Shown: positions 1 to 55,956 of the stretch, one piece after another
How positions within the stretch are numbered: position 1 is the stretch's first letter
Layout: each line of letters begins with the position of its first letter
NCBI GenBank assembly: GCA_049999805.1
Contig: JBNGIO010006293.1
Location: 351,102 to 407,057, forward strand
DNA from: Folioceros fuciformis
Taxonomy: Eukaryota
DNA: 55,956 nt
Direction of reading: 5' to 3'
The notes under the pieces: generated by a model
What the model was told of the DNA's origin: nothing
Databases searched by the model: none
Seen by the model: the letters and a program-made list of their open reading frames with translations, nothing else
Position numbers and translations under genes: made by a program

Positions 1-76
1 ATCTTTAGGTCCCTTCCTTCTAAGACCTCCATCTTTAGGTCCCTTCCTTCTAAGACCTCCATCTTTAGGTCCCTTC
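1..76. repeat. 30-bp tandem repeat (about 2.5 copies, runs off window start)
   Basis: ATCTTTAGGTCCCTTCCTTCTAAGACCTCC at 1 and 31, partial third copy at 61. Confidence 0.9.
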
Positions 77-342
77 CCCACTCTACTGGCCATGTCCCGG
101 CAAAGTTACCCACCTAGTGCCCTTGAATGAGCACCTCGTAAGCTTGGCACTTGAAGTGACAACCCACCATTCCTGCCGACATAACCATCGCTGGGCTTCC
201 CACCCACTAGCAGCACGTCTGTGCTAGACCTTTTGCCTACAAGCGACCTGTTAGCGGAGGGAAAGCTGAATGCCACTTATGTCATATATCTGGATCGGGT
301 GTTATCCCTCAGTTTTGTCTGCACGCAGTCTCCTGGCATCTC

Positions 343-442
343 NNNNNNNNNNNNNNNNNNNNNNNNNNNNNNNNNNNNNNNNNNNNNNNNNNNNNNNNNN
401 NNNNNNNNNNNNNNNNNNNNNNNNNNNNNNNNNNNNNNNNNN
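343..442. other. Assembly gap (100 N)
   Basis: Run of exactly 100 N. Confidence 0.99.
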
Positions 443-999
443 GCCCCCCCGACCCTTGTCCAGGTCACCGTACCCTCCTTGCTCAACGCTAGGCTCGAGC
501 CGGGACCCGACTTGCTATGCAATTATTGGTGCATTTCTTGGATGTTCCAATGACATCTCCGAGCCTTTGCAAACCACCGCTAAAAAGGCTCAGTATTGAC
601 GTCAGAACGCATACGCATGCCTGCAGGGACAGCCTCCCCGTCCAATCATGGGCCCCCAAAAACCAACTTTACCAATACCATTACTGCACGGAACCACCAT
701 CATGGAGTACCCCTGTTCCTGCCCGTGTCCCCCATTGGCCCAATCCTGCAGGTTGGGGTTTCTCCCACCAACCCAACCAACCGGCTCCCTCTATCCCTCA
801 GCACATGTGATCGCCTGAGCAAAGGGCTGGCCACAACCACCCCACTCAAGGGAAATACGCACCGACATCCCAAGCCCTGTGGCTCCTCTCGCTATCTAAT
901 TCCACAGGCAAGGCAACATGAAAATCTCTAGCCCCAGCCCCCTCGAGGCAGCTGCCTGCAACCTACCTATCTCTATCAACATGAGAGTTGTCTTTTGCA

Positions 1000-3780
1000 A
1001 TGTGAAGGCGCAAGGGCAACATGGCCGCGTCATGCCAGTCGCCCTCCTCCTTCTGCTCCGCTACCCGCCCCTTGTCAAGCTTCTGGCTAGGCCACTGACT
1101 AGATGGATGGCTAGATCCGACTCACCAGTTGATCAGCCACCAATCTGCCCGCAGTTGACCATGCTGTCTGCGCTGCTAACGCTGGGTCACCTGCCGGATG
1201 GACCCTGCTTCAATTCGCCTGCCCGCTTAGATCCATTGCCAGGCCCCGTCCATTCGGCTTGCCTCCCTGCTCGCATGCTCAGTCTGTATTGGCGATCCGG
1301 CCTCCACCCACGCACACCTCGCTTGATCCACTCCACCTGCTGGACCCGCTCTGCCTGGGTCCGCTCCAGCCTCATTCGCCGCCGGCCTGGTGGCATCGCC
1401 TACCTGCAGCCCGATTGTTTCGGCCATGATCTAGTCAATCGGCCTGGCTACCTGGACCCGCAGGCCCGCCTGCTTGCTTCAGCCCCTGCCGCTGACCAGC
1501 GGTCTGCCAGGATCCGCCTGTACCCCGCCTGGTCGATCTAGCCAGGTAGCTTGCCTGTCAGATCAACCAGCCTGCATGCTCTCAGCCTTGCCGCGATCCA
1601 CCCCTAGGCTACCTGGGATCCGTGTGCCAGCTGTCGGGCTCTACGTCGCTGCTTGCCAAGCTCTCAGCAGCTAGGCGGGAGGCAGGATGGCCAGGCCAGT
1701 GGCCAGCTTGCCAACCAGCCAGGCCGCCCGTAAGCTAGCCTGCTCTGCCCGGCCTTGACCAGCCTACCTGCCTCCACCGGATCCAACCACCTGCAGCCCG
1801 CCGCCTGTCTGACTGGCAGCCGCGATCGCCAGCTTGCCCTGTAGCCGTTATCCGATTCGCCTGCCCACTAGCTTGTTGTGATCCAGCCAGCCTGCTGTCT
1901 GGGTTCGATTCGCTTGCACCAGCCTGGATGCGCGACCTCCTGCTTGCCTGGATCCGGCCGTCCCCCACCTTGATCCACCAACCCCCGATCTAGCCGTCTA
2001 TCCACCGTCGCCTCCCTAGATCGAGTACACTTGCTGCCTGGGTTCTAGCAGCCTCGCCTGGCCATGCTCCAGCCAGCGCTTCCTCAGCCTGTCTGGTTGT
2101 CTGCGTGCCTGACTCGTTGCAAGATTCCAGCAAGTTAGCCTGCCTTCGACCAACACCCACCTTAGCCAACCACTGGATTCACCTCCCGCTGCTAGCTTAG
2201 GTCCTGTCCGCCTCCAGCCCGCCTAGTCCGCTCCAGCACCATCCACAACCAGCCGATGGCGGCGCTTACCTGCGGCCTAGATCATGCCGAGGCCCGCCTG
2301 GCCTGGATTTCCTTCCTGACCAAGTTCCCCCGGCCAACCAGCCACTTGCCAGGTCGCCTGCGAGGCCTGGCTGCTCCTCAGCAGCTGGCCACTGCCGGCT
2401 CGACCACCTGCCATACCTGTCTCGTCCAGGCACGCAGCTTGCTGGCCCGCCTACCTTGCTTTAGAATCGGCCATCTAGCCAGCCCCACCGCCTAGTTCAG
2501 ATCTGCCTCTGCCGATTGGTCCAGCTGCTAGCGGTCCTGGATCGCCTGACTCCAGCTGCCTGCCATCCCATCAGACCAGCCCAAATCTAACTTCGCCGTT
2601 TTGCCACCCCACATGAACCCTGCCAATCCGGTCAGGCGCCCTGCTACTACTGGTTGCTGGCTAGGTTCCTCAGCAGCCCGCCAGCCTCCAACCGGCCCTC
2701 GGCCTCCTCCTGGCTGCACAGCCCGATCAGCTTGGATCCACCTCAGCCAGCCGGCCTGCTTCCACCCCCCTGGCTGGTCTTCTGCTGGTTGGATTCAACC
2801 GGAACCCCAGCCCGAACCCGACCCCGTGCTTAGCCTGGCCTGAACCCCGACTCACCGCCATCCGACTTCCTTCGGTCACGACCAGCCCAGCGTGCCCCGC
2901 TTCAGCCAGGTTGCTGACGGGCCAGGGTCCAGCCAGTCGGCCTGGCTACCCGATTCTACCCCGACCAGCCACAAGCAGCTAGGCCGCTGCTGACCTCCGG
3001 TTCTGGCCCGCTAGCCCATTGAATCCTCCAGCCACCAGCCCCGCCAGCCACTGCCGGCTGTCTAACTGCATGGCCACTTGTCATCAGCCGACACGCTGGC
3101 TGCCTGATGCCTGCCTGCAGCCCGGTCGACCCCCTGTGCCACTTTGGTCATGGGGCAGCCAGCCTGCTAGCTAGCCACAGTCCAGCCAGCTGGCCAGACT
3201 GCTAGACCCCCGTGGCTCGCCTGGTCTGGTGCCGGGTCGCTTGCCTGGCCTCCAGCCGACCCACCTCTAGCTTGCCATCCATCCAGATCCGTCCCAGCTA
3301 GCCACCAGGCGGCTGCCTAACTGCTTGCTAACAGGCCGAGTCTGTTTGCCACCGTTCCACCAACCAGCCCGGCTAGCTCGACCAGCCAGCGAGGATCAAC
3401 TGTAGCCGGCCCGACCCAATCTCGGCTGCTAGCAGGCCAAGCGAGTGCCTGGCTGAGACAGCCAGCGAGGTTGCTATGCCCAGCCCCGACCAGTCACCCT
3501 CTTTGCGATCTTGGTCGGCCAACAATGGCTGTCTGGGCCCCAGTGCCCTGCCGACTTGGGTCCAGCACCTCTATCCTCGTCTCCCGCTTCCACCAGCATG
3601 AGCTAGAGAGAGCCCCGACTCTTCCACCAGCATCTCCCAGAGGAAACCCCGGCTCACCTCCCATGACCCGTTCTAGGGTTCCTGTCCCTCTGTTACTGAG
3701 GAACTGGAGCCCGTGTCTATCTACCATGTCTATCTACCACACACCCACCTACCCTATCGACTCACCATAAATCTAGCTTT
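1000..3780. repeat. C-rich degenerate low-complexity repeat tract, probably transposon-derived
   Basis: Dense CCAGCC/CTAGCC/GCCTG/GATCC words, strong C-over-G strand skew, no coherent ORF. Confidence 0.6.
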
Positions 3781-5094
3781 ATTCTAACCTAACCTCCCAA
3801 CCTTTCCTCTACAGCACTCACTCACAGATCCAAAAAAAAGAAAACCTATCATTTCCCATGGGTCTGTTCAGCATGTGGAGTCCACAATAATAAACAAGAG
3901 GAGGCTTTGTTTCTTCTTCCTCTAGGTGAAGGGAAGGGAGTTCAATATGGTTGTTACTAGCTCCTTCTTGCTCCTAAGAGCTTGTCTCACTTTATGTTTT
4001 GGGCAACTTGCTAGACCTCTTCTAGCTCAACATCTAGTTGCACAGCTTATGGGGTCTATAGGACTAAAATAAGCTCTAGTATCACTATGACCCTTTCTTT
4101 CCTTTTACCTTGGGTCTCTAATCGTGTAGCTATCTCACTAGAGGAGCTTCCAATGGAGTAAGTTACTCGAGCCATCAATAGGTCAAATGTTGCCAAATAG
4201 CTTGCCAAATGTTTTATCAAAACTTGCCCTATTGGCCTCTTTGGTGAGAATGTTGTTGGTTAGGAACAACTGCCTTTTCCTTGTTGGCTGGCTTTTTCTC
4301 CCTCCTTGGCTTTGTAGCCTTACACGAGGATAGGCTTTCTCCGCCTAAGGTTGCTTTTGAGTTTCCTCTTCACTGTGTGCACGCTTATCTCGAGAGCTTT
4401 CTCCTTCTCTTCATTCTTCAAGTAGCTGAAGAAGCCCTAGATATGGAAGTTGTCCAAGGCCACTCTTGGGTTGCTTCTTTGCCACCCTTCATGCCTATAT
4501 TAAGTGCTTTCTCCTTCCCTACATCCTTCAAGTAGATAAAGAAGCCATAGGTATGGAAAAAGCCTCTTCCATATCTTATCCTGTTCCTAGGAACAAGGTT
4601 AAGATGAATGAGGGATGGTTCTCCTCTTGGAAGCATTTTGGGTTCTTCTATTGGAAGTCTTTTGTCTCCTGTTTCATCCAATGAGCCACAATCCACACGC
4701 AATTTATCCTCTTGGGTAGTTGCACCGTCTATAAGGAGGGGTTAATCCTCAAGTTTTTATAGCCCATCTCCTCTTCGGTGCATGTGAGAAGATCCCTCAC
4801 ATTTTGTCCTAATGTATCGTTCGTCCTAAACCTTGCAACTATACTTGAACCATCCTAAGCCTTGCGACTATACTTGAACGTGTTTGTTCAATCCATTCAA
4901 TAGTCAATGTTTAATAAGGATAAAGAATCATCGTGGAACAAAGAGTTTAAAAACACAAAGAAAGTAAATAAATTATACACATACATATGTATGAACTAGA
5001 GAGATTGAAAGTAAATTGTAGATCAAGCGAATACAACAACATCATTATTATGTATAACTAATTATAGTACTACTTGCAACCATGTCTTCTAATT

Positions 5095-5706
5095 CTAGTA
5101 CGAATTGTGTCTTCTTATTTCTTCGCGGACAACACGACGTACACGCATGTCTTCAAATTCGTACACAAACCATTGCAACTCAATGTACCAAAATTCCCTG
5201 TCTTCTTCGTCAAGGTACTCTTGAATAACATTTATTCCATGTTGTTCTATCATGTGCCTAATCCTTTCATAAATGTGAACATTCATGTTTTGTCTTCTCC
5301 TAAGAATATCTTGCACAATTTGATTGTCATCTTGGGACAACAAACTAATTTGTACATCACTTCGTTGATCTTGAAATGCCATTCCATCCTCCGTGTTGCT
5401 TGGACCAATATTTGGTATGATTCGGTCATCATTTTGGGGTACGACACCAATTTGTACTTCGCTTTCTTCGTGAGATGTCGATCCGTCTAGTGTGTTGTAT
5501 GCTATTTCACGCCTACATAGTGGACATGTTGGTTGGTTACCATGATCCAACCATGGCCTTAAACATCTCGTATGATATGTATGACTGCAAGCGTTGAGTG
5601 TTATCATATCTTGGCCATGCTCGAGAGGATTAAAACATATAGCACAAGTTTCCTCATTTCGAAGAACAATATATGGAGATACATCATAAAACATGCATAT
5701 GTCCAT
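5095..5706 (-). CDS. Intronless RING-H2 zinc-finger protein (putative E3 ubiquitin ligase), 203 aa
   Basis: CAIC-x15-CSHTYHTRC-x12-CPLC is a complete C3H2C3 RING with the conserved W (LRPWL); ATG start; open frame in AT-rich DNA. Confidence 0.75.
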   Translation of the reverse strand: MDICMFYDVSPYIVLRNEETCAICFNPLEHGQDMITLNACSHTYHTRCLRPWLDHGNQPTCPLCRREIAYNTLDGSTSHEESEVQIGVVPQNDDRIIPNIGPSNTEDGMAFQDQRSDVQISLLSQDDNQIVQDILRRRQNMNVHIYERIRHMIEQHGINVIQEYLDEEDREFWYIELQWFVYEFEDMRVRRVVREEIRRHNSY

Positions 5707-6329
5707 TCTTCAAGATGAAAAAAGCTTGCATTGAATAATCCTAATGCCTTGGGGCCAAAAGATTCTTTATGGCTGGGAGCATAAAGAATACTAATGGCTT
5801 ACTGCATACAAGCATATATGTATAAGATGTATGCTTACATGTTTAGATCTCTATTTATATGGTGAGATCTTTAGTATAATGATATGCTTGGATCAATACC
5901 AAAATAGAAGAACTATTACATACTAAATTAATTTAAGTACAAAAATAAACCATTCTAAACTAAGATATTATAATATGATATAAATTTTAGTAGATATTAA
6001 ACTACTTAAATAAACTATTATTAATAAATATATCATATGTGGGTGGACCATTATATAAGTTGTTAAGTACCCAATTCATATATAGATGAAGTTGAAGCGA
6101 GAAACTTGCAGCTCTCTCTGATACGCAGCCAGTGCCGCTCACACAGTTGACGTCGGTTTCACGGATGGGAGTCCACATAATTCTTTACCAGATGCAGCCC
6201 TGCATTGGGAGTCCACAAAATTCTTTGCCAGATCCAGAAGCTTGCTGATTTTTGGGATGTTTCCTCGCCGACAACAAAAATGTGCATCAACCTGGTCAAG
6301 TCTGTCCACCAGCTCAGTCCTCATTACTG

Positions 6330-6490
6330 CCATGCCCCTCTCCTGGCGTGCATCTCCTAGGCCTGCTCTTACTCTCCTAGCGTGCATCTCCTGGGCCTGC
6401 TCCCACATCCTCGCACCGGTGTATATGTTTGACATCAACGAGTATGCTGCAGCATCTTGGCTGTCTAACTTCATTGCTTCAGTGCAGGCA
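6330..6490 (-). pseudogene. PPR E-domain fragment
   Basis: KLDSQDAAAYSLMSNIYTGARMWEQAQEMHARR closely matches the E2 region of the 12257-14556 gene; no upstream repeats in frame. Confidence 0.75.
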
Positions 6491-6629
6491 TGATATCAGA
6501 CGCCCACTTCCTGCAGGCACCATGGGGCCGCCGGCACGCTGGTGCCCTATGGCATGGTTGAGGGCGACGGGGTCTTACGTACGTCTCCGGGAGGAAAAAT
6601 GCGTCACAGAATTATGCAACGATGCCTTT

Positions 6630-6790
6630 TGCTTGAGTAGCTTCATACAGGCTTCTTCGTGAGTAGCTTCCTACAGCATCCATAAAGCCTTCTTCTTGAG
6701 TAGTTTCATACAGCATTCATTCAGCCTTCTTCTTGACTAGCTTCATATAGCATTCATACAGCCTTCTTCTTGACTCGCTTCATACAGCCG
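6630..6790. repeat. 37-bp tandem repeat (about 4 copies)
   Basis: TTGAGTAGCTTCATACAGCATTCATACAGCCTTCTTC-like unit starting at 6696, 6733 and 6770, with more diverged copies upstream. Confidence 0.85.
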
Positions 6791-6869
6791 AAGGGTTCCT
6801 GGCGTCCTGGGAATACCCAGCAATTCCGGTCTGGGCATCTTCTAGGGAGCAAGACTTCGCAGACGTGCC

Positions 6870-7630
6870 TGGCTAGAACCACATCAGTGGCAAATCTTGT
6901 TCAGCAATTTGCACATCAAGCTGCCTTCCGTGTGCGAAGCTGGAGTACCCACACTTGCACATGCCCATACAAGGCACATAAATGTCACAGAATCAGATAC
7001 TGCGATGCCTTCTCGATGCATAGAACAGTGAAGACCAAGGGCCTCCTAACCCGAACCATGCAGGGTAATCTTGCTATTGGCACACGTCCTCACCACATTC
7101 TCCTGACCAACTCCATCAAATACATCCCAAGCATTCCTTTAGGCTGCCGAACTTTGCATACGTGTTTATCAGAGTGCTGGCCAGACACATGCCGGCCTGG
7201 AGGCCCCGTTATCTACTCTGCGAATGAAGCTGCTTCCCCTTGCCCAAAGCCGGGTTGGCCGCACTTGCACATGCCTGCAGAAGGCGCAGAAATGTCCCAG
7301 AATCAAGTAACACATGCCTTCATGTCGCATAACGATGTGAAGATCAAGGGCATCATGACCCAACGAGGTTCTCACGGCATTACAGTGACAACATTTGTGT
7401 GTCCAAGTCCATCAAACACGAACCGAGCCTATCTATTCTGTCACAGTTTGTGTACATATTCACCAAACTGCTGGCTACGAACACACCAGCTCCAAGTCCT
7501 CGTTGCCTAATCTTCTGATTTAGCTGCGCGCCGTTCTCAAGCCTAATTTTCTGATGTCGTCCAAGTCCATCAAACACCCACCCTCCAATCTGCGACACTT
7601 CACATACACTTCCACCAGAGAATTACCGCC
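6870..7630 (-). pseudogene. Heavily frameshifted PLS-PPR repeat fragments
   Basis: Fragments such as QIRQRGLGAGVFVASSLVNMYTNC and GNSLVEVYVKCRRLEG in shifting frames. Confidence 0.75.
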
Positions 7631-8749
7631 CAACAAAACAGCTGCGACTGATTCTGCGACGTTAGCAAAAGAGTACTTGAACAGGCTCCAGAAGGAAGAC
7701 ACCAGAATTTCAACCATTCAGGCTCAACAACGAGGCCCAAATGGCCTCGTCCGTCTAACTCACCACCACCTGCAGCACCTGTGGTCAGGGTAGTTTGCAG
7801 AGCTAAGCAGTGAGGGCTGAACAACAACTCTATGCTCCCTCTCGCTACTTCAAATACGAAGGCCTCTCCAAAACTCGAACAGGAAAACTTGGGATGGATG
7901 GCTTCTGCAACAATGAAGGAAGAAGACTTGACGCACGGCTCAGGTGACAGTGTCACTCTGTCACAAAACGTGATCCTCTCCATCACAAAAGAACTGTATG
8001 GCCCCATAAATATACCTACCTACTGCTCCTTTGATCTTCCACCACACGAGTGGTAACAGACCCAAGTCTTGCATTGAGGAGGGTACGAGGCCTGATCTTC
8101 CAGTGATCTCCTCAGGCATCGAACCTCCTTCAGTGGACGATGAAAGACCAGGTAAGAACATAACAAAACCAAAAGTACAAGGCTCCTGACATACAGTCCG
8201 ACGCTGTCAGCTCAGCATCCTTGGCGAGTCTCAGAGAAGCCACAATCCTACACACAAGTGCACATGTATATGGAGGAGCATAAAATTGAACCGTCACTGC
8301 TTGACCTGAACAAAAAGAAGATGAAGGTGAGGGCGTCGCCGCAGCACAAATTCACCTCGTAGAAGGTGGACTTCTCCCACCTTCTTTCCGCGTATACACT
8401 GGATCAAGTAGAAGTTTGCAACCGGAGAGCTTCTTTCCTTCAACCCAGATGGCTACACATAGAATCAAGTTCAATTTAGCAACCTTGAGAAGATTTCTTG
8501 TAGGGTAGTTCATTATGATTTTCGGTGTGAGAGTCGTTTTTGTTTTTGTAGGTAGTTCAGTTTGGGCTCTAGTTCATTTTGGGCTCATCTCCCGGCTGTC
8601 TGCTCGAGGAAATGTCAGAACCAGTTTCGCTGACAAGAAAGTGATGCCTGCTTAGGCCTTGCGTACCATTAGAGCTTTGTTTTCTCATACTTCGTTTCAC
8701 ATTGTGTCTGGTTTAATATACCAAGTTGTGGGTGGCACTACACTCTCCC

Positions 8750-11570
8750 CTGCTTCAGCCTCGCTTGACTATGGGGATGGTTGTCATCCCCAATCTTAAA
8801 ACTGTGCACGATTCCATCCTTGTCTGTCTACCAGCTCTGACCGGGCTGCTTCCATGCCATCATTTTCTCTCTCCTTTCCTTCATCTTTTGAGCGCAGTCC
8901 CACAGTTGTGCGCCAGTGTATATGTTTGACATCAAAACGTACGCTGCAGCGTCTTTCTTGTCTAGCTTGAGTGCTTCGTTGAAAGCATCCTGTCCCACTT
9001 CAACGTTGCCCCACTTCAACGCTGCCCCACTTTTGGCAAGCAGCTAACAAAGTGTGCCAAACTGCAGAACTAGCCTGTACGGGCATTGTCTTTGCTACAC
9101 CTAGTGCCTCATCCAGCTGTCCTCCACGGCCCAGGAGATCCACCATGCACGTGTAGTGGTTCTCTAAAGGAGTAATCCCGTAGTGCCTGCTCATGGCCTG
9201 GAAGTACTCCCACCCCTTGTTCACTAGCCCTGCATGACTGCACACTGTGTGTACACTGAGGAACGTGATGCTGTTTGCCCGCACTGTGTCGTCTTTCATT
9301 TTCTGGAACAAGTCGAAGACCACTTCTCTTTCCCCTTGTCAAGCATAGATGCAATCAGTGCATTCCTTACCACAATCTCTTTCCGGCACCGAATCAAACA
9401 CCTTCCGTGCATCAACCATGCTCCCAGACTTTCCGTACATGTTAATCCAACTGACAGCTATAAACACATTAGCTTCAAGCTCTTGCTCTATGATTTGAGC
9501 GTGTAGCTGCCTTCCAAGACACAAAGCTGCCACGTTTGCACACGCCTGTAGGAGGCAAACAAATGTCACAGAGTCAAGTACAGCCATGCCTCCGTCTTGC
9601 ATAGCATTGTATAGATGATGGGCTTCCTGACCTACACCCAGCTGCGAGTACCCTGCTATCATGGAACTCCATGTCACGACATCGTTTTGGTCCAATCGAT
9701 CAAACACTATCCGAGCGTCCTTTAAGCTGCCACACCTTGCATACATATTCACCAGACTGCTGGCTACAAAGACATCAGCTTCGCGGTCCAGTTCTCGAAT
9801 CTGCAGATGAAGCTTCCCCTTCTCCAAAGCTAAGGTGCCCAGACTTGCACATGCCTGCAGGAGGCACACAAACGTCACACACTTGGGTGCAGCGATGCCT
9901 TCCTTCTGCATAGCGCTGTAAAGAGAGAGCGCTTCCTGCCTCATGCCCCGCTGGGGATATCCTGCTATCATGGCGCTGGGGATATCCTGCTATCATGGCA
10001 GTCCATGTTACGACATTCTTTTGACCAAGTCCGTCAAACACGCTTTCAGCGTCTTCCAAGCTGCCACACTTTACATACATGTTCACCAGACTATTTGCTA
10101 CAACAGCATCAGCATCAAGTCCTCTTCCTGTAACCTCAGCATGCAGCTCTTTCCCAGTCTCCCACGCTTGGGTGCCAACACTGGCACAAGCCTGCAGGAG
10201 GCACACGAAAGTCACGGAATCAGGTACTGCAATGCCACATTCTTCCACAGCACTGTAGAGACCAAGGGCTTCCTGTACCATACCCTGCTGGGAATACCCT
10301 GCGATCAAAGCATTCCACGTCACCACATCCTTTTGAGCAAGTCCGTCAAATACTCTCTGAGCGTCCTCCAAGCTCCCACACTTTGCATACATGTTCACCA
10401 AACTGCTTGCTACATACACATCAGATCAATGTCCTTGCTGCATAATCTGCACATGAAGCTGCCGCCCCTTCTCCAATGCCGCAACACCCACACTTGCGCA
10501 TGCCTGCAAGAGGCACGCATGTGTCACTGAATCAGCTACAGCCACGCCTTCTTCTAGCATAGTACTGAAGAGATTCAGGTCCTCCAGCCCCATCCCCTGC
10601 TGGGAATACCCTGTTATCATGACATTCCACGTCACAACATTCTTCTCAGCGAGCCCATCAAACACTCTCTGAGCGTACTCCAAACTCCCGCATTTTGCAT
10701 ACATGTCTACCAAGCAGGTACAGACGAACAAATCAGGCTGCACTCCACTAGCCAACACATCAGCATGCACCTGCTGCCCGGACTTAAAGTTCAATTCCAT
10801 TGCACAAGCCTGAAGTGCTGCCACAAACACATGGCCATCCGGCCTCGCACTGGACCTTCGCATCCGATGATACAGTTCCACCGCCTACTTATCTTTCCCG
10901 CATTTAACGTGGGCAGAAATTATCCCGGACCACGTGAAAGCATCCGGTTCCATAACAGCTTCAAACACGTCAATCGCGTCTTGCAGCCTACCATGCCAAG
11001 CATACATCCGCTGCATGTGGAAGGCCAGCGACGGGTCTGACTGGTACCCCTTCCTCACCATCAAAGCATGGACTCGTCTTCCCAGAGCAAGATCGTTCTT
11101 GGCTAGACATTGCTTCAGCACAGCGTAAACGAGAGATTTCGACACAGAACGCTCTGTCTGGACCAGACATTCCAGATAGATACTCAACAGCATCAATGAG
11201 ACGGCCCTCCTGACCAAGCTTCCTCAGAGCATTGGCCTGTCCTCCCCTATCGTAACATGCATGCCTGCGAGGGTCAGAACCATCCCGTAAGTCCCTGCGA
11301 GAGGCACAGCCACTGATCCCCACAGCCAGAGCATCCAGCTGCACATCCGAACCTGCCTTGTGATTCTTGCTCAACAACGGAATCCCTTGAAATTGGCTGT
11401 GCCCATGCGACCACAAGCCTCGCTGCCAGATCCGCCTCCACCCAGGCATCCTCTTGTACGCTCTGTCTGTCTTGCAAATCTGCTCTGAGTAGGGGACTCG
11501 GACATGGACACAGTAATTTGCTCAGCTAGCCCACTGTAGTCGTCCATGCTCTGGTGGTAATATTGAGGCA
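8750..11570 (-). pseudogene. PLS-E(WW-type) PPR RNA-editing factor pseudogene
   Basis: Continuous PLS repeats to WKQPGQSW*TDKDG. In-frame stops at 10885-10887 (TAG), 10426-10428 (TGA) and 8828-8830 (TAG). Frameshifting tandem duplications at 9950-9999 (25 nt) and 8994-9025 (16 nt). Confidence 0.85.
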
Positions 11571-11696
11571 TCGGACAGTTCCTTGTGCTGTCACATGACG
11601 CGAATGTATGCTGCTCATGCAGGTTGGGTGAAAAGAGACGTGCTTACTATGGCTGACAAACAAGCTTCCTTCAGGTAGTGTTGCCTGTCCAGGCTA

Positions 11697-12040
11697 ATGC
11701 TTCAGTTGCGACATAGCTTGGGTGCTTGTCGAAAGTGCGGCAACCTGGAGGTGGGATGGCAAGCGTTCGATGAAGCAGTGAAACTGGACAAGAAAGCTGC
11801 TGCAGCACATGCGTTGATGTCGAGCATATGCATCGCTGCCCCGATTGTGGGATCCTGCACAAGAGGTGCAGGCGAAGAGCTCAGGAGAATAGGTCTCTGA
11901 GCCTGGAAGCAGCCTGGGCCGGTCACCGGATGGATGCATTGCATACATAGACTGGAGGTGTATTTGTCATGTTGAACGACGTGTTTTATACAAAAACGAA
12001 GGCAGGGATGATTGCCACATCTGAGGGCACAAGGTCTGAC
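11697..12040 (+). pseudogene. Inverted PPR E1/E2/PG-box fragment
   Basis: HSLGACRKCGNLEVGWQAFDEAVKLDKKAAAAHALMSSI ... AWKQPG on the strand opposite its neighbours, with stop and frameshifts. Confidence 0.8.
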
Positions 12041-12256
12041 CATGGAGACAAGGTCCTACACAAGACTTGCATCTGCGACAGCCAGCTTCTCACTCTGTGC
12101 CCACATATGTAATGAGAAGACGGCGATCTCATGTTTCTAATTGAGACAGTTTTGAGGTTCCTGGTCCGAAACCTAAGCCTTGAGCTTCAGAGCAAGAATT
12201 CTACCCATTCCTGTGAACGAACAGCTTGTGGATCGAGGCATGGGAGCCCAGCGATT

Positions 12257-14556
12257 TCACCCAACGTTAACTGAAGCCTCCGCCTCCGATGCAGTCTCGG
12301 GATCCAGCTTCGGGAAGTGCACTGCCTCGTATGAATGCTCTTCCTTTATGTTAGGAGATATGTCTGCCAGTGACGATGGGTCGAGGAGTGGCACGTACGC
12401 CTCTTTCTTCATTTCAAGAAAGAGCTCACCTAACCTTGCATATATACCTTTACTCTCAGGATGATTCGTATCGCCAACCAGAAAGCCATGCACTAGTCCG
12501 TCCATGTCAGTCCACCAGCTCTGACCTGGCTGCTTCCATGCCCCGGATCTCATTCTCCTGGCCTGCATCTCTTGAGCCTGCTCCCACATGTGGGCATCAG
12601 TGTATATGCTCGACATCAATACATATACTGCTGCATCTTTCGGGTCCAGCTTCACTGCTTCGTCGAAAGCATGGCGTCCCACCTCCACATTGCTCCACTT
12701 CCGACAGGCGCCCAACAGAGTGTGCCAAACTTCAGCGTTAGGCGGGACAGGCATTGTCCATACCAAAGCTAGTGCCTCCTCTAGTTGGCCCGCACGCCCC
12801 AGGAGATCCACCATGCATGTGTAGTGCTCCACAGTGGGAGTGATGCCATATTGTCTGCTCATGGCCTCGAAGTACTCTTGCCCATCGTGCACTAGACCTG
12901 TGTGACTGCAAACTGTTAGTAGTCGAAGGAATGTGATACCGGCTGGCTGTATGTAATCCTCTCTCATTCTGTGAAACAAATCGAAGACCAATTTGCTTTC
13001 CCCTTGACGGGCGTAGCCTGAGATGAGAGCATTCCATGCAACGTTGTCCCTCTCAGGCATGGCCTCAAACACGTGCTGTGCGTCAACCATGCTCCCAGAC
13101 TTTCCATACATGTTGATCAAACTGCCGGATATTAGCACATCAGTTTGCAGCCCTTGGTCTTTGATCTGTGCATGAAGCTGCCTACCCACATGCAAAGCTG
13201 CCATGTTTGCACATGCTTGTAGTAGGCACACAAATGTCACAGTATCTGCTGCAATGATGCCTTCTTCTTGCATAGCCCTGTAAAGACCAAGGGCTTCCTG
13301 CCCCATACCCTGCTGGGAATATCCTGATATCATGGCATTCCAGGTCACCACAGTTCTTTCACGAAGTTCATCAAATAGACCCCGAGCATCCTGTAAGCTG
13401 CCACACTTGGCATACATATTTACCAGACTGTTGGCCACAAACACATCAGCTTGAAGCCCTCGTTCCCCAATCTGTGCATGAAGCTGCTTGCCACTCTCCA
13501 GAGCTGAGGCCCCCACACTTGCACAAGCCTGTAGGAGGCACACAAACGTCACAGTATCAAGTGGAACAACTCCGTCTTCTTGCATAACCCTGTAAAGCTC
13601 AAGGGCTTCCTGCCCCATACCCTGCTGGGAGTATCCAGCTATCATGGCATTCCACGTCACCACATTCTTTTCACTAAGTCCGTCAAACACGGTCTGGGCG
13701 TCATCAAGGCTGTTACACTTTGCATACATGTTCACTAAACTGCTGGCTACAAACAAATCACCTTGAAGTCCTTGTTGTCTAATCTGAACATGAAGCTGCT
13801 TTCCCGTTTCCAAAGCCGCGGTGCCCAAACTTGCACATGCATGCAAGAGGCACACAAATGTCACACAATCTGGTGTAAGGATGCCTTCTTCCTGCATAGA
13901 CATATAGAGACTAAGAGCTTCTTGCCCCATACCGTGCTGGGAATATCCTGCTATTATAGCATTCCACGTTACCACATTCTTTTCACCAAGACCATCAAAC
14001 ACACCTCGTGCGGCCTCTAGGCTGCCGCACTTAGCGTACATGTTTACAAGGCTGTTGGCTACAAACAAATCAGCCTGCAGTCCTCGTCTCCTAGTTTCGG
14101 CATGAAGCTGCTTCCCCTTTTCCAGAGCCGGGGTGCCTGCACTTGCACAGGCCTGCAGGAGGGACACAAATGTCACCGAATTGGGTCCAGCAGTGCCGTC
14201 TTGTTTCATAGCAGTGAGCAGTGAAAGGCCCTCCGGTAACATGCCTTTCTGGCAATACCCTGCTATCAACGCATTCCATGTCACCACGTTTTTCTCACCA
14301 AGACCATCAAATAGGGCCTGCGCATTCTCTAGGGCACCACACTTGGCATACATGTTCACCAAGTTGTTGGCTACAAACAAATCAGCCTGCAGCCCCCGTT
14401 TTCCAATTTCAGCATGAATCTGCTGACCCATCTGCAAAGCTGGGGTACCCACACTTGCACATGCCTGCAGGGCGGACACAAATGTCCCAGAATTGAGTGT
14501 TATGGTGCCTTCGGCTTGCATAGCCCTGTAAAGATGTAGGGCTTCTTGCCCCATGC
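12257..14556 (-). CDS. PLS-class PPR protein, E+ with WW-type PG box and truncated DYW domain (5' end lost in gap)
   Basis: About five near-identical P-L-S triplets, P2L2S2, E1/E2, WKQPGQSWWTDMDG, then YVPLLD..KEEH and a stop before the HxE motif. Confidence 0.9.
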
Positions 14557-14656
14557 NNNNNNNNNNNNNNNNNNNNNNNNNNNNNNNNNNNNNNNNNNNN
14601 NNNNNNNNNNNNNNNNNNNNNNNNNNNNNNNNNNNNNNNNNNNNNNNNNNNNNNNN
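14557..14656. other. Assembly gap (100 N)
   Basis: Run of exactly 100 N. Confidence 0.99.
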
Positions 14657-15574
14657 TTCCCCAGCTTCCTTCCTCTCCAGTCCTATGCTACCCTCTCCTC
14701 TCCTCCGCAGCCCGCCTCGCAGCCATGTCCATAAAGACAACACACAAACGCAAATCAGGAGCGGCTCTTGCATCCGCCCGCCTCCTGGGGCTCCCGCAAC
14801 AGACCCCCACAACCACAAGCAAACCAGAAAGCAGAAACTGGCATCAGAGCCTCCAAGATTGCAGCATGCGGAAAGCGCAAGCAGATTGCAAACAGAAACA
14901 CGAAATCAGGCACACCCGGCGGCCGGGGCAAGCCTGGACTCACTTCGAGACGAGAAAACGCACGCGAATCACGCACCTGCGGCGTTTCGGCAGGGGGCGG
15001 GATCCCGGGCGCGAGGTGCAGATTCCGGGGACGCGAAGCGCAGCAGCGGAGGCTGGCTTGCTCGCTGCTTTGCGCTCAGCAACACAGAGGCGAAGGCAAA
15101 GGCGGAGGGCGACGCAAACCCTCGGCGAGCGTTGGCTTACCAAGTGCTGCCGGGCCGGCCTGTGGCATGGGCGAGGCCGGCGAAACCCGGGCGATATCCC
15201 GGCGAATACCATCCCCCAAATATCCCCGAACCGCTTCGCCCGGCCGCACGGAACGGGGGGCGGGACTGCCAGGATTTCAAACCCACCATGGCTCTTGCCG
15301 TTTCATTCGCCTCCTGCACCCGGTACGATTCTGGGCCTGGCCCCGCGCCCCTGCCACCTGTCCTCTCCAATGGCCTCCAGCAGATTCGCCACGCCCTGGT
15401 GGCACCCGCGGCGTAACTGCCAAAACTCTTCGCGCCTTTTTCTTTGGAGGGAAAGATCTGTATCGCCCTGATTTGCGTTCACCCGGGTACGGTACCGTGG
15501 GCTGACATGCGTCCGTGTTTATTATCACCCGTGTCTGCTTTCATTTCTGTTGCGCCACCGGGACCGGAGGCCCC

Positions 15575-15650
15575 GGTTCCACAACGGAACGGAACGGAAC
15601 AAAACGGAAACGAATCGAACAGAACGGAACGTAATAAAACGGAACGGGAA
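15575..15650. repeat. ACGGA(A) micro-repeat cluster in a GC-rich segment
   Basis: ACGGAACGGAACGGAAC...AACGGAAACG...AACGGAACG. Confidence 0.7.
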
Positions 15651-15846
15651 GCCCCACGACGCTCACGTACCGTGTCCCGCACTGTCGTGGATTCCCTTCA
15701 CATGCCGCCCGGCGGCTCCTCTCTTTCCCACACCATCTCCCCGCCCACCTTACATTACCCCTCCCGTTTGCAAGGACGTGAGAAACACAGATGAATGAAA
15801 AATTTAGTTCTCACAAGTCTTGATTCAAAGATGGTTCAGCCCGTAG

Positions 15847-16125
15847 TTCTAGACAAGACTTCATCAAACCTTGTGCTCGGTTGCAAGAGATGGAAGAACT
15901 TCACATCTCCTTTGAGAAGGAAGTGTCCAGAAAAAAATCATCCATGAGCTCTGTATATGTTTGCTTCACGACAGAACATTCTGCCATTCTAGACAAGACT
16001 TCATCAAACCCTGTGCTCGGTTGCAAGAGATGGAAGAACTTCACATCTCCTTTGAGAAGGAAGTGTCGAGAAAGAAATCATCCATGAGCTCTATATATGT
16101 GTGATTCAGGACAGAACATTCTGCC
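15847..16125. repeat. 140-bp tandem duplication
   Basis: TTCTAGACAAGACTTCATCAAACC... at 15847 and 15987, near-identical over about 140 bp. Confidence 0.95.
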
Positions 16126-17031
16126 TTCCTTCAAAGACGATCATCTTCGTAAGAGTGGCATCTGTGTACACATTTCTGCACTTGTGTCCCGTCGTAAGGC
16201 CGACATAGCTTGCGGTGTACCGTGCCCTTCAAGGCACGCTGGGCCTTTCTGATCCAGGAAGAGATCTGCCTCCCACTCTCGCACTCTGTGTTGGAATGTT
16301 GAATCGTAAAATGGAATAGGCGAGAGAACTGGAGGTCTAGGGACACGGAACGGTGTGCGGCGAAAGCGGCGATACTGGGATTTCGCCAGGTTCACGCACA
16401 TCCAGGGAGGTTGGCACGGCCGCAAGCTCGCCCATGCGATGCGCGCCGCCAGCGGCATCGAGCATTCAAGCGGCCAGCTAAATCACGCCTTCTTGGCATT
16501 CAATTCCATCGGAGAGGTCGTAAAACAGATCGCCTTTCTCTCCGTCTTGAAAATCGTGCCAACCTCTGGTGAACGCAGGTTTACAATGGTAACCGGGCGA
16601 GTTTTCGTGCTCGATGCTTTTTACGTGTTTTCCGAGGCTGCATCGACGGCGTCGTAATAGCCCTTTGGAGGAAGTTTCCTGGCAATTTCAATCTGTTGGC
16701 AGAGGGATGCGTGTTCCCGGACCTGTGTTGAGCTGCGTAGGGATCTGAGGTGTTTCTGAGGTTGCGGATTGGCTGGGTTAGGAAAGCTGACAGGAGGAGG
16801 AGGATCAGTGAGTTTCCGGCGTGTTGGATGATGTGAATGTTGTTTGCTGGTTCGGAGATCTTCTGCATGACCTAATCCGAGCCGTCTTGGCCTGGTGAAT
16901 GCAACGTCGAGTTAGAAAATTTGAACGTCGGCCAGTTTCGGTGTGAGCAATTCGTGTGGGAGGCCGCTCGGATCTCTAGGAGGTTCACTAATGGTTCGGA
17001 TCTGAGTGAGATCATTTCGACTTCGACGGTT

Positions 17032-18409
17032 ATGGAGGAGCTCTGTGAGACCGAATTTGGTCTTAGACAGAAAGTCCAGAAGTTAGCCAAGTTCATCCGC
17101 GGTAGCAAGCATGTTGTGGTACGTCTCGGCGCTGGATACGGAGCTGTGTCAAGTGAGGTACGGTAATCAGATTTTCTAATTCCTGATCTGTTTTTGTGTA
17201 GGTGTATACCGGCGCTGGTTTATCCACTGCAGCCGGCATTCCAGATTTTCGGGGACCCTCTGGAGTGTGGACGTTGAGAGCGAAGGGCAAGAGTCTGCCT
17301 GAACCACAGCTGCAAAAGGTTGGCTGTTAATTCCGCTCTCCTACTCGCCATTCAGGGGAAGAGTGTCGGGTAGAAATTAGGAAGCGTGTGAGAGCTACCC
17401 TTGGTCACATCTTTGCTTACAGATGTGCCGTGTGGACCTATCCGTGCAGGTGTTACCTACTTTTAGCCACTTCGCCGTCAAAGCATTGTTGGATGCTGGT
17501 TATTGTCACCACGTAGTATCACAAAACATTGATGGACTTCACATCAAAAGTGGGGTTTCAACTGGAAATCTTAGTGAACTCCATGGGAATTACTCGTGTG
17601 AGACTTGCCAGGTCTGTCAGGCTACCTACTTTCGGGATTTTCCTGTTTGGACTGGCTTGACAGTCGCTGAACCTACTTCTGAATCAAACACAGCTAGCTC
17701 AGAACCTAATGCAAGCAGTTCGAAAAGAGTGAAGCGCCAGCCCAAGCAGCATGACCATAGAACTGGGAGAACATGTGAACGGACGGGCTGCCATGGGGAA
17801 CTCGTGGACACTGTTGTACTTTTTCACGAGGAAATCAATTCTGGGGTAAGTTTGGTCCGCCGTTCCACCCCCAACCGAGACACTCTTTCGTCATACAACT
17901 TTTGTTGATTCTTACAGTGTCGTTCGCAGGTCATGGAAGTAGCAATTCAACAGTCTGAGTTAGCTGACTTGGCAGTGGTATTGGGTTCCAGCCTGCAAGT
18001 AAGGCCTGCTTGTCAGCTGCCAGCCGACGTCCTTGCTAAAGGAGGGAAGCTTGTGATTGTGAACCTGCAACGTACACCTCTGGATGCCAGGGCATCTCTG
18101 GTATCAATTCAGTTTAACATTCAACCAGGGCCTGTGGGACTGGCATCTGCTGGTGTTTCCCGAGGTCGACTAACATCAGCGTGTGCTGCTTTCCAGGTCA
18201 TACATGCAAAATGCGATGAGGTGATGGGAAAATTGCTGGAGGAGCTGAAAGTCGACCCTCTCGGCACCAAGGGCACCCCAAGCTCAGTGCAGGTCGTTCC
18301 TTCCGAGTGTCCAGAACGCGCGGAAGATGAGTCTCCATCGGACATTGCCCAACGTGAATTTGAGAGAAGTTTCATGATACCAGTTTTACCGCAAAATGCC
18401 TTCAGTTAA
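17032..18409 (+). CDS. NAD-dependent protein deacylase, class IV sirtuin (SIRT6/SIRT7/SRT1-like), about 5 exons
   Basis: [41 protein letters not shown], zinc-finger CxxC..Cxxxx[25 protein letters not shown] introns 17119-17201 and about 17319-17449, 17846-17929, 18101-18196. Confidence 0.92.
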
Positions 18410-18537
18410 TTCAAGGTATTTTACATTTGAAAGTGGAACAAGGCCCGGTGGGTTCTTCTCGCGTTCACCCTGTGTCTACATTTTTTTCCACACTGTGTCT
18501 AAGGCGCTTTTCACTCTGGGAAACTGCCCTTTCCAAT

Positions 18538-18640
18538 TCACCGTTAGCTGAAAATTCTCCTTACGCTGGAAATTTACTGTTTGCTGAAAATTTTCAGTTT
18601 GCTCAAAATTCACCGTCTTCTGAAAATTCACTGTTTGCTT
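18538..18640. repeat. Degenerate 18-bp tandem repeat
   Basis: CTGTTTGCTGAAAATTCA-like unit, about 5-6 copies. Confidence 0.7.
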
Positions 18641-19255
18641 TACGCATGATGTTGGTACTTCAGACAACATGCGACCAGTCATCGTTTTTTTTTTGACTTA
18701 CATGCGGATGGATGTAGGATCGTGTATGGAAAAAGTGAGAGCATTCCACTAGGAAGCGTGCCTTCGTGCCCACCCATTGACACTAGTGCGCACTGCCCAT
18801 AGTGACTGCGTGATGGATGCACCCCGCAGCTGAGGTGGGACACAGCATCTCACAGGGAACACGCGAGCAGACAAAATACGACTGGAGGTCAGCATTGCGG
18901 ACATGGATCCATCATTTTCAAATGTCAAATTTCACAATTTCAGTACAGCATGTACTCGCACTCAGGCTTGTCTCTGCCTAACAGGTCTGTGTTGCGCATG
19001 CCACTTTTGAATATGGACACCCACATCCCACTCACGTTTGTCTCTGCCTATCTATGCCCGTTGTGCAGACCACTACCACAACCACAACCCTACTGCAAAA
19101 CACCAACGATTCATGGTACACACGATGCTGCGTTGGTCCCACAGCATCGCTACTGATACAACTGAAACAATTCCTGCTCCAGAAACTGACCCACCTTTTG
19201 CACTGCCAACTTGTCAATCTGCATCCACATGCACTTTGTGCTGTTCCGCCACCAT

Positions 19256-20984
19256 CTACTGTTGTCTCACTTCACCCCACTCATCATCGTTGTTTTCAGG
19301 CTGGATGTCGAATCCACTACCGTCACCGCGACCAGCCTCAGACGTAAGCTCCTCAACTCCGCCTGAGGAATCTCCTTGTTTCTCCGAGCTCTCTTTCTTC
19401 TCATTTCCCAGCAAGTTACTCCACAGCTTTTCAGTCTCCCTGAGAACATTCCCTACCGAGGCACTCACTTTATTCCCTTGATTCTGCAGCTTCTGCGCAA
19501 AATTCTCCTGCGAGTTGGGTTCACTCTCACCTCCCTTCTGCAGATCCCTGGACAGATTCTGTGCCTCCTGGATTATTTTACCTGAAGCCTCGCTAACCTG
19601 GACCCCCTGGTCTTGCATATGCTGGCCGGCTTCTAAAGCAGCGTTCTGAGCATCTTCCTGCACCTTCCTCCTCTGCTGATCAACGTCATGGGCTATCTGG
19701 TCTGCCTTCTCCGTCACATTCCTTGTCTGCGCCTGTAAGTCTTGGATTACTTTCTCCGCCGACTCTCCGATCATCTCTCCTCTATTTTGAGCGTGCTCCC
19801 CGATCTGCCTAGCAGTCTCCGTCACTTTTTCCCCCACAGCCCTTGCCCTGTTCTCGGCCTCCTTCAGCTTCTGCAAGATTTGCGACCTGGACCCCTCCGA
19901 CCCATCACCCTCCCTGACAGTTTTCTCCGCCCCCTGAAGCTCCTCCGTCAAGCTGGCCACCTCTCTCTGCACCGCCTCCACGGTCTCAGACAAACCTCCC
20001 CAACCTTTCTTCGCAATATCCGCGGCCTGGGCCCCCACCTCCCGCACTTCCTCCGCGGCCATCGACAACCCCTTGAGCCTCCTGTCGATCACTTCCTTCA
20101 CCGTCTCCAGCCCTTTCCTAGCATTTGTCCCCGACGCAATCACATTCTCAGCCGACCACCTCAGCCCCTCGATCCCGTCCTTGATGGTCTCCACTATCTC
20201 CGTCCCAATTTCCTGCACAGTGGGCAACTCCCCGTTCTCATCATCACTCTTTGCCCTCGCCAGCGGATTTTCCACCGTGTCCCACGGTTTCACGCCTGGG
20301 CCAGCCTTTCCCGGAAGCTCCACGTCCTGAAACCCGTGACTCCCATTGTGCACCATCCGGGACCCTTCCCTCTCCGCCTCCGCGGCTGCCACCTCCTCTG
20401 CCTTGATCTCGATGGCTTCCACACTATCTTGGAGCGGAGACTCTTTCGCCTTCTCCCTAGCGAAGCTATGGAGCTCGGGGGTAACTCCTCCCTCGGCGGC
20501 TTCATCCGAGGCTATGTTCCTCAGCGCGGAGGCGTCTCCTATCCCTCCCTCGCTCCCCGAGGCCACATCCCTCAAGGACACAGTCTCTCCCTCTCCCGGC
20601 GCCCCGATCCGCACAAACTCACCCTTCACGATCAAGCCCGCCACACCGCGCCTCCTTCCTCCCGCCATTCTTGTAATCCTTGCTTTCAGATCGACCCTGC
20701 TGCTCACCATCCATCCCGCCACCGAGCCTCGCCTCACACACGCCGCTTGCCCTGCAACAGCAGGATACGAGGACATTCTTTACCCCTGTTCTTTCCAAGG
20801 AAGAGCCATCTCTGCGCCTCCTCTTGCAGGCAAACAAAAGGACGTAAGATGTTGCGAGTGCACGGCAGGATGTCTTACCTGTGAGTGATTGGGAAAGCGG
20901 CATCGGCATGTCCTGCGCAGTCCTGTGTGCCGCCGCAGGTACCTTTCGAGCTGCCATGGCAGCTGATCCCAGAGCTGACGCCAT
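19256..20984 (-). CDS. LEA-like / apolipophorin-like hydrophilic helical protein with predicted organelle transit peptide, 2 exons
   Basis: Exon 1 20984-20879 (MASALGSAAMAARK..., 35 codons+1), intron GTAAGA...TTGCAG 20878-20752 in matching phase, exon 2 rich in E/Q/A/K amphipathic repeats (AAEEVREVGAQAADIAKKG). Confidence 0.75.
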
Positions 20985-22120
20985 GGATACTGCTCGACAC
21001 AGACCACTTTCAAGCGCAGATGCAAGCCACAATACCTTTCACAAGCACTGCCAGCTTTTACTTCCAAACAGCTCGCAGAAAGCTGCACGTATAGTCTGAA
21101 GCACCTGCAAGACACGTTCCCTACAACAGCGCGTAGATGCTCGCCAGGGCGTCGGCGAACAGAGGGATGGATTTATGAGGAAGAAGGAGCAGGCGGCTGC
21201 AAAGTGACCGGCCTGTTGCCACTTTGCAGCCGGCTGCTGGTAACAAGTGTCAGGGCCAAGTTGGTTACGCGGTGCATGCTGCCATGTGGCCTCTCAGATT
21301 TAGCTTTAACGTACTGTAGTTGAAGGACCTTGCTTTCCCAGTGCAAACGGGAGCACCTCGCCTTCCTTATGTAAACAGGTAGTCAAACTAGTTTAGACCC
21401 CGCGAATTGAATTCGTGCGTCGAGGGCCTCCCGTCGAGTACGAACATTGCTTACTGTTGTGCATAATAAACTCTCCACCTTAGTTGTCTTAAGCATCCCT
21501 CCCAGAAGAGCTCGGATGAGATCGGCATTTGCACCTCACGTTCAGCTCCATCGCCCTAGCACCACCTTGTCGCCCTAGCACCACCTTGTTGTCAAGGTGG
21601 CAAGTGAATGGAGACTTCTCATACGTGTATGCAGTGATGCAGAGGCGAAGACACCGCCATTTTGGAAACAAGATTATGGCCTCGTTGAACAGCGTGGAGA
21701 CGATGGAGGGGTCCTAGCGTTAGCAAAAAAGCAGTCATCTGAACACCTCTATGTGACCACGCCGTTTGCAGATCTCCAGATTTTGTGGTTGCCACTTGTC
21801 AGATTTACCGTACTGACGCTCATTTTGATAAGATTCACCCGTTTTTGCCTTTCCATCACCAACCTTCTTGGTATCTCCCAAGTCATTACAAAGTCCTGAT
21901 GAACGTCTTGGCTCGAAGCAAGTGCTGCACGGTGTATAGCAAGCCCTCCATCCAGAGAGGATGAGCCAGCATCATGGGTATCCGGAGCTTCGGGTTAGTT
22001 TTAGTCCCAAATTGCTCAGGGGGGGAGCAGCACGGATGGCTGGCTGGTATGGAAGTAGGGACTAAGAGGAGCAGGCTTGAGCAGAATTTATGATGGGTCA
22101 TGGTGGTAGGAGTCTGAGGC

Positions 22121-24088
22121 ATGGCCTACTTACTGCTAGGTTCTCTCCGAGACGTGGCGAGGTTTTGTGAGAAAGCACGGCTGGATGAGGCACTCAATGC
22201 TGCTCATTCCTTTCGGCAGGGCGGATTTGTGTTGCCCACGCATGTTCTGCAGTGTCTGCTGCAACGATGTACCAAAGGGAGGGAATTGGAAGTAGGGAGG
22301 AGGCTGCATTCGCTCATTGCTGAGAGGGGGTTCGACTCCTTGGTTTGGTGGGGCAACAAGCTGATTCGTCTCTTCGAGGTGTGTGGGAGTTTGCAGGAGG
22401 CGAATCAGGCGTTCCGGAGGATCTCCGAGCCTGATTCGAATGCTTGGCAAGCTATTATTCTGGCAAATTGCAGGCATGGAGCAGGGAAGCAGAGTATCAG
22501 GTTGTTCCAGGAGATGCAGCTTTCTAGGATTCAGCCGGACAACCATGTGTATGTTGCCGTGCTTAAAGCTTGTGCGAGCACGCGTTCCCTCGCAGATGGC
22601 AGGGCGATTCACGCCCAGATTGCAGAAGCTGGTTATGAGGATCATATCTTCGTTGGAAACACTCTTGTAGACATGTATGCAAAATGTGGTAGCCTGGAGG
22701 AGGCTCGCAGAGTCTTTGATGAGCTGCCGGAGAGAGACGTGGTGTCCTGGAATGCGTTGCTGGCAGGATTGGCTCAGCGGGGGCGAGGGGAGGAAGCTCT
22801 TTCACTTTTCCGGAGGATGCAACAGGAGGGAATGGAACCGGATTTGTTCACATTTTCGATTGTTCTCAAGGCCTGTGCAAGCATTGGAGGTTTGAAAGAT
22901 GGACGGCGGGTGCACATGCAACTCATGAACAGCGGCCTTGTGTCAAATGTTGTGATCGGGAATACCCTGGTTGATATGTATGCCAAATGCGGAAGCCTGG
23001 GTGAGGCAAGGGAGGTATTTGACAGCCTCCCTCAGAAAGATTTGTTCTCGTGGAATGCCATGGTTACTGGATATGCTAAGAGCGGGAGCTTCGAGGAAGC
23101 GTGGAGGCTCTTTGATCAGATGCCTGAAAGGAATGTCGTAACATGGTCTGCTATGATCGAAGAGTATGCTCAGTCTGGTCACGGGCAGGAAGCTCTCCAA
23201 CTCTTCGAAAAAATGCAGCAGGAAGGCATTAGGCCTAATAGGGTTACGTTCTTGGGTGCGCTCAAGGCTTGTAGCAGCATAGCAGCACTGCAACAGGGCC
23301 AGAAGATTCATACCATGCTTGTTAAAAGTGGGGTAGAGCTGGATGCAGTGCTTGGAAATACATTGTTGAGCATGTATTCCAAGTGTGGCAGCCTTGTTGA
23401 AGCCAGGGCAGTTTTTGACAGCCTGCCCAAGTCTGATCTCGTGACTTGGACGGCCATCATAGCCGCCTATGCCCACCATGGCCACGGACAGGACGCACTC
23501 CTACTTTTCCAGCAACTGCAGGCAGCAGGGATGAAACCTGATCACATAACATTTCTCTGTGTGCTCTCAGCATGTGGCCACGAGGGCCTTTTGGATGAGG
23601 GGTGTGCACTCTTTCAATCCATGTTCAAGAAATTTGGGATCAGTCCAGGGATGGAACATTATGCCTGCATGGTGGACCTGTTCTGCCGTGCTGGATATCT
23701 GGACAAGGCAGAGGATCTGATTAAGAACATGCCCTTGCAGCCAGATGTTGTAGTTTGGACCTCTGTGCTTGGAGCATGCCTTACCCATGGTAACATGAAG
23801 TTGGGTAGAACTGCCTTTGACGCTATCATCAACCTAGAGCCAGCTAATGCTGCAGCGTATGTGCTTATGTCTAACATCTATGAAGCGAGTGGAAATTGGG
23901 AAGGTCGAGCTGAGATTAGAGGCAAGATGCAAGCTGCAGGTGTGACGAAGACCCCAGGGAGAACGTGGATTGAGATTGACAATCAAGTTCATACTTTTCA
24001 GGTCGAAGACACAGACCATCCCCAACGCAAGGAAATCTTAGCACACTTGAAGCTACTTGGAGGGGCGACAGGGTGCGTAAACACTTGA
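22121..24088 (+). CDS. PLS-class PPR protein, E+ subclass (canonical PG box, no DYW), putative C-to-U editing specificity factor, 655 aa
   Basis: Intronless P/L/S repeats, E1/E2, KTPGRTWIEIDNQVHTF, HPQRKEI, then stop. Confidence 0.95.
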   Translation: MAYLLLGSLRDVARFCEKARLDEALNAAHSFRQGGFVLPTHVLQCLLQRCTKGRELEVGRRLHSLIAERGFDSLVWWGNKLIRLFEVCGSLQEANQAFRRISEPDSNAWQAIILANCRHGAGKQSIRLFQEMQLSRIQPDNHVYVAVLKACASTRSLADGRAIHAQIAEAGYEDHIFVGNTLVDMYAKCGSLEEARRVFDELPERDVVSWNALLAGLAQRGRGEEALSLFRRMQQEGMEPDLFTFSIVLKACASIGGLKDGRRVHMQLMNSGLVSNVVIGNTLVDMYAKCGSLGEAREVFDSLPQKDLFSWNAMVTGYAKSGSFEEAWRLFDQMPERNVVTWSAMIEEYAQSGHGQEALQLFEKMQQEGIRPNRVTFLGALKACSSIAALQQGQKIHTMLVKSGVELDAVLGNTLLSMYSKCGSLVEARAVFDSLPKSDLVTWTAIIAAYAHHGHGQDALLLFQQLQAAGMKPDHITFLCVLSACGHEGLLDEGCALFQSMFKKFGISPGMEHYACMVDLFCRAGYLDKAEDLIKNMPLQPDVVVWTSVLGACLTHGNMKLGRTAFDAIINLEPANAAAYVLMSNIYEASGNWEGRAEIRGKMQAAGVTKTPGRTWIEIDNQVHTFQVEDTDHPQRKEILAHLKLLGGATGCVNT

Positions 24089-24676
24089 AAAGAAACATCT
24101 TCGGATGCAAGACAAACAGAAAGCAGATACGTGTTACAACTATCAAGCACTACGTCACACTAAAAGTTGGTGGGAACAAATTTCCGTTAGCAATCCCTTC
24201 CACCTTGAGATTCACCAGAGGTGTGCTATTCTTATGCAGCAAGCCAAGACCCAGCAAATATGGCATGCAAACCTGCGGACCCGGGTGGTCAGCGGACATT
24301 GACAATGCCCTGGTACTAAACACACGTTGTGGGAACAGCAACCAACTGGCGATGAACATGAGCATGAAGCGGATAGATGGCATGAAGCGGATAGATGGCA
24401 TGAGCGACACGAGGATATGAAGGCAAGCAAGAACAGGAAAAAGCCGAGCTAAAATAGGAAGAAAAGGCACAAGCAAGAAACTCTTCTCCTTGAAGATCTC
24501 AAAAGTCGGCAGGAACACAAGATGCCCATGATCTCAACCACCCGCTGTACTTTTTCCTGCTACCGGATGGAAGTACCGGGCCTAGGTTCAGCCGAATGTG
24601 AAGGAAATGTTTTTTAGGACCAACGTTTCTATTCAGGGTTTTACACGTAACGCTACCCAGTCCCTCTAACTGCTTC

Positions 24677-26977
24677 TCATGGTCGACCCTTACAACTGCA
24701 ACTACCCGCTGCAAATCGATGCACACGGTATGCGTCCCTTACAACAATGCTTCTCCTTTCAACCCTGGACATGATCTCGGTGGAGCTGTGGCAATCGCTG
24801 CACATGCGTAGGTTCTTTGTTACTATCAAAGGTGCGCCACTGGGAGTGTTCAGAAGACCATAGGCTAGGGCTAGCTTCTCGGCATGCCCGCAGAGAGAAT
24901 CCTCCTTTTCCTTCTCAGACAGTGGCTTCAAAACCAACTTTGTGTGCGGGACGTGGCCCCCTTCCTCCTTCACCCGTACGTTCATGGTCTCTAGGATGAG
25001 GGAAAGATCGTCCCTACTATCTCCCACCACAAATGTGTGTACCTGCTCGTTAACCTCGATGCCTGCTACAGCAGGTTTCTTCTTAGCTCCTGCTACCATT
25101 CTCTGCCTTTCAATCCTCTCGGCATCTGCCCACCTACCTGCATTTGCATAGACACTGGCCATGAGAACATAGGTGGATGCCCGCTTCGGATCCACTCTGA
25201 CGAGACTCTCAAAACACCGCGTCGCCCTCTCTACATCCCCGTGACTTTTGCTGGCAGTCAGCAAAGACGTCAAGCCCACAAAATTGTCTTGACTTTCACA
25301 TGATAGTAACATCTTCTCTGCCTCATCTAGCTTTCCTGCACGCCCAAGAAGATCGATCATGCAATTGTAGTGCTGGACGTTAGGTCTGATGCCATGCTGC
25401 TCGACCATGGCACGGAAGTGCTTGTGACCCTCATCCACCAATCCCTGATGACTGCATGCGACCAAGACGTTAGTAAAGGTAGCATCATCAGGCTGAATAC
25501 CTGCGAGCACCATCTCCTCAAAACACACCAATGCCCTATGACCTTCATCACAAGATCCATACCCAGCTATCAGGGCATTCCATGTGACCACGTCCTTGGT
25601 GGCCAAGCTGTCAAAAACCGTGCGAGCAACTTCCAGTTCACCACATTTTGCGTACATGTCCACCAGGCATGTCCCCACCAGGATGTTATCTAGCTGTCCT
25701 CTTCCCACAATCTGTGAGTGCAGCTGTCTGCCCTCTTTCAGAGCGCCAGCGCTTGCACAGGCCTTTAAAAGGGAAGAAAATGTACAATCGTTACACAAAA
25801 TCAGACCGTCTTGCTTCATTTGTCCATACAGCACAAGTGCCTCATGACCAAGCCCGTGATTTGCATACCCAGATATCAGGGCCGTCCAGGTCACCACATC
25901 CTTGGTAGGCAAGCTGTCGAAAACCTGACGTGCATCTTCCAGTTGGCCACATTTTGCATACATGGCCACCAGGCAGCTCCCAACAAACAAATTAGGAGGA
26001 AAGCCACTGAGCAACACGTCGGAGTGCACTTTTCTGCCAGATTCCAGGTCGGTGGCCAGCGTGCAAGCTTGAAGGGCCGCTACAAAGACGTGAGCATCTG
26101 CCTTCGCACCTGACCTACACATCTCATGGTAAAGCTGTATGGCTTCCTTGGGTTTCCCATGTTTGGCATGTGCGGAGATGATGGAAACCCACATAAACGC
26201 ATCTGGCTTGCCAACATTGGTGAACACATCCATGGCCTCTTCTAACATACCTCCACCTGCGTACATACGCAAGAGATGGTTCCCCACGTAAGTACTTGAC
26301 TCGTACCCAAGCTTGACACTGAGATCATGAATTCTTCTCCCGAAAACTACATCCTTCTTAGCTGCACACAATTTGAGCACAGTATACAACAGGGACTGCG
26401 AGATAGGATAGTCAGTGACTGCCAAAAATTCCAGAGCTGCCGTGGCCTCAATAAGGTTTCCTTGCTGACATAATGTGATCACAGTTACAGCCGTGACACC
26501 CATTTCTGATCCTGCAGGGCGGCTGGGATCAGGCTTCTGGAAAAAGCTGAAGTGGGAGTTAGAAGGAGAGGCAGCTTGAGCCATCTGCACATCCAAAGCA
26601 GCCAACTGCTCATCCACCCAAGTTGGATTGGAGAAGTTGTCCAACCACAGGGCCTCGCCAGAACCTTTACGTCGGAAGTCCGGAGAACGGGAGCTCCTCT
26701 TATCTCGCCTGTTATCCCACCACATGGTAGGGTCGTAAAAAAACTGCCGCCACAACAGCTCCAGCTCCTGGCGACGACCATCCCTGGATACTGCTTCCCC
26801 AGCCAAAGACGTTGTGGGCAGTGCTGGGTTCCTCACGCTGCTGGACCTACTAGAGACTTCGTTGTTTGCTACTGGTTGACTCCATGAACTGAGCACAGCA
26901 GGAGCTCTTCGCACCATTGCCGTACACCCACCAGCGGGTTGGGTCCATGACGGATCTCTTTGCCATACTGTGGCCAT
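24677..26977 (-). CDS. PLS-DYW PPR protein of the KP/GRP type (candidate U-to-C RNA editing factor) with N-terminal PDF motif, 766 aa
   Basis: KKPAVAGIEV in place of the PG box, LCGHAEKLA, KNLRMCSDCH, C-terminal CSCKGRP; N-terminal WWDNR..K....PDFRRKGSGEALWL. Confidence 0.95.
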   Translation of the reverse strand: MATVWQRDPSWTQPAGGCTAMVRRAPAVLSSWSQPVANNEVSSRSSSVRNPALPTTSLAGEAVSRDGRRQELELLWRQFFYDPTMWWDNRRDKRSSRSPDFRRKGSGEALWLDNFSNPTWVDEQLAALDVQMAQAASPSNSHFSFFQKPDPSRPAGSEMGVTAVTVITLCQQGNLIEATAALEFLAVTDYPISQSLLYTVLKLCAAKKDVVFGRRIHDLSVKLGYESSTYVGNHLLRMYAGGGMLEEAMDVFTNVGKPDAFMWVSIISAHAKHGKPKEAIQLYHEMCRSGAKADAHVFVAALQACTLATDLESGRKVHSDVLLSGFPPNLFVGSCLVAMYAKCGQLEDARQVFDSLPTKDVVTWTALISGYANHGLGHEALVLYGQMKQDGLILCNDCTFSSLLKACASAGALKEGRQLHSQIVGRGQLDNILVGTCLVDMYAKCGELEVARTVFDSLATKDVVTWNALIAGYGSCDEGHRALVCFEEMVLAGIQPDDATFTNVLVACSHQGLVDEGHKHFRAMVEQHGIRPNVQHYNCMIDLLGRAGKLDEAEKMLLSCESQDNFVGLTSLLTASKSHGDVERATRCFESLVRVDPKRASTYVLMASVYANAGRWADAERIERQRMVAGAKKKPAVAGIEVNEQVHTFVVGDSRDDLSLILETMNVRVKEEGGHVPHTKLVLKPLSEKEKEDSLCGHAEKLALAYGLLNTPSGAPLIVTKNLRMCSDCHSSTEIMSRVERRSIVVRDAYRVHRFAAGSCSCKGRP

Positions 26978-27347
26978 CTGATGGGTAGCACTCTCGGAAG
27001 ACGAGAGGCCGCAGCTACAAGGATGCCTAGCTACTTTGCATCACCCAACAACTGAGGAGATCACAGAATCTTCAGCAAGTTCTGCGTGGACGATTGCCAA
27101 TGGCAAGGACACCCCTTCCCGCGTGCATTGTAGAAGCTCCCCATCACATCCAGCCAACACAAGAAACTAAATCTAAACGCTACCATCACAAACGTCTCCT
27201 CACCTTACCACCTAATATGCACATATCAGTATGGGCTGAACCGACTTGGATCGTCCAGCTCCTAACTCACCCTGGTAGTGCGACGTTTAGCTCGGCCTAA
27301 ATGATTTTCACTGACGACCGTCTGGTGAATCGCTTCCGGATCTGGAT

Positions 27348-29821
<2,474 letters not shown>

Positions 29822-30399
29822 GTCTTGTTTCATTTCTGCCAATGCTGCTGGCGTCTACATAATAAGGGCAACAGATCGTCCAGAGACAGTTTACTACACC
29901 TTCTGAAACCTGCCTGAACACTGGTCCTCCTCCCTGAGCAAGACCTCTGGTTGGGAATCACAAGCCCACAAACTCCCCTCCCACATCCAAAACAGACCGA
30001 TGCGATGCACCCAAGCTGCGTTTTGGAAGTTTTCCAGCAATCCTTCTGGAACTCCACGAGCCGCGTCCAGGGAATCTCTCCGGAGCTCCGACCACACTCA
30101 CTGGAAGATCCGTCTCCAGCCAGACAGACTCTTCGACGAGCTGCAAGGGAAGGGAAATGCAGCAGTGTGTTCCTACTGATTCCAGGTGCAAGAACCCCAT
30201 CGTCAGAAACCGATGGTCATTCTATGAAACTCAGCAATAGAGCACCAGCATCACGGACTAGTTGCCTGCGACTATCTTCGTTTACACGCACACCTAAACT
30301 CAAAGGAAGGAACAGACTCACCCAAAGGCTGCTATGTGTGGCCTCGGTTCCGCTCCCCTCAAATGTAGTGTCCGGCTGTGCCATCCGGACTGAAAATTT

Positions 30400-30900
30400 C
30401 GCCCGGGGTTCCGAATCCAGGGTAATGCGTGTCGTCCCGTTCCTTACCTCATGGCATTACATGACCTTTCCATTGAGCAACTGGCTCTGAATTCTGAGCA
30501 GATAAGATTGCAGGTTTCAAGATAACGGACTGTATTCTAGGGTAGGGGCAGCAATGGGGCATGTCTGTAGTAATGCGGGCTGTACTCATACTTGTGGCTA
30601 TCCACGGATTCCCAATAAAATGGGATGGGCTCTGTCAGAGCCTAGAGCATCTGCCACTAGTACCGAGGTCTCGCATCCCTACTCTCAATCCTAAACCCTA
30701 TGTGCGAGCGTATCGAAAACTGTGCATGCAGTTGGAACCCAGCATATTTCTGGATGGGTTTTTGTAGGCTTAGAATTCTTGGGGTCACAACCTTACGAAA
30801 TGTCCCATGGCCGTATCTCAATTTGTGAGTCGCAAGACAGGGTCTGATGCGGTTCTGGCTGCGCACAAAGCATCGCAGCAGTTCCCTCGCTACGGCAAAC
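30400..30900 (+). pseudogene. Degenerate partial duplicate of the 5' UTR and first exons of the downstream nucleotidyltransferase gene
   Basis: Collinear similarity with about 32530-33100 (e.g. GTAATGCGTGTCGTCCCGTTCCTTACC vs GTAATCCGTGTCGTCTCGTTCCTGACC; MRAVLILVAIHG vs MRAVIEAIHG), with indels. Confidence 0.8.
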
Positions 30901-31324
30901 CAGACTTGCCATTAATCAGATGCCTGGTTTTTCGCAAACACTCATCTTTATTTGCATAACTGTAATGTTTTTTTTTGCTATGTATAGCTTTGTTTACATA
31001 ACAGTAAACGTTTTGCTATGTACATCCTAATTGCATAGCTGCAAACTTTTGCTATGCACAGCTCTGTTTGCATAATTGCAATTTTTTGTACAGCAAAAAT
31101 TGGGATATGCTTTCATGGCATGCAACCAAACAACCAGCTAGTAAGAGCTTTTACATTCAGATATTTTTCTGAGAGATGTTCAAGAAAGACAACACAACTA
31201 TGCCCTATTGCCGCATGCCTAGAAAGCTGGGACAGTCTATAAGGTAGGAATGTCATCCAAAGAGAAGGTAGGGATGTCATGGCAAAGGCCCCAGCCCACC
31301 ATACCCTTAATACTCATATCCAAG

Positions 31325-31512
31325 ATGTGAGCAAACACTAAGCGCCCATGGCAACTGATTCCAGAGTTCAAAGTGTACCAACTAACAAAATGTGAGCAAA
31401 CACTAAGTGCCCATGGCAACTGATTCCAAAGTTCAAAGTGTACCAACTAACAAAATGTGAGCAAACACTAAGCGCCCATGGCAACTAATTCCAGAGTTCA
31501 AAGTGTACCAAC
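31325..31512. repeat. 65-bp tandem repeat (about 3 copies)
   Basis: ATGTGAGCAAACACTAAG... at 31325, 31390 and 31455. Confidence 0.95.
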
Positions 31513-32665
31513 CTAATACCTTTCATGCTGGCATTCGTTCTTATTCAAGGAAGGGAGCAAGATCTTAGATTCTAGCTCAATAATGCATTGAAGAGTTTCG
31601 AATTACATTAGCATCTTTTGTCACTAGGATGAGATTCCACCTAGGCTTGTCAAATTCCACTAGCATCTTCTGGCTTTCTTTGTCTCCACATGCAGTTGTG
31701 AGGTTGCTATGGATGACTCTAGATCACACCCAACACATTGTCTTGTGAGAGGGTAGTACATTGCTAGTATGATGTTGTTTGTGACATCTTATTCTCTATG
31801 ATCAAAGAGTATGGATTTTTCCATACACAAAGCATTCTTATACATTGTGCAACACAGTTTCCCCTAAGACTTACTTTTTTTCATTTCAAGGGAGCAAATT
31901 TGTGCTACATATGTGGTTGTCATAGATACCAATAGGGACACTATGTATGAGTACATTATTATCACCCCTCTAGGTTGGGCAGTTAAGAGATGCATGACAA
32001 TCAAGGTTCATAAATTTGCCCTTACATAGGATCTTCATGTTTTTATCCCTCATACTCTTGAGGCTTGTGAGTTCATGGTCCTAGATTTTACAAATAACAT
32101 CTTAAGAGTTATCAATACTTTCCTCTAGGCTACCCCTTCTGGCTTTTCCTCCTCTTATTTGGGTAGATGAAATTTCTCATATCTTTTAAATAAAATACTC
32201 TCTTTTTCAGAATACTCCCTTCTTAAAGTTTCCTCCTAATACAAGGCCTTTGATGTATTTTATAGAATAATTAATTAATTTTATAATAAAATTATTGGTG
32301 GCGAATTGTCATGCACAGAAGCCTTGCCAATTGCACAGTCGACAAACTCCACGACCTATCTATCGTAAAGAACTGTCTATTGTAAATGTCTGACTGCGAA
32401 TAGTCTAGCGTTGAGCTAACCTGTATTTTTTTATCCGGACCAAGGACTCTCTCCGTTTGATTTCCGCTTCCAAGGACTTCCACTTCGGTCAGATGCAATC
32501 TGACCGACTGTGTGCCATATAGATCCTGTGGGTTCTAAACCCGAGGTAATCCGTGTCGTCTCGTTCCTGACCTTATGGCATGGCCTTTCCGTTGAGCAGC
32601 TGGCACTGAATTCTAGATGCAGCTTGCGAGATAACGGATTGTGGTATCTTTGGGCAGGGACAGCG

Positions 32666-34918
32666 ATGGAGCCTGTAATGAGGGCAGTCATTGAAGCTAT
32701 CCACGGATCCCCGACTCAAGTCGTCCTCCACCTCTCTGGTGGTGCTTCACAGGTAATCAGATAGGTGTGGGTGCTGCAATCCAAACGTGGGTGATTTGAC
32801 ACTGTCCGGATTTTATGTGAATGATCGAATTCGTGCAGGCTGTGGGATGGCTTCTGTCAGTGCCTGGTGCATCTGCCACCATCCTCGAGGTCACTGTCCC
32901 CTACTCCAGGGCTTCCATGGTTCAGCTTATCGGAAAAGTATGCATGCAGTATGAACCCAGCATGTTTATGGGTTAACTTTTGTGGTCTTCTGTTTCTTGG
33001 GCTCACAACCTCATGAAATGTTGCATAGCTGCCATCTCAATTTGTGAGCCGCGAAACAGCAAATGACTTGGCTTTGGCCGCGTACAATCGGGCCCTCCGG
33101 CTTTCCATGCCAGGTTGTCTGCAAGTTTCAGATTACGAATGTGCTTGACAGCTACGCTACAGTTCTCTTGCATTTTCGAGTGCTTCTGACGTTGTGAGAA
33201 CAGGTGTGCCAGTGGCAGGGATAGGCTTCACTGGTGCATTGGTGTCAGGAGCTCCAAAGCGGGGTGAACACAGGTAAGTCAGTTTGGTGACAGTAATGAG
33301 GTTGATATCTTGCGATCCGAACCCCGCCTTTGATTTGAAGGGAGGATCTGGCACCAGGTGTTTTGTGACAGCTCGAACCCTGGGAAAACAGTGGGAGTAT
33401 GATATCACGCTTTCGAAAGTAAGCTTGATGACTAAGCTGGAAACTGCTGTATGCATATATATCCTCCGACACGACACTATCGTTCTAACTACTCTCGTCC
33501 TTAGGGCTTAAGGGATCGTGTTGGTGAAGATCAAGTGACAAGTCGAGTTCTGCTCAAGGTGCTGTAACGATAATCTCTGTCTAGCAGTAGAAACTCTTGG
33601 TTACTGACGCCCTAGTCGAACCTCCTTCTTGGGCACCAGCAGAGAGTTCAACTATGTACTAGTCTTTTGGCAGACTTTGGCAGACGTGTGTGGAGTTCAA
33701 CCTAAGATCCCTTTGGATCTCAATGAATCAGATGAGATGTTGAGAGAGTTCACCTTAGACTACTCAGAGGACGAAAAGATCCAGCAGCTTCTGAGTGGGC
33801 AAATTTCGTCCATCACGTATGGGAAAGCTACTGGTCAGTCATGTGCATGGTCTCTGCTGTATTTTCTGTTTCTGGTGATCGTTTCCACCGTTCTCATTGT
33901 TTGGCGAGCTGTATGTGTGTGTGCAGTTTCACAGCACTGCTGTTGATAAAGTTTGTCTATTTGCAAGTAGCAGCCAACGAGGGAAGGAGAGTTGTACTAT
34001 GCGGATCCTTCAATCCACTGCACGAAGGTCATGTCAAGCTCCTGGACACTGCTTGCAGGTTAACTTTCTTGCCAACCAGCCCTCACAGGGCACCTGCTTT
34101 TTATGTCAACCTCTCTATAGGATGATATGCATTTTGCAAGTCCATGGTGGCTATGATCAGTCTTTCAGCGGGTGGTATTCCCTGCTTCGAGATGTCAGCC
34201 TTAAACCCCGACAAGCCCTCGCTGTCTCTGGAGGTGATCAAATCAAGGGTGAAGCAATTTGAGGATAGAGGTATTTCTTTCCTCCTCGAGGTGCAGTGTC
34301 TCTATTCCCATAATTTGCTGTTTGTCATGTCCTGGCAGGTCACAACAAATGCCTTCAAACATGCTGACAGCAGGCAATCATTTTGTATGCAGGAAAAGTG
34401 GTTGTTGTAACTAGTCAACCATACTTTTACAAGAAGGCGGAGCTCTTTCCCGACAGCTCTTTTGTTGTGGGTTTTGATACCGCCATCAGGTTACTTAACG
34501 TGAGACTTTCTTGCCCAACGTCTGCTGTTTCCCTTCGTCCGACTCAGACCCCTTAAAGACGGTTCACTCTTGTTCAGCCCAAGTACTATGGAGGCAGTCA
34601 AGCAAGGATGCTGGAGGTGATGTACTCTATCAAGCAGCTGGGATGTGACTTTCTTGTCGCAGGTCGCAAAGTGGACGGAAGGTTTCAGGTATGGAGCTTA
34701 CTGGTCACAAGACTCTTGTACAGAAGACAACCATCTGGTCGAAACCTACTGAAACCGTTGCCCATGTTACTTACTCATTGCAGGTGCTATCTGACGTGGG
34801 GATTCCTGCTGAAATTGAAGGTCTGTTCAAGGCCGTGCCTCAAGATTTATTTCAGATGGATATCTCTTCCACTGAAATCCGGAACCGCATCCTAAGTACT
34901 GAGAATGCGAATACATAG
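32666..34918 (+). CDS. Nucleotidyltransferase (cytidylyltransferase-like, HxGH) family protein, multi-exon
   Basis: AIHGSPTQVVLHLSGGASQ, WLLSVPGASATILE, GSFNPLHEGH, FEMSALNPDKP, FYKKAELFP, VGFDTAIRL, FLVAGRK, DISSTEIR. Confidence 0.9.
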
Positions 34919-35027
34919 GACATAGGCTTCGTGCAGTTAGCAGTCCAGGAGACAAAACGGTTGAAGGGTATGATCAAATTGGTTATGAGGATGGGCCTCT
35001 CCCACCACCAGCTTTACAACAGAATTG

Positions 35028-35435
35028 TTAAGTTACCACAGTTTCAACGAAGGCTGTTTGAAGTGGAGGACTTTCAACAGATTGCACAAACGAGACACTA
35101 AGTGGAAGAATATCCACAGCCGCAGCAGCCGCACCGGTGCTGTCAAGACTAGTGTTGAATTCGGAAATCAGAGTTTCCATGGGGTTTGCCCCGCCCTTCA
35201 GCCCGATCCTCATCTTCAATACATTCCCGTGACTGTCCACTTTTTGCTCCGCCTGCTCAGGCCGATTGGGTCTCTCTGCTGCTTCGTCCCACAGGGATAC
35301 GCTTTCACCAGAGGCGCTGTCACTGACATCACTGTCGGACACTAGTTCCGCGTCACCAGCCTCAGTGGAGACGATGGCGAGCAGGTCCTTGAGCATCACC
35401 GAGCATTCGTTAGCAATATGATTAGGGTCATCCAT
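35028..35435 (-). CDS. Possible acidic hypothetical protein or exon (135 aa)
   Basis: Open frame from ATG (MDDPNH...) with S/D/E-rich composition; no family recognised. Confidence 0.3.
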   Translation of the reverse strand: MDDPNHIANECSVMLKDLLAIVSTEAGDAELVSDSDVSDSASGESVSLWDEAAERPNRPEQAEQKVDSHGNVLKMRIGLKGGANPMETLISEFNTSLDSTGAAAAAVDILPLSVSFVQSVESPPLQTAFVETVVT

Positions 35436-36283
35436 GGTATCTAGCACGATTGTACAGATGGGCCTCAACGGGAGATGAAAGGAAAGGGAACCGCTTGAGC
35501 ACGGCATGGGCGAAAGGACACCAGACAGCCGTGACCAACCGCCATGCCAAGGGACAGCCCGGGGTTCGAACCACAGGTGACAAAAACAGCCTAGGGCGTG
35601 CACAACTAACTCGCCAATATTAGCTCCACGCTCCGCATTCAAGACTGCCCTAATCCCACCCCTACCTGCAAAAACGAATGAAGATGTTCAGTCGTCTCGC
35701 AAAGCATACAAGTTCGCTGAACCACCGCCAACTGAGAATTGCATCGCAGCTGGCAATCGAGAAGCGAACTTACCGTAGGTACTCACAATCTTGCACAGTA
35801 GCAGCACTGCCTTCAAGAGGGGAGGAGTCGATAATGCTGTTCCCTTTCAGAACAGCTATCATACACTACAGTGCGGAGCCCAACTAGTTCACCACACACT
35901 CCAGACTGGAAGGGACATACGAGATCCCCGACGATTGTGTTCGGGGATGGCGACATAAAGCAACCTCTAGCTTTCTATAACTGCTTAGGCAGCGAAGCAT
36001 CTCGCTTCCTCATAAGGCACATCCTGTCCACCTGCAGTCATGCTGCCCTGAGGTTGGTGAAGGAGCTCTAGGCTCCTTATTGGTCAAGTGTTGCTTGCTC
36101 CGCACTTGAAAACGTTAGTCAGTCGGTTAGTTCGTCTCGCCTATCTAGGAGGAAATACACAGCAGAAACCTTCTGCTTGACAGAAGGCAATTGGCTTTCG
36201 GGAGCACCAACTACTTGGTCAGACAAAGGATGTAAAACTCTTGGCCTGAACGCATTCACATGGACAAATCTTCACGATAGAAC

Positions 36284-38875
36284 TCAAGTCACTTGCAAAG
36301 AGATAGTCCCATAGCCCTGATAATGCCAGTTTTCATTCGCGGTCATCCATGTGCCAGGTTTCCGAGAGTTGGAAAGTTTCGCACCTACAGCAGCAAGTTT
36401 CCTGCAAGTCACACCGCCGACAGAGCTGGTGGCATCTGCTTGTGTGACAGGATCCTCAGTGCCTACAGCGACCGTCCGGCTTACATCACTATTCGCTGGT
36501 GAACCCTCAGGGTTGAGACCCCTGGCTTTTTGACAACCGCAGCCTTGAGATGGTTCCTGCACTTCTGCTCCGGAAGAAACATAATTTTCAAATTGAGGCG
36601 TCACAAACAGGCCACCATTCACAGGTGTCTCCTTCGTGCATGCTTCCTCGCATTCCCCATCTGCATGAGGACTGACAGTCAACTCCCCAAGACCGAAAGG
36701 CAAGGAGGTGCTCGCTGCGACATCACTATCCAGCTGGTGCCCACTATCGACAAACGGCCTGCTAGAGTTCGCCCAAGACACGGACGGCCTACGCGCATCC
36801 TCAGTTTGAGCCTCAGGTTGACCGTTCTTGTCACCACAAGGCGTCTCGATGGGGGACGACTTGTGGTGCGGCAGCTCGTTTTCTCTAACATCATCCTGCT
36901 TCCGGAGTTGAATTACAGGTTGAGTACCTTGCATCTTGTTGCTTACAGCAAGAGGCTTGTACACCTGAAGAGTTCTGGAAACCGGCTGCGTCATTGCAGA
37001 TTCATTTTCCTTGTCTGTTTGAGCGTCCAACACAAGGAGCTGCAAACATCCTCCGGAACCACCTCTGAGGTCAGACTCCACACATCGGCTGTCCCATCCT
37101 GAGCCACCCCTGGATTCCGGTTCGACACACCGACCGTCCCATGGAAGGCCTTCGACGTCATCGCACATTTTCTCCCTCTGAGCCTCCTCCTCATCCAACA
37201 GGATGCCAATAATACCAGAGTGAGCCCTCTGTATCAGGCAAAACAGCTTGATGGCAGCCAGTCTAGCTTCCTCCTTCACAGCCTCGATATCCCGATCATC
37301 TACGAACTCACATCTGTCCACAAAGTGCGCCGCTTTATCTGGCCGGTGCTTCAAACAAATGAGCAGATGAGCCCTTTCGACCTCACTCCTCATACAGCGG
37401 TGAGACACACCGATAATGGAATGATAGTCGATCGTGTAACCAATTTCCAACCTATGCCTGATCTCGGCGATTTTCATAATCACGGCCTCATAGTTCCCAT
37501 GCACATCTTCCTCCTCGGAATTGTGCGTGTGCCTCCAAACAGCACCTGGAAACTTGCGATGCCGGATGATAGCTTCATACAGCAGCTTGAGCTGCTCCAA
37601 ATCCTGGAAACATTCATAGAAGCAGCGAACCATCTCATACAGAGCAGCTCGAGTGCCAAGCGCTTCCACGCACACCGGATCCAGAGCTAAAGTTCTGTTG
37701 CAGTCAGCAATGGCATCGGGAATCCGTCCTGCCGCCTGATACGCCACAGCTCGATGCAAATAGCACTCGGCTATGAAACCCTGCGGAGTGCCCCTCCTGC
37801 CATCCAGAATCTTAGAAAAATGCCGGACAGCTTCAGTGTACAGTCCTGCGTCCATGGCCGCTATGGCCGCTGCTCGCCTCCTGAGCAAGAACTTGATATT
37901 CGCTAAGAGATGGTTCACAAGATCCGCCTCCGAAGGCCCTACGCTTCCCTCGCAACAAAAACTATCCTCGTTCAGATCATTACTCTCCTTCCTAGAGGCC
38001 GCAGAAGCCGCCCTCTTGCCGCTCTGCAGCAGAATCATGGCGTCCTCCATCATCCCGAGATGGCAGCATGCTTGCCCTAGCACTAAAAACCTCCATTCCT
38101 CCCGCTCCGTCCTCTTGGTGAGGAGCCGCTTCTTTATCCCAGCAAAAGACAGGTACCTGAGCACGGACTTCCGCCTCGCCTTGTCTGGCAAGTAGTCCGA
38201 GAGCAGCTTCACTTTCTCCGCCAGAGGACTATCCGGAGGAGTGCTGTCCTCGTGCTTGAAACTCGGAACGTAGTCGTACAACAGGCTGGCCACCTCCCTA
38301 AACCGCCTCAGGCTCAGCAAGCACCTGGCTTTGAGCTCCAGCGCCTTGTCCCAATTAGGATACAGCTTCAACGCGCCGTCCAGCAGCCCGACCGCAGCGT
38401 ACACGTCCGCCGGTTCTTGGCTTTGCACCAGCAGCCTGGCGTGACCTAAGTACTTCTCAGCCAACTGCGAACCACGCCACAACCTCAGCCACAGCAACAA
38501 AATACCAGCACAAAGCACAAACCACCACAAACCAAACCATTGCGCGCCATCCTCCATCCATCCAGTCCACACACGGATCCGAATCTTCCCCGCACCAGAC
38601 ACCTCACAGAATTCGTCCACAACAAACATCACACAGACCGCAGCGTCTCAGATCCAAGGCAGGGGAGCTCAGAATTGCAGCGACTCCCTTCCACACACCT
38701 TGCGGCTGCGGGACCAGCGGCGGCGCTTGAAGAGCACGAAGGAGAACATTGCGACGGCGCAGTAGAGAAGCACGATCCCAGCAACGGAGGGGTGCCAGGC
38801 GCGGCGCTGGGCCGCCTCTGCGCAGAGGCGGCGGGGGCACGAGAGAGCGGAATGCTCAGCGGAGGCAGCGGCCAT
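36284..38875 (-). CDS. TPR-containing DnaJ-like (J-domain) protein, 2 exons
   Basis: Exon 1 ends KRRRWSRSRK (38699), intron 38698-38465, exon 2 starts LAEKY. Motifs ALELKARCLLSLRRF, WRFLVLGQACCHLGMMEDAM, AIADCNRTLALDP, J-like LKHRPDKA. Confidence 0.9.
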
Positions 38876-41556
38876 GGATCGGGGGAGGCATCCGCGGCCG
38901 CATACAGGGGGCAGGAGGATCCTGCCGCTGCACCCGCGGCCTCTCCTGCTGCTGCCGCTGTTGTTGCAGGCGCGTCCGGGGCGAGAAACGCAGCACAGGT
39001 CCGGGTCCGCCAGCGACGCAGGCGGCAGCGGCAGCGGAGGCCCAGGCTAGAGCCGCCATGGCTGCAGCTGGAGCCGCAAAAGCGCAAAAGCTCTAACAGG
39101 CGGACACCTCCCCCTTGTAAAGCCAATTTTATCTCCCTCCTCCTGCTTTCCTCGCTGGGTTCAAAAGCAGGTTTCCGCAAATGCGCGCCAATGAGAAGGG
39201 GAGAGGGCCTGCAGGGCCAGCAACGTGCTGGAAGGCCTGGGCCAGACAGGAGTGACGTGCCCCTCCGTCGCCTCGCACGCACAACGCGCGTTTCGCAATG
39301 TAGACTATATGTTTGTATTTATATACAAGTATCTCTGTGCTGTGCAGTCTGCAGCAACGGTTGGTGTGGTGTCACGCTCTCCGTCGTCTTACGCCCAATT
39401 AATCCTCTTCAATGTCGAAAAGATAAAAGAAATCCATAAAGAGCGGCATTTCGTTAGGAATTTGGGGCTCGACACCACAATGCCACAATGATTAGGCGGC
39501 ACGGTAAGCCCTAACGCTAACGGGTTTCTTTCATTCACGCCTTGAAACGGGGCCCACTTGCTGCCTGCCCTTTTGACTTCATGTCCTCCTCCCAACGTCC
39601 TCCTTGCCATCTCCGTCTCCCACTCCTACTCCCCCGCCTGCGTCCTCATTTTGCGTCAGCCTTTCCGCCAGCCTTTCCGATCTACGGAGGGTAGACGAAG
39701 CTGGAGAGTTTTGATACCTCGGGAGAGCGCGCATTTCTCGAAGACGGTGTGGCGCTGGCCGAAATAGGACTCCTGCTGTCCTTGCGGATTTGGAGCAGAG
39801 CTGAGCTGAGTTCCTGGTGCTTGAAAGCTGGAGGAAGCAGATTCCGAGAAGCTTGTCAACAAGAGAGGGAAATTGGAATGCGAGAGTGCATTAATATACA
39901 AGGAGACGGATTGCAGGGTATGTCCGATTTTGACCTTGGTACTTGGGGGGCGCAGCAGCCGCGGGCCTTGTGCCGAATTCCAGGTGATAATCTATTCCGC
40001 ACCTCCTCACGCAAGCATGTGGCCCGACGCGTGCTCCTTGGAACTTGGGACCCTGGGCTAGCCGGCCTGGCCTGGCCTGCCTGGTGCTGCCTGGTGCTGC
40101 TGCCGCCGCTTTGGGATGAAGCATCTTGGGAGGCGCCATAAGGATTTTTGTTGGACGTGGACGCAACGTGGCCTCCACATGTGACCTCCTGTCACCTTTG
40201 TCGGGACTGGAATCCTGGAAACATTTTCTGTACATACTACCTTATCGGGCCATGCCATGCACCCGGCGAGCCCACTGGATGACTGGTGTGTGTACAGAGT
40301 CGAGGAGGTAGACCAAAATTGTTGTCAAGTTGGTGGACGGTGGAACCTGGTGCTGTCAGCGCGTGAATGTCAGCCAATGGGGTGGCTGCCAGGCTTGCAG
40401 CTCCTTTAGTCGCCAGAGGTGTGAATCCCGATGCAGAATTCCAGAGCCCACTTCACCCGTCTGCTGTGAGTGACGGCGTAGCCCTGCCACCCGCTCGTAA
40501 ATCCAGCTTGAGGTGACAGAGCCGAAAAGCATACATCGCAGAACACGAGGTTGGAAGCTTGAGGACAGGGTTTTATCAATAACTACACCTTCTCCGAGGA
40601 AACGGGAATTAAATTACTCCCGATTCACGCGGATGCTTCCCGGTTGGCGGCGTCTCATCGTTGTGAACAGTACTGTAGTCCCACCGTTGTGCCCTAATTT
40701 CTCTGCAAGACGCTGTCAGCGGGTCGGGAGTGCGTCACAGCCACACGCCTCCAGGAACATGGTGACGTTTTGTGTCTACGTACAGCAGCGTCTTCCAACA
40801 CCTCTGAAATCGTGCAGAAAAGAAGCTTTTCCCTCCCGATCCGGTCGGTCCTTGGTGCCAGTGTTCAGTTCAAGGCTCCGTAAACTTGAATGTGCTGTCA
40901 GTCTTGAACCTGGGCCATGACATCACAGGAAATGGCCTCTCGTCAGCTGGACGGGGTAAGGTGGAAACCGAGACCGATGAAGATCACATGCATGCACATT
41001 GTCCCAGCCTGCATCTGTCCACCGTTATGGAGGTCGAGCTCAAGAAGTCTGATCTGCTGGCGTCCCGTTTCTAAGATCTCCACAAGGCATTTCTCCATCT
41101 TCCAGCCTCGTCCGTTGTGCTCAACATGAGCTAGGGTTTGAAATTTAGGGTTTTCCATCAGGCTGCACTCACCACTGGCTTGCTCCGCGGAAAGCCAGCC
41201 GGCCTAACAACACAGGCAAACCATCAGCTCCCTCTCTTTAATACACAATGTCCATACAGTCGACGCCGCCCTTGTTGCAGGAAGGTGCAGAAGCGGGGCT
41301 ACCATCATTGCATTTCATTGCATAACGTCCCCGTTCCAACTTTTATGCATTGTCGCGTCCAAGACTATCCTATCCGGCTTCATCAAACAACAAAATCTTA
41401 GATCACAGACTCCGTTCGTCGGTATGTAACTTCCGGCAACTAAATGCGGTTCATTTTTCGGCATTCACGTCTTTGAGCCCTACCTAACGTGTGTATCAGT
41501 GGGGGATGGGTGTGTGCTTGCGAAGGATCCGGGAGAGGTGACAAAGGAATTCGTTG

Positions 41557-42524
41557 ATGGCGACACCGCTCGCTCATGTCTCGGCTTTGCATCATGCACA
41601 GCATGTGTTGAGCTCATGGCCCACTCCTGCTGGATTGGCTGGTTCAGGAGTATTCCAGCGAGCTGGTTTGAGAGCAGGAGTGGGAGGTTGTAGGCAGAGG
41701 CAGGCCGGATGGAGAAATGTGGGAAGCTCCCGCTGCAGCAGGGATCAGTGGGAATCTGTGGCTTCCGTGTGCAGGGGTGATGCTCGAGTGACATGTCTTG
41801 GAGGCTGGAAAAAGCGGGTGGGCAGCATTTTGCATTAGGGGCTATGCGTGCTGTGTCGTTCGTTGGCTGTGGTTTGAAGAGGGCATGGACGTTCTAGGTT
41901 GACGGAATGTATCCCACGGAAAGTTCTGGTTGAAGCAGAAGTCGGGCATTAGTGATAAGTAGGCTGGTGCTATCCTGACTCTGCCCTGGCTTTGCAGGAT
42001 GCTGCACGGAAAGCCCTGGAGGAGGCTTTGGGTGGTAAGAGAGAGAGCTATGAGAAGTGGGATGAGGAGATTAAGAAAAGGCAGGAGAGCGGAGGTGGGA
42101 AAGGGCGTGGGAGGGGCAAGGGCTGGGGTGGTGGGGGTGGCGGAGGAGGGCAGGGAGGAGGAGGCAGAGGCGGAGAGGATGATCTTCCTGCTGAGAATAA
42201 ATGGGAAGAGGCGAAGCAGATAGGTTATGCGTTCTTTGGATTGGTGTTTCTGGTAAGCCTCTTGGTAGTTTTCAGATGTTATGACATCGTGTTTCTTTGT
42301 ATCTCTTGTGACTTTGAACGCGTGTTCTGGTGCAGTACCTTGTTCTCACGCAAGGAAAAGCAATGCTTGCTTTCGGAGTGAATGCGTTGTTCTTTGTGCT
42401 ACGAGGATTTAAACGGAGTCCCTCGTACCAGCCACCCAGCAAGGCAACCAAAGCGCCTTCGTTGGGGCCCTTGGCTTTGGGGAATGCTGAGGCTGATGTA
42501 ATAAGCAAGTGGGGCAAGGATTAA
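41557..42524 (+). CDS. Conserved plant glycine-rich membrane protein with transit-peptide-like N-terminus, 3 exons
   Basis: Exons 41557-41817, 41998-42252, 42336-42524. DAARKALEEALGGKR..KWDEEIKKR, Gly tract, hydrophobic segment, C-terminal VISKWGKD. Confidence 0.8.
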
Positions 42525-42691
42525 AGAATTTTGGTAGGTTAGTTTTGGTCTCACGCGAGCTTTTCACGAGGCTTGAGATTCAAAAGTCAAAGTAGGCGTC
42601 TGTATCCTATGCTGCACACATTTTTCTGTAACATAAATGATGCGGTCGACTAAGTGAACACTGGTGAGCAGGATTCAACCCTACACGTACA

Positions 42692-45600
42692 CTAGTTTGA
42701 GGACTTCGCATGCTCTGTTGCCAGTTTCTTCGCAATCTTGGAGGTTTTGTAGTCTTCACGTAGCTCGATGAATCTGGAGAGAAGCAAGGACTTGTAAGGA
42801 TCCTTTTGTAGGGGATACTTACAGAAGCTGTTGCAGGACTTAATACATACTTGAGTGCGTCCTTTCGGACATCTTTCAGGCTGCTGTCCAGCAGAGCTGC
42901 AAGACTCTCTGGTGGAACAATCAAAACGTTGACCATCCTGCAAAATGGAATGGATTTGTCAAGGTGTGTCCATCTGGACTTTGGGTGATGGTGCACAACT
43001 GGAGCACCAAGCTAAGAGCGTACTCTCCCAAAAGATCGAACTTCTCAATCACGGAAGGCGATTGCAGGGTTGACACAAAATTTTTGTATTCTGACAGGTC
43101 TCTCTTCACTCGAAAGGCTCCACTGCAAACAACATGAAGGCAAAGATAAGCAGATGCTTTGGCTGTCAGCAGGATTTGTATCCACCGAAGGCTGTTTTGT
43201 AGCTGGTATAAACCCCGAACCTCGGACTGAAGATACATCTTTGTAAGTGTGCAATAAGTTCCTTTTGCAATCGATAACCCTGACATGCCCACCAGCCAGC
43301 AGAGTCAGGAATTGTGCAAGAGTTTCTACCAGCTTCAGGAATGGGAGGCATCTAACCACTTCGTTAAAAAATGCCTGCTTGTTCGGGCCTTCCAAGGCCG
43401 CAGATGCGGTCTCCAAAATGCGAGTTAGATAGGCAATTACCCTGCCGTTGAAACGTGTGATGGGTAAAACCAAGAGACGGCAAACAACTGGAGCGTTCGA
43501 TATCGAGGAGACCTGAACGAACAGACCTCGTGCATGCAATGGTGGCACCCTGCTCAGGAGGTTGATCTCCTTCATCTGGCTTGAAGTCTGTGGGTTTCTG
43601 CTCAATAGCTAGAAGCCTTTCCACCTTCAATGACGAAGACAGCCTTAGATAGCTTGATCCCACCTGACAACAAGAAAGGTTGTCCACAAGATACATTCAA
43701 CCCGGTTGTTTACCTCACCCATGATTGTATCCACACAGCTGTGCAGACCTTTCAATATCAAAGCCTCAGCAGTGGACAGTGCAGTGGCCATTTCATCGAA
43801 GCAGCCAGCTCGAAATCCATCAATGTGCTGGATGTGGCGCACCACTGTGTTGGAGAAGTGCTGTCCCACAGACAGCCAAATGTGAGTATAGCACTGCCTT
43901 GTTGATTGTTTTCTTACAGGATCAGTGATGTGAAGAGAATACTTGCTGAACTAATGCAACAATCGCTGTCGCCCTCTGAGCATTGATCATGAATGCTCGG
44001 TAGCTACTTTCTCCAGCGACAGCAGCAGCCTCAGCCTACAGATGAAGGTACAGATAATATTTGTCAACACGCTTCTTGTAACACAGACCCGTCAGCAAAG
44101 TGAAGCACGATTAGAACATGCAATGAAGCATTTCGTCTTGAAAACAAATTACACTCACTGCTGTTGCTGCTGCTGCTGCCACTCGTCTGCTGCTACCTGA
44201 GCCAATTGCAAATCGCTCTCTCAACAGAGTAGCATCATCAATGACGGCTTGGGCCTTTTTCAAGCTTTCCACGACATGCTTGCTAACCTGTGCATTTGTC
44301 ACTCAACCGTAAAGCTGACACAAACATGCTGTGTCACAGAGCTGAGGTGAGTTGCACCCCAACAGTTCAGTATGAATCAAGAATCCTGCCTCCAAACTTT
44401 TTAGTGAATGGTAGGGCTTACACACCTGCTCAAGAAATATACTGAACATTGCCCTCACATGTGCACCCAGAGAAGCAGGCTGTGGAAGAAGCACAATGTA
44501 ACTCAGTTCCAGATTCAGTAGCACACCAGGAAGCATGGAAAGTAGCTCATTCTCGTTACACTTTTTCCAGTATGAGCATCACTGTGCAATGGAACATACA
44601 CAAGCCATGCACATGAAACCTTTGTAGTGAACAAAATGCAGCGGGATATGGCATCTTCATTCCACTTTCTGAATTCGGACACCACTGCTACAGGCATTTG
44701 CGAAGCGAAAGATACTCTACTTCCTCGTGGAGCCACTAGCCCTCCTTGGGCAGGCATCAAGGATGCCTGTCTTAATTCTTCCATCTGTCAGGCCATGAGA
44801 GATTTTAGAAAATGCTTAGTGCACGAGGATATCTCTCTGCGATGGTAACAACAGTTGCTGACCTGCCAGCCAGAATACAGCCGTGTAAGTCCTGTCTACC
44901 TTCGCTTCGAAGAGCTGCTTGAGTGAAGCCCGTTCAAACTCTGGATAGTTATCTCTGTGTTCAGAGAACAAAGATTCAGCAACCCCTGGATACCAAATTC
45001 ACAAAAATTATCAAGCTACGCTTTCCAGGATAACAATGTGCTCAAAGCAGAATTGTAGGAACAGCCTCGTAAAGCTATGGTAGTTGATTTTGCATCCTAC
45101 CTTCACATTCCAGTTGATCACGGCAGAATGTTTGCAGATCCTTGGCAAGTCCCAATGTCCTATCATAGCAGATGCTGAGGATTTGGAGGTACTGCCTCAG
45201 GGAACTTCGTGATCAGCATAAGTGAGCCTCATAGTCCATGCTGGTGGTCCAGATTAGGACAAACTGGACAACCGTACCTGCAAGTAGCCTCCTTGCTCCA
45301 TTGGCACAGGAACTGATAGGGAAGGCTTCACCAAAACCTTATCTAACACCAATCGGACTCGCTGCTCCAAAACTCTCTGCAAGGCAAGAAAGCCAATGTG
45401 TCTAGCTCTCATAGACCCAGCTGATGTTTTTCCAAAACTTACACCGTTACCTGAACAAGGATTGCCATAACCGCAGCTGGTGACGGAAAAACAACAGCTA
45501 TGACAGCAGACTCCTTTCTTACTGTGTCTGATACAGGAATCTGTAAGTACAAGATGTTTGCATCGCTTGAGAGTATGTGGCGTTAGGAAAAAAATTGTAC

Positions 45601-47687
45601 GACTAGAATCAGGAATCTAACTACCTGTGATCCCCTTGTAAAGGATGGCCAGCCCTTGTCCAACCTTGTCAGGCCCCAAAGAGGGAACTCCATCCTGGAA
45701 CTCCTCACCAAGAAGAGTCCTCACATCCCTATTCATCACCTCAACATCGATGAACATTGGCAGTGTTGCCACATACCGTTGCATTGCACTTGTTCCTCTG
45801 TTGAACTGGACAGCAAAGAAGGAACAGAAGACGATCAGTATTAAACGTTTTACGGTTTATAAAACTGCCAGACTGAAACTCGACTCATGAATACCTCTCC
45901 AAGGATCTTGGCACAACCCGCCATAGATTTCAGGTCTCGCTCTTGACATGCCATATCAAATTTGGCAAGAAGACGGTTCTCCAGATCTGCACTTGCCGAT
46001 GATCCAACTATAAAAACGAATGCGAATATGTCACAAGGTTTACGAGTTGGGAAGCTGCCATTATGTCACTGACCATTGCAGTAGTCCTGAAGCCTTGCCA
46101 CAGCAACATCCAGACGTGTACTTGCTGTCTTATCAGCACCACCACCAGGAGTTCCTCTGATGTTCCCCTCGGCGAAGGAACCTGGATGAAAGTGTTCTTC
46201 GAGAGTAAGAAGCATTCTCCACTCTCCGCAACAATATGGGCACAAAAGGTCCAGGGAGCTGCACTCACGGAGCTTCTGAACAATGACAGCAGCTTCAGCA
46301 ACCCTCTTGTCATCACTGAATATTAGTGATAGCCCACTAAGCTTCACAGCATCTCTGTTGGCGTGATCCGCAGAATCTGCATCTGTAGCCTCACCAGACC
46401 CCTCCTCATTTTTTGGCAAACTTGAATTGAACTCTGCCATATACTGAAATAACTTGCAAATTAGTTGAAGAAAAAGGCAATAACTGCTTCATACTCGACA
46501 ACAAAAGAGCGTCCAGAGCTAGGAATGCATATCCACTTCCACCTGCGACGCGGAAGCCTGTTACCTTCATAAGGTGCACTGTTTCATAAGCACAGTCCTT
46601 CTGCTGGTCAGTATGCTGTACAGCCACACATTACCTTGGTTAGTGGTGAAGGTAAATATGTGTAAAGGAACGTGAGCAAAATACCAGAACATTGTCTCAG
46701 ACCTGAAGTTGGTCGCTGATCCTTGCTGCTGTCTGTGCCACTCCTGTAACGCGCTTATCAAGCCGCGTGAAACACTCAAATAGGCCTTCTAATGCCTTCT
46801 TAACCTGTGAAGCCATAATTGGTACACATTTGTGCCTCATGACAGATCCACGACCAAGGACCATGACAAACCATATTTGCATGCCAAAGAAGTTATCTAT
46901 ATCGCTGCTCGTACGTTGTGGTTCAGAAGCATAGGCGTTTCTGAAATGGGACCTGAGTACTGCCTTGTCACAGTTGATATCAGCTCATGCAGTGCGTTAC
47001 CTGCAAAAATTGGTCCTGGCACTTTACTTCGTGTGATGCTACTTCGTTCTTCAATCTATCCAGCCGCCCCGTAACCTGCTCATTCAAATTGGGTGAGGGC
47101 AGGCCAAACATGCCACAGCTACCGTCCATCTGACCTTATGGCATTTTGCTTTGTAGTGCTTGTACACAACAGCCTCTGTTAGGTACCTTGCTGGTAAGTC
47201 CCACAACCTCTCCCTTGGCATCGTTTAATATCCGAAGCATGGGTTCAGCTTCTGGAATAGCAACCCCAGCAATTAACTTCGTTGGCCCTTCCGATTGAAG
47301 TGGTGCTGGACCATTGGATTCCTTTCTACTTTGGATGCTTGCACTCTTTGAAGGTGTCGTGTCCTGAGCTCCCCATACGTCCTGGACTAGCTGGTTGAAG
47401 AACTCATCAAACACGAATTGGCTCTGCACAGAAGCCCACAGGAACAGGGATAGAGAACTCATCCTGGATATTGCAAAGAATCCAATATCGTGCTCAGTAT
47501 CCGTAATCGGGCAAACGCATTCAAGCAGGCGACCTACCTTGAAATCACTGAGGTCAAACAGAACAGGCAGAGAGCTGACAGATGAGCGGACAGGTTTCCC
47601 TAGCTTCCCAGCTGCACCGCCAGATGCTTTTTTCTCTTTGGGCAGACTCTTTTCCAAAACTCCGGACGACTGTCTATGTTGCTGCAT
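42692..47687 (-). CDS. SEC10: Exocyst complex component SEC10, multi-exon
   Basis: LPVLFDLSDFK, LFECFTRLDKRVTGVAQTAARISDQLQ, FSDDKRVAEAA, RLDVAVARLQDYCN, FNRGTSAMQRYVAT, EQKPTDF, ALEGPNKQAF. Confidence 0.93.
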
Positions 47688-48544
47688 ATCAGACCAAAGT
47701 CTCTTCTCCTGAATCTGTGAGAAGCACAGGAACAGGTGGAATGCTTATTTAAGTGGAGTGTCATGCCGACGTGAACGCAAGGGATCAAGACTGTCGATGT
47801 CCAAATCTCTGCCTTCTCTGAACAGAGACTTTAGTTTGAGGACACAGTGAATTATCAATGTCTGCAAATGTCTCTCAGGCATACCTTCATGCTTAAGGGA
47901 CTGCGTACATCATTCTCAAGATCGACACATCACAAGATTGGTTTCAATCTAATCCGTAAACCTTCCACCAGTTTAGAACGGTGGGAGAGAAGGCAATCAG
48001 CCTCATGTCTTCCTCATCCCGTGGAGGTGTATCACGTCGTCCATCGAATGATTGCTGCCGCCAAAACAGGCTGCCTTCTCACTGCCTCTGAGAGCTGACC
48101 ACCTTCAAGAATGCTTAGGTGGTTACTGACAATTAAGACTGGATGCGTAACCTAATCTTGATCTTGAAATTGGACGTTGTGAACATCTCTCAAACTCTTG
48201 ATTCAGAGCTTTATCACCACTGAAGCTTTCACACTTGGGACAAGACACCAATGCTTCCTGAAGATGCTCACTCGTGTGAGCAGCCTTTCACAGACATTAA
48301 CAGCCCGATGATCAAGACAAGAACGATCTAGCCAGCTAAAATTTGAAGTAGCACAGCCAGCTGCGACAACTGACCAAAATTGGATTTGCCGAGTACAATG
48401 GGTAGAGACCAAGAGTCTGCTGCAGGAACACAGCCTTACAGAATTTTGGAAATCCAGCCACTTCCATACGATCTACACAACCTATCCCTGAATGTGAAGC
48501 ATCACATCCCCAATAATCAGCAGTGGCACACTCCATGAGAGCTT

Positions 48545-49084
48545 TCATTTCTTCTTGCCCTCCTTGATTTTCACAACCTCATCCACATACCGGATGCCCT
48601 TGCCCTTGTAAGGTTCTGGTGGCCTGAGCAGCCGTATTGCTGAAGAGAAATTCCCTACCTTACACTTGTCAAAGCCAAGGATGTATATTTTGGTGTTACC
48701 CTCAACCTTGACAGAAAGGCCTTCTGGGATTGGCATGCGGACTGGATGAGAGAAGCCCAAGCTCAGGGTAAGCTCGCTGCTATCCACAGCAGCACGATAT
48801 CCCACTCCCACAAGCTGAAGCCGTTTCACAAAGGCCCTTGACATAGCAGCCACGGTTCCCCCCTTGAGTCGGAGCAACAAATGGAGCGTGGACTCCTTGG
48901 CTATGTTATAGTCTGCCACTATTCGCCCATCGTCCAGCTGCTTGCCAGCAAATATCAGTCTTTGCTGCTCATGTGGAATCCCCTCCTTATCCTGGACCTT
49001 GGTCTTGACGTCGGTGATTGTATCGTACCTCTCCACGTCTACAGTGATGGTCGTCCCTCTCAGAGTCTTCACAAAGATCTGCAT
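48545..49084 (-). CDS. Ubiquitin-ribosomal protein uL6 (C-terminal domain) fusion protein, 179 aa, intronless
   Basis: 76-aa divergent ubiquitin MQIFVKTL...LRLKGG (49084-48857) joined in frame to a 103-aa bacterial/organellar L6 domain ([28 protein letters not shown]). Confidence 0.93.
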
Positions 49085-49237
49085 ATTTGCAGACCAGTGC
49101 ACCTGAGCAGGCCGTTTCCCAGAACTGTGAAATTTGAACTATTCTTCTTCCTCCGCAGAGAGTCTCTATCGCATCAGACTCGAAAGCAAACAAGGCTCCG
49201 TTGACCTAGGGCGACTTCCGTCCTGCTCTGATTCGCA

Positions 49238-51149
49238 ATGCCGTCGAATTGGATCAGCCTTGCTGCGGTGTCCCCATTCCTGCATGTTACGGTACACGGG
49301 ATCACTCATCCCCGAGCTCACCATGCGCCCAGAAGGTGTCCAGCAACAAGTGGACTGACGTTATCGTGGCTCTCGGCAAACTCTGAGGCTGGCAACTATT
49401 GCGGGTTGAAGTCCTCGGTGGGCGGTTCCAACGTGAGGGTGAAAGGAACCGGACGGGCGGTGCATGCATCTGTGGACTCCCCATCACAGGCACAGACTCC
49501 TCGTTTTGATTTGAGCCCAGGCCAGGCAAGACTTTTTCAAACCCTGCCATCTGGCTTGCGACTCGAGGTGATTTCTCAGCTTGGGCGGGAGCAGTCGTCC
49601 GGCAAGGCACCCCTTGTGTTTATTCATGGAAGCTACCATGCAGCCTGGTGCTGGGCAGAGCATTGGTTGTCGTTTTTTTCAGATCGTGGGCATGATTGTT
49701 ATGCAATCAGCCTTCTTGGCCAGGTGGGCTTCCACTTTTCCTGCCATTTTTTTGGTTGTGTTTATCGGGTTGCATCATACAGCTGGGGGGCTGGATGAGT
49801 CCACTGGCTGTATGACAAGGTGCTTCAACGCAGAAGGTTGTGCTGTGCCGTGCTGTGCTGTGTAGGGCGGAAGTGACACTCCCCCAGCCAAGGTTGCAGG
49901 AGATCTGCAGGTATCAGTCGTGCACGTTTAGCAGCGCATTGCAGTGCTGTGAGTGGAGTGTTCTCTTCTGAGCTGATGCTCTGCCGCACTTCTCCTGATG
50001 ACTGCAGTAGTCACATGCAAGGGATGTGGCATACTTCATCCAGAGCACGCTGGCCAATGAGGCTGTGTTGGTGGGGCATTCGTTCGGAGGATTGATCGTT
50101 CAGTACTATCTCGGCCGGATGTCATGTACCGTGGAGAGGCCTTCGAATGTGGCACCTGAGGGTTGTTTCCAATCTACCAGCCTGTGCCTCACCTATGCTC
50201 ATGCTGATGCACCTTCCAGACGTGGCCCAGCTGGTGCCACTGGCCATCCTGGTGCTTGGGGAACGCTGACAGGCCAGTTGTTGTGTTACTGGCTTTGTGC
50301 AGATCACTACCCCAGGCTTGCAGCTGCCATTCTACTCTGCTCTGTCCCACCAACAGGCAATGGGTAAGCGTACAGAAACAAAAAAAACAAAACCATGTCT
50401 GCTACGTGATGACAGAACTGCTTCTTTGCTGACAGACCTTGTCTTGAGCTAATGCAGGGGTATTGTCCAACGGTATGTCTTCTCAAAACCGATCACTGCA
50501 GTGAAGGTCTCTTCCACCCAATATAGCCCTAGGTTGAATATCACAACATTGTTTTCTTGGTGCTAACATGGGATAAACCTCATGGGCCAGGTTACTCTGA
50601 GTCTGGCTGCAAAAATGTTTTCAACTTCACTATCCCTTTGCCGCGAAAGTTTTTTCTCTCCTGACATGCCAGACGACCAAGTGGAAAGGTGGGTTGCTTC
50701 AAATCTTTGTGCAGTATTCTGTTCAATTCCTCAGGGCCCTTCTGTAATTCGATGACCAAATACGCAGATACCAAGAGTTACTCAGAACAAGCTCCCGTAT
50801 ACCTCTATTCGATCTTCGAAAGCTGAACTCTTCTTTGCCAGTTGCTCTACCGGTCTCTGCCGCAACTCCGCCTGTGTTCGTTGTCGGGGCTGAGAATGAC
50901 TTCCTGGTGGTGAGTTATCTTCATGCTCTTCGTCACTTCCAAAGAAGTCTCACCCTGATTTTGACACGATTTTTCTATGGATCTTACTGGCGTCTTCTGC
51001 AGGACCATCAAGGTGTACATGAGACCCATGAGTTTTTCAAAGGGTCCAAGGAACTCATCCGAGGAGTTGCACATGACGTCATGTTAGACACAAGATGGAA
51101 GCAGGCGGCTCTCGTGCTAGCCTCATGGATCGAGAATACTCTCACCTAG
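49238..51149 (+). CDS. Alpha/beta-hydrolase family protein with transit-peptide-like N-terminus, multi-exon
   Basis: PLVFIHGSYHAAWCW, nucleophile elbow GHSFGG, VVGAENDFLV, AHDVMLD (catalytic His). Confidence 0.9.
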
Positions 51150-51349
51150 CATCAGCAATTGAACCTTATCAGAGACAGGGCTACCGTAGCCTAGGCAATG
51201 AAATCAAAGATATCAAAATGCTTCAATTTATCAGGAAGATAATAAACTTCCATGATTTTACACTAACCACAGCCTTTCAAGAAGGGTGCCATGCTAGCTA
51301 GAGTCATAGACCAATTCTCTAATCATGTACCTCTTAAGGATACTTCTCT

Positions 51350-51630
51350 GTTTTGGAGACCATGATCCTTCCTCCCCTTCCTCCTCCTTTTTGGAGTCCA
51401 TGATCCTTTTCCTTTCCTCCCTCTGGAGACCATGATCCTTCTGGACCATGATATTTTGGGTGCTGTTGGTAGTCTTCAAGACCATGATCCTTCCGGACTA
51501 TGAGATCTTGGGTGCTGTCATTAGTTTTTAGGTTCAGAACTGGACCATGATATTTTGGGTGCTGTTAGTCTTCCTGATATCTTGGGTGTTGCTGTCAGCT
51601 GTCCTTGATATCTGGGTGCTGTTAGTGATC
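51350..51630. repeat. Degenerate repeat array (ACCATGATCCTT / TGGGTGCTGTT units)
   Basis: Multiple interleaved copies of both words. Confidence 0.75.
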
Positions 51631-51874
51631 CAACCAAGATAGTTCAACCTTCTTTTCACTATGGCATATACAGATGAATTTGGACATTAGAATATATGCT
51701 TATTTATAAAATATATATTATTATCTTCACCCTTCAAAAATATATAACTAGCACATCAACAAACATTAATGAAGTAGTCTACTCAAAGCTTTTGTCGCTT
51801 AAATTATGTTTGTCTACTATGCCTAGTGCTTACACTTTTTTCGATTTGGATGGTCTTTTTCGCTGATATTAAAG

Positions 51875-52189
51875 ATGTGGAATATGGTCTCAAAATCAAA
51901 AATTTTACTATTATTTTATTTTCTGAATCTAGCTTCAAATGCCTATGTCACAGCCAAGACTTCTTTCTTATGTGACCTCGACAATACGCCAGTAAACATA
52001 ACGCTAGTTCTAAGCCAAGAAAGGATAAAATGCAACAATTATTCAAAGGTAGAGTTGATATGGTCTCAACGCGATTGCTGTCAATCTTTGGATAACACAA
52101 TAAAAGAAATGACACAAGGAACATGTAATTTATGCTCTCATTTTCATGAAGTGTATTTATCTTACTGCACAACTCCGTATTGTCCGTGA
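51875..52189 (+). CDS. Small secreted cysteine-rich protein (8 Cys), paralog A
   Basis: Hydrophobic signal-like N-terminus; C-x19-C-x14-CC-x14-CxxC-x10-C-x4-C; shares TCNLCSHFHEVY with 53479-53829. Confidence 0.8.
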   Translation: MWNMVSKSKILLLFYFLNLASNAYVTAKTSFLCDLDNTPVNITLVLSQERIKCNNYSKVELIWSQRDCCQSLDNTIKEMTQGTCNLCSHFHEVYLSYCTTPYCP

Positions 52190-53478
52190 ATGGCAAATTC
52201 TAAACAAGTTGATTTTATTTATGATGAGAATAATCTATAGCTTTTAGTGCAAGTGAATCATAGCCTTGTTGATTATTTGTAAGCGACAAGATGAAGAAAA
52301 ACGTTAATTATTTATCCAACAATAGGTATAGATTTTGCAAACATCTAGATTTGTTTCTCTTTAGGGTTGTTCATATGCTGTTAGTTTGCATTCAAAAATG
52401 ATTATGATAAATGTGTTAATATCTCCATTGATGTTGAAAATGAGTAGGCTCGATTTTAAATGACTAATATAATATAAGTAGAGTATTTTACATTATTGAA
52501 AAAGAAATGGAAAGTCCCATCTACTCCACAGATTGGAGGAACAACTCGAACAGGGTCAAAGGCCAAAAGAAGTACGAGCCCTTTCAAACATCATTCTCCA
52601 AAACTTAAATCCTTCCCTAACTTCCTTAAATCTTAAGGCACTTGAAAAAAAAAAAAAAGATAACTAATTTCCTTAAATCTTCCTTACACATGAGAGTTAT
52701 TAGGAATGGTCACCTCGGTAGTCATTTTTTTTCCAAACTACAAAGTATTATTGACAGTTAAGTTAACATATAGGAGTGTTTAGGAGAGAGAATCCCACAC
52801 AACAAACACAGTCAAAATATGAAATTGCAAGCAAATGTTGGGACTAGGGCAATTGCTAGCATATACTTGATTTTCATATTATATTCCTACAAGAAATAAG
52901 TTGGAAATGTTATTATACCAAGACATGTTTGTTCCCTGAATATACATTTGATGTATAGAATATATTCATTACATACTTGATTATATTTTTAAAATTACTT
53001 TATGTACTTAAATAATTATGGTAAAATAAAAAAAATACTACTAAATAACATATTTTTTTAATTAAGAATCTAACTACAAGAGGAATAATCCGAGTTGATT
53101 GGTCAACATATTCTATTAAAAATGTCTCTACTTTATCTAAACTTATACATGTACGTCTTCTCAATACCTAAATATGAATAAATTAAATAAAACAAAACTA
53201 ATATTGTAAAACAAAACTTATTAAGAGTAAAAATAATAATAAAAATCCATCTAGCACGGTCACCCAAAGATGTCCTAGAGGGTTAAAGTCACAAGGCATA
53301 AACATGCTCCCTACTCCTCTATATATATCATACTTCTTCCACATTTTTGCAAATTCGTATGCTCATTTGTAATCCAATGGGTGCATATATGTACTAAGAT
53401 TTTACTTTATTTTATTTCAAAAGACTCTTTACTTTATTTTCATAAAGAGAGTCGACACATGTTCATAGAGTTGCTAAC

Positions 53479-53829
53479 ATGAAGCTAGCTAAATCTGTGC
53501 ACGTGATTACCTTAAGTATGAGTTTGGGAGTATTTTTAATACATATGTTGATGATTTCGAGTGTCCATGGCGACGATAACACACCAGAATGGGCGTGTGA
53601 TTTGGACTACAATTCGATAAACATGACTAGAATTCTTGCTTATGAGGGACCTAGATGTAAAAAATACCTAAAAACTGGGCTTTGGACTATTACCGATTGT
53701 TGTTTCTACTTGGATTTAGCTATCAGGTCAGCAACCCAGTATACTTGCAATCTTTGCTCTCATTTCCATGAGGTATATGAGCGTTATTGCTTTGTCGAAA
53801 CAGGATATTGTAAGCCACGAACACCTTAA
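53479..53829 (+). CDS. Small secreted cysteine-rich protein (8 Cys), paralog B
   Basis: Signal peptide ending VHG; C-x19-C-x13-CC-x14-CxxC-x10-C-x6-C; TATA-like TATATATA about 160 bp upstream. Confidence 0.82.
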   Translation: MKLAKSVHVITLSMSLGVFLIHMLMISSVHGDDNTPEWACDLDYNSINMTRILAYEGPRCKKYLKTGLWTITDCCFYLDLAIRSATQYTCNLCSHFHEVYERYCFVETGYCKPRTP

Positions 53830-53900
53830 TTCTAGTCGATAATGGGTTACTTGGTCTTAGAATTTTGTGGGCTGATTCGTTCCATGCAATAATTCGAATG

Positions 53901-54040
53901 ACTCAAGTTTGTTCGCCAACTAATTTTGTTGGCCAATTAATTCAAAGCACTCAAGTTTGTTCGCCAACTAATTTTATTGGCCAACTAATTTGAAGCACTC
54001 AAGGTTGTTTGCCAACTAATTTTGTTGACCAACTAATTCC
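53901..54040. repeat. 48-bp tandem repeat (3 copies)
   Basis: ACTCAAG(T/G)TTGTT(C/T)GCCAACTAATTTT... at 53901, 53949 and 53997. Confidence 0.9.
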
Positions 54041-54387
54041 ATGTAGTGTAGATAGTTTCGCAGTAATGTCATTTCATATTGAAGTAGTAATATATTTCTG
54101 CATTGCAAGGGTGGTGAAAATATATTTTTAATAATGATGATTTAATTTCTCATGAATATTTATTTATTTATTTATTCCGACTAGGAGGTGGGAAGTCTAA
54201 GATGTAGTTCTTAAAAAAAATTGAAAATCTTCATACATTCTGAGTTTGTCTAAGTAGCCAAAGAATGGAAAGTTTTGTTTAGGTTTAGTTTTGTTTGGAG
54301 TTTTTGGCTTGGTTGCTGATTAGAACAAAGCTGATTAGTAATCTTGGAGATATTGACCTCGTTGTTGATTGGTGATCTTGGCAGATC

Positions 54388-54492
54388 TTTGCCTCGTTAG
54401 TTGATGTTTTTTGCCTCGTTGCTCATAAGTAGTTGATGTTTTTTGCCTCGTTGCTCATAAGTAGTTGATGTTTGCCTCGTTGCTCATAAGTA
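54388..54492. repeat. About 32-bp tandem repeat
   Basis: TTTGCCTCGTTGCTCATAAGTAGTTGATG repeated about 3 times. Confidence 0.88.
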
Positions 54493-54981
54493 ATCTTGGG
54501 TGGTTGCACATTCCATAATGTTGAACAACCCATGATAGGAGTAGGAGAACTTGATTTTGATGTCATGGCCACATAAACCTGAAAGCATTTGTGATAGGAC
54601 AGCTTGATTTTCGTGTGGTTGAAGATGTAGGAACTTGGTTTTGTGATGGATAACTTTGATTTTGATGTTTCCGCTTGGAGAGTGGTTTCAGACAGAGGCA
54701 TGCACTTCATTTAGCTGCTGTTGAGGTGATAGAGAAGTGTGACGACCCTGCTTTCCACACAGGGTTGAAGGACACCCTGACATTTGAGGTGAGGATACGT
54801 GGTGAAGCAAGTTCTCCATAGGTTGAGTGTCTTCCCGTCATCATGGTAAGCCGCAAGGAATGGAACAACTCTTGAGCAACTCTGACATTCCAAGGCCAGA
54901 CTTGCCTTACCCGTTTCTTAGCCTTCTAGAATCAAGCTAGCACTAGGACTACTGTAAAGGAAAGAAGCCAAGGTACTAGTA

Positions 54982-55956
54982 CTAAGCAGCGATCTTGGAG
55001 GAATAGCCAAACACCTCACTGAACTTCTCCACCACCAAGAGCCCAGAATCGATGGACTCCAGAGGATCCTTTCTGAGCCGATGCCTGAGGCAGTTGGGGA
55101 TGACAGTGAGGATGTCCTTGGGAGTGACCTCGTCCCTCCCGCTGAGAGCAGCCAAGGCTTTGGCAGCGCGGTTGGTGACGATGTCCCCTCTGAGGCCATC
55201 CACATCCAGCTCTGCGCACACCTTGGATATCTTCACCCGCAGATCGTGTGAGACCTTCACACTAGGCAGTCGGGCCCGAGCCTGGGTAATCTTCTGCCTC
55301 AGCTCCTCTTGCGGTCCTGCGTACAAGTCCCTGAAGGTCTGGGGGTTCTGGTCGAAGCTGCCCCTCTCCTCCACGATCTTTACCCTCAGCTCGGCGTCCT
55401 TCACGGTGCCGACTTGTGAATGCATCCCAAACCTATCCAGGAGCTGCGGACGGAGCTCCCCCTCCTCGGGATTCCCAGACCCTATTAAAATAAACCTGGC
55501 AGGGTGGGAGATTGAAATCCCCTCCCTCTCAACCGTGTTCCATCCTGAAGCAGCAGAATCCAGCAGAACATCAACCAAATGGTCATCCAGAAGGTTCACC
55601 TCGTCCACATACAGAATGCCCCTGTTCGCCTTAGCCAGCAGCCCTGGCTCGAATGCCTTCACTCCCTCGGTGAGAGCCTTCTCGATGTCGATGGTGCCGC
55701 AAACCCTGTCCTCCGTCGCTCCCAACGGCAAGTCCACCATGTTAATCTTCACGTAGGTCACAGGCAGGTCCTGCTCGTTCTGCACCCGTTGCCGGATCTC
55801 CTCGCTCATGAGCTCGGGATCTTCCGGGTCGGAATTGAACGGGTCCCCTGACACCACCTTGATCTCCGGCAACAAATCCACCAGGGCCCTTACGGTGGTG
55901 GACTTCCCCGTCCCCCTGTCCCCCATGATCATCACACCGCCTATCTTAGGATCCAC
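54982..55956 (-). CDS. CHLI: Magnesium chelatase subunit I (5' part outside window)
   Basis: [16 protein letters not shown] (Walker A), [52 protein letters not shown]. Confidence 0.97.

Follow-up and report, generated by a model that had tools for sequence, protein, structure and literature searches.

The window analyzed here, meaning the whole stretch of DNA with its 55956 bases, contains on the minus strand a single uninterrupted open reading frame (ORF) of 766 codons plus a stop codon at 24677–26977. The product (P0002) combines a PDF motif, an array of pentatricopeptide repeats (PPRs), E motifs, and a DYW:KP domain, and can be written as a PDF-PPR-E-DYW:KP protein (Table 1). It is almost certain that a PDF is joined here to the architecture of a PPR editing factor and that the individual domains are correctly named. 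An annotation artifact or the fusion of two gene models was also considered and was ruled out by the continuity of the ORF. The contigs of run X1 extend over the gene and both intergenic flanks, with comparably low depth throughout and not a single differing letter. This run therefore appears to be DNA-like and to come from the same or a very closely related organism, and it carries no information on transcription.

Table 1. Modules of the PDF-PPR gene and their positions in the window.
Feature	Residues	Position	Strand	Evidence
Whole gene		24677..26977	-	Single ORF; Pfam PPR, E_motif, DYW_deaminase
Presequence, putative organellar transit peptide	1-66	26780..26977	-	Composition, pLDDT
Single PDF motif	67-133	26579..26779	-	Homology searches, AF2
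Flexible S/P/A-rich linker between PDF and PPR array	134-159	26501..26578	-	Composition, pLDDT
PLS-type PPR array, 12 helical hairpins	160-578	25244..26500	-	Pfam PPR, PPR_1, PPR_2, PPR_3
E1/E2 motifs	579-633	25079..25243	-	Pfam E_motif 579-641, E 2.3e-13
DYW:KP domain, GRP subgroup, 133 aa	634-766	24680..25078	-	Pfam DYW_deaminase, E 5.2e-33

Gene structure and domain organization

The putative transit peptide is rich in S, T, A, R, and P (6 R, no K, 4 acidic residues, and 25 S/T/A among residues 1–66), and residues 1–67 are modelled by AlphaFold as disordered (pLDDT <50). The linker between the PDF and the repeats is likewise of low confidence (pLDDT <50 at residues 130–159, about 30 residues). 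The Pfam PPR match to the 766-aa protein has an E-value of 1.2e-55, and the helix pairs of the array extend from H163 to H559 in the predicted model. Two additional helix hairpins at residues 566–629 bring the total in the model to 14. The PLS-type PPR array followed by E1/E2 motifs places the protein among the PLS-class PPR editing factors. Its C-terminal domain begins with KPAVAG, contains HAE, CSDC, Lys88, and Met92, and ends with GRP. These features agree with the GRP subgroup of DYW:KP domains as outlined in two papers (132–133 aa, a KP rather than PG start, HAE...CxxC, Lys88, and a GRP end; PMC9478123, PMC11845758). The protein may carry out U-to-C editing, the activity predicted for GRP-type DYW:KP domains. 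The first-pass annotation of this locus had described a GRP-type editing factor, and the assignment to the PLS class with a DYW:KP domain (KP start, HAE, Lys88, and GRP end) bears this out.

Identity and predicted fold of the PDF domain

Minus-strand translation of 26594–26755 gives LWRQFFYDPTMWWDNRRDKRSSRSPDFRRKGSGEALWLDNFSNPTWVDEQLAAL, which corresponds to residues 75–128 of the 766-aa ORF and confirms the position previously assigned to the motif; the plus-strand frame over the same interval encodes an unrelated sequence. The first-pass annotation had likened this segment to the OSB PDF motif and had proposed an HMM comparison with OSB motifs as a check. According to a review (PMC6963530), the PDF motif is a segment of about 50 amino acids with a conserved Pro-Asp-Phe, flanked by W/WWDNR/K and LW/P.WV positions. 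A phmmer search of 1.84 billion representatives with residues 64–136 retrieved 720 proteins at an E-value cutoff of 1e-3, of which 229 also passed 1e-10, among them P0031, named 'protein OSB1, mitochondrial-like [Populus nigra]' (E 7e-27). In pairwise BLASTP comparisons, the window PDF shares 48% identity with P0031 over 66 aa (E 5e-20) and 48% over 56 aa with its second PDF copy (E 2e-16). An HMM built only from OSB proteins (42 PDF copies from 18 proteins that either have a Pfam SSB domain or are named OSB at the source) aligned to residues 72–130 with a significant score of 79.1 bits. By comparison, the best score among 1000 shuffles of the first 170 residues was 7.7 bits, which rules out a chance motif. 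Moreover, every column that is invariant or nearly so among 141 matched proteins (W, P, W, D, R, K, P-D-F, L-W, P, and W) is present in the window protein, with the signature at P99-D100-F101. These comparisons establish a true PDF domain, homologous to its ssDNA-binding counterparts in OSB proteins, and uphold the original identification.

The window contains no other PDF copy, based on a six-frame hmmsearch and a DNA pattern. No Pfam model covers the N-terminal 176 residues, and a search of the ESM Atlas gave no usable match. Word-index homology searches with the 73-aa fragment, or with the whole protein restricted to 64–136, scored nothing because few 5-mers are shared, in contrast to the 720 matches of the full HMMER scan. 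The gene was also considered as an OSB gene. Pfam SSB (PF00436) has no match in the 766-aa protein even at E ≤1, whereas it is matched in 46 of the 150 best of the 720 phmmer proteins. In OSB proteins, the PDF copies are preceded by an OB-fold (SSB-like) domain, a place taken in the window protein by 66 disordered residues. Because the OB fold is absent, the protein is not an OSB, and this reading was rejected.

When modelled in isolation, the PDF region has a mean pLDDT of 84.3 and a core above 90 (AF2); within the full-length model, the pLDDT is 69–86 per ten-residue block. The predicted fold consists of a helix, a small beta sheet, and a second helix. In the models, the PDF thus forms a module of about 60 residues that folds on its own, between a disordered presequence and a disordered linker. 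In structural comparisons, a PDB sequence search returned unrelated chlorophyll-binding proteins at best (E 0.22), Foldseek found nothing in the PDB at E ≤0.001, and the best Z-score from a wide VIA-align search (4.5) is under the level that the tool considers meaningful.

PDF-PPR fusions in other land plants

Among the best 150 of the 720 phmmer matches and the best 120 of 619 profile matches, PPR tracts were detected in 8 and 53 proteins, respectively, which together represent at least 58 distinct cluster representatives with a PDF-PPR fusion. These listed representatives include 52 from the lycophyte Diphasiastrum, four from ferns, and two without a named source. None of the 58 is from a seed plant, in line with the earlier remark that the motif is not a normal part of angiosperm PLS editing factors. 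The collection searched seemingly contains no hornwort proteomes and the window protein itself is absent from it; the Pteridium entries are ORFs from transcripts. Among the 58 listed representatives, one to four PDF copies are located N-terminal to the PPRs, with the exception of P0196, in which PDF matches extend into the PPR region. The tandem arrays of two to four copies span up to about 250 residues. All 13 listed representatives that bear a DYW domain end with the canonical DYW, 12 of them with an HSE signature, and the majority of the remaining listed fusions have no DYW domain. A special link of the PDF with the KP type or with U-to-C editing is not supported by these matches.

For analysis of conservation, 16 stretches were aligned, comprising that of the window, 11 with a detected PPR tract, and four short N-terminal fragments. 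Besides the window protein, these sequences represent lycophytes, ferns, a Sphagnum-containing cluster, and unnamed sources. They share 11 invariant columns, and the same columns are conserved in OSB proteins. Such conservation in PPR-linked PDFs is indicative of a maintained function. In a tree of 391 PDF copies (FastTree), the 13 PPR-linked copies cluster weakly (nine changes, whereas shuffles required at least 10 and on average 12.8). In a chosen subset (IQ-TREE), the window PDF groups with two Pteridium PPR-linked PDFs (SH-aLRT 87), and a single origin of the PPR-linked PDFs is compatible with the data (AU p 0.74). Taken together, these findings show that the window protein belongs to a large PDF-PPR subfamily of seed-free land plants. 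In the databases, such proteins are named 'hypothetical protein' or 'pentatricopeptide repeat-containing protein'. No description of a PDF-PPR fusion was found in the literature covered, and the combination seems to be undescribed.

Possible functions of the PDF domain

The PDF most likely would serve as a non-sequence-specific anchor, whose single-stranded ligand would be ssDNA of the nucleoid or RNA upstream. Our preferred hypothesis, held tentatively and at somewhat less than an even chance, is that the PDF tethers the editing factor to nucleoid ssDNA; tethering to nucleoids or nascent transcripts had been suggested by the first-pass annotation and is plausible. The presequence would be removed after import into the organelle, and the PDF would then grip single-stranded nucleic acid without sequence specificity. 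Nucleoid ssDNA (transcription bubbles, R-loops, and recombination and replication intermediates) would be the favored ligand, because reviews report a preference of OSB1 and OSB2 for ssDNA. In these reviews, ssDNA binding by OSB1 is ascribed to the PDF motif, which is called responsible or sufficient for it, and both OSB1 and OSB2 are described as binding ssDNA preferentially over dsDNA or RNA (PMC6963530, PMC4166229, PMC6451138). The editing factor may thereby be kept beside nascent transcripts, while the PPR array would read the RNA target and the DYW:KP domain would edit it. Several considerations count against nucleoid tethering. The measurements of ssDNA preference concern OSBs of angiosperms rather than a PPR-linked PDF; ssRNA is an obvious alternative ligand for the PDF of an RNA-editing factor; and a solved structural relative of the PDF is absent from our searches, hence these offer no clue to a binding mode.

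Alternatively, the PDF may act in cis as an enhancer of RNA affinity, by binding ssRNA just 5' of the PPR footprint or by non-specific RNA capture, which would give the PLS array a higher on-rate and affinity. RNA is bound by PPR arrays in a parallel orientation, the N-terminal repeats lying toward the 5' side. Given this orientation, a PDF held at the N-terminus by about 30 flexible residues would come to lie over upstream RNA. In seed plants, MORF proteins do a comparable job in trans, which fits the absence of seed plants among the 58 listed representatives, and arrays of two to four PDFs ahead of the PPRs would fit avidity. Furthermore, one study models the editosomes of hornworts and mosses as consisting of PPR and ORRM proteins only (PMC13386178). 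However, the preference of OSB1 and OSB2 for ssDNA over RNA given in a review (PMC4166229) is at odds with this explanation, and added non-specific RNA binding could erode site specificity. We consider an RNA-enhancing role possible but doubtful. A role unrelated to nucleic acids, with the PDF making protein contacts (with OSBs, with nucleoid or editosome components, or in oligomerization) or being a neutral passenger of retroposition, appears improbable. Tetramers of AtOSB2 have been reported (PMC6963530), and the expansion of PPR genes in hornworts and lycophytes is attributed largely to dispersed duplication and retroposition (PMC13386178), through which attached domains would be copied along. 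Yet a neutral passenger would decay, and this expectation is contradicted by the 11 columns invariant across the 16 stretches and by the confident AF2 fold.

Two further explanations are very improbable. The location of the PDF inside the first 133 residues of a protein from an organelle-targeted family raises the question of whether it is cleaved off with the targeting peptide and is missing from the mature protein. Such a loss is unlikely because the domain is conserved, at the same positions as in functional OSB PDFs, is confidently folded (core pLDDT >90), and is preceded by 66 disordered residues with a transit-peptide-like composition; in addition, the tandem PDFs of the relatives far exceed typical presequences in length. 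The other explanation, raised by the first-pass annotation, is that the PDF assists the amination of U to C by the DYW:KP domain, for which the sole support is their co-occurrence in this one protein. Synthetic GRP-based KP2 and KP3 edit U-to-C in E. coli and human cells without a PDF (PMC9478123), which makes a part for it in the chemistry unlikely. A second paper (PMC11845758) assigns the reaction to Lys88 of the DYW:KP domain, a residue that is present here. Moreover, the 13 other listed DYW-bearing fusions have canonical DYW ends and most of the listed fusions lack a DYW domain, and in the predicted model about 500 residues and the whole PPR solenoid separate the PDF from the active site at the opposite end of the protein. 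The idea of assisted amination is thus largely refuted.

Implications

In the usual description of a PLS-class PPR editing factor, a transit peptide precedes a PPR array, which is followed by E/DYW domains. The fusions add a further conserved, putative single-stranded-nucleic-acid-binding domain in dozens of editing-type PPRs of seed-free lineages, and show that the PDF motif is not confined to OSB proteins. They offer a handle on where in the organelle editing occurs, including its coupling to nucleoids and transcription, as well as on how PLS proteins gain useful affinity in plants without MORFs. In a bolder scenario, PDF-PPR proteins would be an ancient, undescribed class of land-plant editing factors, which would dock on the transcribing nucleoid through one to four ssDNA-binding PDFs and would couple both C-to-U and U-to-C editing to transcription in MORF-less lineages, with later loss of the module in seed plants; this scenario in its entirety is unlikely. 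For protein engineering, designer U-to-C and C-to-U editors use consensus PPR and DYW parts, which a natural accessory module might improve. The family also provides many natural sequences for solving a PDF structure.

Comparison with known systems

The MORF/RIP and ORRM cofactors may be comparable to the PDF in being accessory modules that aid substrate engagement by PLS PPRs (PMC13386178), an analogy that we infer. However, these cofactors share neither sequence nor fold with the PDF and act as separate polypeptides. The hornwort GRP-type DYW:KP PPRs, on which KP2 and KP3 are based, share with the window protein the length of 133 aa, KP start, HAE, CxxC pair, Lys88, Met92, and GRP end. In the available portions of the papers on these proteins (PMC9478123, PMC11845758), the PLS array and C-terminal domains are described and an N-terminal PDF is not mentioned; the synthetic KP2 and KP3, in contrast to the window protein, carry no PDF. 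The PDF-PPRs of Diphasiastrum complanatum, Adiantum capillus-veneris, and Pteridium aquilinum have the same order of presequence, one to four PDFs, and PLS PPR array. They differ in having E-type or HSE...DYW C-termini, with none of those listed being KP-type, and often in having two or three PDF copies rather than one. Finally, OSB proteins are similarly organelle proteins with an N-terminal presequence and a PDF of about 50–60 residues that bears the signature W..F..P..WWDNR..K...PDF.HK...EALW...P.WV. In OSBs, the OB-fold (SSB-like) domain is central and the PDF copies are C-terminal, whereas the PDF of the window protein is N-terminal and is followed by the PPR, E, and DYW:KP modules. Likewise, OSBs act in DNA recombination, whereas the window protein carries the full apparatus of an RNA-editing factor.

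Gene Structure and Domain Composition

The translation of positions 26594–26755 (minus strand) is exactly the peptide quoted in the first-pass annotation, and corresponds to residues 75–128 of a 766-codon ORF (24677–26977, minus strand) that has no internal stops. Upstream of the ATG, the frame stays open for only 22 codons and contains no other start codon. One uninterrupted ORF therefore encodes both the PDF-like segment and the PPR array as a single coding unit, which rules out a gene-model fusion as the source of this combination.

For domain composition, Pfam identified PPR repeats (E = 1.2e-55), an E motif, and a DYW deaminase domain, and found no model in residues 1–176 even at E ≤ 1. 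The C-terminal domain (133 residues) starts with KP, contains HAE, CSDC, Lys 88, and Met 92, and ends in GRP. According to two publications, these features are hallmarks of the DYW:KP class and its GRP subgroup, the latter having been described for hornworts (PMC9478123, PMC11845758). The AlphaFold2 model of the entire protein (23-row alignment; mean pLDDT 80.6, below 50 at residues 1–67 and 130–159) has a helix-sheet-helix module (residues 66–135), followed by 14 helical hairpins (163–629) and a deaminase fold. Residues 1–66 are rich in Ser, Thr, Ala, Arg, and Pro with just four acidic residues, a composition that fits a putative organellar presequence. Taken together, this protein is a PLS PPR-DYW:KP editing factor carrying an extra PDF module.

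Two further PLS-class PPR ORFs are located within 15 kb, neither of which has a PDF motif; the plus-strand ORF lies tail-to-tail with the PDF-PPR gene across a gap of ~590 bp. The first ORF of the divergent gene on the other side resembles the N-terminus of ALG1-type beta-mannosyltransferases, and the AAA+ ORF at the window end is a candidate magnesium chelatase subunit I (CHLI). Contigs from the sequencing run X1 matched 24000–27700, the longest pieces with zero differing letters, and also covered intergenic DNA. Paralogous PPR genes contributed very high summed depth and numerous joints over the repeat-coding parts of the PDF-PPR gene, which illustrates the repetitiveness of this gene family in the source organism.

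Features of the PDF-PPR protein and its genomic neighborhood
Feature	Position	Strand	Remarks
E motif	residues 579–641		PDF-PPR protein; Pfam
DYW_deaminase	residues 674–764		PDF-PPR protein; Pfam
PLS-class PPR ORF	12257–14773	-	interrupted by an N stretch (200 N across the window); ends without DYW domain
ORF, 506 aa	19256–20776	-	E/K/A-rich, possibly LEA-like or coiled-coil
PLS-class PPR ORF	22121–24088	+	stops shortly past the E/E+ region
Multi-exon gene	from 27348	+	divergent, ~370 bp in front of the PDF-PPR ATG
ORF, 781 aa	36284–38629	-	TPR-like and J-domain-like stretches
ORF, AAA+ P-loop (GDRGTGKST)	54982–55956	-	continues beyond window end

Identity of the PDF Motif

A phmmer search with residues 64–136 against 1.84 billion cluster representatives matched 720 proteins at E ≤ 1e-3 (229 at E ≤ 1e-10). 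Most of the best 150 are proteins of 200–500 residues in which one or several matching segments lie close to the C-terminus, and 46 of the 150 (two of the nine longest and 44 of the other 141) have a Pfam SSB match. Matches of the PDF searches that were named by their sources are called OSB1, OSB2, or OSB3. All columns that are invariant or nearly so among the phmmer matches are also present in the hornwort protein. BLASTP against a Populus OSB1-like protein found 48% identity to both of its PDF copies (E = 5e-20 and 2e-16). An HMM of 42 PDF copies from 18 OSB proteins, with PPR-linked copies left out, scored 79.1 bits at residues 72–130, compared with 7.7 bits for the best of 1000 shuffles. 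These results bear out the OSB-type match proposed in the first-pass annotation; judged by sequence similarity, the segment is a genuine PDF motif homologous to those of OSB proteins, and is the only one in the 55,956-nt window. AlphaFold2 modeling of the isolated region (residues 55–145, 37-row alignment; mean pLDDT 84.3, some blocks above 90) predicted a small sheet of three strands between two helices. No solved structure resembling this fold was found by sequence search, Foldseek, or VIA-align (best Z 4.5).

Other PDF architectures were also observed. Seven proteins (P0004, P0005, P0009, P0010, P0012, P0013, and P0064) have 7–11 tandem PDF-like repeats of the variant W.D[FY]R...PDFK and no Pfam SSB match; the source of one of them is Sanguina aurantia, a chlorophyte snow alga. 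A dinoflagellate transcriptome (Yihiella yeosuensis) contained a four-repeat protein. PDF repeats thus occur beyond streptophyte OSBs. P0003 (Kingdonia uniflora, an angiosperm; 1160 aa) combines 13 PDF copies with a weakly scoring SSB match, and P0038 (Coptis chinensis; 1526 aa) has three copies followed by a kinesin motor; these two may be gene-model fusions or real expansions.

Distribution and Origin of PDF-PPR Proteins

Eight of the best 150 phmmer matches have a PPR tract. The lycophyte Diphasiastrum complanatum accounts for three of them, and the ferns Adiantum capillus-veneris and Pteridium aquilinum for one and two, respectively, both Pteridium entries being transcript ORFs; the remaining two are unassigned. 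A profile of 16 PDF stretches that are PPR-linked or probably so (A3) was scored against 7998 candidates, of which 619 matched at E ≤ 1e-3, and 53 of the best 120 have PPR Pfam domains (50 from Diphasiastrum, one each from Adiantum and Pteridium, and one unassigned). From these best 150 of 720 and best 120 of 619 matches, in which multi-copy proteins rank first, at least 58 distinct representatives were obtained (69 PDF+PPR proteins minus 10 cluster-member isoforms and the window protein). Each has one to four PDF copies, located N-terminal to the first PPR in all except P0196. Seed plants contribute none of the 58, although their OSBs predominate in the remainder of both match lists. The window protein is absent from the searched collection, such that hornwort proteomes are probably missing there. 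Cluster look-up provided one more member (P0284, 692 aa), and four short entries (P0120, P0122, P0130, and P0152) resemble N-terminal fragments of PDF-PPR proteins; one is named 'pentatricopeptide repeat protein' and the cluster of another contains Sphagnum jensenii entries. These patterns indicate a sizeable and apparently undescribed subfamily of seed-free plants, of which the hornwort protein is a member.

Three S. jensenii entries (P0235, P0280, and P0281) have PDF motifs of the PPR-linked type with an AAMAPG-type linker, and the P0280 model then runs on into a short PPR-like start (SWNVRLARF...) and stops. These may be relics or truncated models of moss PDF-PPR genes.

The first-pass annotation supposed that such an N-terminal domain may already be noted in the hornwort literature. 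Our literature search found no paper in which the PDF motif is connected with PPR or DYW proteins, and an earlier mention is possible. The available parts of a 2026 survey of editing-factor fusions cover RRM, MORF, and OZ fusions and do not contain the term OSB (PMC13386178). A 2026 OSB family survey demanded both OB and PDF and would thus have excluded PDF-PPR proteins (PMC13393729). On PPR, the hornwort genome paper deals with expansion only (PMC7027989).

A maximum-likelihood tree was inferred from 91 chosen PDF copies (61 columns; 34 PPR-linked and 57 from OSB-like proteins). Four changes of the architecture label are needed on this tree, compared with a shuffle mean of 27.7 and a value as low in 0 of 500 shuffles; near-identical Diphasiastrum paralogues inflate the clustering, and the alignment is short. 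The hornwort copy groups with two Pteridium PPR-linked copies (SH-aLRT 87). With two proteins of uncertain architecture removed, a single clade of all PPR-linked copies was not rejected by the AU test (p = 0.74), and this constrained tree surpassed the result of the free search by 9.1 log-likelihood units. An earlier FastTree of all 391 copies had only weak clustering of PPR-linked copies. These sequence data allow one old fusion that gave rise to all PPR-linked PDFs.

Possible Roles of the PDF Module

On bound RNA, the N-terminal repeats of a PPR array lie toward the 5' side, and the PDF would therefore be tethered at the end most distant from the site of editing. We tentatively favor a role as an anchor on nucleoid ssDNA, by which the PDF would hold the editing factor close to nascent transcripts. 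OSB1 and OSB2 favor ssDNA over dsDNA or RNA, according to reviews (PMC6963530, PMC6451138, PMC4166229). In the PPR setting the motif is strongly conserved, which would fit such an anchor and also a cis-acting enhancer of ssRNA affinity; we rank the latter second and consider it rather doubtful. A protein-interaction or passenger role ranks third and appears improbable. Overall, a tethering or affinity role is plausible.

The first-pass annotation also linked the PDF to U-to-C chemistry, with the motif assisting amination by the DYW:KP domain. This link is not supported. Besides the distance of the PDF from the editing site, two points speak against it: the synthetic GRP-type editors KP2 and KP3 perform U-to-C editing without any PDF (PMC9478123), and the reaction has been assigned to Lys88 of the DYW:KP domain (PMC11845758). 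As for co-occurrence with KP versus other DYW types, a DYW domain is present in 13 of the 58 representatives. Each of the 13 terminates in DYW, and HSE...CxxC was matched in 12, the pattern being missing in one. None is KP-type, and all are from one lycophyte species, which may or may not have KP proteins. The PDF is thus not restricted to KP enzymes, which is not a measure of enrichment in hornworts, and among the PDF-PPR proteins found, HAE...GRP occurs in the window protein alone.

Finally, classification of the window protein as an OSB was rejected. OSB proteins combine an OB-fold with a C-terminal PDF, whereas this editing factor, in which Pfam found no such defining OB-fold, carries its PDF at the N-terminus.
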